This document shows positions 1-64,000 of a stretch of DNA of 64,000 nucleotides, piece after piece (position 1 is the stretch's first letter; the number at the start of each line of letters is the position of its first letter). The notes under the pieces were generated by a model. It was not told the DNA's origin. It ran no database searches and worked only from the letters and a program-made list of their open reading frames with translations. Source of the stretch: an uncultured Roseburia sp. (GTDB lineage Bacteria > Bacillota > Clostridia > Lachnospirales > Lachnospiraceae). The stretch is from positions 26,701 to 90,700 of the forward strand of contig CAMXSH010000004.1 in NCBI GenBank assembly GCA_947246475.1. Direction: 5' to 3'. Both the position numbers and the translations under genes were made by a program.

Positions 1-59
1 AATTTGTAGCGTTGATTGCAGATAAGATACGACTAGAGCAGAAAATGCGTGCGAATTAA
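1..59 (+). CDS. 3' end of a Spo0A-like (Spo0A C-terminal domain) gene, truncated by the window start
   Basis: Frame from base 3 reads FVALIADKIRLEQKMRAN*, resembling the Spo0A C-terminal signature (EFIAxxADKLRL). Only 18 codons are visible. Confidence 0.6.
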   Translation, partial: FVALIADKIRLEQKMRAN

Positions 60-147
60 AAGATTTTCCAGACAGGAAAGCTGACAAGGTGATTCCTGGT
101 ACTGGTAAACTGTATATACAAAAAATTTCAAAGGCTGAGGTGAAAAG

Positions 148-188
148 AACACCATCATGAATTCCAGATACCTGTTCATGATGGTGTT
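148..188 (+). terminator. Intrinsic terminator-like hairpin after the Spo0A-like gene
   Basis: 14-bp inverted repeat AACACCATCATGAA / TTCATGATGGTGTT followed by a T-rich stretch. Confidence 0.7.
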
Positions 189-323
189 TTTGCATTTGTG
201 CGGATCGTAACCAGGAGTTTTTTATGTGGAGCTGCCAGTTTGCAAGACACTGGTTGCATTTTCGGGATTTTTCTTATATAATTATAAATATGCGACAAAA
301 AACATCTGAAAGGGTTGGTATGT

Positions 324-2648
324 ATGGCAGAAGACAGACAAAGTGAATTGATAGAAAAATTTGATACAGGTGAACTGTCCCAGGATATTATTCCACCCAA
401 TTTTACTGATCCTGATGTGTTGTTCGAAGTTTTGAAAAAGATCATTCTCACCGATCATCCAGGTGGCGATCTGGTGATCATCAAAAAAGCATACGAGCTT
501 GCCAAAGAGGCGCATAAGGACCAGCGGCGCAAATCCGGGGAACCGTATCTTATCCATCCAGTATGTGTGGCGATCATACTCGCCCAGATCGATATGGATG
601 AGGAGACGATTGTGGGAGGGCTGCTCCATGATGTAGTAGAAGATACCAAATACACAGTGGAAGATATCACCGAAATGTTTAGTGAAGAAATTGCCTTGAT
701 GGTGGACGGTGTCACCAAACTGACCCAGTTGAATTATTCGGCAGATAAGCTGGATGTTCAGGCAGAAAATCTCAGAAAAATGTTTCTCGCCATGGCAAAA
801 GATATCCGTGTGATCATCATAAAACTGGCAGACCGTCTGCACAACATGCGGACGCTCCAGTTTATGAAGCCGGAAAAGCAGAAGGAAAAGGCCAGGGAGA
901 CGATGGACATTTACGCACCTATCGCCCACCGTCTCGGTATTTCCAAGGTGAAAGTAGAACTGGATGATCTTTCCCTGCAGTATCTGGAGCCGGAGGCATA
1001 CCAGGAACTGACAGACAAATTCAATCACATGCGTGTCCGCAAAGAGACCTTTGTCAAAGATATTATGGCAGAGGTGCGGGAACATCTGGAGGAGGCACAG
1101 ATCGCCGCCACCATTGACGGCCGTGTGAAACATCTGTTCAGTATTTACCGGAAAATGGTGAATCAGGACAAAACGCTGGATCAGATCTATGATCTGTTTG
1201 CGGTGCGTATCATTGTGGATACCGAGCAGCAGTGCTATACGGCACTGGGTATTATTCATGAGATGTATAAACCAATTCCGGGAAGGTTCAAGGACTACAT
1301 AGCGATGCCGAAGCCGAACCACTACCAGTCGCTGCATACCACGCTGATCAGTCCCAATGGCCAGCCCTTTGAGATCCAGATCCGGACTTATGAGATGCAT
1401 CAGACGGCGGAGTATGGTATTGCTGCCCACTGGAAATATAAGGAGAGCAAGGGAAGCGAAGAAAGCGTCGAAAATGATGAGGCTAAGATGACATGGCTCC
1501 GCCAGATTCTGGAATGGCAGCGGGATATGTCGGATAACAAAGAATTTCTGAGCCTGATCAAGAGTGATCTGAACCTGTTTTCGGACAGTGTATATTGTTT
1601 TACACCAAACGGCGATGTAAAGACGCTTCCTGCTGGATCCACTACCATCGACTTTGCCTATGCGGTGCACACTGCCGTGGGAAATAAGATGGTGGGTGCC
1701 AGAGTGAACGGAAATCTTGTGAAGCCGGATTATCAGATCCAGAACGGCGACCGCATCGAGATCAATACGTCCCAGAACAGCAAGGGACCGAGCCGCGACT
1801 GGCTGTCCATCGTCAAAAGTACTCAGGCGAAAAACAAGATTAACCAGTGGTTCCGCAGTGAGTTCAAAGAAGAAAACATTGTCCGGGGAAAAGAGCTGCT
1901 GGTTCAGTATGCGAAAACCAAAAGCATCGATCTGTATAAACTGGTGAAACCAGAATATGTTGAGGCGTGCAAACGCAAGTACGGTTTCAAGGATTGGGAT
2001 TCTGTCTGTGCCGCCATTGGTCATGGCGGTCTGAAAGAGGGACAGGTGATCAACAAATTACAATACGAGTACGATAAAAAGAACAAAAGAATCGTCTCAG
2101 ATGAACAGGTACTTGAGGTGATCGAGAGCGCCAAGGAGGCAAAGGCTGCCAAGGAAGCCAGTCGGAATAATGGCGTCTCCAAAAGTAAGAGTGGTATCAT
2201 CGTGGAAGGTCTTGATGATCTTGCAGTACGGTTTTCCCGATGCTGTAATCCAGTGCCGGGAGACGAGATTGTTGGTTTTGTCACCAGGGGGCGGGGGGTA
2301 TCTATTCACCGGACGGACTGTGTCAATATGATCCATCTTCCGGTGGAAGAGAGAAACCGGCTGATTGAGGCAGAGTGGAGTGTGGAGGCGAAGAAGAATC
2401 AGGAATACTATCCAGTGGAGATCGTGATATATTCCTACAATCGTAGTGGTGTTCTCTTTGATGTGTCCAGAATCTTTACAGAAAATGAAATTGATGTGAA
2501 ATCCATGAATGTCCGGACTACAAAACAAGAAAAGGCGACAATTGTAGTTGGATTTGAGACGAAAGGTGTAGAACAGTTGAATAAACTGGTGAAAAAACTG
2601 CGTGGAGTGGAGAGTGTCATCGATATTGAGAGACGCTCCAACGGGTGA
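324..2648 (+). CDS. rel: Bifunctional (p)ppGpp synthetase/hydrolase (Rel/SpoT homologue)
   Basis: HD hydrolase motif (LLHDVVED), KLADRLHNMRT, synthetase motifs (GRVKHLFSI, YQSLHTT, EIQIRT), TGS region, CC motif and C-terminal ACT. ATG 324 preferred to TTG 315. Confidence 0.97.
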   Translation: MAEDRQSELIEKFDTGELSQDIIPPNFTDPDVLFEVLKKIILTDHPGGDLVIIKKAYELAKEAHKDQRRKSGEPYLIHPVCVAIILAQIDMDEETIVGGLLHDVVEDTKYTVEDITEMFSEEIALMVDGVTKLTQLNYSADKLDVQAENLRKMFLAMAKDIRVIIIKLADRLHNMRTLQFMKPEKQKEKARETMDIYAPIAHRLGISKVKVELDDLSLQYLEPEAYQELTDKFNHMRVRKETFVKDIMAEVREHLEEAQIAATIDGRVKHLFSIYRKMVNQDKTLDQIYDLFAVRIIVDTEQQCYTALGIIHEMYKPIPGRFKDYIAMPKPNHYQSLHTTLISPNGQPFEIQIRTYEMHQTAEYGIAAHWKYKESKGSEESVENDEAKMTWLRQILEWQRDMSDNKEFLSLIKSDLNLFSDSVYCFTPNGDVKTLPAGSTTIDFAYAVHTAVGNKMVGARVNGNLVKPDYQIQNGDRIEINTSQNSKGPSRDWLSIVKSTQAKNKINQWFRSEFKEENIVRGKELLVQYAKTKSIDLYKLVKPEYVEACKRKYGFKDWDSVCAAIGHGGLKEGQVINKLQYEYDKKNKRIVSDEQVLEVIESAKEAKAAKEASRNNGVSKSKSGIIVEGLDDLAVRFSRCCNPVPGDEIVGFVTRGRGVSIHRTDCVNMIHLPVEERNRLIEAEWSVEAKKNQEYYPVEIVIYSYNRSGVLFDVSRIFTENEIDVKSMNVRTTKQEKATIVVGFETKGVEQLNKLVKKLRGVESVIDIERRSNG

Positions 2649-2698
2649 TCCTATGGTGGTTTGAGAAGACTGCCAGAATGGCAGAAAGGAGGTTTAAT

Positions 2699-3340
2699 AT
2701 GTTATTAAACGGAATTGAAATTGATTCTATCGTTGTAGGTGGAGTTGGTACAAACTGCTATATTGTGAGACGGGAAAACAGCGATCAGTGTGTTGTGCTG
2801 GATCCGGGATACAGCGGTAGAAAGATTGCCAGACATATCCATAATGAGGGATGTAAACTGGAGGATGTGCTTCTGACCCATGGACATTTTGACCATATGA
2901 TGGGAGTGACATTTTTGATGGAAGAGGCAGGAGGCAGACTGTGCGCTTTCAAGGACGAGCAGGCGGTGTTGGAAGATCCTGGACTGAATGTGACGGCGAT
3001 GGCAGGCAGTGCCATGACGCTGCAGGCAGATGTGTATTTCCGGGATGGACAAGTATATGAGACGGCTGGTATGAAGTTTACCGTGATCCATACCCCAGGA
3101 CATACGAAGGGGAGCTGCTGTTATTACTTAAAAGATGAGGGTATACTGTTCAGCGGGGATACTTTGTTTCTGGAATCTGTGGGAAGGACGGATCTGCCTA
3201 CCGGCAATGACCGCCAGATTATAGAATCCCTGAAAGAAAAAGTGCTGACTCTTCCCGATGAAGTAAAAGTATTTCCAGGCCATGGACCGGCGACAGAGAT
3301 CGGGTATGAGAGGGAAAATAACCCTTATGCCGCCATGTAA
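2699..3340 (+). CDS. Metallo-beta-lactamase-fold hydrolase (glyoxalase II-like)
   Basis: THGHFDH, HTPGHT, FSGDTLF and PGHG motifs. AGGAGG RBS precedes ATG 2699. Confidence 0.9.
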   Translation: MLLNGIEIDSIVVGGVGTNCYIVRRENSDQCVVLDPGYSGRKIARHIHNEGCKLEDVLLTHGHFDHMMGVTFLMEEAGGRLCAFKDEQAVLEDPGLNVTAMAGSAMTLQADVYFRDGQVYETAGMKFTVIHTPGHTKGSCCYYLKDEGILFSGDTLFLESVGRTDLPTGNDRQIIESLKEKVLTLPDEVKVFPGHGPATEIGYERENNPYAAM

Positions 3341-3355
3341 AGGACAGGGACTGAC

Positions 3356-4780
3356 ATGATTCATATTACCATCAAAGACAATGAGTTTTCCTATGATCTG
3401 AAGGCGCTTGCCATGGTGTTTTTCCCGGAACAGGAGTGTCACGTAGAAGAAGATCCGGCGCTGCTTCTTAGAAGGGGATTTACCATGGTGATCCGAATCG
3501 ATGGGGAAAAGCCTTTGGAGGAGTTTCTGCCCGCTCCCTATACAAAAAATGAAGTAAAGCAGAAGGCATACCATTATTTCAGCAGGGTCTGTGACAGGAC
3601 GCTGCCATGGGGCATCCTAACGGGGATCCGTCCGGCTAAGATTCCCTTCCGCAGGATTCTTGAGGGGAAGGGGAGGCAGGAGATTCTCCAGGAACTGGAA
3701 GAAGAATATTTTTGCGTCAGGGAGAAAGCGCAGCTGGCTGTAGATGTGGCGGGTAAAGAAGTGAGGATGACACAGGGAATGGATCACGAACGCAGTGTCA
3801 GCATTTATATAGGTATTCCCTTTTGTCCGAGCATCTGCGCCTACTGTTCTTTTTCCTCTTATCCCCTTAAGCAGTACGAAAACAAGACCGATGCTTATCT
3901 GGATGCCCTGGAAAAAGAGATCACCTATGTAGGAGAACATCTGGGAGGAAGGCGGCTGCAGACGGTCTACATCGGTGGCGGGACGCCTACATCCCTGACA
4001 GAAGCACAGCTGGAACGGCTGTTTGACATGATAGAAGACCATTTTCCCCTGAATGAGGTGCGGGAGTATACTGTGGAGGCAGGACGTCCGGACAGTATTA
4101 CGGAGGGCAAGCTGAGGTGTATGAGGAATCACAAGGTATCGAGGATCTCCATCAATCCCCAGAGCATGAAACAGAATACGCTGGATCTGCTGGGGAGGAG
4201 ACATACCACAGAACAGATTCGGGATACATTTCAGATGGCGAGGAATCTCGGCTTCGACAATATCAATATGGATCTGATCCTGGGACTGCCAGAGGAGACA
4301 CTGGAAGACTTTAAATACACTCTTTCAGAGGTGGATGCAATGGGACCGGACAGCATAACGATCCATACGCTGGTGATCAAACGGGCATCCCGGATCCGGA
4401 AGGAAAAGCTGGAGCAGGGCGGCAAGATCAGCGATGAGGACGCCTGTATCCCACAAATGCAGGAATATTCTGAGAAATTCTGCCGGGAACACGGATATGA
4501 ACCCTACTATATGTACCGTCAGAAAAACAAGGCGGTGACCAGCCGGAATACCAATCAGGAAAATGTGGCATATGCCAGACCGGGTAAGGAGTGCATTTAC
4601 AATGTACTCATGATGGAAGAACTCCAGACGATACTGGCTTTGGGCTGCGGCGGCTCATCCAAGTATGTCTTCCATGAAGAGGACAGGATGGAGCGGGTGG
4701 AAAATGTAAAAAGCGTAGATGACTACATAAGTAGAATAGATGAAATGATCCAGCGAAAACTACCGTTGTCGTCAGAATAA
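3356..4780 (+). CDS. hemZ: Radical SAM coproporphyrinogen dehydrogenase-like protein HemZ
   Basis: CPSICAYCSF (CxxxCxxC), LPWGILTGIRP, YIGGGTPT and PYYMYRQK motifs; usual position between the MBL gene and hisS. Confidence 0.9.
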   Translation: MIHITIKDNEFSYDLKALAMVFFPEQECHVEEDPALLLRRGFTMVIRIDGEKPLEEFLPAPYTKNEVKQKAYHYFSRVCDRTLPWGILTGIRPAKIPFRRILEGKGRQEILQELEEEYFCVREKAQLAVDVAGKEVRMTQGMDHERSVSIYIGIPFCPSICAYCSFSSYPLKQYENKTDAYLDALEKEITYVGEHLGGRRLQTVYIGGGTPTSLTEAQLERLFDMIEDHFPLNEVREYTVEAGRPDSITEGKLRCMRNHKVSRISINPQSMKQNTLDLLGRRHTTEQIRDTFQMARNLGFDNINMDLILGLPEETLEDFKYTLSEVDAMGPDSITIHTLVIKRASRIRKEKLEQGGKISDEDACIPQMQEYSEKFCREHGYEPYYMYRQKNKAVTSRNTNQENVAYARPGKECIYNVLMMEELQTILALGCGGSSKYVFHEEDRMERVENVKSVDDYISRIDEMIQRKLPLSSE

Positions 4781-4814
4781 AATCCTGCCAAGGAAAAGGA
4801 AAAGAGGTATAGAG

Positions 4815-6065
4815 ATGGCATTAAAAAAGAAACCAGTCACGGGGATGAAGGATATTCTTCCCAGAGAGATGGAGATACGTGATTATGTGATCAGGCTGAT
4901 CAAGGAGACTTATGGGACCTATGGATTTTCTTCCATCGAGACTCCCTGTGTAGAACACATTGAGAGCCTGTGCAGTAAGCAGGGGGGCGAAAATGAAAAG
5001 CTGATCTTTAAGATCCTGAAGCGGGGTGAGAAGCTTAAGCTGGATACTGCAGAATGTGAAGCGGATCTGGTAGACAGCGGCCTGCGGTATGATCTGACGG
5101 TACCCCTCTCCAGGTATTATGCAAATAATTCCAGTGAACTGAGCGCTCCTTTCAAGGCGTTGCAGATGGGCAGTGTGTGGCGGGCGGACCGCCCCCAGAG
5201 GGGTCGTTTCCGTCAGTTTATGCAGTGTGATATCGATATTCTGGGAGAGCCTTCTATTCTGGCAGAGATCGAACTGATTCTCGCCACCACCACGCTGCTT
5301 GGAAAACTTGATTTTAAAAATTTTACCATTCGTATCAACAACCGTAAGATGTTAAAGGCGATGGCAGCGTATTGTGGATTTGCAGAAGGAGAGTATGACA
5401 ACGTATTTATCATATTGGATAAGATGGACAAGATTGGTATGGACGGGGTACAGGAAGAACTGCTGGCTGCCGGTTATGAAAAGGAAGCTGTGGACCGGTG
5501 CATCGATCTGTTCCAGACAGTGACCAACGATATTGACGGCGTCCGGTATCTCAAAGAGACGCTGGGAGATCATTTGGAAGCGGGAACAGCGGAGGATATG
5601 GAGACCATTATTTCCATGGTGGAAGAGACAAAGACGGCAGATTTTAAAATGTGTTTTGATCCCACCCTGGTGCGGGGAATGGGGTATTACACAGGACCTA
5701 TTTTCGAGATCTCCATGGATGAGTTCGGCGGTTCAGTGGGCGGCGGAGGACGCTACGATGAGATGATCGGTAAATTTATGGGAAGTGACACCTGTGCCTG
5801 TGGATTTTCAATCGGTTTTGAGAGAATCGTCATGCTGCTTTTAGAACGGGATTTTAATGTTCCAACGGCAGCTAAGAAAAAGGCTTATCTCATCGAAAAG
5901 AAGGCATCTCCAGAGAAGATGAAAGAAGTGCTTTTGCAAGCCCAGAGGGAGCGGGATGCCGGTTACCGGATCAGTATCAATGTGATGAAAAAGAACAAAA
6001 AATTTCAGAAAGAACTTTTGGCAAAGGATGGCTACACTCAGATCGAGGAATTCTTTGCAGATTAA
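4815..6065 (+). CDS. hisS: Histidine-tRNA ligase
   Basis: LRYDLTVP, WRADRPQRGRFRQFMQCDID, RGMGYYTG and GGGRYD motifs. Confidence 0.97.
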   Translation: MALKKKPVTGMKDILPREMEIRDYVIRLIKETYGTYGFSSIETPCVEHIESLCSKQGGENEKLIFKILKRGEKLKLDTAECEADLVDSGLRYDLTVPLSRYYANNSSELSAPFKALQMGSVWRADRPQRGRFRQFMQCDIDILGEPSILAEIELILATTTLLGKLDFKNFTIRINNRKMLKAMAAYCGFAEGEYDNVFIILDKMDKIGMDGVQEELLAAGYEKEAVDRCIDLFQTVTNDIDGVRYLKETLGDHLEAGTAEDMETIISMVEETKTADFKMCFDPTLVRGMGYYTGPIFEISMDEFGGSVGGGGRYDEMIGKFMGSDTCACGFSIGFERIVMLLLERDFNVPTAAKKKAYLIEKKASPEKMKEVLLQAQRERDAGYRISINVMKKNKKFQKELLAKDGYTQIEEFFAD

Positions 6066-6132
6066 TATGCTACCAGGGTCAAAAGGTATTTTGACCCAAC
6101 ATCATTAATATATGAGCTAAAGGAGAATGACA

Positions 6133-7944
6133 ATGGCAGAATCAATGAAGGGCTTAAAGCGTACCTGCCGATGCGCGGAGCTCACGACAAATCATATCGG
6201 TCAGACTGTGACAGTTATGGGCTGGGTGCAGAAGAGCAGAAATAAAGGAGGTATCATTTTTGTGGACCTCAGGGACCGGTCCGGGATCATCCAGCTGATC
6301 TTTGAGGAGGGTGATGCCGGGACAGAGGCCTTTGAGAAGGCTGCTAAGCTGCGTGCTGAGTTTGTAGCAGCGGTGACAGGTGTAGTGGAAAAACGTTCTG
6401 GCGCCGTCAATGAGAATCTTGTGACTGGCGCCATCGAGGTGAGGGCAAAGGACATCCGGATCCTTTCCGAATCAGAGACGCCGCCTTTCCCTGTGGAGGA
6501 GAACAGCAGGACGAAGGATGAGCTTCGGCTGCGTTATCGTTTTCTGGATCTGCGCCGCCCGGATCTTCAGCGTAATCTGATCATGCGGAGCAGGATTGCT
6601 ATGCTGACCAGACAGTTTCTCGCAGATGAGGGATTTTTAGAGATCGAGACGCCGATGCTTACCAAGAGTACGCCGGAGGGAGCCAGGGATTATCTTGTTC
6701 CCAGCCGTGTGCATCCGGGGAATTTTTATGCCCTTCCCCAATCGCCGCAGCTGTTTAAACAGCTTCTGATGTGTTCTGGCTATGACCGCTATTTCCAGAT
6801 CACCAAATGTTTCCGCGACGAGGATCTGCGTGCAGACCGCCAGCCGGAATTCACCCAGATCGATATGGAGTTCTCCTTTGTGGATGAAGATGATGTGATT
6901 GATGTAAATGAACGTCTTCTCCAGAAGCTGTTCCAGGAGGTTCTTGGCGTGGAGCTGTCCCTGCCATTTCCGCGTATGACCTGGCAGGAAGCCATGGACC
7001 GTTATGGTTCTGACAAACCGGATACCCGGTTTGGCATGGAGTTAAAAGATGTGACAGAGACCGTGAAGGGCTGTGGTTTTGGTGTATTTACCGGAGCGGT
7101 CGAAGCGGGAGGTTCTGTCCGGGGGATCAATGCCAAGGGACAGGGGGCGATGCCCAGAAAGAAGATCGACGCCCTTGTGGATTTTGCCAAAGAATATGGG
7201 GCAAAGGGGCTTGCCTATCTGTGTGTGAATGAGGATGGCAGCTATAAATCATCCTTTGCTAAATTTATGACAGAAGAGGAGCTGAAAGCGCTGGTCTGTG
7301 CCATGGAGGGAGAGCCGGGAGACCTGCTTCTCTTTGCGGCGGATAAAAATAAAGTGGTATATGATGTTCTTGGAAACCTTCGTCTGGAGCTTGCCAGAAA
7401 AATGGAGCTTCTGGATAAGAACGTATATCATTTCCTCTGGGTAACGGAGTTTCCGCTTCTGGAGTACAACGAAGACCTGGGACGCTATCAGGCGATGCAC
7501 CATCCTTTTACGATGCCGATGGAAGAGGATCTTGGGCTGATCGATACAGATCCGGGCAAAGTGCGGGCGAGAGCCTATGATATCGTACTGAACGGTACAG
7601 AGCTTGGCGGTGGTTCGGTGCGTATCCATCAGAACGATGTTCAGGAAAAAATGTTCGAGGCTCTTGGATTTGCCAGGGAAACTGCATATGAGCAGTTTGG
7701 TTTTCTGCTAAATGCGTTTAAGTACGGGGTGCCGCCTCACGCGGGACTTGCTTATGGTCTGGACCGTCTCGTGATGCTTATGGCGAAAGAGGACAACATT
7801 CGGGAAGTGATCGCCTTTCCAAAGGTAAAGGATGCTTCTTGTCTCCTGACAGAGGCGCCGAATGTGGTAGATGAGAAACAATTAGAAGAACTTGGAATTG
7901 ACATCCGCCCGGATGCAGCAGAGGCGGCGGAATCAAATAAATAA
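6133..7944 (+). CDS. aspS: Aspartate-tRNA ligase
   Basis: OB domain (FVDLRDRSG), STPEGARDY, ALPQSPQLFKQLLM, CFRDEDLRADRQPEFTQID and PPHAGLAYGLDR motifs. Confidence 0.98.
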   Translation: MAESMKGLKRTCRCAELTTNHIGQTVTVMGWVQKSRNKGGIIFVDLRDRSGIIQLIFEEGDAGTEAFEKAAKLRAEFVAAVTGVVEKRSGAVNENLVTGAIEVRAKDIRILSESETPPFPVEENSRTKDELRLRYRFLDLRRPDLQRNLIMRSRIAMLTRQFLADEGFLEIETPMLTKSTPEGARDYLVPSRVHPGNFYALPQSPQLFKQLLMCSGYDRYFQITKCFRDEDLRADRQPEFTQIDMEFSFVDEDDVIDVNERLLQKLFQEVLGVELSLPFPRMTWQEAMDRYGSDKPDTRFGMELKDVTETVKGCGFGVFTGAVEAGGSVRGINAKGQGAMPRKKIDALVDFAKEYGAKGLAYLCVNEDGSYKSSFAKFMTEEELKALVCAMEGEPGDLLLFAADKNKVVYDVLGNLRLELARKMELLDKNVYHFLWVTEFPLLEYNEDLGRYQAMHHPFTMPMEEDLGLIDTDPGKVRARAYDIVLNGTELGGGSVRIHQNDVQEKMFEALGFARETAYEQFGFLLNAFKYGVPPHAGLAYGLDRLVMLMAKEDNIREVIAFPKVKDASCLLTEAPNVVDEKQLEELGIDIRPDAAEAAESNK

Positions 7945-7962
7945 TAGCAGGAGGTAAGTAAG

Positions 7963-9000
7963 GTGAGTGTGACAACAAGTAATTTTGGGACGACGAAGGA
8001 TGGGAAAGAGGTAACGCTCTATGCCATTGAAAACAAAAATGGAATGAAGGCAGAAGTGATCGATTATGGGGCAAATATTGTCAGACTGTTTGTACCGGAC
8101 AAAGAGGGCAGGCTGGACGATGTTGTACTGGGGTTTGATGATGTGGCTGGCTATGAAGGGAATGGCTGCTTCTTTGGATCCTTTATCGGAAGACATGGAA
8201 ACCGGATCGGGGATGCCAGATTTGAATTAAATGGTGTTACTTATGAGCTGGAGAAAAACGATGGAAAGAATAACCTTCACGGTGGAACACCAGGATATAA
8301 CCATGTGATGTATGAGGCGGCAGCTATGGACAACAGCGTGACCTTCTATAGAGTCAGCCCGGACATGGAGCAGGGGTATCCGGGAAATCTGGAAATCAGC
8401 GTAACCTATACAGTGACAGATGAGAACGAGCTCAAGATCAGTTATCTGGCAAAATCTGATAAGGATACACTTTGTAATGTGACAAATCATTCGTATTTTA
8501 ATCTTAAAGGACACGACGGCGGAGAGATCACAGATCACAAAGTGTGGATCCAGGCAAAGGGCTTCACGGAGACTACAGATGATCTGATCCCCAATGGAAA
8601 TATTGTGGATGTGACGGGAACTCCGATGGATTTCCGCGAGAAAAAAGCGATCGGGGATGATATAGAGGCGGATTATAAGCCTCTTAAGATCGCAGGTGGT
8701 TATGATCATAACTTTGCCCTGGACAAAACTCCAGGCAAGGTAGAGAAGGTGGCAGAACTTTCGGAGGAAACTACAGGACGTACTATGGAAGTCTATACGG
8801 ATCTTCCAGGTATGCAGCTCTATACCGGAAACTTTATTCAAAAAGAAAATGGAAAAAATGGCACGGAGTACACGAAGAGAACAGGAGTATGCTTTGAGAC
8901 ACAGTTTTTCCCGAATTCTGTGAACGTGCCAGCTTTTGATTCCTGTGTACTGAAAGCTGGGGATGCTTTTGCCAGCACGACCATCTACCGGTTTTGTTAA
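7963..9000 (+). CDS. galM: Aldose 1-epimerase (galactose mutarotase)
   Basis: GRHGNRI, NLHGG, GYPGNL, TNHSYFNL, GYDHNF and CFETQ motifs. Confidence 0.93.
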   Translation: MSVTTSNFGTTKDGKEVTLYAIENKNGMKAEVIDYGANIVRLFVPDKEGRLDDVVLGFDDVAGYEGNGCFFGSFIGRHGNRIGDARFELNGVTYELEKNDGKNNLHGGTPGYNHVMYEAAAMDNSVTFYRVSPDMEQGYPGNLEISVTYTVTDENELKISYLAKSDKDTLCNVTNHSYFNLKGHDGGEITDHKVWIQAKGFTETTDDLIPNGNIVDVTGTPMDFREKKAIGDDIEADYKPLKIAGGYDHNFALDKTPGKVEKVAELSEETTGRTMEVYTDLPGMQLYTGNFIQKENGKNGTEYTKRTGVCFETQFFPNSVNVPAFDSCVLKAGDAFASTTIYRFC

Positions 9001-9036
9001 AAATCATACATTCTTATATGTATAACGAAACAAGAT

Positions 9037-9510
9037 GTGGGCGAATACTATAAGGATAAGGATACAAACCGAAGGAGAAAAGTTTTGAACAGTGTTTTGG
9101 GGAAATTGATCCAGAAAGAATTTGGGAGAAATAAATATAAAATATACTGCAGCAAGCTGGACCAGAAAGAATGCATGGATATCTTCTGTGACATTTATCT
9201 GGAATTGCACCGGATATCGGAAGACAAACTAAGCGACAGGCTGTTATGCCTGCTTCGGACCGTCCAGCTGTCGGTCAAGATCAGTCAGATATTTTTCTAT
9301 ATAACGGTTGGTTTTCTGGCAGCGATACTCACGATATCCATGATCCCGGTTCTGCTGGAGATCAAGGCGGTGGGCATCGGAGCCCTGACGGTCATGTATT
9401 TTTATAAGCTGGCAGAGTATATGAGAAACCGTTATTGTGACAGAGATGTCCGTCTTGTATTAATCTATAAGACAGCGTTGTTTCATTTGCTGTCAGAGGA
9501 AGGGAAGTAG
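9037..9510 (+). CDS. Hypothetical membrane protein (two predicted TM helices)
   Basis: 157-aa ORF in operon context with hydrophobic segments IFFYITVGFLAAILTISMIPV and IGALTVMYFY. No family recognised. Confidence 0.6.
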   Translation: MGEYYKDKDTNRRRKVLNSVLGKLIQKEFGRNKYKIYCSKLDQKECMDIFCDIYLELHRISEDKLSDRLLCLLRTVQLSVKISQIFFYITVGFLAAILTISMIPVLLEIKAVGIGALTVMYFYKLAEYMRNRYCDRDVRLVLIYKTALFHLLSEEGK

Positions 9511-9515
9511 GAAGG

Positions 9516-10193
9516 ATGAAGCGAACGCGGCTCAGGGATAGAGATCTCCCGGATTATACAAGGGGAGAAGAAATTTTTAATATGGTATCCCATATCGTGG
9601 GAGGGGCTCTCGCGATTGCGGCACTGGTGCTTTGTGTGATATTTTCTGCGCTGAGGGGGGACGCCTGGAGTGTTGCTGCTTCAGCCATATATGGAGCCAT
9701 GATGGTGTTACTGTATACCATGTCCAGTATTTATCATGGTCTGACATCTGAGATGGTTAAAAAAGTATTTCAGGTGATCGACCACTGTACCATCTATTTT
9801 CTGATCGCAGGAACCTATACTCCCATCACTCTTGTGGGTCTGCGCAAAGTGGATCCGGTCATTGGCTTTGTGGTTTTTGGCATCGTGTGGGGATGCTGTC
9901 TGGTGGCGGCGACGCTCACAGCCATTGATCTGGAAAAATATAAGAAGCTGGCGATGATCTGTTATCTTGGCATGGGCTGGTGCATTATCTTCTTTATCCG
10001 GCCCACGATGCAGGCGCTGGGACCGGGAGGAATGGTGTATCTCATCACGGGAGGGCTCGCCTATACCATCGGTGCCGCGTTATATGGTGTGGGGAAGAGA
10101 AAAAGGTATATCCACTCCCTGTTTCATCTTTTTGTGATCGCGGGAAGTGTACTGCATTTCTTTATGATATTATTTTATGTAATCTTGTCCTAA
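9516..10193 (+). CDS. Hemolysin III / PAQR family membrane protein
   Basis: EEIFNMVSH, SSIYHG, DHCTIYFLIAGTYTP and HSLFHLFV motifs; about 7 TM segments. Confidence 0.92.
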   Translation: MKRTRLRDRDLPDYTRGEEIFNMVSHIVGGALAIAALVLCVIFSALRGDAWSVAASAIYGAMMVLLYTMSSIYHGLTSEMVKKVFQVIDHCTIYFLIAGTYTPITLVGLRKVDPVIGFVVFGIVWGCCLVAATLTAIDLEKYKKLAMICYLGMGWCIIFFIRPTMQALGPGGMVYLITGGLAYTIGAALYGVGKRKRYIHSLFHLFVIAGSVLHFFMILFYVILS

Positions 10194-10252
10194 GCCAGCG
10201 ACTCTGCCGGGCTGGCAGGATGGCGTGCCTCAGGCACAGGAAGGAGTAAAAA

Positions 10253-11413
10253 ATGGTAGTAGAACCAAAGGTAAAAGGCTTTATTTGCACCACGGCCCAT
10301 CCTAAGGGCTGTGAAGAAAGTGTAAGAAGACAGATTGAATGCACGAAAAAGTTTGGTAAGGCTGAGGGACCCAAAAAAGTGCTGGTTATCGGATCTTCCA
10401 CGGGTTATGGACTTTCCTCGCGCATTGCTGTGACTTATGGATATGGGGCAGATACCATTGGTGTTGCCTTTGAGAGAGAATCCAATGGCAAGCGGACAGC
10501 CACGGCGGGCTGGTATAATACCAAAGCATTTGAAAAAATAGCCGGAGAGGATGGTTATTATGCCAAATCCTTTAATGGAGATGGATTTTCCAGGGAAATG
10601 AAGGATGACGTGATCCAGTGCATCAAAGAGGATTTTGGAAAAGTGGACATGGTGGTATACAGCATGGCTGCACCGAGACGTACTCTGCCCAGTGGAACCA
10701 CGGTCTCTTCCGTGCTGAAGACAGTGGGAGAGCCATTTACCAACAAAACCCTTGATCTGCGAACCAATGAGATCAAGGAGGTTACAGTTCCTGAGGCAGA
10801 TGAAGATGAGATCAAGGCTACGATACAGGTCATGGGTGGAGGCGACTGGAGAGACTGGATCATGTCGCTGTATGATGCTGGAGTGCTGGCAGAGGGCGCA
10901 GTGACCCTGGCGTATTCCTATATCGGGCCGGTGGTGACTCATGCGATCTATAAAGATGGCAGTATTGGACAGGCAAAGAAACATCTCTATGATACTTCCG
11001 TGGAACTTACAAACAAATATAAAGACATTGGTCTGAAAGCATACATATCGGTGAACAAAGCGCTGGTGACCCAGTCCAGTGCGGCGATCCCTATCGTTCC
11101 TCTTTATATCTCCATGCTCTACAAGGTGATGAAGGAAAAAGGGCTTCATGAGGGCTGTATCGAGCAAATGAACCGTCTCTTTCTGGAGAAACTTGCCGGC
11201 GGGGTGGTTCAGACGGACGAGGCGGGCAGGATCCGACTGGATGATTATGAGATGAAAGAAGAGATCCAGAGCCGCATCTCTGAGGTATGGGACAGTGTGG
11301 ATTCTGAATCCATAAAAGAACTTGGAGACATTAAGGGGTACTGGGACGAATTTTATAATATGTTTGGATTTGGCTATGATAATGTGGACTACAGTGAGGA
11401 TGTAGAGATCTGA
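10253..11413 (+). CDS. fabV: Trans-2-enoyl-CoA/ACP reductase FabV
   Basis: GPKKVLVIGSSTGYGL, YSMAAPRR, MGGGDW, YSYIGP, YxxGSIGQAK and KALVTQSSAAIP motifs. Confidence 0.93.
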   Translation: MVVEPKVKGFICTTAHPKGCEESVRRQIECTKKFGKAEGPKKVLVIGSSTGYGLSSRIAVTYGYGADTIGVAFERESNGKRTATAGWYNTKAFEKIAGEDGYYAKSFNGDGFSREMKDDVIQCIKEDFGKVDMVVYSMAAPRRTLPSGTTVSSVLKTVGEPFTNKTLDLRTNEIKEVTVPEADEDEIKATIQVMGGGDWRDWIMSLYDAGVLAEGAVTLAYSYIGPVVTHAIYKDGSIGQAKKHLYDTSVELTNKYKDIGLKAYISVNKALVTQSSAAIPIVPLYISMLYKVMKEKGLHEGCIEQMNRLFLEKLAGGVVQTDEAGRIRLDDYEMKEEIQSRISEVWDSVDSESIKELGDIKGYWDEFYNMFGFGYDNVDYSEDVEI

Positions 11414-11440
11414 TACGAAAGGAAGCTTTTGATAAAAGAG

Positions 11441-11477
11441 TGCCTGCCAGAAAGAAGAGGATACTTTCTGGCAGGCA
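11441..11477. terminator. Likely bidirectional terminator between fabV and the convergent cassette
   Basis: Perfect 14-bp inverted repeat TGCCTGCCAGAAAG / CTTTCTGGCAGGCA between convergent genes. Confidence 0.8.
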
Positions 11478-11483
11478 GTTCTA

Positions 11484-12194
11484 CTATAAGAAATCTTTTT
11501 TTCTCTGAAACAAAAACACTCCGATCATTACTACACTTACAATCCAAATTAAAAGGATTCCGATTGAAACAACAGGTGCTGTAATACTGCTGTTTAACCT
11601 TAATTGCTGTAAAGCACCCTGCACTGGCAGGTACCTGACCCATTTGATATCATTTTTAATTAAAAAAAGCTGAATCCACTCGCTGATCAATACCATTAAA
11701 ACTACAAAAATATTACTGGCAATGAGAGAGAATATATTTAGTACTATGATTAAAAATAACAGGTATAAGATGAAATTGATAATTTCAAGAAAAGCAAAAA
11801 TATCAAGTTTCCAAACAGGTGCATTACAAAATAATGCTGTTATCCATGAAAGAAGAATTTGTGCTGATATAAAAATCATACTTCTTTTCAATAATCCCCA
11901 AAGTGTATAGATCATGATCTTTGGTTTGGAATCCTGTCTGCAGACTAAAATTGTAAAATTGGGTTTTAGTGTTCTCTCAAAATAGTCAGAATATAATATT
12001 ATTAATGGAATCTGAGGGAATAGCCATAAAATGGAATTCCAGATAAATTGATCTTCCTGAGAAAATTCAATAGTGCCAAAAACCAGAGCGAAATACTCGT
12101 TGCAATTTTTGACTTCTGGAACATGAAATATATAGAGCTTATAGCACAAATATATCAGGAAGATCAAAATAGCATATATATATTGTTTTCTCAT
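11484..12194 (-). CDS. Multi-pass membrane protein (putative ABC permease/immunity subunit)
   Basis: 236 aa with about 6 hydrophobic segments; last gene of an AT-rich operon with overlapping start/stop codons. Confidence 0.65.
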   Translation of the reverse strand: MRKQYIYAILIFLIYLCYKLYIFHVPEVKNCNEYFALVFGTIEFSQEDQFIWNSILWLFPQIPLIILYSDYFERTLKPNFTILVCRQDSKPKIMIYTLWGLLKRSMIFISAQILLSWITALFCNAPVWKLDIFAFLEIINFILYLLFLIIVLNIFSLIASNIFVVLMVLISEWIQLFLIKNDIKWVRYLPVQGALQQLRLNSSITAPVVSIGILLIWIVSVVMIGVFLFQRKKDFL

Positions 12195-12880
12195 TCATGT
12201 CCGCCCCCGATTAGTGTCTGGATCTGTTTTTGGTATATTTGATATAAATCCAGGATTTGTTTGTCAAGTATTAATGCATCATACGAATAAACCTCATTAA
12301 AATTTAGTTCTTTATCTTCTTTACGTTTATATGCTTTTCCTGTTACCCTGTTTTGGGTACATTGATATTTGCTTAATGCAGTTGTTGTCGGAAGATATAC
12401 AGATTTTTGGCCATTATAGAGACTACACTGGATTTCTCTAAGAAAAACGATATATTCTTTGTTATCCTCCATCAACTGATATGCTCCTACAGTCCATACA
12501 CTGTGTTTATCAATATAAGCTGGTTCAAAAATAGATAATGTTTTTCCTGAGACATTACCTTGATATACTTCAAGTACCTCAGCAGTTGTCAATGTACACT
12601 CTGTATACATTGTTCGTTCATTATTTGCTGTTACTTTTAAGCGTACAATTGCATCTGCTGTACCACAAAGCTGCTCAAATGAGGATACTTCTTCTGGCAG
12701 TAGAAATGAAATATCTTCCTCTGAATCCGAAGGCTCGACTGTTAAATTTCCTTCTTTGAGATGGTCCCGCAGCTGGGTATCATCATTCCAGCCTTTGCAA
12801 GTGTTTACTCCCCGGAATATCGAAATGATGAATGCCAGTAACATACAGAAATATGGTAAAAACGTTACGATTTTTCTCAT
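12191..12880 (-). CDS. N-terminally anchored or secreted hypothetical protein
   Basis: Single N-terminal hydrophobic segment followed by a soluble domain; translationally coupled to its neighbours. Confidence 0.65.
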   Translation of the reverse strand: MRKIVTFLPYFCMLLAFIISIFRGVNTCKGWNDDTQLRDHLKEGNLTVEPSDSEEDISFLLPEEVSSFEQLCGTADAIVRLKVTANNERTMYTECTLTTAEVLEVYQGNVSGKTLSIFEPAYIDKHSVWTVGAYQLMEDNKEYIVFLREIQCSLYNGQKSVYLPTTTALSKYQCTQNRVTGKAYKRKEDKELNFNEVYSYDALILDKQILDLYQIYQKQIQTLIGGGHE

Positions 12881-13527
12881 TTTGCTATCCTCCCCACTGC
12901 GTCTATCCTGCCATTTTCCATAGAAATTATTGCATCGCTGTAGGATTGTAGTGATTCTCCATTATGGCTTACAATCACAATTACTGCATTTCTGGACTTT
13001 TCTTCTATAATAATTTTATTAAATCTCCCACAGCCCTCTTTATCCAAAGCATTTGTTGGTTCATCCAATAAAATTATATCTGGTTTTTCCATAATTGCTT
13101 GTGCAATTCCTAATCTCTGCCTCATTCCTAAAGAATATTTTCCCACAGGAACATTTTTTACTTCTTCAAGCCCAACACGGTCTAATACGTCTGAAATTTC
13201 TTTTTCTCCTATACTTTTTTTGATTTCAGCCAGCATTTTCAATGTTTCAAATCCAGTCTTATATTTCCAGAATTCTGGATTTTCAATCAGTACGCCAATA
13301 CTTGGTGGAAAATCTATTTCTTTTTTTAATTCTTGCCCGTTAATTCGCACATAACCGCTTGTAGCAGTAATCAATCCGGCAATAGCACGAAGAAGCATTG
13401 TTTTACCGCAGCCATTATGACCCTGCACACCGTATATTTGTCCGCGTTCAAATTCAAGATTTATATCTTCTAATACATATTTTCCTTTCAATTTTTTGTA
13501 ATAATTTACGATAGAAATAAACCTCAT
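12877..13527 (-). CDS. ABC transporter ATP-binding protein
   Basis: Walker A GHNGCGKT, signature YSLGMRQR, Walker B LLDEPT and H-loop VSH. Confidence 0.93.
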   Translation of the reverse strand: MRFISIVNYYKKLKGKYVLEDINLEFERGQIYGVQGHNGCGKTMLLRAIAGLITATSGYVRINGQELKKEIDFPPSIGVLIENPEFWKYKTGFETLKMLAEIKKSIGEKEISDVLDRVGLEEVKNVPVGKYSLGMRQRLGIAQAIMEKPDIILLDEPTNALDKEGCGRFNKIIIEEKSRNAVIVIVSHNGESLQSYSDAIISMENGRIDAVGRIAK

Positions 13528-14189
13528 ACGATCTCCTTCCTGAAAACATCATTTCTTTTCTGCACTACGATAGTTATAATTGAAATCAGCAGCGAAACCA
13601 TCGCTGCTATAAGGCCATGCAGTAGTTTATTTTCGTATTTACCTCCTGCTTCCTTTATTAGCATTACGGAAAAAATATTGTATATGTATTTTCCCATTCT
13701 GAATAAAACACCATTGGATAGTCCCATCACGATACAGTATCCCCAGGTCAGTAATAAAGCTGCCATTCTGCTCCAAAAAGAAAATAGCAAAAAATACACA
13801 CTTCCAATAAAATACCAGCCAACCAGGTTAATAAATAAAACAATCATTATAAATATTATAAAATTTTCATTTGCGTAATCACATATTCTCATGATAGCTG
13901 CCAGCATTCCGCTAAGTACCAGACTATAGATCAATGAAGTAAAAAATATTTTTTTTATATAATGAAATGTATTTTTACTTTTTTTTCCAACTCGAATCAG
14001 TAATAATTCATTAAATGTCTCCTTTACATCCTCACTTATTATATACAGATATATTGGAGTATATAAAAATAAATAGTATAAAGAAGAACAAATAATGGTA
14101 TATATATTTTCTGATTTATGATACAAAAAAGCATTTGCCAGAAATAATGTAATCAGCAAAATATATGGAATGGTTTTTTTTCTGATCAT
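13524..14189 (-). CDS. Multi-pass membrane protein (putative ABC permease)
   Basis: 221 aa with about 6 hydrophobic segments; coupled to the ABC ATPase gene. Confidence 0.65.
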   Translation of the reverse strand: MIRKKTIPYILLITLFLANAFLYHKSENIYTIICSSLYYLFLYTPIYLYIISEDVKETFNELLLIRVGKKSKNTFHYIKKIFFTSLIYSLVLSGMLAAIMRICDYANENFIIFIMIVLFINLVGWYFIGSVYFLLFSFWSRMAALLLTWGYCIVMGLSNGVLFRMGKYIYNIFSVMLIKEAGGKYENKLLHGLIAAMVSLLISIITIVVQKRNDVFRKEIV

Positions 14190-15013
14190 AAAATATCCCC
14201 CTTATACATGCCTTTTTTCAGCCCCAGGCTTCCCAACAGCATAATGGTCAGCCATATTATTGCAAACATTTCCAGTTTTCCATATTGATTCATTGCCAAT
14301 ATATTAGTTGAGAAAAACAATTTTACTGTTTGCTGTGAAATCATGGTTTTTCCGATTTGAAAAAGAAGCTGCATACATACGATAAACACAAAAGGAACCA
14401 GGATGATCGTAATCTTTTTCATCCATTTTCCAATAAAAGAACAACCATATGCCATAAAGGCAAACGCCCCTGCGAACAGAGCACGCAGAAAAATGAATAT
14501 AAATAAGTTTATATATGGATGTAACCGGTAAATGGAATCCAACATATATTCATTATCTATGTTCAGCAATCTGGCATAATCTGCCTGGAACATAGTATTG
14601 TAACCTTGTAAGGGAAATGTAACAGCAGACAAAATAAAACTAATGAGCAGGCAGAATAATACAATAAAAAACGCGGCAATATAAACGGCAGCGGCCTGTT
14701 TCAGAATATATGTTTTTTTACTTTCTCTCGTATATATACAAGCTGTTATCCCTTGTTTTTTTTCTTCGTATGCAAGTGTTGAAGCTATAATACTTACGCA
14801 TATAGGCATAAGCAAACCATAACACACTCCAAATGGTGAATTAAAATTGTTTGATAAAATTGTGCCATCATATGCCGATATCACACCCGATAACTTTGTA
14901 TCCTCAAACATATGGCAGCCATATAGAAATTCTCCGATGACGGAAAAGAAGAGTACTAAAAATACAAATACAAATTCTTTTCTGACAATAATTTTTTTTA
15001 TTTCCCTCAGCAT
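14186..15013 (-). CDS. Multi-pass membrane protein (putative ABC permease)
   Basis: About 6 hydrophobic segments. AGGAGG RBS 7 nt before ATG 15013. Confidence 0.65.
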   Translation of the reverse strand: MLREIKKIIVRKEFVFVFLVLFFSVIGEFLYGCHMFEDTKLSGVISAYDGTILSNNFNSPFGVCYGLLMPICVSIIASTLAYEEKKQGITACIYTRESKKTYILKQAAAVYIAAFFIVLFCLLISFILSAVTFPLQGYNTMFQADYARLLNIDNEYMLDSIYRLHPYINLFIFIFLRALFAGAFAFMAYGCSFIGKWMKKITIILVPFVFIVCMQLLFQIGKTMISQQTVKLFFSTNILAMNQYGKLEMFAIIWLTIMLLGSLGLKKGMYKGDIL

Positions 15014-15112
15014 CGTGCAGCCTCCTAAACATAACAAACTTTTTCGCCACATAGAGCATAGTATGTCTGTTTATAACATACTATGCCCATATCTGTGGAG
15101 CGGGGTAATTAC

Positions 15113-15538
15113 TTATTTGTAATTTACTATACCTGCTGCGTCATCTCTGAACAACCATGTATAGTCAGAGTTTTCTATACCCATGTCAACGCTGCTTCCT
15201 TTTTTGCTGCTGCTGTTATAATTGACAGTCTTCTTGGCTTTCTTTGTAAATTTCACAACGTCTGTGATCCGGACTACATCTTTCAAAGAAGTTCCTTTGT
15301 TAAACCACACAGCTACACCACTTGACTCCAATTTTGTGACCTGCACATAACCAGATTTTTCATTTGTTTCTTTTTTTCTAAAGGGATAATAATAGTTACC
15401 ATGCTCATGAGGAAGTGACAAGGACCAATCTCTGTCTGTTCCCGCTGCGGAAGAGGTGTCGCTTCCATTGAACATTCCAACTACACCTAACATCAGTGAC
15501 GTAACAAGAATTGAACAAATCTTTTTATTGATCTTCAT
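15113..15538 (-). CDS. Small secreted basic beta-rich protein (bacteriocin-like / DUF2712-like candidate)
   Basis: Sec-type signal peptide ending about SSAA; K/S/T-rich mature part of about 105 aa; first gene of the ABC cassette. Family label is tentative. Confidence 0.6.
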   Translation of the reverse strand: MKINKKICSILVTSLMLGVVGMFNGSDTSSAAGTDRDWSLSLPHEHGNYYYPFRKKETNEKSGYVQVTKLESSGVAVWFNKGTSLKDVVRITDVVKFTKKAKKTVNYNSSSKKGSSVDMGIENSDYTWLFRDDAAGIVNYK

Positions 15539-15645
15539 AAAATAATTCTCCTTTTTTCTTTTCTTTTAAAAAATTTTCTGATATGATAGAAATGGTTTCT
15601 TTAAAGAGCGTTCTTTCAGGTATGGTTTTATTTCCGAAAGAACGC

Positions 15646-15681
15646 TTATTCAATCATATCTCTGAATAACATACTACCCAT
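15646..15681 (-). CDS. Putative leader/small peptide MGSMLFRDMIE
   Basis: GGAGGTG RBS 5 nt before the ATG. The stop codon overlaps an 11-bp hairpin arm at 15636-15646. Not in the ORF track. Confidence 0.35.
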   Translation of the reverse strand: MGSMLFRDMIE

Positions 15682-15760
15682 TATTTCACCTCCATATTTT
15701 CCTGCGTTAAGGATAAATTTCATTTCTAGTATCATTTTTAATGTATCATAACATAATATA

Positions 15761-15799
15761 TTTTGTCAAATACTATTTATAAAAAAGTATTTGACAAAA
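15761..15799. promoter_or_regulatory. Perfect 14-bp inverted repeat containing TTGACA on each strand (candidate operator/promoter of the cassette)
   Basis: TTTTGTCAAATACT-11 nt-AGTATTTGACAAAA. Confidence 0.5.
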
Positions 15800-15805
15800 A
15801 TTATT

Positions 15806-15849
15806 CCCCGCCTGGAAATCAGACAATAAAGCAAAATTTCCAGGCGGGG
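15806..15849 (-). terminator. Terminator-like hairpin downstream of arcC
   Basis: 14-bp inverted repeat CCCCGCCTGGAAAT / ATTTCCAGGCGGGG. Confidence 0.7.
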
Positions 15850-15893
15850 GTATTTGTTATGATGCAGAGATTGGAAGCACTTGAAAAATGGAC

Positions 15894-16808
15894 CTAGCGG
15901 ATGATGGTGCCGCATCTTCCCCTGACGGCATCTGCCGCCTGTTCCAGTTTTCCGATCACAGCGGTTCGGTTTTTACCGGAGTTGACAAAGGATACGCTGG
16001 CATCTATCTTGGGAAGGGTAGTGATGGGATCAAAATGACCTTCTTCGATCAGGGAGAGGGCTTCCCTGCTGGTGATCTCGCCAATTGGTTTTTCTCCCGC
16101 GCAGATCTGTTCGCTTCCTGTGAGGATCAGAAGACAGGAGACGTCAAGCATATCTGCCAGTTTGGCAGCAGTATAGTCTTTTTCTATGACCGCGCTGGCA
16201 CCTTTGAGCCGGGTGCCCTGCTGTATCACTGGAATTCCACCGCCGCCAGCGGCGATCACGATCTGTCCGGCATCTGCCAGTGCTTTGATGGCATCGATCT
16301 CATAGATATCGACAGGGTGTGGGGAGGCAATGATCCTGCGCCAGGAGCCATTTTCACTTGTAACATGGTTGCCTTTTTCTTCTTCGGCCTTTGCCTCGTC
16401 TTCTGACATACAGCGTCCGATAATCTTGGTGGGGTGGTTAAATGCCTTGTCGAAAGGATCTACCCGCACCTGGGTGATGACTGTGGATACAGGTTTGAAG
16501 ATGCCCCGGTTCAATAGTTCGGTACGGATGGCATTTTGAAGATCGTATCCAATATAGCCCTGGCTCATAGCTCCGCACAATGACATCGGCGCCACCGTGT
16601 ACCGGGGCTCCAGTCTGGAAAATTCCGTCATCGCTGTCTGAATCATCCCTACCTGGGGACCGTTACTGTGGGTAATGACGATATCATATTTCAATTCTGC
16701 CAGATCTGCGATGGCATCTGCTGCTTTTTTCACATTTTTCTGCTGCTCCGGAAAGGTCTCGCCAAAGGCGTTCCGGCCGAGGGCAACAACAAGTTTCTGA
16801 TTTTTCAT
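15894..16808 (-). CDS. arcC: Carbamate kinase
   Basis: THSNGPQVG, MSQGYIGY, TQVRVDPFDKAF, WRRIIASP, AGGGGIPV and VIEKD motifs. The N-terminal motif reads ALGRNA rather than ALGGNA. Confidence 0.9.
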   Translation of the reverse strand: MKNQKLVVALGRNAFGETFPEQQKNVKKAADAIADLAELKYDIVITHSNGPQVGMIQTAMTEFSRLEPRYTVAPMSLCGAMSQGYIGYDLQNAIRTELLNRGIFKPVSTVITQVRVDPFDKAFNHPTKIIGRCMSEDEAKAEEEKGNHVTSENGSWRRIIASPHPVDIYEIDAIKALADAGQIVIAAGGGGIPVIQQGTRLKGASAVIEKDYTAAKLADMLDVSCLLILTGSEQICAGEKPIGEITSREALSLIEEGHFDPITTLPKIDASVSFVNSGKNRTAVIGKLEQAADAVRGRCGTIIR

Positions 16809-16901
16809 AAAGCGTCCTCCCTGTCACTGTATTGTGCAGAATGTCTTTTCCTTAGTATACCAAACAACAAAAAAACAATCAAATTCTATTTGAAAAAGAA
16901 G

Positions 16902-16930
16902 TTGAAAAAAAATGCCCGATGGGCTATACT
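16902..16930 (+). promoter_or_regulatory. Sigma-A-type promoter for the beta-CASP gene
   Basis: TTGAAA-17 nt-TATACT. Confidence 0.55.
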
Positions 16931-17016
16931 TATCTTATATAGTTTTGGGTTTTTTTGGTGTCCAGGGATGAAAACAGGAGAAGGTGTAAAGTTTTAGAGG
17001 CTGGAGGGAGGTAGTC

Positions 17017-18621
17017 ATGAAACTTGAATTTTTGGGGGCGGCTCACGAGGTCACTGGAAGCTGTCATTATCTGGAGATTGGGGACAAGAAACTCTGTGTG
17101 GATATTGGGATGGAGCAGGGGCGGGATCTGTTTGAAAACCAGGAAATCCCAGTAACCCCGGCAGATCTTGATTACATACTTTTGACACATGCACATATTG
17201 ACCACACCGGATTGCTGCCGATGCTTTATGCCAGAGGATTCCGGGGACGGGTATTTACCACAAAAGCCACTGCTGACCTCAGCAGTATCATGTTGAGGGA
17301 CAGTGCGCATATCCAACAGTTTGAGGCTGAGTGGAGAAACCGTAAGGCGCAGAGAGCCGGAGGAGAACAGTACATTCCACTTTATACGATGGAAGATGCC
17401 CTGGGGGCGGTGAGACTCCTGGTTCCCTGTGAATACGACCACAGGATCACACTTTGTGAAGAGGTTACCATACGGTTTACTGATGTAGGACATCTGCTGG
17501 GGTCTGCTTCTATCGAGGTTTTTGCCACAGAGGGAGACCAGCACAGGACCATTGTTTTTTCTGGAGACCTGGGAAATGTCAATAAACCGATCCTTAGAAA
17601 TCTTTCTTATACCCAGAGTGCAGATTTTGTTGTAATGGAATCTACCTATGGAGACCGTTATCATGGCGAGGCTCCGGATTATGTGGGAGAACTGGCAGAT
17701 ATTATTGAAAAGACTTTTGAGCGGGGGGGAAATGTAGTAATTCCTGCCTTTGCCGTGGGGAGGACCCAGGAACTTCTTTATTTTATCCGTCAGATCAAAG
17801 AACAGCAGCTTATCCGCACAAATTCGGATTTTGAGGTGTATGTAGACAGCCCATTGGCGGTAGAGGCTACCAATATTTTTGGAAAAAATGTAGAGAGCTG
17901 TTTTGATGATGAGGCGAGGGCACTGGTACAAAAGGGGATCAATCCCATCGGCTTTCCCGGGCTGAAGCTGTCCATCACCAGCGATGACAGTAAGGCCATC
18001 AATCTTGAGCAGAAGCCAAAAGTGATCATTTCCGCTTCAGGAATGTGTGAGGCGGGACGAATCCGGCATCATCTCAAGCACAACCTCTGGAGAAAAGAGA
18101 GTACTATCGTCTTTGTCGGCTACCAGTCAGTGGGGACACTGGGCAGGTCGCTCCTCGAAGGAACGGATAGTGTTAAGCTGTTTGGAGAGACCATTGAGGT
18201 AAAAGCGGAGATCGTAAAGATATCCGGCATCAGCAGCCATGCCGACAAGAAGGGGCTTCTCGACTGGGTAAGAGGCTTTCAGGAAAGACCGCCAGTACAG
18301 GTATTTGTAGTACATGGAGAAGACCATGTCTGTGACAGCTTTGCCGGGTGCATAAGAGAGGAACTTGGTATAGAGGCAAGTGCACCTTACAGCGGCAGCA
18401 TCTTTGACCTGATAGGGGGACAGTACGAATACGAGGCTCCTCCAGTATATGCGAAGAAGAAAGATTCAGCCAGAAAACGTGCTTTGGATGTATTTGGACG
18501 GCTTGTGGCAGCGGGTGAGCGGCTATTGGCGGTGATCCGCAGGAACGAAGGGCTGAGCAATAAAGAAACAGCCAAATTCACAGATCAGATCAATGCTTTG
18601 TGTGATAAATGGGATCGATAG
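17017..18621 (+). CDS. MBL-fold beta-CASP ribonuclease (YSH1/RNase J-like superfamily)
   Basis: THAHIDH, VGHLLGS, SGDLG, MESTYG, PAFAVGRTQE, SASGMCEAGRIRHHL, SSHAD and VHGE motifs. Confidence 0.92.
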   Translation: MKLEFLGAAHEVTGSCHYLEIGDKKLCVDIGMEQGRDLFENQEIPVTPADLDYILLTHAHIDHTGLLPMLYARGFRGRVFTTKATADLSSIMLRDSAHIQQFEAEWRNRKAQRAGGEQYIPLYTMEDALGAVRLLVPCEYDHRITLCEEVTIRFTDVGHLLGSASIEVFATEGDQHRTIVFSGDLGNVNKPILRNLSYTQSADFVVMESTYGDRYHGEAPDYVGELADIIEKTFERGGNVVIPAFAVGRTQELLYFIRQIKEQQLIRTNSDFEVYVDSPLAVEATNIFGKNVESCFDDEARALVQKGINPIGFPGLKLSITSDDSKAINLEQKPKVIISASGMCEAGRIRHHLKHNLWRKESTIVFVGYQSVGTLGRSLLEGTDSVKLFGETIEVKAEIVKISGISSHADKKGLLDWVRGFQERPPVQVFVVHGEDHVCDSFAGCIREELGIEASAPYSGSIFDLIGGQYEYEAPPVYAKKKDSARKRALDVFGRLVAAGERLLAVIRRNEGLSNKETAKFTDQINALCDKWDR

Positions 18622-18800
18622 GACGAAGGCCTGAAGAAAATAAAAATAATAAAGAAACAGCCAAATTCACAGATCAGATCAATGCTTTGTGTGATAAATG
18701 GGATCGATAGGACGAAGGCCTGAAGAAAATAAAAATAATAAAGAAACAGCCAAATTCACAAATCAGATCAATGCTTTGTGTGATAACTAGAATCAATAGG
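18559..18800 (+). repeat. 89-bp tandem repeat, about 2.7 copies, derived from the 3' end of the beta-CASP gene
   Basis: Units start at 18559, 18648 and 18737. Copies 1 and 2 are identical; copy 3 is partial with 5 substitutions in 63 nt. Confidence 0.95.
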
Positions 18801-18811
18801 AGGAATTGATT

Positions 18812-20137
18812 TTGAAACAAGAGGATAGTTCAGCTTTGGACCATAAAAACAGCCCATACGATTCCCTGACAGGATTGTATCATCTGGATACTTTTAAGAC
18901 GAATATGAAACAGTATTTAAAAGAACAGGATTCAGAATCCCACCTCGCACTTCTCTATACGGATATCGCACACTTTGAGAGGATTAATAATCTATATGGA
19001 AGAAGCCTGGCAGACAGCCTGCTGCTGGAATTGTCCCGGGTGATATCGGAGATTGATTTTGGACTGTGTCTGTACTGCCGGAGTGTGGCGGATCATTTTG
19101 CCATGCTGGTCAAATTCGAGGAGAAAAAAAAGCTGGATCATGATCTGCAGCAGTTTTGTCAGGAATTTAACCGGTTGGCATTGGAGCGCTTTCCTGAGGC
19201 AGTTCCCCGGCTGGGTATCGGAGCCTTTATCATTCATGACGCATCAGAGCCCATCGATGATATGGTGGAGAAAGCAAATGCGGCGAGAAAGAGTCTGAGA
19301 GGGAGATCTTCGGTGCGGGTTGCCTATTACAATCCAATTGATTTCGGAAAACACCGGAGAGCGAAGGAACTGGAAAAGAATATGGAGTATGCGCTGGCTC
19401 ATAAGGAGTTTAAGGTGTATCTTCAGCCAAAGTATGATCTTGTGACCAAAAAGATGGTCGGAGCAGAAGCCCTTGTCCGCTGGGTGAAGGAAGATGGGAC
19501 GATGATCTTTCCGGATGAATTTATCCCAGTATTTGAAAAAAATGGTTTTATCAAGCAGTTGGATTTCTATATGCTGGAGCAGGTTTGTGAAATGCTTCGC
19601 AGAAGACTGACAAAAAATAAAGTCTGCTTTCCTATCTCCATCAACCAGTCAAGAGTCCTGTTAAATAGCGAGACTTATACCGCAGATGTGGCAATGGTAC
19701 TGAGCAGCCATGATACGCCGCCGGATCTGATCGAGCTGGAGCTGACAGAGAGGATTTTTTCGGATTCCCTGGATGAAATGGCGAAGATGATGTCTGTACT
19801 TAAAGATTTAGGAATCCGATGGTCCATTGATGATTTTGGAACCGGGTATTCATCGCTGAATCTCCTGAAAAAACTGCCAGTGGATATTATAAAGATTGAC
19901 AAGGCATTTTTGGACGAGACAGAGACTTCGAATGTGAGCAAAATTATTATAAGAAAAACGGTAGAACTTACCCAGGAACTTGATAAAATGGTGGTCTGCG
20001 AGGGCGTGGAGACTGAGGAACAGGCAAGTTACCTCAAAGCGATCCACTGTGATCTCGCCCAGGGGTATCTGTATGCAAAGCCGATGCCGATGGATGAATT
20101 TGAAAAATTGATGGATTCCACGGAAGTTGTGGCATAG
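18812..20137 (+). CDS. Degenerate-GGDEF + EAL domain c-di-GMP phosphodiesterase
   Basis: YDSLTGL and DIAHFERINNLYG mark a GGDEF domain whose active site reads SVADHF. EAL motifs are intact (AEALVRW, PDEFIP, ELTE, IDDFGTGYSSL, EGVE, QGY). Confidence 0.92.
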   Translation: MKQEDSSALDHKNSPYDSLTGLYHLDTFKTNMKQYLKEQDSESHLALLYTDIAHFERINNLYGRSLADSLLLELSRVISEIDFGLCLYCRSVADHFAMLVKFEEKKKLDHDLQQFCQEFNRLALERFPEAVPRLGIGAFIIHDASEPIDDMVEKANAARKSLRGRSSVRVAYYNPIDFGKHRRAKELEKNMEYALAHKEFKVYLQPKYDLVTKKMVGAEALVRWVKEDGTMIFPDEFIPVFEKNGFIKQLDFYMLEQVCEMLRRRLTKNKVCFPISINQSRVLLNSETYTADVAMVLSSHDTPPDLIELELTERIFSDSLDEMAKMMSVLKDLGIRWSIDDFGTGYSSLNLLKKLPVDIIKIDKAFLDETETSNVSKIIIRKTVELTQELDKMVVCEGVETEEQASYLKAIHCDLAQGYLYAKPMPMDEFEKLMDSTEVVA

Positions 20138-20240
20138 TTCTGTTATTTACATAAAAGCCGCTGCAAGGCAGGATAGTTTTGATTATGTAGTATCTGCATG
20201 ATGCTATCATATATATAAAAATTTTTAGGAGGTATTCATA

Positions 20241-20900
20241 ATGAAGTTTTTTGTTGACACAGCAAAAATTGATGACATTAAGAAAGCTAATGATATGGGT
20301 GTAATCTGTGGTGTTACTACAAACCCGTCGTTGATCGCGAAAGAGGGTGGCAGAAGCCAGGAAGATGTTTTGAAAGAGATTGCTTCTATCGTGGATGGTC
20401 CCATCAGCGGTGAGGTAAAGGCGACCACTGTTGATGCAGAGGGCATGATCGCAGAGGGAAGAGAGATTGCCAAACTTCATCCTAATATGGTAGTAAAAAT
20501 TCCTATGACAGTAGAAGGACTGAAAGCTACAAAAGTACTGGCCAGTGAAGGGATTGATGTAAATGTTACGTTGATCTTTACTGCCAATCAGGCGCTTCTT
20601 GCAGCCAAGGCAGGCGCTGCTTATGTATCTCCGTTCCTGGGACGTCTGGATGACATATCCCAGGCAGGGATCGATCTGATCGAGTCTATTTCTGCTATTT
20701 TTGCCAATTATCCGGATATTGATACCGAGATCATTGCAGCCAGCGTCCGTAATCCGATCCATGTAACAGACTGCGCTCTTGCTGGAGCAGACATCGCTAC
20801 CGTTCCATACGGAGTGATCGAGCAGATGACAAAGCATCCGCTGACAGATCAGGGAATTGCGAAGTTCCAGGCAGACTATAAAGCGGTGTTCGGGGAATAA
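20241..20900 (+). CDS. fsa: Transaldolase / fructose-6-phosphate aldolase (small TalC/Fsa family)
   Basis: [34 protein letters not shown] and AASVR motifs. Confidence 0.93.
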
Positions 20901-20984
20901 AATGTCCCACAAAGTGGGACATGGCAAGTTTGCAGGCAAAACTGTGAACCGTGACAATCATAAAATATAAAAGGAGTAAAAACT

Positions 20985-21812
20985 ATGAATACGTTAGAAC
21001 TGAAAAAAATGGCTAACGAAGTTCGTAAGGGTATTGTGACTGCTGTACATAGTGCAAAGTCTGGTCATCCGGGTGGATCACTTTCAGCAGCAGATATTTA
21101 CACATATCTTTTCTTTGAGGAACTGAATATTGATCCGAAGGATCCGCAGAAAGCAGACAGAGACCGTTTTGTGCTCAGTAAAGGGCATACGGCGCCAGGT
21201 TATTATTCTGCACTGGCGAACAGGGGATTTTTCCCAGTGAAAGATCTTGAAACCCTTCGCCATACAGGATCTTATCTGCAGGGACATCCGGATAAAAAGC
21301 ATATTCCGGGCGTAGATATGTCAAGTGGTTCTCTGGGACAGGGAATTTCCGCTGCTGTTGGAATGGCATTATCTGCAAAACTCAGTGGGGATGATTATCG
21401 TGTATATACCCTGCTTGGGGATGGAGAGATCCAGGAAGGACAAGTATGGGAGGCAGCAATGTTTGCCGGACATCGTAAACTGGACAATTTTGTTGCTATC
21501 GTGGACAACAATGGGCTTCAGATCGATGGAGATATCGCAGATGTATGCTCCCCATATCCCATCGATGATAAATTCAAGGCGTTTAATTTCCATGTGATCA
21601 ATGTGGACGCCCATGATTTCGACGCATTGAAAAAAGCCTTTGATGAGGCGAAGGCAACCAAGGGACAGCCGACAGCGATCATTGCCAAGAGTGTAAAGGG
21701 CAAAGGCGTATCCTTTATGGAAAATCAGGCAAGCTGGCATGGTGCAGCTCCGAATGACGAGCAGTATGCACAGGCTATGGCAGACTTAGAGAAAGTAGGT
21801 GAATCCCTGTGA
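20985..21812 (+). CDS. Transketolase, N-terminal (TPP-binding) subunit
   Basis: SGHPGGSLS, DRFVLSKGH, LQGHP, GSLGQG, LGDGEIQEG and WHG motifs. Confidence 0.95.
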   Translation: MNTLELKKMANEVRKGIVTAVHSAKSGHPGGSLSAADIYTYLFFEELNIDPKDPQKADRDRFVLSKGHTAPGYYSALANRGFFPVKDLETLRHTGSYLQGHPDKKHIPGVDMSSGSLGQGISAAVGMALSAKLSGDDYRVYTLLGDGEIQEGQVWEAAMFAGHRKLDNFVAIVDNNGLQIDGDIADVCSPYPIDDKFKAFNFHVINVDAHDFDALKKAFDEAKATKGQPTAIIAKSVKGKGVSFMENQASWHGAAPNDEQYAQAMADLEKVGESL

Positions 21813-22750
21813 GTGAAGTAAAAAAGATTGCGACTCGTGAGAGTTATGGAAATGCCCTGGCAGAGCTGGGAGCAGAATTTGAGAACCTGGTTGTTCTGGA
21901 TGCGGACCTTGCCGCTGCTACAAAGACGGGAGTGTTTAAAAAAGCATTTCCGGACAGACACATAGACTGTGGTATCGCAGAGTGTAATATGATTGGCATT
22001 GCCGCAGGACTTGCCGCTACCGGTAAGATTCCTTTTGCTAGTTCTTTTGCCATGTTTGCAGCAGGACGTGCCTTTGAGCAGGTTCGCAACTCCGTTGCTT
22101 ATCCGAAACTGAATGTGAAGATCGGAGCCACCCATGCGGGAATTTCCGTAGGTGAGGATGGAGCTACCCACCAGTGTAATGAGGATATCGCCTTAATGCG
22201 TACGATCCCAGGAATGGTAGTTCTCAATCCATCAGATGACGTGGAAGCAAAGGCAGCAGTACGGGCAGCCATCGAACATGAAGGTCCGGTATATCTTCGT
22301 TTTGGACGTCTCGCTGTACCTGTGATCAATGACAAGCCGGATTATAAGTTTGAGCTTGGCAAGGGTGTTGTACTTCGTGAAGGCAAAGATGTAACCATTA
22401 TCGCTACTGGACTGCCTGTATCTGAGTGTATGGCAGCAGCAGATAAACTGTCAGCTGACGGCATCGATGCGAAAGTGATCAATATACATACTATCAAACC
22501 TCTGGATGAGGAGCTTGTTCTGGCAGCAGCCAAAGAGACTGGCAAAGTAGTAACCGTTGAGGAACACTCTGTGATCGGTGGACTTGGAAGCGCAGTGTGT
22601 GATGTGCTTTCTGAGAAATGCCCGACTAAAGTTATGAAGATCGGTATCAATGACACCTTTGGTGAATCAGGACCTGCTGTTGAGCTGGTTAAGAAATATG
22701 GTCTTGACGCAGACAGCATCTATGCAAAGGTAAAGGATTTTGCTAAATAA
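21809..22750 (+). CDS. Transketolase, C-terminal subunit
   Basis: ATRESYG, DADL, CGIAECNM, GEDGATHQ, TIKPLD and EEHSVIGGLG motifs. Confidence 0.95.
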   Translation: MSEVKKIATRESYGNALAELGAEFENLVVLDADLAAATKTGVFKKAFPDRHIDCGIAECNMIGIAAGLAATGKIPFASSFAMFAAGRAFEQVRNSVAYPKLNVKIGATHAGISVGEDGATHQCNEDIALMRTIPGMVVLNPSDDVEAKAAVRAAIEHEGPVYLRFGRLAVPVINDKPDYKFELGKGVVLREGKDVTIIATGLPVSECMAAADKLSADGIDAKVINIHTIKPLDEELVLAAAKETGKVVTVEEHSVIGGLGSAVCDVLSEKCPTKVMKIGINDTFGESGPAVELVKKYGLDADSIYAKVKDFAK

Positions 22751-22794
22751 TAAAGATTTTTATTAAATTATTACACTAGTACAAAACAAAAGAG

Positions 22795-22860
22795 ATGGGG
22801 ATTATGTTTCTGACCGAATCATAGTCCCCATTGTATAGCCCAGCGCCGTCTGGCTATACA
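22795..22860 (+). terminator. Two adjacent hairpins after the tal-tkt operon
   Basis: Imperfect inverted repeats at 22795-22831 (ATGGGGATTATG.../...CATAGTCCCCAT) and 22832-22860 (TGTATAGCC.../...GGCTATACA). Confidence 0.55.
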
Positions 22861-22925
22861 AACGAGAAAACGGTAAAAGAAGGAATATACAGCACACTAG
22901 TTGGAATGAGAAGGGGAGTGTAAAC

Positions 22926-24251
22926 TTGAAATCTTTTACATGTATACCATTAAAGAAAAATCAACGATATGAAGTGACTGTGCCGGGTTCTAAGAGCATA
23001 ACGAACCGGGCGCTTCTTTTGGGAGCACTGGGCAAAGGAAAGACTGTACTAAAAGGCGTTCTTTTCAGTGACGATTCCAGGGTGTTCATGCAGGCGCTGA
23101 AAGAGATTGGTTTTTATGTGGATATTGAAGAAGAAGAAAAGATAGTGACCATTGAGGGAATGGGGGGAGAAATTCCGGGTGACGGGACTCTGGAGAGAAG
23201 AGTGTATGTAGGGAGTGCGGGAACTGCCGCCCGGTTTCTCACAGCGATGCTGGCACTATCTGGTGGGAGATTTCTGGTGGAGTCCTCGGAACAGATGAAG
23301 GCAAGACCGATGAAACCACTGCTCCTGGCGCTGGAAGAGCTGGGGGCGGAGTTTGAATATCTGGAGGAATCTTATGCTTTTCCGTTCCGCATCCTTGGGA
23401 GGAGATCCCAGGGGAAATCTGTGCTGGAAGAGAATTCACCCAGAGTAGACCTGAATATCGATCAGAGCAGCCAGTTTTTAAGCGCCCTGCTTTTGAGCGG
23501 TGTCATGTGCAGCGGAGGATTGACGATCCGTCTGACAGGAACACGAAGTGCGAAGGCCTATGTGAATATATCCATGAGAATGATGGAAGAATTTGGATGT
23601 GAGGTGGAGCAGATGGGGGAAGATACCTACCGTGTGCTGCCGGAGCAGCAGTACCAGGCAGGGGAATATCAGGTGGAACCAGATGTATCTGCGGCGTGTT
23701 ATTTTTATGCCATAGCGGCAGTGACAGAGAGTGAGGTAAAGGTAAAGCATGTACACAGCAATACTACTCAGGGAGATATCCGCTTCCTGGAAGTTTTACA
23801 GCGTATGGGATGCCAGCAGAGAGAAGAGGAGGACGGTATCGTCGTAGCCGGTGCCCCATTAAAAGGGGTTCATGTGGATATGGGGGATTTTTCCGACCAG
23901 ACCATGACACTGGCTGCCATTGCTCCCTTCGCTGAGGGGGACACGGTCATCGATGGCGTAGGGCATATCCGGGGACAGGAGTCTGACCGGATCCGGGGCA
24001 TTGTCACGGAGCTTGGCAGGATGGGCATCCAGTGTGAGGAACGGCAGGATGGACTGACGGTCCATCCCGGTGAGGTCCGCCCAGCGGTGGTTCAGACTTA
24101 TGAGGACCACCGGATGGCGATGGCATTTGCCGTTACCGGCTGCAGGGCCGGAGGGATTGTTATAGAAGATCCAGGGTGCTGCCGTAAAACATTTGAAAAT
24201 TATTTTGAAGTGTTGACAAGTCTCGATTTAACAACTAATATAAAAGAATGA
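22926..24251 (+). CDS. aroA: 3-phosphoshikimate 1-carboxyvinyltransferase (EPSP synthase)
   Basis: VPGSKSITNRA, GSAGTAARF, RPM, SSQFLSALL, ESDRI and DHRMAM motifs. Confidence 0.95.
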   Translation: MKSFTCIPLKKNQRYEVTVPGSKSITNRALLLGALGKGKTVLKGVLFSDDSRVFMQALKEIGFYVDIEEEEKIVTIEGMGGEIPGDGTLERRVYVGSAGTAARFLTAMLALSGGRFLVESSEQMKARPMKPLLLALEELGAEFEYLEESYAFPFRILGRRSQGKSVLEENSPRVDLNIDQSSQFLSALLLSGVMCSGGLTIRLTGTRSAKAYVNISMRMMEEFGCEVEQMGEDTYRVLPEQQYQAGEYQVEPDVSAACYFYAIAAVTESEVKVKHVHSNTTQGDIRFLEVLQRMGCQQREEEDGIVVAGAPLKGVHVDMGDFSDQTMTLAAIAPFAEGDTVIDGVGHIRGQESDRIRGIVTELGRMGIQCEERQDGLTVHPGEVRPAVVQTYEDHRMAMAFAVTGCRAGGIVIEDPGCCRKTFENYFEVLTSLDLTTNIKE

Positions 24252-24289
24252 CAGAAATAAGTTGTTAGAACAGATGAATGGAGAGTAGT

Positions 24290-26068
24290 ATGAAAAAGTT
24301 GACGGAACAGTTAGAAGAGATTGTAAAAGCCGGCTTTGAGCGGGCAGGTTATGACAAAAAGTACGGATTTATCAGTGTTTCCAATCGTCCAGATCTATGC
24401 CAGTACCAGTGCAATGGTGCGATGGCGGCGGCAAAGGAGTATCATAAAGCGCCGATCCAGATCGCCGGGGATGTGGTAGAAGGATTAAGGGAGAATTCTG
24501 CCTTTGAAAAGATTGAGGCAGTCAACCCTGGTTTTATAAATATAACAGTAAGTGGAGAATTGCTGAGACAGGCTGGCGTTCAAATGATGACACAGGAGCG
24601 GTTCGGCCTTGAAAGGTCAGCAGAACCGAGATCCGTGGTGATCGATTATGGTGGGCCGAATGTGGCGAAACCCCTTCATGTGGGCCATCTCCGTTCCGCT
24701 ATCATTGGAGAGAGTATCAAGAGGATTTACCGCTATATGGGAGATCATATCCTGGGCGATGTGCATCTCGGCGACTGGGGCCTTCAGATTGGTCTGATTA
24801 TCACAGAGCTGAAAAAGCGTCAGCCGGAGCTTCCGTATTTTGATGAGAGTTTTGAAGGGGAGTATCCGGAGGAAGCGCCCTTTACGATATCAGATCTGGA
24901 AGAGATTTATCCCTATGCTAGCGGTTATTCAAAAGAACACGAAGATTATCTGGCTGAGGCACAGGAAGCGACAGTAAGGCTCCAGGAGGGGAACCGGGGA
25001 TACCGTGCCCTCTATGACCACATTTTGAACGTATCCGTTGTAGATTTAAAGAAAAATTATGAAAAATTAAATGTTGAATTTGATCTGTGGAAAAAAGAGA
25101 GCGATGCCCAGCCCTATATCCCGGCTATGGTGGAAAAGTTGAAGGCAGATGGCCTTGCTTATATGAGTGAGGGAGCGTTAGTGGTGGACGTCACAGAAGA
25201 GGGCGACAAAAAAGAGCTTCCACCATGTATCATCCTGAAATCCAATGGGGCATCATTATATTCCACCACAGATCTTGCTACAATTGTAGAACGTGAGAAG
25301 CTGTTCGCGCCGAAGGAGATCATTTATCTGGCGGACAAACGTCAGACCATGCATTTTACCCAGGTGTTCCGCGTGGCGAAAAAGGCAGGGCTTGCTGGTG
25401 ATGACACGGAGCTTACCTTTATTGGTTTTGGCACCATGAATGGAAAGGATGGAAAACCTTTTAAGACGAGAGACGGCGGGGTTCTGCGATTAGAGACACT
25501 GCGGGAGGATACCAGTACAGAAGTGTATAAAAAGATTCAGGAAAACCGTGATTATGAGGAGGCAGAAGCGAGGGAGATCGCAGAGAAGGTCGGCCTTGCG
25601 GCGATCAAATACGGAGATCTGTCCAATCAGGCGTCCAAAGATTATATATTTGATATGGAGCGTTTTACCTCTTTTGAAGGAAATACAGGGCCATATATAC
25701 TTTATACCATCGTCCGCATCAAATCGCTGCTTGCCAAGTATGAACAGGCAGGAGGAAGGGTATCCCCGACGGGTGAATCGGAGAAACTTCTGGCGCCGGT
25801 TCAGGACAGCGAAACTGGATTGTATCTGACACTGTGCAAATTTGCAGATACGGTGGAAGCTGCCTACAGTGAGAGAGCTCCCCATAAGATCTGTCAGTTT
25901 ATCTATGAACTGAGTGAGAGTTTTAACCGCTTTTATCATGAAAATAAGATTCTGGCCAATGAGGATGAGGAAAGGAAGACTTCCTATATCCAGCTGCTTG
26001 TGCTGGTGAAAAATGTACTGGAACAGTGTGTTGAACTGCTTGGTTTCAGCGCACCGGACCGGATGTAG
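24290..26068 (+). CDS. argS: Arginine-tRNA ligase
   Basis: GPNVAKPLHVGHLRS (HIGH-like), HLGDWGLQIG, KPFKTRDG, FEGNTGPY and FNRFYHE motifs. Confidence 0.97.
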   Translation: MKKLTEQLEEIVKAGFERAGYDKKYGFISVSNRPDLCQYQCNGAMAAAKEYHKAPIQIAGDVVEGLRENSAFEKIEAVNPGFINITVSGELLRQAGVQMMTQERFGLERSAEPRSVVIDYGGPNVAKPLHVGHLRSAIIGESIKRIYRYMGDHILGDVHLGDWGLQIGLIITELKKRQPELPYFDESFEGEYPEEAPFTISDLEEIYPYASGYSKEHEDYLAEAQEATVRLQEGNRGYRALYDHILNVSVVDLKKNYEKLNVEFDLWKKESDAQPYIPAMVEKLKADGLAYMSEGALVVDVTEEGDKKELPPCIILKSNGASLYSTTDLATIVEREKLFAPKEIIYLADKRQTMHFTQVFRVAKKAGLAGDDTELTFIGFGTMNGKDGKPFKTRDGGVLRLETLREDTSTEVYKKIQENRDYEEAEAREIAEKVGLAAIKYGDLSNQASKDYIFDMERFTSFEGNTGPYILYTIVRIKSLLAKYEQAGGRVSPTGESEKLLAPVQDSETGLYLTLCKFADTVEAAYSERAPHKICQFIYELSESFNRFYHENKILANEDEERKTSYIQLLVLVKNVLEQCVELLGFSAPDRM

Positions 26069-26119
26069 CCCGACAGCCAGATAAAAATATTACTAACATG
26101 GAAGAAATGGGGAAATAGG

Positions 26120-27451
26120 ATGTATCGTCATGTGTCAAGACTGATCATGTATGGAAATATCAGCAGGGATTCGGTGCTGATGAAGCTGAGCGGGATCTTT
26201 AAGAAGATCTCGGAGGACAGCGGGATTGCTGCCGGCAGGGAAAGTTATGTAAGGGAGATGTACGACCAGGTGTACAGGCTTCTGGATATCGCTACCAGAT
26301 ACGGTTTCGACAATAATCTGTGGCAGTGTTATATCGCGTATCTGCTCGCTGTCAATGAAAATCCCTTTAGTGTGATCTGCGAGAAAGTGGGGGTGGATCA
26401 TGAAAAGGAGGATGCCGCCAGCGTGAACCGGATCGTAAAACAGGATATGCAGTGCTTTTACCATTTGTTCCATTATGATTTTTCAGAAGTGGAGGCGCTT
26501 CTGGAGGTAGAGTGCTTTTCTATTCTGACCGATTACCATTCAATGGCGAAGGATGAAAATACCTACAATAAAAGTGTCAGCGCGAAAGTGAAAGAACTGG
26601 CAAAGGAGCTTTCTGAAGCCCCGGATGGGGATGGATTTTTCCGGGTTCTGACGGATTTCTATAAAAAATACGGCGTAGGCAGATTTGGACTGAATAAAGC
26701 GTTCCGGGTGAAACACGAAAAGTCCGGCGAGATGGTGCTGGCGCCCATCACCCATACCAGTGATGTGGCTTTATCCCATCTGGTAGGGTATGAGATCCAG
26801 AAACAGAAGCTTATCGATAACACAGAGGCATTTGTGGAGGGGAGAAAGGCGAATAACTGTCTGCTGTTCGGTGACAGCGGCACTGGAAAATCCACCTGCA
26901 TCAAGGCTGTTCTGAATCAATATTATGACCGTGGCCTCCGGCTGATCGAGATCTATAAGCATCAGCTTCAGGATCTCTCCAGCATCATCGAGCAGGTGAA
27001 GAACCGAAACTACAGGTTTATCATATATATGGATGATCTCTCTTTTGAAGAATTTGAGATCGAATACAAATATCTGAAGGCGGTCATCGAGGGCGGGATG
27101 GAGGTGCGTCCGGATAACGTGCTGATCTATGCTACCTCAAACCGCCGCCATCTGATCCGGGAGACCTGGAGCGACCGCTCGGATATGTCCAAGGATGAGC
27201 TCCATCACTCGGATACAATGCAGGAAAAACTTTCCCTGGCGGCCCGCTTTGGCGTAACCATCAATTTTTCCAGCCCGTCGAAAAAGGAATTTGAGGAGAT
27301 CGTCCTGGGGCTGGCAGCGGAGCACCCGGATATCCGCCTTACCAATGAGGAATTGCTGATGAAGGCGAATGCCTGGAGCGTGAGGAACGGCGGCTATTCA
27401 GGAAGAGTAGCGGAGCAGTTCATCATCTATTTAAAATCCGTAAAAGCTTAG
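26120..27451 (+). CDS. AAA+ family ATP-binding protein (DUF815-like)
   Basis: NCLLFGDSGTGKST, FIIYMDDLSFE, YATSNRRHL, EKLSLAARFG and SGRVAEQF motifs. Confidence 0.88.
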   Translation: MYRHVSRLIMYGNISRDSVLMKLSGIFKKISEDSGIAAGRESYVREMYDQVYRLLDIATRYGFDNNLWQCYIAYLLAVNENPFSVICEKVGVDHEKEDAASVNRIVKQDMQCFYHLFHYDFSEVEALLEVECFSILTDYHSMAKDENTYNKSVSAKVKELAKELSEAPDGDGFFRVLTDFYKKYGVGRFGLNKAFRVKHEKSGEMVLAPITHTSDVALSHLVGYEIQKQKLIDNTEAFVEGRKANNCLLFGDSGTGKSTCIKAVLNQYYDRGLRLIEIYKHQLQDLSSIIEQVKNRNYRFIIYMDDLSFEEFEIEYKYLKAVIEGGMEVRPDNVLIYATSNRRHLIRETWSDRSDMSKDELHHSDTMQEKLSLAARFGVTINFSSPSKKEFEEIVLGLAAEHPDIRLTNEELLMKANAWSVRNGGYSGRVAEQFIIYLKSVKA

Positions 27452-27459
27452 AAAGGAAA

Positions 27460-28002
27460 ATGGAAATGTTCGAGAGATTTTTTCCAGATGAGTCGGTATC
27501 ATCCACCTATGATATTGACTTTCAGAGTTTGTATGAGGAAGGCTACCGGGGAATCCTGTTTGACATTGACAATACTCTGGTGGAACATGGCAAGGGGGCC
27601 AGTGACCAGGCACTGGATCTGTTTCACCGGCTTAAAGAGATAGGGTTTCAGTGCTGTCTGATCTCCAACAATAAAAAACAGCGGGTCAGCAGTTTTAACG
27701 AAAAAATTGGCGCCCATATGATCTTTAACGCCCATAAGCCCAGAAGAAAAGGCTATCGCGAGGCCATGGAAATGATGGGGACGAACAAAGAAAATACCCT
27801 TTTTGTAGGCGACCAGCTCTTTACGGATATATGGGGGGCAAAACGCATCGGGATACGGAATATCCTGGTGAAACCCATCAATAAAAACGAGGAAATCCAG
27901 ATCGTTCTTAAACGGTATTTGGAAAAAATCATTTTGAAAGAATATCGTCAGAAAAAGAAGGATAGAAAGAATGGAAAGAATGAAAAAAATATTACTTGCT
28001 AG
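27460..28002 (+). CDS. YqeG-family HAD IIIA phosphatase
   Basis: FDIDNTLV, SNN, AHKP and VGDQLFTDIWG motifs. Confidence 0.9.
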   Translation: MEMFERFFPDESVSSTYDIDFQSLYEEGYRGILFDIDNTLVEHGKGASDQALDLFHRLKEIGFQCCLISNNKKQRVSSFNEKIGAHMIFNAHKPRRKGYREAMEMMGTNKENTLFVGDQLFTDIWGAKRIGIRNILVKPINKNEEIQIVLKRYLEKIILKEYRQKKKDRKNGKNEKNITC

Positions 28003-29077
28003 GAAGCTGGACGGCATACTGGTCAGCTCACCGGCAAATATGAGAAGTTCCGTCGGGTTTCGGGGAGAGGGGATTGTTTTTGTTTCCAGGAACAGACCGC
28101 TGGTGTTTACGGACTCCCGCTACACCATCGCGGCAAAAGAGGAATGTCCGGAAGCAGATGTGATCCAATATAAAAAAAATATTTATGAAAACTGGCTTTT
28201 GGAGCTGCTGGAACGCCTGGGCAGGGAGGCAGCAGCCGGGATATCCATCGGATTTGAGTATGAGACCATGACGGTTCAGACTTATCAGACAATACTTGCA
28301 CTTTTTGAAAAGCATGAAGTGGAAAATATAACACTGGTGCCCCTGCATAAAGAACTGGATCAGCTCCGGCAGGTGAAGACGGAACAGGAGCTTCTGGCTA
28401 TAGAAAAGGCAGAACAGATCGGAGACAGGGCATTTGCCCGGATCGTTGAGAAGATCAGAGAGAGCCGGAGCCGGGGAGAAGACATGACGGAAAAACAGGT
28501 GGCGGCTTACCTGGAATTTTACATGAAAGAAATGGGGGCAGAGGGGACTAGTTTTGATACCATCGCTGCCAGCGGGATCCACTCTTCCATGCCCCATGCC
28601 ATTCCTACCGACAAGGCGCTGGAAGATGGGGACTTTCTGACGATGGATTTTGGATGCCGGGTGAACGGATACTGCTCCGATATGACCCGTACGGTCGTGA
28701 TCGGTGGGGCAGATGAGCGGCAGAAGGAGATCTACGATGTGGTGCTGCGGGCACAGACAGCGGCGATCCAGGCAGTGAAGCCAGGGAAAAGGGGTTGTGA
28801 GATTGACGCGGTGGCGCGGGATATTATCCGGGAGGCGGGTTATGGAGATTGTTTTGGCCATAGCCTGGGCCACAGTGTGGGTCTGATGATCCATGAGACG
28901 CCCTGCTTTTCCCCGAAAGATGAAACCGTCCTGGAGCCGGGAATGGTTATTACCGTGGAGCCAGGGATCTATGTAGAAGGTTTTGGGGGCGTGAGAATCG
29001 AGGATGTGGTGGCAGTTACAAAAGGCGGCTGCCGGAATCTTACCCATTCTCCCAAAGAATTGATGGAACTGAGATAA
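27971..29077 (+). CDS. Xaa-Pro aminopeptidase (M24 family)
   Basis: MDFGC, YCSDMTRT, FGHSLGHSVGLMIHE, TVEPGIY and GVRIED motifs. Confidence 0.93.
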   Translation: MERMKKILLARKLDGILVSSPANMRSSVGFRGEGIVFVSRNRPLVFTDSRYTIAAKEECPEADVIQYKKNIYENWLLELLERLGREAAAGISIGFEYETMTVQTYQTILALFEKHEVENITLVPLHKELDQLRQVKTEQELLAIEKAEQIGDRAFARIVEKIRESRSRGEDMTEKQVAAYLEFYMKEMGAEGTSFDTIAASGIHSSMPHAIPTDKALEDGDFLTMDFGCRVNGYCSDMTRTVVIGGADERQKEIYDVVLRAQTAAIQAVKPGKRGCEIDAVARDIIREAGYGDCFGHSLGHSVGLMIHETPCFSPKDETVLEPGMVITVEPGIYVEGFGGVRIEDVVAVTKGGCRNLTHSPKELMELR

Positions 29078-29100
29078 TAGAAGAAAGAGAGATAGACAGG

Positions 29101-30333
29101 ATGATGCGACCAGAGATCTGTATTCCGGTCACGGATACGACGAGAGACAAAATCATTCAGCGGGCAAAAGAGTTTGCAGTTCTGCCGGCGGAGCTGGTGG
29201 AATGGCGGGTGGACTTTTTTGCCGGATATGAAAAGGAAATAATCAGTGTTGTGAGGGAACTCCGGGAGATCCTCCGGGAGAAAAAATTTATCTTTACTTT
29301 GAGGACAGTACAGGAGGGCGGAGAGGAAAACGGGAGCCGTTTTGACTATGCCGCCCTGTTAAGTGATGTGGCGGCAAGCGGTCATGCGGATTATGTGGAT
29401 GTGGAGATCCGCCGGGATCCCGACATGGTACAGACCGTGATCCGGGCAGCAGGACAGAGTGGAACCAGGATCATCGGATCCTTTCATGATTTCACACAGA
29501 CTCCTTCGGAAGAAGAGATCTTACATATTTTAGAAGAGGCAAGAACCTGCGGTGCAGACATTGGGAAGTTGGCGTGTATGTCATCTACAGATGTAGAAAA
29601 AGGGAGGGCGGATGCGGTGCGCCTGCTGGCAGCGACAGAGCGGATGAAGGAGAAACATCCAGATTTTCCTTTGATTACCATGTGCATGGGAGAGACGGGA
29701 AAGATGACGAGACTGTATGGGGGACTGTATGGTTCTGAGGTTTCATTCGGATGCGTGGGCAGGGAATCCGCGCCGGGACAGATCAGGTTGTCAGAAATGA
29801 AGGAAGTATTTGACAAGTTATATTCCGGCAAACGGCACATTGCCCTCATTGGTTTTATGGGAGTAGGAAAGTCCACGGTCTCCAGGGCGCTTCATCGTCT
29901 CAGCGGCAGAACAGAGATTGATACCGACCAGAGGATCGTAAAGAGGCAGGGGTGTCCGATCTCCCAGATATTTGAGGAGAAGGGCGAATCGTATTTTCGG
30001 CAGCTGGAGACAGATTTTATTGATGAGCTAGCGGCGTCAGAGCCAGGGATCATTTCCTGCGGCGGCGGGATGGCGCTCCGGGATATCAATGTCAAAAAGC
30101 TGCGCGCCATCGGTGAGATCGTACTTTTGACGGCAGAGCCGGAGACGATCTATGAACGGGTTAAGGACAACAAAGACCGGCCCCTTCTCAATGGAAATAT
30201 GAACATACCATATATCAGGGAACTTATGGAAAAGCGTCGGCCATTTTATGAAAAGGCAGCCACAGTCACAGTTTCTACCGATGGAAAGAGTGCGGAGCAG
30301 ATCGCCAGGGAGATCTTATCCGCCGTTTCATAA
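29101..30333 (+). CDS. Type I 3-dehydroquinate dehydratase - shikimate kinase fusion
   Basis: N-terminal EWRVD, FTLRT..EGG, SFHDF, GKLA and SAPGQ (AroD); C-terminal GFMGVGKS, IDTD, FRQLE, CGGG and RPLL (AroK). Confidence 0.92.
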   Translation: MMRPEICIPVTDTTRDKIIQRAKEFAVLPAELVEWRVDFFAGYEKEIISVVRELREILREKKFIFTLRTVQEGGEENGSRFDYAALLSDVAASGHADYVDVEIRRDPDMVQTVIRAAGQSGTRIIGSFHDFTQTPSEEEILHILEEARTCGADIGKLACMSSTDVEKGRADAVRLLAATERMKEKHPDFPLITMCMGETGKMTRLYGGLYGSEVSFGCVGRESAPGQIRLSEMKEVFDKLYSGKRHIALIGFMGVGKSTVSRALHRLSGRTEIDTDQRIVKRQGCPISQIFEEKGESYFRQLETDFIDELAASEPGIISCGGGMALRDINVKKLRAIGEIVLLTAEPETIYERVKDNKDRPLLNGNMNIPYIRELMEKRRPFYEKAATVTVSTDGKSAEQIAREILSAVS

Positions 30334-30417
30334 GGCACAGCTTCGGCATTCGTTTCTGGTAGGAAGAATCAGGAAATAAAGCAGTTGGAAATAAATTGGA
30401 AACAATAAAAATTTTTC

Positions 30418-30446
30418 TTGAAAAATGTTTCAAAATATAATAGAAT
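30418..30446 (+). promoter_or_regulatory. Sigma-A-type promoter for efp
   Basis: TTGAAA-17 nt-TAGAAT. Confidence 0.55.
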
Positions 30447-30522
30447 AATGCTTAGATGTATTAAATTGTATAGAACGAATTAAAATGAGTATTCTGTACG
30501 TAAAAAGCAGGAGGAACTGAAT

Positions 30523-31080
30523 ATGATTTCAGCAGGAGATTTTAAAAATGGATTGACCATCGAGATAGATGGAACTGTATTTCAGATCATTGAATTTCAG
30601 CATGTTAAGCCGGGCAAGGGTGCAGCATTTGTTCGTACCAAGCTCAAAAATGTTGTAGACGGCGGTGTTGTGGAGAAGACCTTCCGCCCGACAGAAAAAT
30701 ATCCCCAGGCACACATCGACAAAAAAGAGATGCAGTATCTGTACGCAGAGGGTGATATGTATAATTTCATGGATATGGAGACCTATGACCAGATCGCACT
30801 TGCAGACGATGCCATCGGCGATGCGATGAAATTTGTGAAAGAAAATGATATGGTGAAGATGGTATCCTATAAAGGAAATATCTTTTCTGTAGAGCCGCCG
30901 ATGTTTGCGGAGCTTGAGGTTACTGAGACTGAGCCTGGTGTAAAAGGTGATACAGCGACAAACGTGACAAAGCCGGCTACTGTCGAGACGGGAGCACAGG
31001 TAAACGTTCCTATTTTTGTAAACCAGGGTGATGTGATTCAGATCGATACCCGTACCGGAGAATATTTGAAGAGAATCTGA
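30523..31080 (+). CDS. efp: Elongation factor P
   Basis: [29 protein letters not shown] and DTRTGEY motifs. Confidence 0.98.
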
Positions 31081-31139
31081 TGCTTTATATCAAATGAGAT
31101 GGGAAAACATCCGGGAAATTAAAATAATAGAGAATATGA

Positions 31140-31166
31140 CAAGAGGGCTGTAAAAAGGCTCTCTTG
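31140..31166 (+). terminator. Terminator-like hairpin after efp
   Basis: CAAGAGGGCT / GGCTCTCTTG stem followed by ATTTT. Confidence 0.5.
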
Positions 31167-31259
31167 ATTTTGGTTTTAAGGAAAAAATCTAAATAACCGT
31201 ATGAGGTGGTTTTTAAAACCAAATCATAGAGGATCGTATTTTATTTTGGAGGAGATTTC

Positions 31260-32234
31260 ATGGCAGTTAAGATTATCGGAACCGGGAGTTATTTACCGAA
31301 GAATGTGGCGGATAATCAGTTTTTATCCACCATCGTGGATACCAATGATGAATGGATCAGCCAGCGGACAGGGATCAAAGAGCGTCATTTGTCCAGCGGG
31401 AGCAAGGAGGGAACCTCTTTTATGGCGATCGAGGCAGCCAGGGCGGCTCTTGATAATGCGGGAATAACACCGGAGGACCTGGATCTGATCATTGTGGCAA
31501 CAGTGTCGGCTGATACCTACGTTCCCAGCACTTCCTGCCAGGTTCAGGGAGAGATTGGTGCAATCCGTGCTACCTGTTTTGACCTGAATGCCGCCTGCTC
31601 TGGTTTTTTGTTTTCGATGAATACAGCAAATGCCTATCTTGAGATGGGGATGGCGAAAACGGCATTGATCATCGGTGCGGAGACGCTTTCCCGCGAGGTG
31701 GACTGGTCAGACCGCAGCACCTGTATTCTCTTTGGCGACGGCGCCGGCGCCGCCGTGCTGAAAAAAGTGGAGGGTGAAGGCGGCATCCTCGCCAGCGTTA
31801 CCGGTTCGGATGGAACCCAGGGAGATGTCCTCACCTGTAAGGGAAGGGGGATCCAGAATCCATTTTATAAGAGCAGAAGAAAAAAGGATTATATCCAGAT
31901 GCAGGGGCAGGCGGTGTTCCGTTTTGCGGTGTCAACGGTTCCCAAGTATATTAAGCATATACTGAAGAAGACGGAGCTGGAGCCAGATGATATCAAATAT
32001 TACATTTTGCATCAGGCAAACCGCAGAATCCTGGAGCTGATTGCAAAGCGGCTGAAGGTGGATATGGATAAGATCCCGATGAACCTTGACCATTATGGCA
32101 ACACATCTTCGGCGAGCATACCGATCCTTCTGGATGAACTCAACCGCAATGGATTACTGGAACAAGGAGATAAGATCGTTCTCTCTGGTTTTGGCGGCGG
32201 CCTGACCTGGGGAGCTACGTTGATTGAGTGGTAA
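31260..32234 (+). CDS. fabH: 3-oxoacyl-ACP synthase III
   Basis: RTGIKER, DLNAACSGF (catalytic Cys), LFGDGAGA, LHQAN and YGNTSSAS motifs. Confidence 0.96.
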   Translation: MAVKIIGTGSYLPKNVADNQFLSTIVDTNDEWISQRTGIKERHLSSGSKEGTSFMAIEAARAALDNAGITPEDLDLIIVATVSADTYVPSTSCQVQGEIGAIRATCFDLNAACSGFLFSMNTANAYLEMGMAKTALIIGAETLSREVDWSDRSTCILFGDGAGAAVLKKVEGEGGILASVTGSDGTQGDVLTCKGRGIQNPFYKSRRKKDYIQMQGQAVFRFAVSTVPKYIKHILKKTELEPDDIKYYILHQANRRILELIAKRLKVDMDKIPMNLDHYGNTSSASIPILLDELNRNGLLEQGDKIVLSGFGGGLTWGATLIEW

Positions 32235-32292
32235 AACTGGGATTGTAAATTGGCGCCATTGAGTTAGCCCGGTGGCACCTTCAAGTTAAGGA

Positions 32293-32424
32293 GCCCTGCG
32301 GTTTATCCGCAGGGCGAACTAATTTACGCGAAGGTAAAGTGAGAATATCTGCGGGCTTGCTCGCAGGAAATTCGAGCGCACCCGCGAACCTGAGCGGTCT
32401 CGCGAAGCGTGACGCTCGGGGTTT
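32293..32424. repeat. Cluster of three GC-rich hairpins (REP-like intergenic element)
   Basis: GCCCTGCGG-TTTAT-CCGCAGGGC (32293-32315), CTGCGGGC..GCTCGCAG (32349-32366) and a long imperfect stem closed by GCGAAGC (32386-32424). Confidence 0.55.
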
Positions 32425-32436
32425 GGAGGAAAGAGA

Positions 32437-33156
32437 ATGATTAAGAAAATATTAATACAGGGGGCGATGGAGAGTGAGATATGCTGGTATCTGGAGCAGG
32501 AATGTTTTCAGAAGGCAGAGAAAATTACCAGAAACGGTTTTCCTTTCTATCGGACGGAGCTGAATGGCAGGGAGATCCTTCTGCAGCTTACTAAAATGGG
32601 AACGGTACACGCTGCCATCGCCACCATGACAGCGATTTATGAGTTCCAGCCGGATGTTATCATCAATCAGGGAACTGCTGGAGCCCAGGTGGATAGCTTA
32701 AGAAGCGGAGATCTGGTGATCGGCAGCCAGGCGGTCAATGTACATTCCCTGGAGATGCCCAAGAGGGATTTTGGAGAGGGCATGGCGCCGGAAAAGTGGC
32801 TGAAGATGGAAACAGAGTATATCGATGCGGACCCGGATCTGGTTCAAAAGTTTGAGCAGGGGATCGGGCAGGAAACCAGGACGGGAAAGGTGGTTTCGGG
32901 AATTCTTGGAACAGGGGATCTGTTCAGTAAGGAAAAGGACAGGATCCAGTGGCTGCATGACACATTTGGCCATCTCAGTGAGGACATGGAATCCTTTGCG
33001 GTGTATAAGGCATGCCGGGAATGCAGCGTACCCTGTGTGGCGCTGCGGGTGATCTCCAACAACGAGCTTCTGAATGAAGATTATGACAAGGGGACGTCGC
33101 TGGAGCTGCAGAGAGTGATCTGGGAGACAATAAAGTCATTGTACATTTTCCCATAA
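32437..33156 (+). CDS. mtnN: 5'-methylthioadenosine/SAH nucleosidase family protein
   Basis: IQGAMESE, MGTVHAA, INQGTAG, GTGDLF, DMESFAV and RVISN motifs. Confidence 0.8.
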   Translation: MIKKILIQGAMESEICWYLEQECFQKAEKITRNGFPFYRTELNGREILLQLTKMGTVHAAIATMTAIYEFQPDVIINQGTAGAQVDSLRSGDLVIGSQAVNVHSLEMPKRDFGEGMAPEKWLKMETEYIDADPDLVQKFEQGIGQETRTGKVVSGILGTGDLFSKEKDRIQWLHDTFGHLSEDMESFAVYKACRECSVPCVALRVISNNELLNEDYDKGTSLELQRVIWETIKSLYIFP

Positions 33157-33200
33157 CACGGTATAATGGAACTATAAATGATTTGGAGGTAAAAGACAGA

Positions 33201-34985
33201 GTGAGAGATATTTTATGCTATACGAGAAAACCAATTGACGAGTTTTATTATGATCCGAAACTGGCTTACAGCATGCACCTTGCACTGGGAGAAGAGGGGG
33301 GCTTCCAGGCCCTTAATCATAATTCAGGGGTACTGTTTGCCAAGGCGACAGAAAATGAGGATGGTTCACTGAATGCAAAAAGTATCCGCAATCCCTATCT
33401 GTTTGTGATGAAGGATGGTACATACGGAGTAGTGGCTGTGCGGGTAGACGGTGATGGCGGTGAGGATGTGGAGAGTACAGGTAAGGCCATATTTTTTACC
33501 AGCCACGATCTGCTGGAGTACAAGGAGGAAGGTCTTCTGTCTCTGTGCGAGGGAGCGGTAGACCGGGTGGTGTGCCGTTATGACCCTGGAAAAGAGATGT
33601 ATGAATTGTGCTGGTGCCAGTCAGACCAGCAGTGGCACAAGACAGAGCTGCAGGACATAGAATGCACAGACCAGAAGATCACTGGCGTGAAGGTGGATGA
33701 GCTGGTCCTGCCAGTGGTGGAGACGGAGATTGAAGGGGCAGTGGCAGGAAATGTCATTTCTATACCGGATGAGACAGCAAAGCGGTTGCAGCAGAAACTG
33801 CAGCCCCCCAGTCATATAAAGACGGAAGTGCCAGAGGAAGTCCAGGCAGCCAGCCGGGAGCAGCTGGATATGGTCTGGGCAAGGGCGCTGTACAGCGATG
33901 GGACAGTTGCATTAAAGCGGGTGGACTGGAATATGGACTCCATCGACTGGAGCAGTCCGGGAGTTTACGAGGCAGAGGGGAAGCTTCATCAGGATCATTT
34001 TCCTTTCCCTATGGCGGAGGACAGGGCAGATCCCTGCATTACATACTGGAACGGAAAATATTATTTTATTGCTACCAATGACGCAGACAAGAACCATACT
34101 TTATATGTCAGAGAAGCGGATACCATTCCGGGCCTGGTGGAGGCAGAAGAGCATCTGATCCTGGATTCGGATACCTATGATTATGTGGGAAATCTTTTAT
34201 GGGCGCCGGAATTTCATGAGATCAAAGGTGAATTATATATATTTCTGGCGCTTACTCCTGAGGAGTTTTTCTGGGAGGAATCCCACATCATGAAGCTGAA
34301 AGAAGGCGGGAATCCTTCCTGTAAGGAAGACTGGTCGGAGCCAAAACGGGTGGTTCGCAGCGATGGAAGCCAGCTGTGCGAAGCGGGGAAGACCATTACG
34401 CTGGATATGACATGTTTTTTCTGGGAAGGAGACTATTATGTGGTCTGGTCACAGCGGGAGTTTCTGCCCAAAGATCTCGGAGCCTGGCTCTATATCGCTA
34501 AATTAAATGCGGATGAACCATGGAAGCTGCTCTCGGAACCGGTACTGCTCTCCAAACCGGAATATGGATGGGCAAATAACCATACCTTTGTGGATGAAGG
34601 ACCATTTGCCCTTCCCCAGGAAGAACGTCTGATTCTTACTTTTTCCAGCGCGGCTGTGGATACTTCCTATGTGGTGGGGATCATGACCATCGACAGGGGG
34701 AAAGATCTGCTGGATGCGAAAAACTGGAAGAAGGGAAATTATCCCATTATGACCTCCCGCAGTGTGGAGGGAGAATTTGGAACAGGCCATAATGCTTATG
34801 TGGTGGATGAATACGGCGATATCTGGAATTCCTACCATGCCAGACCAGGGATCCACGGTGAGAGAAGCAGCGGGATCCGCAGGGTTCATTTTGATATCGA
34901 TGGTCTGCCGGTACTGGATCTTGTGGAGAGCCAGGATGTTTCGGAAGAATTCAGCTGTGTCAGGACAAAAGTCGTAGTTGGATAG
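33201..34985 (+). CDS. Glycoside hydrolase family 43 (arabinofuranosidase/xylosidase-like) with an N-terminal extension and an Ig-like segment
   Basis: RADP, LWAPE, LDMT, VDEGP and GTGHN motifs. The segment ALYSDG...VDW...GVYEAEG resembles a Big_4 Ig-like module. Confidence 0.85.
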   Translation: MRDILCYTRKPIDEFYYDPKLAYSMHLALGEEGGFQALNHNSGVLFAKATENEDGSLNAKSIRNPYLFVMKDGTYGVVAVRVDGDGGEDVESTGKAIFFTSHDLLEYKEEGLLSLCEGAVDRVVCRYDPGKEMYELCWCQSDQQWHKTELQDIECTDQKITGVKVDELVLPVVETEIEGAVAGNVISIPDETAKRLQQKLQPPSHIKTEVPEEVQAASREQLDMVWARALYSDGTVALKRVDWNMDSIDWSSPGVYEAEGKLHQDHFPFPMAEDRADPCITYWNGKYYFIATNDADKNHTLYVREADTIPGLVEAEEHLILDSDTYDYVGNLLWAPEFHEIKGELYIFLALTPEEFFWEESHIMKLKEGGNPSCKEDWSEPKRVVRSDGSQLCEAGKTITLDMTCFFWEGDYYVVWSQREFLPKDLGAWLYIAKLNADEPWKLLSEPVLLSKPEYGWANNHTFVDEGPFALPQEERLILTFSSAAVDTSYVVGIMTIDRGKDLLDAKNWKKGNYPIMTSRSVEGEFGTGHNAYVVDEYGDIWNSYHARPGIHGERSSGIRRVHFDIDGLPVLDLVESQDVSEEFSCVRTKVVVG

Positions 34986-35054
34986 CTTTTTGGTGTTACG
35001 AAGAAAATGATGCCGCGGGGAATGCGGCGGGGAAAGCGAGGAGGAAATAAAGCA

Positions 35055-36479
35055 ATGAAGGAAGCAGCAGACGGCAGGAAGAAACAGGCGGTGAATCCAT
35101 ATCTTCCCTCCTGGGAGTATATTCCGGACGGAGAGCCTTATGTCTTTGACGGAAGAGTGTATGTATATGGTTCCCACGATTATTATAACGGGCATGTATT
35201 CTGTCTGGGGGATTATGTGTGCTGGTCGGCGCCGGTGGAAGATCTGGGAGACTGGAGATATGAGGGAGTGATCTATCCAAAGACGGAGGATCCGCTGAAC
35301 AAGGACGGAAAGATGTGTCTCTACGCACCGGATGTGACAGTAGGACCGGACGGAAGATATTATTTATATTATGTGCTGGATCATGTATCTGTGGTTTCTG
35401 TAGCAGTCTGCGATTCGCCGGCAGGACAGTATCAGTTTTATGGATATGTACATTATGAAGATGGCACAAAGCTGGGAGACAGGGAGGGAGACGAACCTCA
35501 GTTTGATCCTGGTGTGCTTACCGAAGGGGAACGTACCTATCTTTATACCGGCTTTTGTGGCAGAGGGGATAAGTCCCGTACCGGAGCTATGGCGACGGTT
35601 CTTGGCCGGGATATGCTTACGATCATCGAAGAACCGGTGAGGGTGGCTCCCGGATGCGAATATTCAGAGGGCAGCGGCTTTGAAGGTCATGAGTTCTTTG
35701 AGGCATCCTCTATGCGAAAGATCGGAAATACCTATTATTTTATTTATTCTTCCGTTGTAATGCATGAGCTCTGTTATGCTGTGAGCAAGGAGCCATGTAA
35801 AGGATTTACCTATGGAGGGGTGATCGTCAGCAACTGTGACTTGAATCTGGATGAGGGCAAGCCGGCTTCCCTGCCTATGGCTTATGGCGCCAACAATCAC
35901 GGAAGCATTGTGGAGATTGGTGGAAAATGGTACATATTTTATCACCGCCACACCAATGGCAGCTGGTACAGCCGGCAGGGGTGCGCCGAGGAGATTCACA
36001 TTCTGCCAGATGGAAGCATCCCTCAGGTGGAGATCACGTCCTGTGGTCTGAATGGCGGTCCCCTGTCAGATGAAGGGGAATACCCTGCTTATATAGCCTG
36101 TCACTTATTTACGGATAAGCCTTCTGTCTATGTAGGGGGAGATGAATTTCCCAAGATCATGCAGGATGGAAGAGATGGAGATGAAGAGCCGGGATATATC
36201 GCTAATATGCAGGATTCTGCCACTGCGGGATTCAAATATTTTTCCTGTGAAGATGTGACAGGGATCCGGATTAAAGTCCGTGGTTATGCAGATGGCGTAT
36301 TTGAAGTCAAGACAAAATGGAACGGAGAAGCGCTGGCGGCGATACCGGTTCAGTACACCAATGTGTGGGAAGAGTATTCTGTAAAAGCACCGGTTCCAGA
36401 CGGGACCCAGGCGATCTATCTCACCTACCGGGGAGGTGGCACGGCGAGTTTACTGTCTTTCGAGCTGCTGCATGAGTGA
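35055..36479 (+). CDS. Glycoside hydrolase family 43 with a C-terminal CBM6-like module
   Basis: NPYLPSWEYIPDGEP, YAPDV, FDPGV, FFEASS and NNHGS motifs; C-terminal GFKYF beta-sandwich. Confidence 0.87.
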   Translation: MKEAADGRKKQAVNPYLPSWEYIPDGEPYVFDGRVYVYGSHDYYNGHVFCLGDYVCWSAPVEDLGDWRYEGVIYPKTEDPLNKDGKMCLYAPDVTVGPDGRYYLYYVLDHVSVVSVAVCDSPAGQYQFYGYVHYEDGTKLGDREGDEPQFDPGVLTEGERTYLYTGFCGRGDKSRTGAMATVLGRDMLTIIEEPVRVAPGCEYSEGSGFEGHEFFEASSMRKIGNTYYFIYSSVVMHELCYAVSKEPCKGFTYGGVIVSNCDLNLDEGKPASLPMAYGANNHGSIVEIGGKWYIFYHRHTNGSWYSRQGCAEEIHILPDGSIPQVEITSCGLNGGPLSDEGEYPAYIACHLFTDKPSVYVGGDEFPKIMQDGRDGDEEPGYIANMQDSATAGFKYFSCEDVTGIRIKVRGYADGVFEVKTKWNGEALAAIPVQYTNVWEEYSVKAPVPDGTQAIYLTYRGGGTASLLSFELLHE

Positions 36480-36534
36480 CGGAGCGGGGCTCAGACTGAA
36501 GATTTTGAGCTGTCGGTTTATATGAAATAAAAAC

Positions 36535-36576
36535 GGGATCCCAGAAGGCAGGTCATGGCCTGTCTTCTGGGATCCC
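36535..36576. terminator. Likely bidirectional terminator
   Basis: GGGATCCCAGAAGGCAGG / CCTGTCTTCTGGGATCCC between convergent genes. Confidence 0.75.
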
Positions 36577-36641
36577 TTCTTAGGGTTCATGGCGTCGTTG
36601 CGCTATATCTGGACGGGCATTTTAACGCCGTTCCTGTATTG

Positions 36642-37013
36642 TCAAAGTTCTACTAAAATATCCAGCAGTGAGCGGTGTACTGCCTGAAGTTCCTCAGAGA
36701 CGGAACTAAGCTGATCCGCGTCGATCTCTTCCAGCTGATTTTTACCCCGGAGAAGTTCAACCATTTCGGCCGCATGTTTAGCGATTGGATCCAGACCAAG
36801 ATTTCCCGCAACACCTTTTAACGTGTGTGCGCTTTTGAATGCCTCTTCTACATTCTTTTCTGCCAGATATTTCTCGATATTTGCAGCACTTTCGTCATTT
36901 TGATACTTGGCAAGAAACTTGAGGTACAGGTCTTCTTTGCCCATAAAACGTTTGATGGCAGTGTCTACATCGACACCTGACTCTTTTAATTTGTCAAAAA
37001 ATAATGTATCCAT
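36642..37013 (-). CDS. Stand-alone Hpt (histidine phosphotransfer) protein
   Basis: AHTLKGVAGNLG motif; 123 aa, helical. Confidence 0.92.
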   Translation of the reverse strand: MDTLFFDKLKESGVDVDTAIKRFMGKEDLYLKFLAKYQNDESAANIEKYLAEKNVEEAFKSAHTLKGVAGNLGLDPIAKHAAEMVELLRGKNQLEEIDADQLSSVSEELQAVHRSLLDILVEL

Positions 37014-37291
37014 TTTGTCCCCCTGCTAAAGTTATTCGCCGGGAGCAAGTGTGTTTTGCCTCCGACCGTATAAATTTAAGTTTATTATACAGGATTTTGG
37101 TGGGATTGTCTAACTATTTTTTTCATTCCTGATGAACTTAAATCGATAGAAAGAAATACCTGTGGATGGCAATATATAACACCTTTAAGAAGGCAATTAT
37201 CAATCGGATATTTGTTGACATTTTCAACAATCTATGATATCCTCTAGTTTAAAGAATGTTAAAAAATAAAATAAGTTGTACAGGAGTAAAA

Positions 37292-38374
37292 ATGGATATA
37301 GAACGGATTTTAATAGTAGATGATGAAGAAGTAAATCGAACCATATTGGAAGTAATGTTCCGGTCAAGTTTTCATATTGTGGAGGCCACCAATGGTCAGG
37401 AGGCAATTGACAGGCTTGAGGAAGATCCGGGGTATGTGCTGGTTTTGCTGGATATTGTGATGCCAATAAAAGATGGATTTGATGTGCTGGAGTATATGAA
37501 GCAGAAGGGACTGATTGAGCAGGTTCCGGTTATTCTGATCACCAGCGAGACCATCCGGGACAGCGAGGACAGAGCATATGCTTATGGCATAGCGGATGTG
37601 ATACATAAACCATTTTATCCGGATATTGTTAAAAGAAGAGCGCAGAATATCATTGATCTCTACCAGCATCAGGCAAACATGGAGAGAAAACTGAAAGAGC
37701 AGGAAGAGGCGATCCTGGCGAAGGAAAAGAAGATCCAGGAAAACAATGAATTTTTGATCAGCGCCCTCAGCTCTGTAGTGGAATTCAGAAGTTCGGAGAC
37801 CGGAGAGCATATCCGCCGGATCAAATACTTTACAAGGATCTTGTTAAAGTATCTGGCGAAATATTTCCCCAAATATGGAATTACCGATGCGCAGATTAAT
37901 GAGATTGCCAGGGCGTCTGCGCTTCATGATATTGGAAAGATTGGAATACCGGATTCCATTCTGTTGAAGCCAGGAAAGTTGACAGCAGAAGAATTTGAGA
38001 CGATGAAGACGCATACGACGATCGGCTGCGACATGCTTAAAAAGTTCAAGAAAGAAGAGGACAATGAGTTTTACCGGTACTGTTATGACATCTGCCGTTA
38101 TCATCATGAAAGATGGGATGGCAATGGATACCCGGATCATCTGGCAGGGGATGAGATCCCAATCTGGGCGCAGGTGGTATCGATCGTAGACGTGTACGAT
38201 GCGCTGATCAGCGAGAGGGTATATAAGGCTGCATTCCCTCATACCGTTGCCTATGAGATGATCCAGAACGGTGAGTGTGGACAGTTTTCTCCGGATATTC
38301 TGGAGTGTTTTGAACTTGCAAACGAAGACTTCTTTGATATGGTAGATGTAAATCGTATATTTAGTTTTATGTAA
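37292..38374 (+). CDS. Response regulator with HD-GYP output (RpfG-like c-di-GMP phosphodiesterase)
   Basis: REC (IVDDEE, LDIVMP, KPF) plus ETGEHIRR, ASALHDIGKIGIPD, HHERWDGNGYP and DVYDAL motifs. Confidence 0.93.
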   Translation: MDIERILIVDDEEVNRTILEVMFRSSFHIVEATNGQEAIDRLEEDPGYVLVLLDIVMPIKDGFDVLEYMKQKGLIEQVPVILITSETIRDSEDRAYAYGIADVIHKPFYPDIVKRRAQNIIDLYQHQANMERKLKEQEEAILAKEKKIQENNEFLISALSSVVEFRSSETGEHIRRIKYFTRILLKYLAKYFPKYGITDAQINEIARASALHDIGKIGIPDSILLKPGKLTAEEFETMKTHTTIGCDMLKKFKKEEDNEFYRYCYDICRYHHERWDGNGYPDHLAGDEIPIWAQVVSIVDVYDALISERVYKAAFPHTVAYEMIQNGECGQFSPDILECFELANEDFFDMVDVNRIFSFM

Positions 38375-38443
38375 ATGGAACAGACGGCGGAGTAGAAGGA
38401 AACTGCTGCTTTATACGCTGTCTTTCTATGTGTGGAGGAAGAT

Positions 38444-39901
38444 ATGGATCAGGTTGGAGCACTGCCTGTTGAGAACGCTTTGGAAATGATCCTTATGTTT
38501 AGCCAGGAAGGTATCATTACATATGCGAATGCTGCTGCGAAAGAGAAACTAGAATATGGAGATGAGTTGTGCGGCAGTCACATTAGCAGTATTTTTCCCA
38601 ATGAGTTTCAACAGATCGAGAATGGATTTTCAACAGAATATCGTTTCGGCAGCCAGATACAGAATGTATTTGCTTATCGGAAAAATCTGACATGTTTTCC
38701 CGCAGAGGCACGAATGATTTGGGACGAAGAAAGATCCCAGTACGTGTGTATGGCAAATGACATCCTGGAGAAAGAATTTTTGAACCAGGAGATGGAACGG
38801 GTAAAGCAGGAAGCAGAGCAGGCGCTCAAGGTAAGGTCCGAATTTGTAGCCAATGTGACACATGAACTCAGAACTCCGGTCAATGGAATTCTGGGAAATG
38901 TCATGGATCTGACTGAGAAAGAAGAAGATGAGAAAAAGCGTAAGGCCCTGCGTCTGATCGAGCGCTGCTGTGGAGATATGAACCGGCTCATAAATAACAT
39001 TCTGGATTTTTCCAAGCTGGAAGCCGGAAAGTTTGTATTGGAAAACCGCAGGTTTCATTTTCGCAATATGATAGACTATGTACGCGGTAATCATCAGAAC
39101 AGGATGACGGAAAAAGGGCTGGAATTTTTTGTTACAGTCTCGCCGAAGATACCAGAGTATATCATAGGAGATGAGCTGAAAATTGTTCAGATCCTGAACA
39201 ATCTGTTATCAAATGCCCAGAAATTCACCCATGTGGGAAGCGTTTCCGTGGAGATCATTGAGACTGCCCAGGTGAAAAATTCCATCGAACTGTATTTTCT
39301 CGTGATGGATACCGGGATTGGTATAAAAAAAGAAGATTATGATAAATTGTTTCAGAGTTTTTCTCAGGTGGATGCCTCGATTACAAGAAAATACGGAGGT
39401 ACCGGTCTGGGATTGAATATTACCAGGCAGTTTGTGGAGATGATGGGAGGCAGTATCAGCGTAGAAAGCGAAGTAAATAAGGGAACGACCTTTACCTTTT
39501 CTATCTGGGTTACCATCGAAGAGGATAAGGATTCCGGTCCCATCGCCCCAGAATCCCATCCGGGTCGAAAAGCTGGAGAGCTCCCAGACACTGTTCTGGA
39601 ACTGAAAGAGAAGAAAGAAAGCCAGGTAGAAGGTTTTCGTATATATGGTTCGCCGGAGAACAAAGAGATTTTGGGCAAGACTCTTTCAAAACTCATTCTC
39701 TGTATAGAGATGGAGAACTGGGAAAAAGCAGAGGATTTTATGGAGACCATAAGACAGCTGACAGAAGAGGCGCCCAGAGAGGTGACGCGAGGAGTGCTGC
39801 GGCTTAAGATGGCGGTACAGAAGGCGAATTACGAAAAAGCAATCAAAGGACTGGAAGAATTAAAAACATGCGTTGAACATGAGACGGAAGAAGGAAATTA
39901 A
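38444..39901 (+). CDS. PAS-domain sensor histidine kinase
   Basis: N-terminal PAS-like region; H-box VTHELRTPVNG, N-box NNLLSNAQKFT, DTGIG and GTGLGL. Confidence 0.92.
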   Translation: MDQVGALPVENALEMILMFSQEGIITYANAAAKEKLEYGDELCGSHISSIFPNEFQQIENGFSTEYRFGSQIQNVFAYRKNLTCFPAEARMIWDEERSQYVCMANDILEKEFLNQEMERVKQEAEQALKVRSEFVANVTHELRTPVNGILGNVMDLTEKEEDEKKRKALRLIERCCGDMNRLINNILDFSKLEAGKFVLENRRFHFRNMIDYVRGNHQNRMTEKGLEFFVTVSPKIPEYIIGDELKIVQILNNLLSNAQKFTHVGSVSVEIIETAQVKNSIELYFLVMDTGIGIKKEDYDKLFQSFSQVDASITRKYGGTGLGLNITRQFVEMMGGSISVESEVNKGTTFTFSIWVTIEEDKDSGPIAPESHPGRKAGELPDTVLELKEKKESQVEGFRIYGSPENKEILGKTLSKLILCIEMENWEKAEDFMETIRQLTEEAPREVTRGVLRLKMAVQKANYEKAIKGLEELKTCVEHETEEGN

Positions 39902-39905
39902 ATTG

Positions 39906-40979
39906 ATGGATTATGAGCAAAATGAGGTTTGTGGTTCTGTAATTTTGATTGTAGACGATGTGGAAACCAACAGGGTGATCCTGGAAGAGATCATTAAGGA
40001 CATGGGCTGTGTTCCAGTTTCAGCGGAGAATGGAGTTCAGGCACTGGAGCAGTTAGAGCGCGGCAGCCCGGATCTGGTATTGACAGATGTATCCATGCCT
40101 GAGATGGGGGGGCATGAATTATGCCGGATCTTAAAAGAGAACGCGAAGACAAGAGAAATTCCCGTCATTTTTATCTCTGCTTTTGGAGAGACCGAGGATG
40201 TGATCAAAGGCTTTTCCCTGGGAGGAAATGATTATATAGTCAAGCCGTTTATCCCGGAGGTCGTTCAGGCGAGAGTAAAACTTCATCTCTCTCTTCATGC
40301 GGCGACTCTTGAGATCAGTGAAAATAACAGACGGCTCCAGAAATCGGTTCAGGAACAGGTGAGCCAGATCGAACAGGAGCGGAAAAATGTACTGTATGCG
40401 CTGGTTGGTGTGGCGGCAGAAAATTCTTTTCATAGTCACGGGCATATTGAGCGGCTGCAGCAAAACTGCAGAATGCTGGCACAAAGCATGCAGTTTTCAC
40501 CTTTGTTTACAGACCGGATCTCGGATACATATATAGATACGATAGAAGTTGCAGCGCCCCTTTGTGATATTGGAAATGTCGGAATACCCAGATCTGTTCT
40601 GCACAAAGGATCGGAGCTTTCTGAGGAAGAGAAAGTATTGGTTCAGAGCCATACTCAGATTGGGGCGAAGCTTTTGAAAGACTTGTATGTGACAAGTGAT
40701 TTTAATGATTTTATCCAGATTTCTATTGATGTGGCGAATTATCATCATGAAAATTGGGATGGAAGCGGATATCCGTCACAGTTAAAAGAAGAGGAGATCC
40801 CTTTGGCGGCACAGATCGTATCCATTGTGGATGTGTATTGTGCCCTCACAGAGAGGAGATCCTACCGTAAAGAGTACAGCAAAGAAGAGGCTTTGCAGAT
40901 TATGAGTCAGGAATCTGGTAAGAAATTCCATCCGGAGATATTTAAAATTTTTCATAAAATATCACGTCAGCTTTGTTAG
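39906..40979 (+). CDS. Response regulator with a degenerate HD-GYP domain
   Basis: REC intact (VDDVE, TDVSMP, VKPF). The HD dyad reads PLCDIGN instead of ALHDIGK; HHENWDGSGYP is retained. Confidence 0.88.
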   Translation: MDYEQNEVCGSVILIVDDVETNRVILEEIIKDMGCVPVSAENGVQALEQLERGSPDLVLTDVSMPEMGGHELCRILKENAKTREIPVIFISAFGETEDVIKGFSLGGNDYIVKPFIPEVVQARVKLHLSLHAATLEISENNRRLQKSVQEQVSQIEQERKNVLYALVGVAAENSFHSHGHIERLQQNCRMLAQSMQFSPLFTDRISDTYIDTIEVAAPLCDIGNVGIPRSVLHKGSELSEEEKVLVQSHTQIGAKLLKDLYVTSDFNDFIQISIDVANYHHENWDGSGYPSQLKEEEIPLAAQIVSIVDVYCALTERRSYRKEYSKEEALQIMSQESGKKFHPEIFKIFHKISRQLC

Positions 40980-41018
40980 AAAAAGACGTAAAAATTTTAT
41001 TGTTAAGGAGTAAGAGCA

Positions 41019-41822
41019 GTGATTACGGACAATGAGTTTTTGAGAATAGTTTCTTTTTTAAAACAGCGGTATGGCATTGACATGAGCCAGAAAAAGGTTA
41101 TAATGAATGGCAGGCTGGAAAATTATTTGAAATCGGGTGGCTGGAGTTCTTTTGATGAGTATATGAATGATGTGGAGAAAGATGCTTCTGGCGAGTTAGA
41201 GAAGACGCTGGTTAATTTTCTGACAACAAACCATACTTATTTTATGAGGGAATTCGGACATTTTGAATTTTTTAAGAGTGTTGTACTTCCCTGGATTCAA
41301 AAGAAGGAAGAGCATTCTAAGGATATGCGTATTTGGTGTGGTGCTTCTTCAACAGGAGAAGAGCCCTATATGATCGCTATGGTGGTCAATGAGTTCCTGG
41401 GACTGGATCATAAAAACTGGGATGCCAGGATCCTGGCGACAGATATATCAACTCAGGCACTGAGTCATGCGATCGCTGGAGTTTATGAGGATGAACATCT
41501 GAAAAGTGTACCGGCAAACTGGAAACGGCATTTTTTCAATCAATTGAAAGACGGCAGCTATGTCGCAACAGATGAATTGAAAAAAGAAGTGATCTTTAGG
41601 AAATTTAACTTAATGGAACCTTTCCCATTCCGGAAGAAAATGCACACGGTATTTTTGCGCAATGTGATGATATATTTTGATGAAGCAACCAAGCGGGAGC
41701 TGGTACAAAAGGTATATGATTCACTGGAGCCGGGAGGGTATTTATTTGTCGGTATGACGGAGACGCTGGACCGGAGCAGTACGCCTTTCCAGCTGGTGCA
41801 GCCTTCGATATTTAAAAAATAG
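41019..41822 (+). CDS. cheR: Chemotaxis methyltransferase CheR
   Basis: TTNHTYFMRE, WCGASSTGEEPY, LATDIS and LRNVMIYF motifs. Confidence 0.95.
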   Translation: MITDNEFLRIVSFLKQRYGIDMSQKKVIMNGRLENYLKSGGWSSFDEYMNDVEKDASGELEKTLVNFLTTNHTYFMREFGHFEFFKSVVLPWIQKKEEHSKDMRIWCGASSTGEEPYMIAMVVNEFLGLDHKNWDARILATDISTQALSHAIAGVYEDEHLKSVPANWKRHFFNQLKDGSYVATDELKKEVIFRKFNLMEPFPFRKKMHTVFLRNVMIYFDEATKRELVQKVYDSLEPGGYLFVGMTETLDRSSTPFQLVQPSIFKK

Positions 41823-41839
41823 AAAGAAAGGTTAAAGCT

Positions 41840-42868
41840 ATGCGTCCAATTAAAGTTTTAGTGGTGGAAGATTCCATGGTATTCAGAGAGCTGCTTGTGC
41901 AGAGCTTAGGCAAAGATCCGGACATACAGGTAGTGGGTACGGCCAAAGACCCTTTTGAAGCAAGGGACGCCATACTGGAATACAAGCCGGATGTTATGAC
42001 TCTTGATGTGGAACTTCCGCGAATGAGTGGAATTGAATTTTTAAGAAAATTGATACCACAGTATCCTCTTCCGGTGGTAGTCATCAGTTCTCTTTCTGAT
42101 AAGGTATTTGATGCAATGAACGCCGGGGCGGTGGATTTTGTGGCGAAACCGTCCTATACAGACAGGAAACAGCTGGAAAGTTTTGTTCATAATGAATTGT
42201 TGGTAAAGATCAAAATTGCTTCCACTGCTAAGATCAGTAAGATCAAAAGGAAAGTTGCGCAGGAAGTACAGCAGAATTTTGTATCAAAAGGAAAAAATCT
42301 GATCATTGCAATCGGTGCTTCTACAGGAGGCACTGAGGCGATCTGTACTGTGATGAAGGATTATGGTGCAGATCTTCCTGGTATCGTTGTCGTACAGCAT
42401 ATGCCCCCCGGATTCACGGAGATGTATGCGAAAAGGCTGGATAACCAGTGCCGTGTCCGGGTAAAAGAAGCTCAGACCGGGGACAGGGTTCTGCCAGGAA
42501 CAGTGTTGATCGCTCCGGGAGGCGACAAACATATGCGGGTTGTAAATGTAGGTGGAAATTACCAGGTAGAAGTGGTTGCAGGACCAAAAGTAAACGGTCA
42601 TTGTCCGTCGGTAGATGTGTTGTTTGAGTCAGTAGCGAGAGTGGCAGGAAAGGATGCTCTGGGTATCATTCTGACCGGAATGGGTGGAGACGGTGCGAAA
42701 GGCCTGCTTGCCATGAGACAGGCGGGAGCCAGGACCATAGGCCAGGATGAATCTACATGTGTCGTATATGGTATGCCGAAAGTGGCATACGATCTTGGCG
42801 CTGTGGAGTTTCAGGATAAATTATCAGATATTGCAAAAAGAACATATTCTGTTTTAAACAGGATGTAA
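41840..42868 (+). CDS. cheB: Chemotaxis methylesterase CheB
   Basis: REC domain plus IGASTGG, QHMP, PSVD and ILTGMGGDGA motifs. Confidence 0.96.
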   Translation: MRPIKVLVVEDSMVFRELLVQSLGKDPDIQVVGTAKDPFEARDAILEYKPDVMTLDVELPRMSGIEFLRKLIPQYPLPVVVISSLSDKVFDAMNAGAVDFVAKPSYTDRKQLESFVHNELLVKIKIASTAKISKIKRKVAQEVQQNFVSKGKNLIIAIGASTGGTEAICTVMKDYGADLPGIVVVQHMPPGFTEMYAKRLDNQCRVRVKEAQTGDRVLPGTVLIAPGGDKHMRVVNVGGNYQVEVVAGPKVNGHCPSVDVLFESVARVAGKDALGIILTGMGGDGAKGLLAMRQAGARTIGQDESTCVVYGMPKVAYDLGAVEFQDKLSDIAKRTYSVLNRM

Positions 42869-42880
42869 AGGAGTGAAGAT

Positions 42881-43273
42881 ATGAAAATTTTATTGGCAGA
42901 GGACGATTATGCAACCAGGAAGTTTATGGTGAGTTTCCTGTCCCAATACGGAGAATGTGATGTGACCGTAGATGGAATGGAGGCGGTGGATGCATTTCTG
43001 ATGGCTCTGGAAGACGAAGAACCCTATGATCTGGTATGTCTGGATATTATGATGCCGGTTATGGATGGATATCAGGCTTTGATGGGGATCCGGAATCTGG
43101 AGAAGCAGAAAAATATTCCAAAGGAAAAAGAAGTTAAGGTGATTATGACCACCGCATTGAATGAGGAACAGAATGTAAAAATGGCATTCGATCTGGGATG
43201 TACCATTTATTCTGGTAAACCGATTGATCAGACCAGGTTTGAGCAAGCATTAAAAAAGCTGAATCTGATATAA
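42881..43273 (+). CDS. Single-domain response regulator (CheY-like)
   Basis: LAEDD, LDIMMP, MTT and GKP; 130 aa. Confidence 0.9.
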   Translation: MKILLAEDDYATRKFMVSFLSQYGECDVTVDGMEAVDAFLMALEDEEPYDLVCLDIMMPVMDGYQALMGIRNLEKQKNIPKEKEVKVIMTTALNEEQNVKMAFDLGCTIYSGKPIDQTRFEQALKKLNLI

Positions 43274-43306
43274 TAAACACAAGAATCTAAGGGAAAGGAG
43301 AAGGAT

Positions 43307-45460
43307 ATGGCTGAAGAATTTAACTTAGAAGGAATGCTTGATACGTATCTGTTTGAAAACGAGCAGCTGCTGGAGCAGCTTCAGGAGATCGTTCTGGATC
43401 AGAAAGATGCAGAATGTTTTGATGAAGACAGTATCAATGAGATATTTCGAACAATGCATACGATCAAAGGTTCTTCTGGAATAATGATGTTCGACAATGT
43501 CACAGCCATCTCACATAAGCTGGAGGATGTTTTTTATTACCTGAGAGAATCTCATCCCGAAAATGTCGTTCATGCCGATCTGGTTGAGCATGTACTTCAA
43601 GTGGCGGATTTTATTACCGCTGAAATGGAAAAGATACAGGAAGGCAGCCCGGCAGATGGAGACCCTGCTGCTATCATCGCTGAGTTAGACAGCTTTTTGG
43701 AGAATATTAAAAATGGTGCAGTAGAAGAAGGGAAGGAACTCCCGGAGGAGAATGTAAGCGAAGAACCAAAACATTTTTACATCGCACCAGTGGCAAACAG
43801 TGCCAGCCGTTTTTATAAGATTTACATAAACTTTTTTCCAGAAACAGAGATGGCAAATGTTCATGCCTACAAAACGGTATATTCGCTGAAGGAGATTGCA
43901 GAGGACCTGCTGTATGAGCCGGAGGATCTGATCACTGATGCCAGCAGCATCGATGCGATCATGGAGGATGGATTCCGTATTCTGCTTCAGGCGCAGTGTT
44001 CTGAGGAAGATCTTCGGGAGCTTATAAAGGTTGGTTATGACATTGAGCGGGTGGATATCTATGAGTGCAAAGCCGAAGAATTCCTGCAGGGCTTTGATTT
44101 TGGAGATCACCCAGCGGTCGGGATCGATCTGGAATCCAGTGCTGAAGAGATTGAGGCAAAAGCCATAAAGGCGGAAGAGGCTGCTGAGAAGAAAGAAGCG
44201 CCGAAGCCGAAGATGGCGCCAGGAGACTTTGTCATTAAGTCCAAGGAGCCTGGTAAGCCTAAGAAACTGGCAAAAGATAAGCAAAGAGGAGTTAAAGATT
44301 CTTTCATCAGTGTAAACGTGAAGAAGATGGATCAGCTTATGGATCTGATCGGAGAGTTGGTAATCTCGGAGTCTGTTGTTCTGCAGAACCAGGATCTAAA
44401 GGTACCTGGATTGAATCTTACCAACTTTAATAAAGCGGCAGCTCAGATGGCTAAGATTTCCACGGATCTGCAGAATGTGATCATGTCCATGCGAATGGTG
44501 CCTCTTACCAACGTATTCCAGAAAATGAACCGGATCGTCTTTGATGTTTCCAGGAAACTTGGAAAAGATGTTGAGTTTGTGATGATCGGAGAGCATACGG
44601 AAGTGGATAAAAATATTATTGAAAATATTTCGGATCCGCTGATGCATCTGGTTAGAAATGCCGTCGATCATGGAATAGAGACCAATGAAGAACGGGTAGA
44701 CAGCGGTAAGCCCGACCGTGGAAAGATTACATTGTCAGCCAGAACAGAAGCTGGTAAGGTTTGGATCAGCGTGGAGGACAATGGAAAAGGTCTTGACCGG
44801 GAAAAGATTTTGGATAAGGCGAGGAAACAGGAGCTTCTGGATCCTACCAAACCGGATTCCGCTTATGAAGATAAAGATGTATTTCAGTTTATCACCCTCC
44901 CTGGTTTTTCAACCAATGAACAGGTGACAGAATACTCAGGCAGGGGTGTGGGAATGGATGTTGTTGTTCAGAACATCCAGTCTATTGGTGGAACACTGGA
45001 TATAGAAAGTAATCTGGGAATGGGTACTACCATGACACTGAAAATTCCTTTGACTCTGGCGATCATTGACGGAATCGTTATGGAGACAGGAAATTCATCT
45101 TTTGTGGTTGAAACTGGCGTCATAAAAGAATTTGTCAGTGTGACAGAGGATATGATGATTCATGAGCCTACAGGCGAAGAGTACATCATGATCCGTGGAG
45201 AGTGTTTCCCTGTGCTTCGACTTGGAGACTGGTATGGATTGGAAGAGTACCACAAGAATGTAGAAGAGGGAATGATGTTGATTTTTGAGGTAGAAGGAAA
45301 GACTATTTGTCTGCTTGTGGACCGGCTTATTGGAAAACAGGAGATCGTAGTAAAACCAATTCCTTCTTACATCAAAAAGGTAAAAGGAATTTCCGGCTGT
45401 ACCCAGTTAGGAGACGGCAGTATCGCTCTTATTCTGGACCCAGTAGGATTAATAGAATAA
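43307..45460 (+). CDS. cheA: Chemotaxis histidine kinase CheA
   Basis: P1 FRTMHTIKGSS, dimerisation region LMDLIGELVI, HLVRNAVDHGIE, GFST...SGRGVGMDVV and a C-terminal CheW-like domain. Confidence 0.97.
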   Translation: MAEEFNLEGMLDTYLFENEQLLEQLQEIVLDQKDAECFDEDSINEIFRTMHTIKGSSGIMMFDNVTAISHKLEDVFYYLRESHPENVVHADLVEHVLQVADFITAEMEKIQEGSPADGDPAAIIAELDSFLENIKNGAVEEGKELPEENVSEEPKHFYIAPVANSASRFYKIYINFFPETEMANVHAYKTVYSLKEIAEDLLYEPEDLITDASSIDAIMEDGFRILLQAQCSEEDLRELIKVGYDIERVDIYECKAEEFLQGFDFGDHPAVGIDLESSAEEIEAKAIKAEEAAEKKEAPKPKMAPGDFVIKSKEPGKPKKLAKDKQRGVKDSFISVNVKKMDQLMDLIGELVISESVVLQNQDLKVPGLNLTNFNKAAAQMAKISTDLQNVIMSMRMVPLTNVFQKMNRIVFDVSRKLGKDVEFVMIGEHTEVDKNIIENISDPLMHLVRNAVDHGIETNEERVDSGKPDRGKITLSARTEAGKVWISVEDNGKGLDREKILDKARKQELLDPTKPDSAYEDKDVFQFITLPGFSTNEQVTEYSGRGVGMDVVVQNIQSIGGTLDIESNLGMGTTMTLKIPLTLAIIDGIVMETGNSSFVVETGVIKEFVSVTEDMMIHEPTGEEYIMIRGECFPVLRLGDWYGLEEYHKNVEEGMMLIFEVEGKTICLLVDRLIGKQEIVVKPIPSYIKKVKGISGCTQLGDGSIALILDPVGLIE

Positions 45461-45473
45461 CAGATAGAAAGGA

Positions 45474-46010
45474 ATGGTGCTAATCATGGATGAAACAAAA
45501 GATCTCACCAGCGAGCACGACGCACAAAAAGGCAAGTACATGACCTTTAAATCTGGAAATGAATATTTTGGACTGAAGATTCAGTATGTAAATGAGATTA
45601 TTGGTTTTCAGGCAATTACAGCAATACCGGAGACAGAGGATTATATTAAAGGTCTGATTAATTTAAGAGGAAAGATTCTTCCTGTTATTGATGTGCGGCT
45701 TCGGTTTAAACAGGATCCCTTTGAGTATAATGACAGAACCTGCATTATTGTCATTAATGTCAAGGATACAGTAGTTGGATTGATCGTCGAAAAAATTGCA
45801 GAGGTAGTGGAGATTCCAGATGAAAATATTCTGCCTCCTCCGTCGATCGGACGAATGGATAAGGCTCAGAACCAGTATGTTTATGGTATTGGAAGAGTTG
45901 GCGATTCCGTAAAACTGCTGCTTGATCCGGATAAGCTTTTAAACGACGAAGATTTGTCACTTATTGAAGAGGTCAATGACATGAGTGAAGAAGAAAGAGA
46001 GGTAAAATAA
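45474..46010 (+). CDS. cheW: Chemotaxis adaptor CheW
   Basis: [18 protein letters not shown] and [11 protein letters not shown] motifs. Confidence 0.95.
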
Positions 46011-47356
46011 TGAAGAATATAAAAATTAGAACAAAATTATTAATTGGATTTTTGATTCCGGTTTTATTGATGATTGTCAATGTGTTTATGGAGAATACTG
46101 CCATGAGAAGACTCAAACAGGCAGAGGACACAGAAGCATACATAGAAAGTTATTTAGTGTTTTCAGCAATACTTATCGTTGTTTCCATTCTTGTTATTGT
46201 AATATATGCTTATTTTGTCATCCGGACGATCCGGGTATCGGTTTCCCAGCTCTCAACTGCAGCGAAAGATATTGCACTGGGAAAAGTTGATATTAAGCTG
46301 ATAAAGCACAACAACGATGAATTTGGCGGGCTGGTAGATGAATATACTAAAGTAATTGAAAATATCAAGTATCAGGCGGATATTGCAGAAGAAGTTTCAA
46401 ACGGAAATCTGACGGTGCAGGTAACACCAAAATCAACCGATGATCTTTTGGGGAATTCCTTAAAGAAACTGGTAGATGATAACCTGCATGCTATGATCAA
46501 CATCAACGATGCAGCTTCCCAGGTAACTGTTGGTGCATCTCAGGTGGCAGATGCCAGTCAGTCTCTGGCACAGGGATCTACAGAGCAGGCAAGTGCGATC
46601 CAGCAGATCACAGCTTCCATTGATGAAATAGCAGATAAGACACGACAGAATGCAGAGCAGGCAAATTCTGCTGCTGAATTAGTGGTTCAGGCAATCTCCG
46701 ATGTGAAGATGGGAAATAAACAGATGCAGGATATGATGGAAGCGATGAAAGATATCAATAAGTCTTCTGAGAGCATTTCCAAGATTATCAAGGTAATTGA
46801 TGACATTGCTTTCCAGACAAATATTCTTGCTTTGAACGCAGCAGTTGAGGCGGCAAGAGCTGGTGAAGCTGGAAAAGGTTTTGCTGTGGTAGCTGAAGAG
46901 GTAAGAAGCCTTGCAGCTAAAAGTGCAGCAGCGGCAGCAGAGACAGCAGAGCTCATTGAAGATTCTATCGTGAAAGTGGGAGCAGGTTCCAAGATTGCAG
47001 ATGATACTGCAAAGGCACTGGATATTATTACAAATGTAGTTGAGAAGAGTGAAGTAATTATCAATGGTATTGCAGAGTCTTCTAATTATCAGACCACTGC
47101 TGTAGTGCAGATTGAGCAGGCTATATCTCAGGTTTCCCAGGTTGTACAGACCAACTCTGCTACCAGCGAGCAGTGTGCGGCAGCCAGCGAAGAGTTATCA
47201 AATCAGGCGACACGCATGCGTGACCTGCTTTCTATCTACAATACTGGTTCAGATTCAGGAGCTTCTGCTTTTCGCGGAGACAGCTCTATGTCATCATCAA
47301 AGATTAATATGAATGAGCAGATCATTTCCCTTGGAGATGGATTTGACAAGTATTGA
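46010..47356 (+). CDS. Methyl-accepting chemotaxis protein with a very short extracellular loop
   Basis: Two TM helices about 20 aa apart, HAMP region, and [34 protein letters not shown] signalling tip. Confidence 0.95.
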
Positions 47357-47394
47357 TCATTAAGCATATTGCTTTATATATGTTAAAGGATAGG

Positions 47395-47420
47395 GTCAGG
47401 TGTGGAGTACCACACCTGAC
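47395..47420 (+). terminator. Terminator-like hairpin after the chemosensory operon
   Basis: GTCAGGTGTGG-AGTA-CCACACCTGAC, a perfect 11-bp stem. Confidence 0.65.
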
Positions 47421-47538
47421 ATCTCCCTTTATTTGCAAGGAAGGCACAAGACAAGCTGGCATGCTTGCAATTTTCAATTTGGCGCCACCTGTGGTTTTAT
47501 GATCTTGTAAAAATTTCTAAAAAAAATAAAAAAAAAGA

Positions 47539-47567
47539 TTGCAATATAGGTGCTGTTTTAGTAAAAT
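47539..47567 (+). promoter_or_regulatory. Sigma-A promoter of tRNA-Pro with an upstream A-tract
   Basis: TTGCAA-17 nt-TAAAAT preceded by an A-rich UP-like tract. Confidence 0.7.
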
Positions 47568-47578
47568 AATATAGTGAA

Positions 47579-47652
47579 CGGAGCATGGCGTAGTTTGGTA
47601 GCGCGCACGGCTGGGGGCCGTGAGGTCGCAGGTTCAAATCCTGTTGCTCCGA
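47579..47652 (+). tRNA. tRNA-Pro (anticodon GGG); CCA not encoded
   Basis: Acceptor stem CGGAGCA/TGCTCCG, D-loop AGTTTGGTAG, anticodon arm CACGG-CTGGGGG-CCGTG and T-loop GGTTCAAATCC. Confidence 0.97.
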
Positions 47653-47670
47653 TTTTTCAAGGGTATTATA

Positions 47671-47699
47671 AAAGAACGGGTCGTGGCTACCCGTTCTTT
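47671..47699. terminator. Likely bidirectional terminator after tRNA-Pro
   Basis: AAAGAACGGGT / ACCCGTTCTTT with a T tract. Confidence 0.8.
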
Positions 47700-47732
47700 T
47701 GTCTTTCAATCTTCCTTGTTTTTGCATTCAGA

Positions 47733-48794
47733 TTATGAATGATTCAGTTCATTATAAAATTCAATTAGCTGATTGATCGTCTTACGTTCTTTGTTACTAA
47801 TTTTATAAGAATAACTTTTATTATCATCTGTATAAATATTAAATAGTATTTTATCTCCTTGAAAAATATCTATACTCTTTTGCAATTTTTCTTCGTCAGT
47901 AAATAAAAATTGTAGAAATGAAGTATAAAGTCCTATACCATTTTTAATGTCATAACTTAGGTCATAATTACTACTGTCGGATACAATCTTCCCTTTGTTA
48001 GATTTTATATATAATTGTTCTGGAGTATGATAATCATTAAGGTCAGTTATATAGGAGTTTACGAGTAATCCATTTGATATTTCATTGTCTTCGATTATTA
48101 AAGCCCAGCCTGGAATCATATAATAAAAAGCGTCTTTTTTCTCAGTTATATCAAAAAATTTTTTTGATTCTACCCAAACAGTTTTTTTGTCAGAATTTGA
48201 TCTTACTAACAAATTGTCAAGTTTTTTGTCTTTCACAATCTGCTTTGCTGTTTTTTTCAGGTTAGAGAAAGTCCATTTTTGTTTCACAGTAACTTTTACC
48301 TGTTTTTCTCCCTGATTACCGCTTGAATCAGAGGCAAGATATTTTACGCTGTATTCTCCAGCTTTTTTGTTATCAACATTTTGTTCCGAAACCGTGGCTT
48401 CGATATTTTCGCCTGAGTTATCTGTAACGGTTACATCTTTCAATAAGTCAAATTCATCATTCTCATAGATCACAATATCCTCTGCATTGATTTCAGGTGC
48501 AATATCATCATATACGTCCACCAGGTAAGTTGCATCAACCTGGTTGTTATCAGCTGAAATTGTGGTGTCAAGGGAGTAAGATCCCACCTTCTGGGAATTA
48601 AAAGAATCTGCATTTTTAAATCCCAGTTGTACGCCTTCTTCGCATTCAAATAAGTCATTGAGATTAATATTTGTCCCTACTTGAATTCGTGTTTGTTTTT
48701 GTTTTACTTTTTCGGTCAGATCCCCCGAGCAACCAGTTAATGATATTACACATAATCCGGTTGCAATTAGAAGACCAATATTCATTTTCTTCAT
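47733..48794 (-). CDS. AT-rich lipoprotein with bacterial Ig-like (HYR/DUF5011-like) repeats
   Basis: Lipobox LTGC at residue 22; VYDDIAPEI...DVTVTDNSG...KAGEYSVKYLASDSSGN resembles Ig-like repeats. Confidence 0.75.
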   Translation of the reverse strand: MKKMNIGLLIATGLCVISLTGCSGDLTEKVKQKQTRIQVGTNINLNDLFECEEGVQLGFKNADSFNSQKVGSYSLDTTISADNNQVDATYLVDVYDDIAPEINAEDIVIYENDEFDLLKDVTVTDNSGENIEATVSEQNVDNKKAGEYSVKYLASDSSGNQGEKQVKVTVKQKWTFSNLKKTAKQIVKDKKLDNLLVRSNSDKKTVWVESKKFFDITEKKDAFYYMIPGWALIIEDNEISNGLLVNSYITDLNDYHTPEQLYIKSNKGKIVSDSSNYDLSYDIKNGIGLYTSFLQFLFTDEEKLQKSIDIFQGDKILFNIYTDDNKSYSYKISNKERKTINQLIEFYNELNHS

Positions 48795-49063
48795 AATTTT
48801 ATTCCTTTCTTTATCTTAGAATTTGTATATAATATTAATTTTTTATATTATATCATTATTTTTGGGGGTATGCAATGAATGTTTCTAGTGTTTTGAATTG
48901 TAAAAATATGGTTATCTGGCACAATGTATGAAACATTAAATGTCGTAAAATAAAAAAGGTTTTCATGGTAAAAAATTAGATTTTTAGAAGTAATTGTGGT
49001 ATTCTGTTATTATAAAATGATTGTTTGATTTAGCAAAAAAGTGTGCAGAAGGAGAGGAAAAAA

Positions 49064-51040
49064 ATGATAAAACTAGATCCAAAAAACCAAAGACTGATCT
49101 TCCAGAGGAGAGATGAACTGACTATAATTGAGCCCTATGGGGAAAATTGTCTTCGTTGCCGGATGACCAGGAATGGGGTGGTCTCAGATGAAAAATGGAC
49201 TTTGCAGGAGGCTGTCACCAAAGATTGCTGCAGGCTGGAAGGGGATGAGATGTTTGCGACAATCACCAATGGTGATATCTCCGCTACTATAGAGACAGGA
49301 CAGCCCTGGTACGGAGGTGTGATCAGTTATTATAAAAAAGGAAAAATGATCTTACATACTAAGTTTGAAGGAGACTATGTGAACCGTTTCGTCCATGTGG
49401 AAGGGGACAATTATCAGATCAAAGTGATCTTTGATGCAAATGAGGGTGAACATTTTTATGGTCTGGGGCAGGAGACGGAGGATGCTTTTGACCGGAAAGG
49501 GAGTACGAGCAATCTGGTTCATTACAATACGAAATCCACGATTCCCTTTTTATATTCTTCTCTGGGATACGGTTTTTTTTGGAACAATCCGTCTCCGGGA
49601 AGGTGTGAGACCACGAGGAACCATACGCTCTGGTGCGCTGATAGTGCATATCAGGCAGATTATCTCGTGTTTACGGGAGATACGCCTGGGGATGTCATGA
49701 AGATTTACAGTGACCTGACGGGGTATGCGCCAAAATTTCCGGCATGGGCGGCAGGTTTTTGGCAGTGCAAGCTGCGTTACGAAAGCCAGGATGAACTGCT
49801 GGAGGTTGCCAGAGAGTATAAAAAGCGGGGGATTCCTATATCAGCCATCGTGATCGACTATTTTCACTGGACAGAACAGGGAGAGTGGAAATTTGATCCC
49901 AAGTATTGGCCAGATCCTGAGAAAATGTGCCGGGAATTGGCAGAGATGGACATCAAGCCCGTTGTTTCTATCTGGCCGACCATCAATCCTGACAGTGAGA
50001 ACTATAACAAAATGAATGATGCCAATATGCTGGTCCGGACGGAGAACGGGCAGTATGGTACATTTTCCTTTTATGGGCAGCAGACTTTTATCGATGCCAT
50101 GAATCCGGACACCAGGGAATATGTGTGGGATATTGTGAAAAATAACTATTATGATAAGGGTATACGGAATTTCTGGCTGGATGAGGCGGAGCCGGAAGTG
50201 CACCCACAGCAGTTCGGGCACCTGAAATTTTATCTCGGAAATGGTGCACAGACTGCGATGCTCTATCCCTATTATTATGCTAAGATGTTTTATGACGGCT
50301 TGAGAGCCCAGGGGGAGGAAGAGATCATTCTTCTGACCAGGGCGGCCTACCCGGGAAGCCAGAAATTTGGAGCAGCTGTCTGGAATGGAGATATTTTATC
50401 GGACTGGGCGGCGCTCCGGCAGAGTGTGACCAGCGGCTTGTCCATGGGAATGTGTGGCATACCATGGTGGAACAGTGATATCGGCGGATTTTTAAATGGG
50501 GATACTGAGAGCGAGGATTTCAGGGAGCTTATTGTCCGCTGGTTCCAGTTCGGGCTGTTCTCTCCGATCATGCGGCTTCACGGCGTGCGAAAAAGAGTGG
50601 AGGGTCAGCCGGAACCGAATCCGGGCATTATTGAGAGAAGTGGCGGTCCTAATGAAATATGGTGTTTTGGTGAAAGAAATTATAACATTATCAAATCTCT
50701 GATCGAGCTGCGGGAAAAGCTGCGCCCTTATATTTTAAAGTATATGGAGATCGCCAGTCAGACAGGAGCACCCTTGATGCGTCCTATGTTTTTTGATTAT
50801 CACAAGGATGCTCACTGCTATACCTTAGAGGAGCAGTATATGTTTGGCGAGGATATTTTGTTTGCCCCTGTCATGCGGAAGGGACAGAGAGAATGTAAAG
50901 TATATCTGCCAGAGGGAACGTGGGTCAGTGTGATCGACAAAAAGGTGTATGAGGGAAGGCAAACGATAGAAGTACAAGTGGAACTGGATCAGTTTGCTGC
51001 CTTTGTAAAGCAGGGAAGCAGTATTATTGATATTTTTTAA
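49064..51040 (+). CDS. Glycoside hydrolase family 31 (alpha-xylosidase-like)
   Basis: GFWQCKLRY, IVIDYFHW, FWLDEAEP (nucleophile Asp), WNSDIGGF, RWFQFG, PIMRLHG and PLMRPMF motifs. Confidence 0.93.
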   Translation: MIKLDPKNQRLIFQRRDELTIIEPYGENCLRCRMTRNGVVSDEKWTLQEAVTKDCCRLEGDEMFATITNGDISATIETGQPWYGGVISYYKKGKMILHTKFEGDYVNRFVHVEGDNYQIKVIFDANEGEHFYGLGQETEDAFDRKGSTSNLVHYNTKSTIPFLYSSLGYGFFWNNPSPGRCETTRNHTLWCADSAYQADYLVFTGDTPGDVMKIYSDLTGYAPKFPAWAAGFWQCKLRYESQDELLEVAREYKKRGIPISAIVIDYFHWTEQGEWKFDPKYWPDPEKMCRELAEMDIKPVVSIWPTINPDSENYNKMNDANMLVRTENGQYGTFSFYGQQTFIDAMNPDTREYVWDIVKNNYYDKGIRNFWLDEAEPEVHPQQFGHLKFYLGNGAQTAMLYPYYYAKMFYDGLRAQGEEEIILLTRAAYPGSQKFGAAVWNGDILSDWAALRQSVTSGLSMGMCGIPWWNSDIGGFLNGDTESEDFRELIVRWFQFGLFSPIMRLHGVRKRVEGQPEPNPGIIERSGGPNEIWCFGERNYNIIKSLIELREKLRPYILKYMEIASQTGAPLMRPMFFDYHKDAHCYTLEEQYMFGEDILFAPVMRKGQRECKVYLPEGTWVSVIDKKVYEGRQTIEVQVELDQFAAFVKQGSSIIDIF

Positions 51041-51145
51041 ATATTGACCAGGTGAATTAAAATTGTTTTTCTTCGGTACAAACAGAAATAAATGTGTTAT
51101 ACTATATTCAGTTCGTTGTGTAAGAATTAAAGGAGAGCAGTGCTT

Positions 51146-52330
51146 ATGTTTAGAAAATTAAAAGTTGACAATTTTAAATCATTAGTGAATTTTTCTATTG
51201 ATTTTTCGCCTATGAGTGTGATTATTGGCAACAATGCCACAGGCAAGAGTAGTGTTTTGCAGGCAATTGATTTCTTGTGCAGTTCAGTAAAAGAAGATTT
51301 TGGGATTATGTTAGAACGTCGGGGCTGGTCGGCAGATAATATCAAGTCTAAATTAATAAATTCAAACAAAATTCATTTTGAGAGTAATATTTTACTTTAT
51401 TCGGATGAAGGAGATCTTAGTTATGACTGGAAAATGGTTTTGTCGATTTATACTGGAAAAAATGAAGTGAGTTTGCTCTCTGAAAGTCTTGTGTGTAATG
51501 GAGAAGAATTGTTAGTGTATCAAAAGGGGAAAGATGGACTGATTAAAGATGAATATAAAGATATTAATATCTTACCCAGAGCGCTGGTGATTCATTCCTC
51601 TGTATTACGAATGTTGAACCGAGATGAGAAGTTGGATTTTCGGATTAAACGTTTTGTTGACTTTTTAGAAAAGTCTGCTTCTTTTGAGATGCTTTCGCCA
51701 AATGAAATGAGACTTAGCAGCCGTGGTGTGAAAAAAAGCATTGGAATGTCTGGGAAAAATTTACCATCATTTATAAAGCAAATGACATCAGAGCAAAAAA
51801 AAAGTTTTATGAATAAGCTGACGTTTCTGTTGGGTGATAGAATTTCTGGAGTAGATGCTAAGACGCAGGGAAAACCTGGTTGGACTCAGATCGATAGTGT
51901 GGAAAAGTATAAAAATAAGGAGATCCATGTATCTTCAAAAGAGATGAGCGATGGAATGCTACGCTTGTTAGCGTTTGTTGCTATCAGTGAAATAAAAGAG
52001 TCCAATGCAACAATGCTTTTAGACGAGGTAGAGAATGGTGTAAATACGAATTATGCGGAGCAGTTGTTAGAACTTCTTGGGAAAATGTATGAAGAGAGAG
52101 GACATCAGTTGATTTTGACAACTCATAGCACGGTATTTATGGACTATATTCCACCAGAAAATATTGTTTATCTGTATCGGGATGATGACGGATACACAAA
52201 GTCTGTGCAACTTTTTGAAAGAGAACAGATGAAAGAACAACTGGACTATATGTATCCAGGAGAGATATTGCTTAATATGTCACAAATGGAGTTGTTGGAT
52301 AAATTACTTGCATATCGTGAGGAAGGTTGA
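51146..52330 (+). CDS. ABC/SMC-like AAA ATPase (AAA_15/AAA_21, COG4637-like)
   Basis: N-terminal KLKVDNFKSL, Walker A GNNATGKSS, signature-like MSDGMLRLL, Walker B LLDEVENG and H-switch LTTHS. Confidence 0.9.
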   Translation: MFRKLKVDNFKSLVNFSIDFSPMSVIIGNNATGKSSVLQAIDFLCSSVKEDFGIMLERRGWSADNIKSKLINSNKIHFESNILLYSDEGDLSYDWKMVLSIYTGKNEVSLLSESLVCNGEELLVYQKGKDGLIKDEYKDINILPRALVIHSSVLRMLNRDEKLDFRIKRFVDFLEKSASFEMLSPNEMRLSSRGVKKSIGMSGKNLPSFIKQMTSEQKKSFMNKLTFLLGDRISGVDAKTQGKPGWTQIDSVEKYKNKEIHVSSKEMSDGMLRLLAFVAISEIKESNATMLLDEVENGVNTNYAEQLLELLGKMYEERGHQLILTTHSTVFMDYIPPENIVYLYRDDDGYTKSVQLFEREQMKEQLDYMYPGEILLNMSQMELLDKLLAYREEG

Positions 52331-52331
52331 T

Positions 52332-53060
52332 ATGATGAAAATTGCTATAACCGGTGAGGGAAACACGGATTATGGGAAAAAAGAGTATGGTACAGGAGAG
52401 TGGTCGCCAGGACCAGCAATCATTTATGCTGAAAAAATAGCAAAAGAGCAAGGAATGAATGTAGAACTGTTGCCAATTGAAAAACAAGACGTCATGAAAG
52501 TAAGAGTGCAAGGACGTTCTACAAAGGGACTGTCTGGAAGAGGCATTCCGGCTAAGAAATTCATGATATTGAAGAATAAGAATAATTGTGATGCCGGAAT
52601 ATTTTACTGTGATGCTGATAAGGGAACAGGAACCAAAAGCAGCAATTGCTCAGCGGTCGTTAAACATTATGAAGAGGTGTATGAAGAAGTAAAGAATGGA
52701 TTGAGTTCAGATCAAGCCATTCCAATGATACCCTTAAGTATGATAGAGTGTTGGATGTTAGGAGATAAAGCAGCTTTGGAACAAATATTTCATCTTTCTA
52801 TTTCTGAAAGTAAACTGCCGGATAAGCCAGAGTATGTCTGGGGAGCAAAAACGGATCCTGATAGTGACTATCCGAAAAATTATTTTGTACGACTAATTCG
52901 TAGCTTGGATCGTCGGTATGGTACATATCAATCTTGTCAGGAAGATTTTAATAAAATTGCAGAGCACTCAACAATCTCAACATTACGAAAAACCTGTCCT
53001 CTTAGTTATGAACGTTTTTACACAGATTTTATTAATTTGCTTAAAAATGTAAATAAATGA
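52332..53060 (+). CDS. TOPRIM-like protein (DUF4276-like)
   Basis: ITGEGNTD (conserved Glu), YCDAD (DxD), MIECWMLGD, PE...YPK and CPLSYERF; starts 2 nt after the ATPase stop. Confidence 0.7.
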   Translation: MMKIAITGEGNTDYGKKEYGTGEWSPGPAIIYAEKIAKEQGMNVELLPIEKQDVMKVRVQGRSTKGLSGRGIPAKKFMILKNKNNCDAGIFYCDADKGTGTKSSNCSAVVKHYEEVYEEVKNGLSSDQAIPMIPLSMIECWMLGDKAALEQIFHLSISESKLPDKPEYVWGAKTDPDSDYPKNYFVRLIRSLDRRYGTYQSCQEDFNKIAEHSTISTLRKTCPLSYERFYTDFINLLKNVNK

Positions 53061-53090
53061 AAACATTCCAAGGAAGAGGTGCCTAATATT

Positions 53091-53126
53091 CAACCCCGGT
53101 GTGCCAATTACGGCATACCGGGGTTG
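53091..53126. terminator. Likely bidirectional terminator
   Basis: CAACCCCGGTGTGCC / GGCATACCGGGGTTG between convergent genes. Confidence 0.75.
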
Positions 53127-53138
53127 TAAATTAACATA

Positions 53139-53936
53139 TTAAGCTTTTACCTGACGCCCCTCATGATTGATGGTATATCCATCTTTCATAATGAGTTCTG
53201 AGATTGGTACGAAGGAAAAACCCTTTTCTTTTAGTGTCTTGATCATGGCATCCAGTGCTTCCGCTGTGTGCTTGGCGCCGTTGTGGCAGAGAATGATGGT
53301 TCCATTGCCCAGATGTTTATGTTCTGTTACTTTTTTGATGATGGTACTTGCATCATAGTCTTTCCAATCCAGTGAATCTACATCCCACTGGATGGGATAA
53401 TATCCGATTTCCCGGCAGACATTGATCAGGTTGTCATTGTAGTCTCCGTAGGGCGGCCGGAACAGGCACATGTCCTTGCCTGTCAGCTGTTTTACTTTTT
53501 CATGGGGTTTCATGATTTCATCCTTGCATTGTTCGGCAGAGAGCTGGGACATCTGCTTGTGGTTTTCGCTGTGGTTTCCAAGATCATGTCCCCCGGCGGC
53601 GATGGCCTTAACGTCATCGGGATATTTTTCAATCCATCCTCCTGTCATGAAAAATGTGGCGCGGACGTCATTTTGTTTTAAAATCTCCAAGAGTTTGGGA
53701 GTGTCCTCATTTCCCCAGGCAGCATCAAATGAAATAGATATTTTTGCCTCGTCCCCTTTGTCAACACAATAGATTGGAAGTTCTTTCTGGCTTGTATTGA
53801 CATGAGAGCTGATGGTGGCGGCGGTTTGTGGGTAAAAATAAATGCTTGTTACAAGAAGAAGGAGTGAGGTGAGTACGATGGCACCTACCTTTGTAAAAAT
53901 GATGAGATTCTCTTTTTCTTTTTCGATATCATTCAT
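53139..53936 (-). CDS. Polysaccharide deacetylase (NodB/CE4, sporulation PdaB-like)
   Basis: ISFDAAWG, ATFF, GNHSENH, FRPPYG, WDVDSLDW and ILCHN motifs; N-terminal TM anchor. Confidence 0.9.
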   Translation of the reverse strand: MNDIEKEKENLIIFTKVGAIVLTSLLLLVTSIYFYPQTAATISSHVNTSQKELPIYCVDKGDEAKISISFDAAWGNEDTPKLLEILKQNDVRATFFMTGGWIEKYPDDVKAIAAGGHDLGNHSENHKQMSQLSAEQCKDEIMKPHEKVKQLTGKDMCLFRPPYGDYNDNLINVCREIGYYPIQWDVDSLDWKDYDASTIIKKVTEHKHLGNGTIILCHNGAKHTAEALDAMIKTLKEKGFSFVPISELIMKDGYTINHEGRQVKA

Positions 53937-54032
53937 AGAATTATTCCCGGCGGATTTTTTATCATTTTATTTTTAAATTTCTTTTTTTATACCCAGAAGG
54001 GTGAAAATAGATAAAATTGTAAAAATTTTCAT

Positions 54033-54066
54033 TTGACAAATGCAGCTGTTTTTGTTATTGTATAAT
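54033..54066 (+). promoter_or_regulatory. Promoter region of ssrA
   Basis: TTGACA (54033) with TATTGT at 17-nt spacing; a TATAAT also lies at 54061. Confidence 0.55.
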
Positions 54067-54083
54067 CACAGTACGAAAACTTC

Positions 54084-54428
54084 GGGCTTGTACTGGTTTC
54101 GACAGGCCGGCTGAAGATGGAGAAGCTATCCGTGGGCTGTGACCACGTTAAAACGCAGAAAAAATTAAACGCTGACGATAATAGATTAGCATACGCAGCC
54201 TAAGTGCTGCTGTCTGACCTGGAGCACCTACACTCTGGGAGCCAGGCATCAATGATGTAGGAAACGACGTATATTAAGCTTTGCGTATACGGGCGTATCA
54301 TGAAGCTACTAAAGCCTGAAGGATGTTCATTTCCGTCAGGTGGAGGGAATGTAAAAGAATGAACTATGATAGTAGAAGTACATGGGATTCCGGTTTGGAC
54401 GCGGGTTCGATTCCCGCCAGGTCCACCA
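54084..54428 (+). ncRNA. ssrA: tmRNA; tag peptide (A)DDNRLAYAA encoded at 54171-54203
   Basis: 5' GGGCTTGTACTGGTTTCGAC pairs with 3' CAGGTCCACCA including a G.U pair; T-arm GCGGGTTCGATTCCCGC; internal ORF GCT GAC GAT AAT AGA TTA GCA TAC GCA GCC TAA. Confidence 0.97.
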
Positions 54429-56118
54429 GAAAGTTCTTACTCCAACCCTTACCAAAAAAATTTAATAAGCGGTTGGGTATTGTGGATAGGAAGCTCGTGA
54501 GCATTTGCTCACGAGCTTCTGCGTTCTCTGCAGTATTATATTTAGCAACCTCATCTTTGATCGGTTCTACCAGCATCGTAAATGGTTCAGCAAACTCTGC
54601 TGTCACTTTTCCGTCGGAACCAATCAGCAGGCGTTCAAAGATAGCCTGGTTCATTAGCTTCTTCATCTTATCATTTGCCAAACGGTAGGTCATGCCACAG
54701 TCAGTAATCAGTTCAATGGCATCGTCCAGTCGTTCTATAATCGTGGTAAACGTATAGTCATATGCTTTGGTCTGATGATCGATTGTGGCAAGCTGCTTAG
54801 CGATTTTCTGTTGTTCACTTTTAAGTAGGTCAAGTGGGATGGCATCGTTGTAATGTGCCTCAAGCAGTTTCTTACGCTGCCTCTCCAGCTTATCTTTCTC
54901 CCGGCGCAGCCCGTCTAACTCGGTTTCGTATTTATCACGTTCTTTTTCTATATTCTGCCTCAGCCAGTCTTCCAGATAACTGGCTATTTGGGGAGGGAAA
55001 GAATATCGGTCATAAATCTGTTCCACTTGCCGCTCGACATCCGCAATCAATACCGCCCGCTGTTTACAGTCCGTACGTTTGCTATGCCGTCCCCCGCAGA
55101 CAAAATACGGATAGCGGATGCCGGTATGGGATTTGGTATAGTTGACAATCATCCGTGCCCCACAGTTTTTACAGAAAACACTGCCCTTTAAGAAATGAGG
55201 GTGTTCACGGGTGCGCTCGCCGTTGATATGCGATTCCAGAATATCCTGCACCTGCTGCCAGGTGTCGGCATCTGTCAGTGCCGGGTGTGTCCCCTCATAT
55301 TCTGCGCCTTGGTATGACACAATGCCCTTGTAATAAGGATTTATCAGTATCTTGTTCAAGGATTTTTTGTTGATGGGCTGGGATGGGATTCTGGGCGTGG
55401 CACGGGTAGTCAGACCGCAGGCTGCCAGATGTTCTGCCAAATCCTGTACCGTCCAGTTGCCGGTGGCATATTCCTCAAATGCCAGCTTAATCAATGGGGC
55501 GCGCTCTTCATCCAGTATGACTGTCCGTTCCTCCCGTCCCTTATCGTCTGTACGCCGGATATTGAGGTAGCCAAGCGGAGCACGGCTGGGCGTCCCTCCT
55601 CCTTTAACTTTCTCGTTCAGGCCCTTTTTAACTTCGTTTGCCAGATTTTGTGAGTAAAACTCGGCGATGGAACTCATAATGCCATGCAGCAGCATTCCGG
55701 CAGGGGTATCATCTATGCTTTCTGAAGCTGATACCAGCTGGATGCCGCATTCACGCAATGTGCGCATAATGTCAACGTCATCACCGCGGTTGCGTGCGAG
55801 ACGGTCGACCTTATGTACAATCACGTAATCAATCCTGTCGGCATTTTCTTTGACATATTCCAGCATTTTCTGGAGTTCCGGGCGGTCTGCCGATTTGGCG
55901 GAAGTACCCCGGTCAACAAATTCCTTGCCAACCATTGCGCCCATGGAGAGTGCTTTTTTCTTGTTCGCTTCTCTCTGCGCAGGAATAGAGAACCCCTCAT
56001 CTGCACCGCCGCCACGTTCTGCCTGTCCGCGCGTAGAAACCCGGAGGTATGATACGGCAAACTTCGGTGTCATGGCATCGGTCAGTGACTGCATGGGGTT
56101 AGCTGTAGTGTATTCCAT
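54364..56118 (-). CDS. Large serine recombinase (integrase)
   Basis: YLRVST catalytic Ser motif, KVDRLARN, AEFYSQNLANEVKKG, recombinase domain (APLGY, NPYYKG), zinc ribbon CKNCG...C...C and a coiled coil. Confidence 0.95.
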   Translation of the reverse strand: MEYTTANPMQSLTDAMTPKFAVSYLRVSTRGQAERGGGADEGFSIPAQREANKKKALSMGAMVGKEFVDRGTSAKSADRPELQKMLEYVKENADRIDYVIVHKVDRLARNRGDDVDIMRTLRECGIQLVSASESIDDTPAGMLLHGIMSSIAEFYSQNLANEVKKGLNEKVKGGGTPSRAPLGYLNIRRTDDKGREERTVILDEERAPLIKLAFEEYATGNWTVQDLAEHLAACGLTTRATPRIPSQPINKKSLNKILINPYYKGIVSYQGAEYEGTHPALTDADTWQQVQDILESHINGERTREHPHFLKGSVFCKNCGARMIVNYTKSHTGIRYPYFVCGGRHSKRTDCKQRAVLIADVERQVEQIYDRYSFPPQIASYLEDWLRQNIEKERDKYETELDGLRREKDKLERQRKKLLEAHYNDAIPLDLLKSEQQKIAKQLATIDHQTKAYDYTFTTIIERLDDAIELITDCGMTYRLANDKMKKLMNQAIFERLLIGSDGKVTAEFAEPFTMLVEPIKDEVAKYNTAENAEAREQMLTSFLSTIPNRLLNFFGKGWSKNFLVDLAGIEPASKPESHVLLLS

Positions 56119-56152
56119 AGAATTAGCCTCCTTTCTTATCGTTGTCTGTGCG

Positions 56153-56181
56153 ATTATACCTCTGTTCGCACCTCACATCAA
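56153..56181 (-). promoter_or_regulatory. Sigma-A promoter of the integrase
   Basis: Minus strand TTGATG-17 nt-TATAAT; AAAGGAGG RBS before ATG 56118. Confidence 0.7.
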
Positions 56182-56237
56182 GTCGTTTATGCCTTTCTTA
56201 TTAAATTGTTAATAATATCAGTTTTCAGGTTATGGAA

Positions 56238-56261
56238 AGTCTGCCCGCTATGGGGCAGACT
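56238..56261 (-). terminator. Hairpin separating the cargo operon from the integrase
   Basis: AGTCTGCCC / GGGCAGACT 9-bp stem with a weak U tract. Confidence 0.5.
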
Positions 56262-56356
56262 GGTATATATTACAGCGTTTTCTGCCTTAATTAAGGTACT
56301 GGCGGGAAGATTATAACTTCCGCATTTGTTTCACGATATACTGATTGGAAAAATGA

Positions 56357-57205
56357 TTATTTGCCATAATCTTTACCGCATTCGTTTTCTATGGATTCTT
56401 CCGCCTCTTCGCCTACTGGAACAGTAACAGATTCTGTAGGTTCGGAACTCGCCACGCCTTCTGCCAACCGTTCTGGCTGATGGCCAGACTTCCAGCTGCT
56501 GTTGCCGCTTAGGTTTCGGAGCAGGATTTTCCGGGCAGATTTGTATTCGTCCCCGATAAATCCCAGACGGATGAGGAATAAACGCATCTCATATTTGGCA
56601 TTCTCCACCAGCTTTTCTGTGGCAGTAACCCGTCTCTGTGTCTTTGCCATGCGGCAGATGGCGGCAACCAGACGGCTGTATGCGTCAGCTTCGCCCTCCA
56701 AACCCTGCCTGGTAAACCATGGGAAAGAGATTTTTCCATCGGCTTCCTTAATATCTAAGGTTTCTGTTTTGAGGGCTTGCTTTAGCAGTGTCTCCTTACT
56801 GGCGATAATCTTTAGCAGATTCTCCCTTGCCAGCGGGGTAAACCCAGTATCCGGGACTGTGATAATCAGCTTGTCTGGCTGCTTTGGAATTGTTCCAGTA
56901 TCTGCCGATGCCTCCCCAGAGCTGCTGTTTGCTGTGACATCTTCCTCTGCCGTGTTTTCTGCCGCTGCATCTTCCGCCACAAAGCCTTGCTCTTGCAATG
57001 CCCTGATTAGGTTATTGGTAGTTTCCGAATTGGTTTCTTCCGGCAGCGTCAGAACACCTGCCCGGTCAATATGGCAGCCGCCTACGATGTAGGCAAAGCT
57101 GGGTGCTCCCTGATACACAGCAGGGGAATTTACTATTTGGCTGACAGCCTCCACCAACGGTTTTCTGTCGCTGCCGGTAAGTTTGTAATGGTATTGGAAG
57201 TTCAT
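56357..57205 (-). CDS. Uncharacterised mobile-element protein (often labelled 'virulence protein') sharing a C-terminal domain with the amidoligase
   Basis: AAAGGAGG RBS before ATG 57205. GxDRKxLV...YxGAPSFAY...SFPWF...RLGFIGDEYK pattern recalled from Firmicute elements; no catalytic motif recognised. Confidence 0.75.
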   Translation of the reverse strand: MNFQYHYKLTGSDRKPLVEAVSQIVNSPAVYQGAPSFAYIVGGCHIDRAGVLTLPEETNSETTNNLIRALQEQGFVAEDAAAENTAEEDVTANSSSGEASADTGTIPKQPDKLIITVPDTGFTPLARENLLKIIASKETLLKQALKTETLDIKEADGKISFPWFTRQGLEGEADAYSRLVAAICRMAKTQRRVTATEKLVENAKYEMRLFLIRLGFIGDEYKSARKILLRNLSGNSSWKSGHQPERLAEGVASSEPTESVTVPVGEEAEESIENECGKDYGK

Positions 57206-57296
57206 GTTTCCTCCTTTCTTCCACACACATCTATCACTCAGACTGCCAAAAACAGCAAGCCTTGATTTTATTTGGAGATGTGCGGGAATATCCGGG

Positions 57297-57485
57297 TTAT
57301 TCATCGGCTGTGGCTCTGCCGGTCAGAATAAAATTGGCATATTCTTTCCGGTGTTCTTCCAGATAAATAACCAGCTCATAGTAGCCTTCACGGTTGGCAA
57401 TATACTGCACCATGTTTGCATCAAACATATTCGTTTCCCCGGCTGCCCGGATGGCGAGAATCTGCTCTTTCACGGTTTCTGTCAT
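57297..57485 (-). CDS. DUF5049-like small protein (62 aa)
   Basis: VKEQILAIR...TNMFD...YELVIYLEEHRKEYANFILTG; GGAGG RBS before ATG 57485. Confidence 0.75.
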   Translation of the reverse strand: MTETVKEQILAIRAAGETNMFDANMVQYIANREGYYELVIYLEEHRKEYANFILTGRATADE

Positions 57486-57984
57486 GGGAATTACCTCCTC
57501 CCCGGTATTTTTCTGCCAGATATGTCTCCCACACAGAGTCAAGGACAGCCTGGCGCAGCACTCCGGTGTCAAAACCAGAGGATTCGTAGCCCTGCCGGAT
57601 CGTTTCAAAATAGCTTCGGGATGGCGTATCATAGGGATGGTGCGCCTCATTCATAATGTAGACCATGGCGCTCATCCGTCTGCGGTTTACCGTTATCCTT
57701 AACATTTCTTTGCGGTAGAGGTGGGGATAGCCTTCATACATATCCAGGCTTCGCTCATCACCGGGCTGCAGCCGCCAGATCAATACTGGCACCTGGCTGC
57801 CCTCATGTTTTTCTACCGTTGCCACGGCAGTGTTTTTGCCGTGGAACATCAGCCGCCAGTTGCGGAGAAATGTTGTTCCCACAATTTCCGCAGTGGGGCA
57901 GCGCCTTGCCATCTGTTCGATGTTGAGGTTAGAACCGTAGGCAATATAGAATCTGTCTCTAGCTGGATTATTATTTTTACTCAT
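57421..57984 (-). CDS. Gamma-glutamylcyclotransferase (AIG2/GGCT-like)
   Basis: YIAYGSNLN..QM..RCP and LDMYEGYPHLY (catalytic Glu) motifs; coupled to the amidoligase stop codon. Confidence 0.88.
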   Translation of the reverse strand: MSKNNNPARDRFYIAYGSNLNIEQMARRCPTAEIVGTTFLRNWRLMFHGKNTAVATVEKHEGSQVPVLIWRLQPGDERSLDMYEGYPHLYRKEMLRITVNRRRMSAMVYIMNEAHHPYDTPSRSYFETIRQGYESSGFDTGVLRQAVLDSVWETYLAEKYRGGGNSHDRNRERADSRHPGSRGNEYV

Positions 57985-58937
57985 AGGTTTCGTCCTCCAT
58001 TCTCAGTATTTCTGATGCCTATATGGCTTCTGACATTTTCCCTTGAACCATACCGCCAGGCGGCATTGCCGTCTAAATGCTGGTATAGATGTTCCCGGCA
58101 ACTCTTAAACTCGTCACCGATAAACCCGATGCGGTTCAGCCACACGCGCATGGCAAACTTCTCATTTTCCTCCTGCACTTTCCGGCTGCTGGCGCTTTTC
58201 TGCGTCAACGCCTGATGGTTCAGGGCGAGTGCCAGCACAATGTAGGCACGGATTTTCCCGGCATGCAGTGTCCCGTTAAACCCTCTCAGCTCAACAGTAT
58301 GGTTGCCATGGAAAAAGCTGTGTAGGTTGAGGAAGTAGTAACGGCTGCTGTTGTAGTGGCTGTTACGGTTTCCAGGATACTTCTCATACCAGATACTCTC
58401 AATCTGCTCAAAGGTTGTCGGTTTCTCCCTGTTCATCCGTTCCACGAGGTAGGCATCCATCTTTTTACAGTAACGCATCCGCTCCGGTGCAATCTGCAGT
58501 GCTTTATAAAGCAGGTCATTGTGTGCATAAATGATGTTAATAAAGTTGCGAATACTCCTCGGCGTATGGTCTGCCCCGTTCAGGTGGATGTGGATGCCGC
58601 AGGATTTGTTTGCAAACCCACCGGCTTTGCGCAGACGCCTTGCCAGCGCCTGCACCGTGCCGATATCCTCCTGGTAGAGCAGGATGGGGCTGACCAGCTC
58701 CACGCTGAAATGGTCGTCCGCACCGATGGTGTGGTTTCCGTTTTTGCGCTGGCAGTGAATGCTGCCGTCAGACATAAACTTCCATATGCGCCCGTCAGAC
58801 GCAGTGACTTTTTGGGTATTATAGTAATCCCCTGGGGCGGCGGTTGTGCCGTCCAGGTAATTTGCAGCGGTTTCCGCTGCCTTTTCCCGGGTAATCCCGG
58901 TAAACTCGGCTTCAATGCCGAACTGGTTGGTAAACAT
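57981..58937 (-). CDS. Putative amidoligase (COOH-NH2 ligase, Amidoligase_2-like)
   Basis: FGIEAEFTG, WKFMSDGSI, VELVSPIL, SCGIHIH, SRYYFLN and TVELRGFNGTL motifs; AAGGAGG RBS before ATG 58937. Confidence 0.88.
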   Translation of the reverse strand: MFTNQFGIEAEFTGITREKAAETAANYLDGTTAAPGDYYNTQKVTASDGRIWKFMSDGSIHCQRKNGNHTIGADDHFSVELVSPILLYQEDIGTVQALARRLRKAGGFANKSCGIHIHLNGADHTPRSIRNFINIIYAHNDLLYKALQIAPERMRYCKKMDAYLVERMNREKPTTFEQIESIWYEKYPGNRNSHYNSSRYYFLNLHSFFHGNHTVELRGFNGTLHAGKIRAYIVLALALNHQALTQKSASSRKVQEENEKFAMRVWLNRIGFIGDEFKSCREHLYQHLDGNAAWRYGSRENVRSHIGIRNTENGGRNL

Positions 58938-59169
58938 TTGGCTTGCCCTCCTTTTCTGACAGCACAGTGCGAAACGGGGGCATCCACGGATGCGCCCCGG
59001 ATTCTGGGTGCGCACCATGGCTGCCGTATGTTTACTTCGTGTTTCTGTTACGTGCTAGGGTTAGACCTCCTTTCTTGTCCACATCTATCAAGCGGCTGAT
59101 GTATTACCATATTGCTTCTGCCGCTTTCATAGATATTAATGATATGCAGTGGGGATATCTGATTTGGTG

Positions 59170-59394
59170 CTATGACATGATATCCCCCTTATTTTCTGCC
59201 GGCAGATACCCGGCCAAAGCGGTTTTTGCCAGGGATGCCGTCTCTTTGTTCGTTTCTTTCTCTTTCGCATTCTCGATTGCAATAGCAATAAGCGCCCTCC
59301 CAATCTTTTCTATATCAGGGTGTTCCCGAAAGTCTGGTGTAACCCTTACATTATGAGCAGATGACGGCCGTCCACGTTTTCTTTTATTGTTCAT
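59170..59394 (-). CDS. Small basic-then-helical protein (74 aa), possible DNA-binding protein
   Basis: ATG overlaps the MTase TGA; KRKRGRPS AT-hook-like segment followed by an amphipathic helix (PDIEKIGRALIAIAI). Confidence 0.6.
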   Translation of the reverse strand: MNNKRKRGRPSSAHNVRVTPDFREHPDIEKIGRALIAIAIENAKEKETNKETASLAKTALAGYLPAENKGDIMS

Positions 59395-60563
59395 GCTGCC
59401 TCCTTTTCTGCCCCGGCGGCTGCATTTTCCAGCCATACGGCTTTAAGGCGCAGGCCAAGGGCGTGTATCACATTGACGGTTACGGCATTGCCAGCCTGTT
59501 TATATGCCTGAGTATCAGAAGTCACAGCCAGCAGTTTATCAATCTGCTTATCAGAAAACCCCTGCAGCCGCAGGCATTCTTTCGGGGTAAGGCGCCGGAT
59601 CCGCATATCCGTGTCCACAACCGCCTTATCGGCATGCGTGGTCAGGGTGTAGGAAATGCCATGCCCTACACGTGCGCGTTTTTGGTTCTGGCTGACATAG
59701 GAAGTGTCGACAGAATCGCCGGGTTTCGCCTCACTGTATCCCCGCCTGGTGGCCTCTTTGATGAGGAGGACGCCATCGCGTGCCTGCCCGCTGCCAAGCC
59801 CTTTGGCATAGCTGGCAGTAAGGGTGCGGGCGGACTCCCGGGTATCCGAGATGCCGTCCCGGCTGCTGCAGCTTACGAGATACAGCCCGGTTTTCCCGCC
59901 ACCTCCCCCGGAACTGGCGAGCTGGGTGCAGGCTACGCCGCTGGGGTCGTAGACTCTTGCCCCCTGCGCCCCGCCGACGATCTGTATAAGAGCTTTTCCA
60001 TCTGTTCCCGGGAGAGGAAGTATTTTTCCGGCACATTTTGGATCAAGATATCCGACAATGTAGACCCGTTTCCGTGACTGCGGGACTCCAAAACTCTTGC
60101 TGTTAAGCACCTGCCATTCCACACCATACCCAAGTTCTGATAGCGTGCCAAGGATGGCTGTAAATGTCCGTCCTTCGTCATGGCTGAGCAGTCCGGGAAC
60201 GTTTTCAAGTATAAAAAACGCAGGGTGTTTGGCTTTAAGGATACGCGCGATGTCAAAAAAGAGCGTGCCTCTCGCATCCTGGAAACCACAGCGTTTTCCG
60301 GCAATGGAGAAACTCTGGCAGGGGAATCCTGCGCAGAGCAGGTCAAAGTCCGGCATTTCTTCTGCTTTGATGGTTGTTGCGTCTTCATAGTAGGTTTCCT
60401 TTGGGTTAATGTGATACATATTCCGGTATGCCTTGTCGGCATGCGTGTCAATCTCGGAGTGGCCGATGCAGGCAAAGCCCCCGGCTCGCTCCAGGCCGGC
60501 ACGGAATCCCCCGATACCGGCAAACATATCGAAAAAACGAATATTCTTTATGTTCATGGGCAT
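59391..60563 (-). CDS. DNA (cytosine-5) methyltransferase
   Basis: Motifs I (FAGIGG), IV (GFPCQSFS), VI (LENVPG), VIII (PQSRKRVYIVG), IX (RRLTPKECLRLQGF) and X (YKQAGNAV). Confidence 0.96.
   Translation of the reverse strand: MPMNIKNIRFFDMFAGIGGFRAGLERAGGFACIGHSEIDTHADKAYRNMYHINPKETYYEDATTIKAEEMPDFDLLCAGFPCQSFSIAGKRCGFQDARGTLFFDIARILKAKHPAFFILENVPGLLSHDEGRTFTAILGTLSELGYGVEWQVLNSKSFGVPQSRKRVYIVGYLDPKCAGKILPLPGTDGKALIQIVGGAQGARVYDPSGVACTQLASSGGGGGKTGLYLVSCSSRDGISDTRESARTLTASYAKGLGSGQARDGVLLIKEATRRGYSEAKPGDSVDTSYVSQNQKRARVGHGISYTLTTHADKAVVDTDMRIRRLTPKECLRLQGFSDKQIDKLLAVTSDTQAYKQAGNAVTVNVIHALGLRLKAVWLENAAAGAEKEAA
59933..60523 (-). other. Stop-free +1 overlapping frame inside the MTase gene (possible second polypeptide)
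   Basis: 196-aa ORF with an internal ATG at 60277; contains TLSDILIQNVPEKYFLS. Translation is unproven. Confidence 0.4.
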
Positions 60564-60666
60564 TCTTCCTTTCTTAGAATTACTAAAACAGTTACAGTAA
60601 CAGTTTGTCATCTCCAGACCCTTAGCACAGCTAAGGCTGGCAGGGCAGGGTAAACTGGCAAATTTG

Positions 60667-60909
60667 TTATTTCTTTTCCGGTTTATTTTTGTGGTCTGTT
60701 TTACTGTGTTTGTTTATATCCTCAAGGAGCATCTTGACAAATTTAGCTGCTTTGGCATCCCCTTCCTTTTCTGCTTCATGGAGTGCCTTGGTCAGCATGT
60801 CTATTGCCTGGTCATGGGTAAGTGTCATTTCCCAGTCAATGATTTTTCCGTTTTCGTCCCGGTTCACCCACAGTGATATGCTGTCGGGACCACTTGCATT
60901 GTTGTTCAT
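60667..60909 (-). CDS. Hypothetical protein (80 aa)
   Basis: AGGAGG RBS; flanked on both sides by CTTAGC-nnn-GCTAAG palindromes. Confidence 0.6.
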   Translation of the reverse strand: MNNNASGPDSISLWVNRDENGKIIDWEMTLTHDQAIDMLTKALHEAEKEGDAKAAKFVKMLLEDINKHSKTDHKNKPEKK

Positions 60910-61035
60910 AAGCCTCCTTATGGCATTTATTAAACTGAAACAGTGGTTAAAATAATCTTTCTAAGAAATATGTCCTTTGCCGTTTTCGTGTCCTGTCCCT
61001 TAGCTGGGCTAAGAGCCTGGAAGACAAGTGGCTGC

Positions 61036-61995
61036 CTAACACAGCATGGCATCATCCCCTCCATACCGGATCAGCCGGTCCAGTTCCTCATCCGTGATGA
61101 CGGCAAAGAGCCGGGGCTGCCCCACAAAAGCGGCGTGGATATGCTCCGCTAAATGTTCTTTGCGTTTCTTAGTTGGCACGATCCAGACCGCCAGCGGGAA
61201 CATGCCATGTTCTTTCTGCTCCAGTCCGCTGTGGTAGTATTTGTGGTAACGCTGGCATTTTTCTATAATCTTGGTGGGAGATTCGGTGTCCAGGTCAATT
61301 TCCAGAAAATAGCGGTCTTCATATTCTGCGGAGGTAAGAGCAGCATACAGGTCTGGTTTGAGGGCAACATGTTTTCCATGTTCACTGTAAACACGCCAGC
61401 ATTCCGGCTCCGGCTGCAGTGCGGACAGTTCCAGTCCTGTCTCCTGGCTGATCTCCAGAATACGGATGGAGGCTTCTGCCACGGCGAGGGTATGTGCCAG
61501 GAAATATGGGCTTGGTTCAAATGTCCTCCTTATCGGATAGGGTTTATGTTCATGCAGGCGCAGCAGACGCTCCCCGGCATGGGTGGTATGCCAGATGAGG
61601 GATGCCGAGCCTGCCCTCACTCCACCAATGCGCCGTGAGAGGCTGTCAACCAGCCCTAATTCCTTCAGCTTTTTGAGGTTGCGGCTGGCAGCCCGCAGGG
61701 CAGCGAAGGGATTTGCCGCATTCGTAAAATGCAGCCGCTGAACCTGCCCGCTCATCAGATAGCGGTATCGCCGAACCGAGAGCAAGACCTCCTTGTCACG
61801 CTGACTGAGGGAAATGTCCAGTTCTTCCAGTTTCTTCTTAGACAAACGGAGATGCTGTCCAGAGGTGCTGCTGCCAGTCTGGGAATCCGTAGTGGGAACG
61901 GAGTAGGAATCGCAGACCTTATACCGGGAAAATCCCGATACGGAGGGAGTTTCCGCTTTTGCTTTGCTGGCTCCGTTCGTTAGTCGGCTCGTCAT
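61036..61995 (-). CDS. Replication-relaxation (Replic_Relax) family relaxase-like protein
   Basis: N-terminal wHTH-like region, HTLAVAE, LKPDL and FLEIDLDTE (PD-(D/E)xK-like); ATG overlaps the coupling-protein stop. Confidence 0.85.
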   Translation of the reverse strand: MTSRLTNGASKAKAETPSVSGFSRYKVCDSYSVPTTDSQTGSSTSGQHLRLSKKKLEELDISLSQRDKEVLLSVRRYRYLMSGQVQRLHFTNAANPFAALRAASRNLKKLKELGLVDSLSRRIGGVRAGSASLIWHTTHAGERLLRLHEHKPYPIRRTFEPSPYFLAHTLAVAEASIRILEISQETGLELSALQPEPECWRVYSEHGKHVALKPDLYAALTSAEYEDRYFLEIDLDTESPTKIIEKCQRYHKYYHSGLEQKEHGMFPLAVWIVPTKKRKEHLAEHIHAAFVGQPRLFAVITDEELDRLIRYGGDDAMLC

Positions 61996-64000
61996 GGTCG
62001 TTTCCTCCTTCCAATTGTTGCATTTTCCCATTCCTGCCCGGTGTCACATCCGTCAGAAAACATACTGAGGTATTCCTCTTCAATTTGTTCCGCTGGGACA
62101 CCATAGGTGGCTTGGCTCTTTGCCTTCAGTTCTGCGGCATTATGCAGGGCTGGCGGTGGCGGCAGCGTCCTGCCCTGAACCCAGCCAACATTTCTGCCGT
62201 TTGACTGGAATGAGGTATAAATCTGGTAACGGGGCAGTGCCATAAAATCTTCAGCCGTGAGTTCTAGTGCCATCGCTGCTATGTCTTTGGCATCCCGGCT
62301 GTTTAGTCCGAAGACGATTTTGTTCCTGGCGTTGGCGTCTATCCCGGAGCGGATATTAATCGGTAACTGATCACGGTATTGGTGTGCCAGCGTCAGCCCA
62401 ACACCCAAGCCCCTGGCTTGCGCTAAAGCGTCAGAAAGGTCGGTTGGGAGTGACAGATAATCCTGCAGCTCGTCAATATAGATTTCTACAATGTGCCGCT
62501 TCTCGGCTGGGATACCCGCCCTTGACAGCGCCAGAGTCCAGGTTAGTCCAACAATCAGACTGCCGAGCAATCTGGCACTTTCTCCTCCTGTCAAACCTTT
62601 ATTGAGAGGAATCAGTACAATGCGACGCTTGTAGAATAAATCTGTCAGGGAAAACTTTGGCTTTGCCTGTCCTAATACGTTTCTCAGTCCGGGGCGTAAA
62701 AGAAACTGGCGCAGCTTGTTCAGCACGGGTTCAGTCTGCTGTCTACGCTCCGTCTCCCTGAGAGCATTAAACTGCTCCCAGAATGGTTTTAACGCTACCT
62801 TGTCTTTTATGATGCTGGTAATCTTGTAGCGAAAACTATCATCAGTCAACAGCGGAGGCAACCATAAGAGGGTAGCATTTTCCACTTCCACCAGTGTCAG
62901 CAGTGCCGCATTCAGGATATCTGCGATTCTCACACCCCAGCTGTCACTCCAAATTTCTTTGAGAACCGAAAGGATGGCATCGGCAATCAACGATGGGTTG
63001 CCATAGTCCTTAAACGCCAATGGGTTAAACCCACAGGGAGCCGGATCGGACGGGTCAATTACCACCACCTCGTCCATGCGTTCTTCTGGAATCCGCATTA
63101 GTATATCTGTTACCAAATCTGCCTTCGGATCAAGCACGAGGACACTTCTCCCGGCGTTAATATCCGCCAGAATCAGATGTAGCATGGCAGTTGACTTGCC
63201 GCTACCAGTCGGACCGATCAGGTGGCAATTTTCTAGGCTGTCCCATGGGGAAATACTCAGTTTCTTGGGATTTACTGCATCCATGGAAACGGCAAAGCTG
63301 CGGTCATTATTCTTGTTGATGGGACTGCGATACCAGTCCGGTGGTAGTGTCTGTTTGGGATGCAACCCCGGTGTCCCCGGCAGTTCTTCCTCCCCAGCGG
63401 CTAATAACAGGAAATTTGCAAGCTCCTTCGACGAAAGCTGCAGGGGAAAATGCCAGGGGATGCGGTTATTGTTAAGGTCGTCTGGTTTGGTGGATTCTTC
63501 ATGGATATGCACCCCTGCTGTCTCCAGCACCTTAAACGCGCTGACAACGTTCCGTAAGCGAGAAACCGCCCCATCCCCAGACACTCCAATGCGGATTGCT
63601 GCCTGGAAGATATACTGTTCGGCTTTCTCCCGGACTGCTTTCCGGGTTTCTGCGGAGGCTTTCTGCACATCACCCAGCAGAATCTGTAACCATGTTGCAT
63701 TCGGGTCCGATAAGTTGGCTGGCACTGGGGAAGGTGCATTTGCTCTCCCCAGTATAATCTGCACGACAGCTTCCGAGTCGCTCTTGTTTTCTGATAATGC
63801 TGCCAGTCCTGCTCGGATCACTGCCTGTGTGATGTCAGTCTTGAGGGGCAGGGACGGATGGCTGATTTTGAGCTGTCTGGCGGTACTAATAGGTGTGCGT
63901 GCGGTTTCTTCTGCATCATGGAACTCGATACTGCCATGGGCTTTTACTGCTTTTTCTATGTCCGCAATATACCTTTTATCTGCACCCAGAAGATAATGAA
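61992..64000 (-). CDS. Type IV coupling protein / VirD4-TraD-like ATPase, 5' end beyond the window
   Basis: Walker A GPTGSGKST, LDPKAD, FNPL, YIDELQDY (Walker B) and LAHQY. The frame stays open from 63821 up to the window edge. Confidence 0.9.
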   Translation of the reverse strand, partial: HYLLGADKRYIADIEKAVKAHGSIEFHDAEETARTPISTARQLKISHPSLPLKTDITQAVIRAGLAALSENKSDSEAVVQIILGRANAPSPVPANLSDPNATWLQILLGDVQKASAETRKAVREKAEQYIFQAAIRIGVSGDGAVSRLRNVVSAFKVLETAGVHIHEESTKPDDLNNNRIPWHFPLQLSSKELANFLLLAAGEEELPGTPGLHPKQTLPPDWYRSPINKNNDRSFAVSMDAVNPKKLSISPWDSLENCHLIGPTGSGKSTAMLHLILADINAGRSVLVLDPKADLVTDILMRIPEERMDEVVVIDPSDPAPCGFNPLAFKDYGNPSLIADAILSVLKEIWSDSWGVRIADILNAALLTLVEVENATLLWLPPLLTDDSFRYKITSIIKDKVALKPFWEQFNALRETERRQQTEPVLNKLRQFLLRPGLRNVLGQAKPKFSLTDLFYKRRIVLIPLNKGLTGGESARLLGSLIVGLTWTLALSRAGIPAEKRHIVEIYIDELQDYLSLPTDLSDALAQARGLGVGLTLAHQYRDQLPINIRSGIDANARNKIVFGLNSRDAKDIAAMALELTAEDFMALPRYQIYTSFQSNGRNVGWVQGRTLPPPPALHNAAELKAKSQATYGVPAEQIEEEYLSMFSDGCDTGQEWENATIGRRKRP

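Follow-up and report, generated by a model that had tools for sequence, protein, structure and literature searches.

A C5 cytosine methyltransferase gene from an uncultured Roseburia sp. appears to be genuinely dual-coding. The gene lies in a window of 64,000 nucleotides (the whole stretch of DNA that was analysed), where its main frame specifies a complete-looking enzyme and the +1 frame of the same strand holds a long nested open reading frame (ORF) carrying a canonical methyltransferase segment that is missing from the main frame. This was the central proposal of an initial annotation of the DNA, and comparison across homologues supports it. Sequence comparison of more than 60 diverged genes shows purifying selection on both frames, and we regard the nested ORF as very probably a functional coding sequence. 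Its product is, we think, probably a subunit of the enzyme, which would make the methyltransferase a two-polypeptide enzyme like M.EcoHK31I with a different segment in the second chain; we infer that the nested ORF is translated, that the two chains bind one another and that activity needs both.

The main frame and the segment it lacks

The main coding sequence (59391..60557, on the minus strand, as are all features described here; 388 aa) belongs to PF00145 (E 2.4e-81). All ten C5 methyltransferase motifs were located in it, among them motif I FAGIGGF (60504-60524), motif IV GFPCQ (60315-60329), motif VI ENVPGL (60189-60206), motif VIII QSRKR (60066-60080), motif IX RRLTPKECLRLQGF (59556-59597) and motif X GNAV (59481-59492), the last two being retained in this frame just as the initial annotation had said. 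The gene sits on an integrative element, with a Replic_Relax/T4CP pair on one side and an Amidoligase_2 gene on the other. Frame 0 is evidently a real gene, because the main-frame segment YIVGYLDP.CAGK.LP...G.QG.RVYD is kept across 120 database homologues at identities down to 58%.

Among solved structures, the nearest to the main frame are PDB 1MHT and related entries, of M.HhaI, whose catalytic domain matches it with E 1.7e-55 and to which it aligns in three blocks (main-frame residues 4-170 with 10-171 of M.HhaI, 191-231 with 229-270, and 319-368 with 270-315); IVG.GGQGERIYS..G.A.TL and motifs IX-X also align, and the variable region of the main frame holds an 88-residue insertion. M.HhaI residues 172-228, by contrast, find no partner. 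There M.HhaI reads FQFP...FVKDLLLPDSEVEHLVI in frame, whereas the window protein has 20 residues at this place and the equivalent segment in +1. An in-frame L.DILE..KYYLS segment after FxFP, present in many, not all, canonical C5 methyltransferases, is absent from the main frame. In the M.HhaI structure, reportedly that of Cheng et al. in 1993, the stretch FVKDLLLPDSEVEHLVI... is said to begin the small DNA-recognition domain; compared with M.HhaI, frame 0 would be short of some 40 residues at the start of that domain, namely the L.DILE..KYYLS segment (about 190-228 in M.HhaI). Because residues 172-228 are unmatched and FVKDLLLPDSEVEHLVI begins the small domain, the nested ORF appears to encode the piece of it that is missing from the main chain.

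The +1 frame is open for 196 codons, as initially annotated, from a TTG at 60523 to a stop at 59933-59935 (59933..60523). From a conserved ATG within it, the nested ORF runs for 151 aa (MKTQQPSKQKK...ESTTPAA; 59933..60388), and this is the proposed second polypeptide. The reading ...LKTFPDCS...TLSDILIQNVPEKYFLSREQMEKLL given in the initial annotation was recovered, its last segment lying at 59987..60061, where it overlaps main-frame RVYIVGYLDPKCAGKILPLPGTDGKALIQ directly after motif VIII; another segment, LGMVWNGRCLTARVLES (60083..60133; family consensus WG.M.NG.CLTA.ISES), overlaps main-frame motifs VII-VIII. The first of these segments is homologous to the canonical in-frame L.DILE..V..KYYLS. 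When profiles were compared by hhalign, that of the nested C-terminus matched that of the canonical segment, FxFP...L.DILE..V..KYYLS...L, over 31 columns with a probability of 96.8% and E 2.3e-10, compared with E 0.39 for the main-frame family profile, showing the C-terminus of the putative small chain to be homologous to a canonical segment without counterpart in the main frame.

The displacement recurs across a broad set of relatives. In about 75 of the 160 homologous loci that we fetched from genomes and metagenomes, the +1 frame right after QxRxR reads C[ST]LSDILE..V..KY[FY]LS......L, at protein identities down to 35-40%; these loci come from Lachnospiraceae, Oscillospiraceae, Streptococcus, Enterococcus, Peptostreptococcus, a Hyphomicrobiales metagenome-assembled genome and marine samples. 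The rest of the 160 are canonical enzymes, in which L.DILE...KYYLS stands in frame, some 25 residues later, and the +1 frame is interrupted by stops.

The nested product as a candidate subunit

We propose that the nested ORF is translated from its own Shine-Dalgarno (SD) sequence and ATG at 60388 into the 151-aa polypeptide. The first ~85 residues of this chain are weakly constrained and mostly a forced, out-of-frame reading of motifs III-VII, and AF2 (66 homologues) predicts residues 1-85 to be disordered. The last ~65, which are strongly conserved, would form a hairpin over WG.M.NG.CLTA, the LSDIL helix, the KYFLS strand and a further helix, and would carry the missing segment; AF2 places a low-confidence beta-hairpin over WG.M.NG.CLTA and is confident for the last 45 residues (pLDDT 75-95), its predictions being poor overall outside short segments (pLDDT 56 for the nested protein and 49 for the beta chain of a split variant). 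By binding the main chain, the small chain would complete or stabilise the DNA-recognition domain, and the active enzyme would be a heterodimer on the M.EcoHK31I principle. Direct searches of Pfam, NCBIfam and PDB sequences gave no significant match to the nested ORF or to its last 48 residues; phrog_16143 matched it at E 4.7e-24, with residues 4-133 corresponding to positions 6-135 of a 139-position profile, and PHROGs is the only database searched that holds the nested-ORF family.

The precedent for such an enzyme, M.EcoHK31I, was described by Lee, Kam and Shaw in 1995 (as given in PMC2836561). According to that account, its beta chain is encoded wholly inside the alpha gene in another frame and is required for activity, and beta supplies motif IX, which alpha is described there as lacking (PMC2836561). 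As far as that description goes, the window gene is alike in being a C5 methyltransferase gene with a second ORF entirely inside it in another frame, in that the small chain carries a conserved methyltransferase segment absent from the large chain, and in that the N-terminal part of the small chain would be partly dispensable. It differs in which segment has moved: the main chain in the window keeps motif IX and does not share the M.EcoHK31I trait of a large chain without it, and the nested chain would instead supply the post-motif-VIII L.DILE..KYYLS.

A set of split variants bears on the same question. In two homologues, L026 and L115, frame 0 ends 39 codons past motif VIII and the +1 frame continues through QGERIYS..G.SCTL, the TRD, and motifs IX and X, the nested C-terminus standing directly before the rest of the small domain, in canonical order. 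The nested frames of the two are ~80% identical to each other, and clustering at 90% identity gives more than 120 clusters of the split form, which are 82-95% identical to L026 at full coverage and contain up to 72 contigs and 671 members each. We read this form as derived, because its post-motif-VIII segment is closest to the one-frame genes L007 and L019. The essential C-terminal half of such an enzyme would be reachable only by nested-frame translation or by frameshifting, and because that half is not encoded in frame 0, the split form offers genetic, if indirect, evidence for use of the nested start.

M.AquI, attributed to Karreman and de Waard in 1990, is reportedly a split C5 methyltransferase whose alpha and beta ORFs overlap by a few codons. 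If so, it resembles L026 and L115 in having motifs I-VIII in one ORF and the TRD with motifs IX-X in a second, overlapping one, but differs in that the overlap here amounts to ~140 codons and the main frame is unsplit in most members of the family.

We consider it unlikely that the nested ORF is translated and functional but yields no structural subunit; its product might then regulate how strongly or when the methyltransferase acts, counter restriction, or be a DNA-binding protein of the mobile element. Such a role would sit well with the predicted disorder of the N-terminal ~85 residues and with the setting of the family: its members are orphan methyltransferases carried by ICEs, phages and plasmids, elements that commonly encode small establishment proteins. 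It would also fit a main frame that retains all ten motifs, and because of these and the 88-residue variable-region insertion the main chain alone may be active. Against it, canonical enzymes have a homologue of the most conserved part of the nested product as an internal structural segment, and this part falls at the very gap of the main frame; in the split variants it belongs to one and the same polypeptide as the TRD and motifs IX-X, in canonical order. Viral overprinted genes offer another comparison: they too combine extensive overlap on one strand, an older frame with reduced synonymous variation and a newer product that is partly disordered. Here, however, the nested product's conserved end has homologues in the host protein's own family instead of being novel, which ordinary overprinting does not explain.

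Probable initiation and constraint in the second frame

The initial annotation had named an ATG at 60277 (114 aa), and it is present, but the best-supported start on conservation is ATG 60388, which is made by Tyr57-Glu58 (TAT GAA) of frame 0. An ATG stands at the equivalent +1 position (residues 57-59) in 44 of 63 homologues and is missing there in the other 19. Most genes with the conserved ATG have GGAGG, AAGGAG or GAGGTG 8-12 nt upstream, and a duplex with the anti-SD of -6 kcal/mol or stronger is available in 61% of homologues compared with 13% of background positions; the window gene's own SD-like AAGGAA (60396..60401), 8 nt upstream of the ATG, is moderate at -5.6 kcal/mol. In the 63 aligned genes, the +1 frame has stops as far as residue ~55 and between ~194 and ~212 but none from ~56 to ~193, and in several genes stops lie directly upstream of the conserved ATG. 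A profile search of 1.84 billion representative proteins returned 7842 matches, of which 793 reached E 1e-30 or better; many of the matched proteins start exactly at the conserved Met, and several show other frame junctions. Because both SD and ATG are conserved, the pattern points to separate initiation at the nested ATG rather than to frame switching.

Programmed +1 ribosomal frameshifting or transcriptional slippage would instead fuse the N-terminal part of the methyltransferase to an alternative tail, and the initial annotation had suggested the T6 run at 60255-60260 as a place where this might happen. The run is there, but the suggestion finds no support among homologues, in most of which the corresponding Phe-Phe is TTC TTT (39 of 61 have TTC as the first of the two codons). 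Frameshifting could account for a +1 frame that stays open far beyond its conserved C-terminal part, and the context of the frame-0 stop in L026, GGG TGA G, resembles a +1 shift site. That context is absent from L115, however; the SD 8-12 nt upstream of a conserved ATG, with +1 stops just before it in several genes, speaks for initiation; and a fusion product would be without the core strand after motif VIII. We consider a programmed switch of frame very unlikely. A slip site around motif VIII was also rejected, as the Arg codons there vary freely and no slippery site is conserved.

Openness of the +1 frame was assessed in 65 subfamily genes (GC 33-63%) and in 61 canonical C5 methyltransferase genes as controls, each shuffled 500 times with protein and codon usage kept. 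Across motif VIII, the +1 ORF has a median length of 177 codons in the subfamily, against a shuffle mean of 42. No shuffle was as long in 30 of the 65 genes and at most five were in 47; in the window gene itself, 7 of 500 synonymous-codon shuffles gave an equally long ORF. The combined Fisher p of 9e-74, taken over 65 related genes, is an index, not an exact probability. The canonical controls show no depletion of stops (median 31 against 34 codons, p 0.10), and on the strength of the shuffles and these controls we reject chance or codon bias as the source of the open frame.

Constraint at synonymous sites is confined to the overlap. Among 63 genes, synonymous-codon identity was computed for pairs below 60% protein identity, after dropping codons whose third base could make a +1 stop. 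Observed over expected, it is 0.99 (residues 6-53) and 0.97 (200-388) outside the overlap, and inside it 1.23 (57-95), 1.21 (96-130), 1.42 (131-162) and 1.96 (163-193); with all codons included, the peak over residues 163-193 (59979..60071) reaches 2.2-2.5 (0.73-0.84 observed against 0.33 expected). Two of the checks that the initial annotation had proposed, for depletion of +1 stops and for synonymous-site constraint among homologues, thus came out in favour of coding, the latter with up to 2.0-2.5 times expectation over residues 163-193. Individual frame-0 codons are fixed, including rare ones under the WG.M.NG.CLTA segment (Gly143 GGG in 60/61, Leu151 CTT in 54/56) and others further on (Ile167 ATT in 50/50, Gly169 GGA in 55/55, Tyr170 TAT in 34/34, Leu171 CTT in 45/45, Ile179 as the rare codon ATA in 33/35, Pro181 CCT in 47/47).

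The periodicity of variation changes over the same stretch. Entropy at frame-0 positions 1/2/3 is 0.88/0.77/1.59 bits before the overlap and 1.03/0.87/1.69 after it, and in residues 165-182 the order is inverted, at 1.16/0.64/0.65. Variation there is greatest at the third base of the +1 codons, and the replacements in +1 are conservative (D/E, K/R, F/Y). Because position 3 of frame 0 is less variable than position 1, the +1 frame is the dominant coding constraint over residues 165-182. The features by which a functional overlapping gene is recognised comparatively, namely stop depletion, synonymous constraint confined to the overlap, second-frame periodicity and a conserved start signal, are all found in this family.

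Some of the resemblance among nested ORFs nonetheless comes from the main frame, as the initial annotation had cautioned. The nested-ORF profile matches the +1 frame of canonical genes in other genomes with E 1e-11 to 1e-23, but none of these matches extends beyond profile positions ~1-129, and each is broken by 3-15 stops. Because the profile also finds such stop-ridden frames, the N-terminal similarity of the nested ORFs is in large part forced by frame 0. The caution held for the N-terminal two thirds of the ORF and failed for the C-terminal 60 residues, which, like the openness of the +1 frame itself, are not forced. That the constraint is non-coding (imposed by an RNA structure or a DNA site, or following from frame-0 conservation and codon bias), or that the nested frame is what remains of an ancestral split gene in decay, is a highly improbable reading, and largely refuted at sequence level: although frame-0 conservation alone gives recognisable +1 similarity in canonical genes and the nested ORF drew blanks in Pfam, NCBIfam and PDB, those canonical genes have 3-15 stops in +1 where the subfamily has none, the flanks of the same genes are saturated at synonymous sites, residues 165-182 vary at the third +1 position with conservative replacements, and a relic would not last down to 35% protein identity in several phyla.

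Distribution and origin of the arrangement

The nested arrangement is far more widespread than the single precedent of M.EcoHK31I suggests. We found the nested ORF in 234 phage records, 147 of them from Streptococcus phages and others from phages of Clostridium, C. difficile, Lactococcus and Enterococcus, and in 95 plasmids (Bacillus, Enterococcus, C. difficile, Listeria); nearly all of these records annotate a single dcm gene. Across 401 genomes sampled from the phylum, 27 gave a match at E 1e-10 or better, most of them stop-ridden forced or in-frame-like C-terminal matches, and a handful held full nested ORFs. A second, divergent subfamily, represented in three genomes from three different families, has a main frame reading VLDAQYWGVPQRRKRIFLVADF... 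and, in equal register, a nested +1 ORF of 134 aa that ends LSQIL..VPEKYYLS.KAC.GILRRA..RGKELP.

A few existing records already hold the nested product. In the S. thermophilus phages P0091-P0095, a nested CDS is annotated as 'DNA methyltransferase' (e.g. ARU13099.1, YP_010682272.1), a name that is a transferred annotation; in phage P0093, the 287-aa methyltransferase CDS carries in its +1 frame a nested CDS of 139 aa. By sequence, these phage CDSs and phrog_16143 are the same protein family as the nested ORF of the window. A literature search for analyses of the conservation, dual coding or function of the nested ORF found only the M.EcoHK31I work, and a proteomics paper on a streptococcal phage lists one methyltransferase peptide, from frame 0.

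The arrangement poses an evolutionary puzzle, in that two segments that follow one another in canonical enzymes, the strand after motif VIII and L.DILE..KYYLS, are here encoded by the same 19 codons. The genetic code may have eased their superposition: a hydrophobic frame-0 strand, with codons of the form NTN, reads C, S, L or F in +1, giving 'CSLS', and G-[HY]-L reads D-I-L. Because of these correspondences, gradual co-adaptation of the two segments on the 19 codons is plausible, a scenario that leaves their origin unexplained.

Bacteria seldom have long genes that overlap on the same strand, and claims of such genes are often contested. The present case rests on hundreds of diverged copies, with the flanks of the genes as internal controls and their canonical relatives as external ones. 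We put forward tentatively, as a proposal that falls somewhat short of probable, that a large and old clade of mobile-element C5 methyltransferases consists of obligate two-chain enzymes whose second chain comes from a +1 ORF of ~135-150 codons in the catalytic half of the gene. The clade would take in at least two divergent subfamilies, on phages, plasmids and ICEs of Firmicutes and beyond. Were this so, the annotated single-ORF proteins and their codon-optimised copies would be incomplete, and inactive or altered in specificity, and few long same-strand overlaps in bacteria would be better supported than these nested ORFs. Should the enzyme depend on the small chain, a common class of orphan methyltransferases is incompletely annotated, and recoded or codon-optimised versions would silently lose a second gene, which matters for the pre-methylation of plasmids to pass restriction barriers and for the assignment of methylomes. 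M.EcoHK31I, in that event, would be one instance of a recurrent design rather than an isolated curiosity.

Nested frames in phage genomes and in a second subfamily

The nested +1 frame is already present in public phage annotation: in Streptococcus phage P0093 (KY705253.1), it is a separate GenBank CDS, P0093_47 (139 aa, 'DNA methyltransferase'; 1549-1968 of homologous locus L161), lying within the methyltransferase CDS P0093_46 (287 aa). Phages P0091, P0092, P0094 and P0095 carry a nested CDS annotated in the same way, and it was the nested CDSs of P0091-P0095 that seeded the PHROGs family phrog_16143. A divergent second C5-methyltransferase subfamily, found in three genomes, each of a different family (loci L163, L164 and L165), also has a nested +1 ORF, of 134 aa (L163:865-1266, (+), and likewise in L164 and L165), whose register with respect to motif VIII matches that of the first subfamily. 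Its main frame contains ...VLDAQYWGVPQRRKRIFLVADF..., and the nested ORF ends C-terminally in LSQIL..VPEKYYLS.KAC.GILRRA..RGKELP..LK.ALEKQA.

Split variants and other frame junctions

In the split variants L026 and L115, frame 0 stops 39 codons past motif VIII, and the continuing +1 frame reads through the TRD and motifs IX-X (in L026, alpha 592-1182 and beta 758-1813; L115 likewise). This split form is highly abundant in gut metagenomes, where clustering at 90% identity gives over 120 clusters of it; the database proteins P0121 and P0129 also link the two frames, but at other junctions. Separately, in the 611-aa database protein P0175 an N6/N4-type methyltransferase (DPPY) leads into C5 motif I, past which it follows the nested frame up to that frame's stop; either P0175 is a genuine fusion that includes a frameshift, or it results from misassembly.

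Gene neighbourhood

Around the methyltransferase, a single-strand gene order spans 57981-63998 (-) of the window: a T4CP-like ATPase gene (61992.., (-)) comes first, and Replic_Relax (61036-62031, (-)) shares 40 nt with this T4CP gene. An 80-aa ORF (-) then precedes the methyltransferase, whose 3' end has a 46-nt overlap with the start of an 88-aa ORF (-). Amidoligase_2 (57981-59018, (-)) closes the series.

Forced similarity in ordinary genes

The nested-ORF profile also matches the +1 frames of ordinary C5-methyltransferase genes from other genomes (E 1e-11 to 1e-23; for example, G251:C4:47729-48097). That these frames are matched despite containing 3-15 stops shows that frame-0 conservation strongly forces alternative-frame similarity, a pitfall for profile searches.
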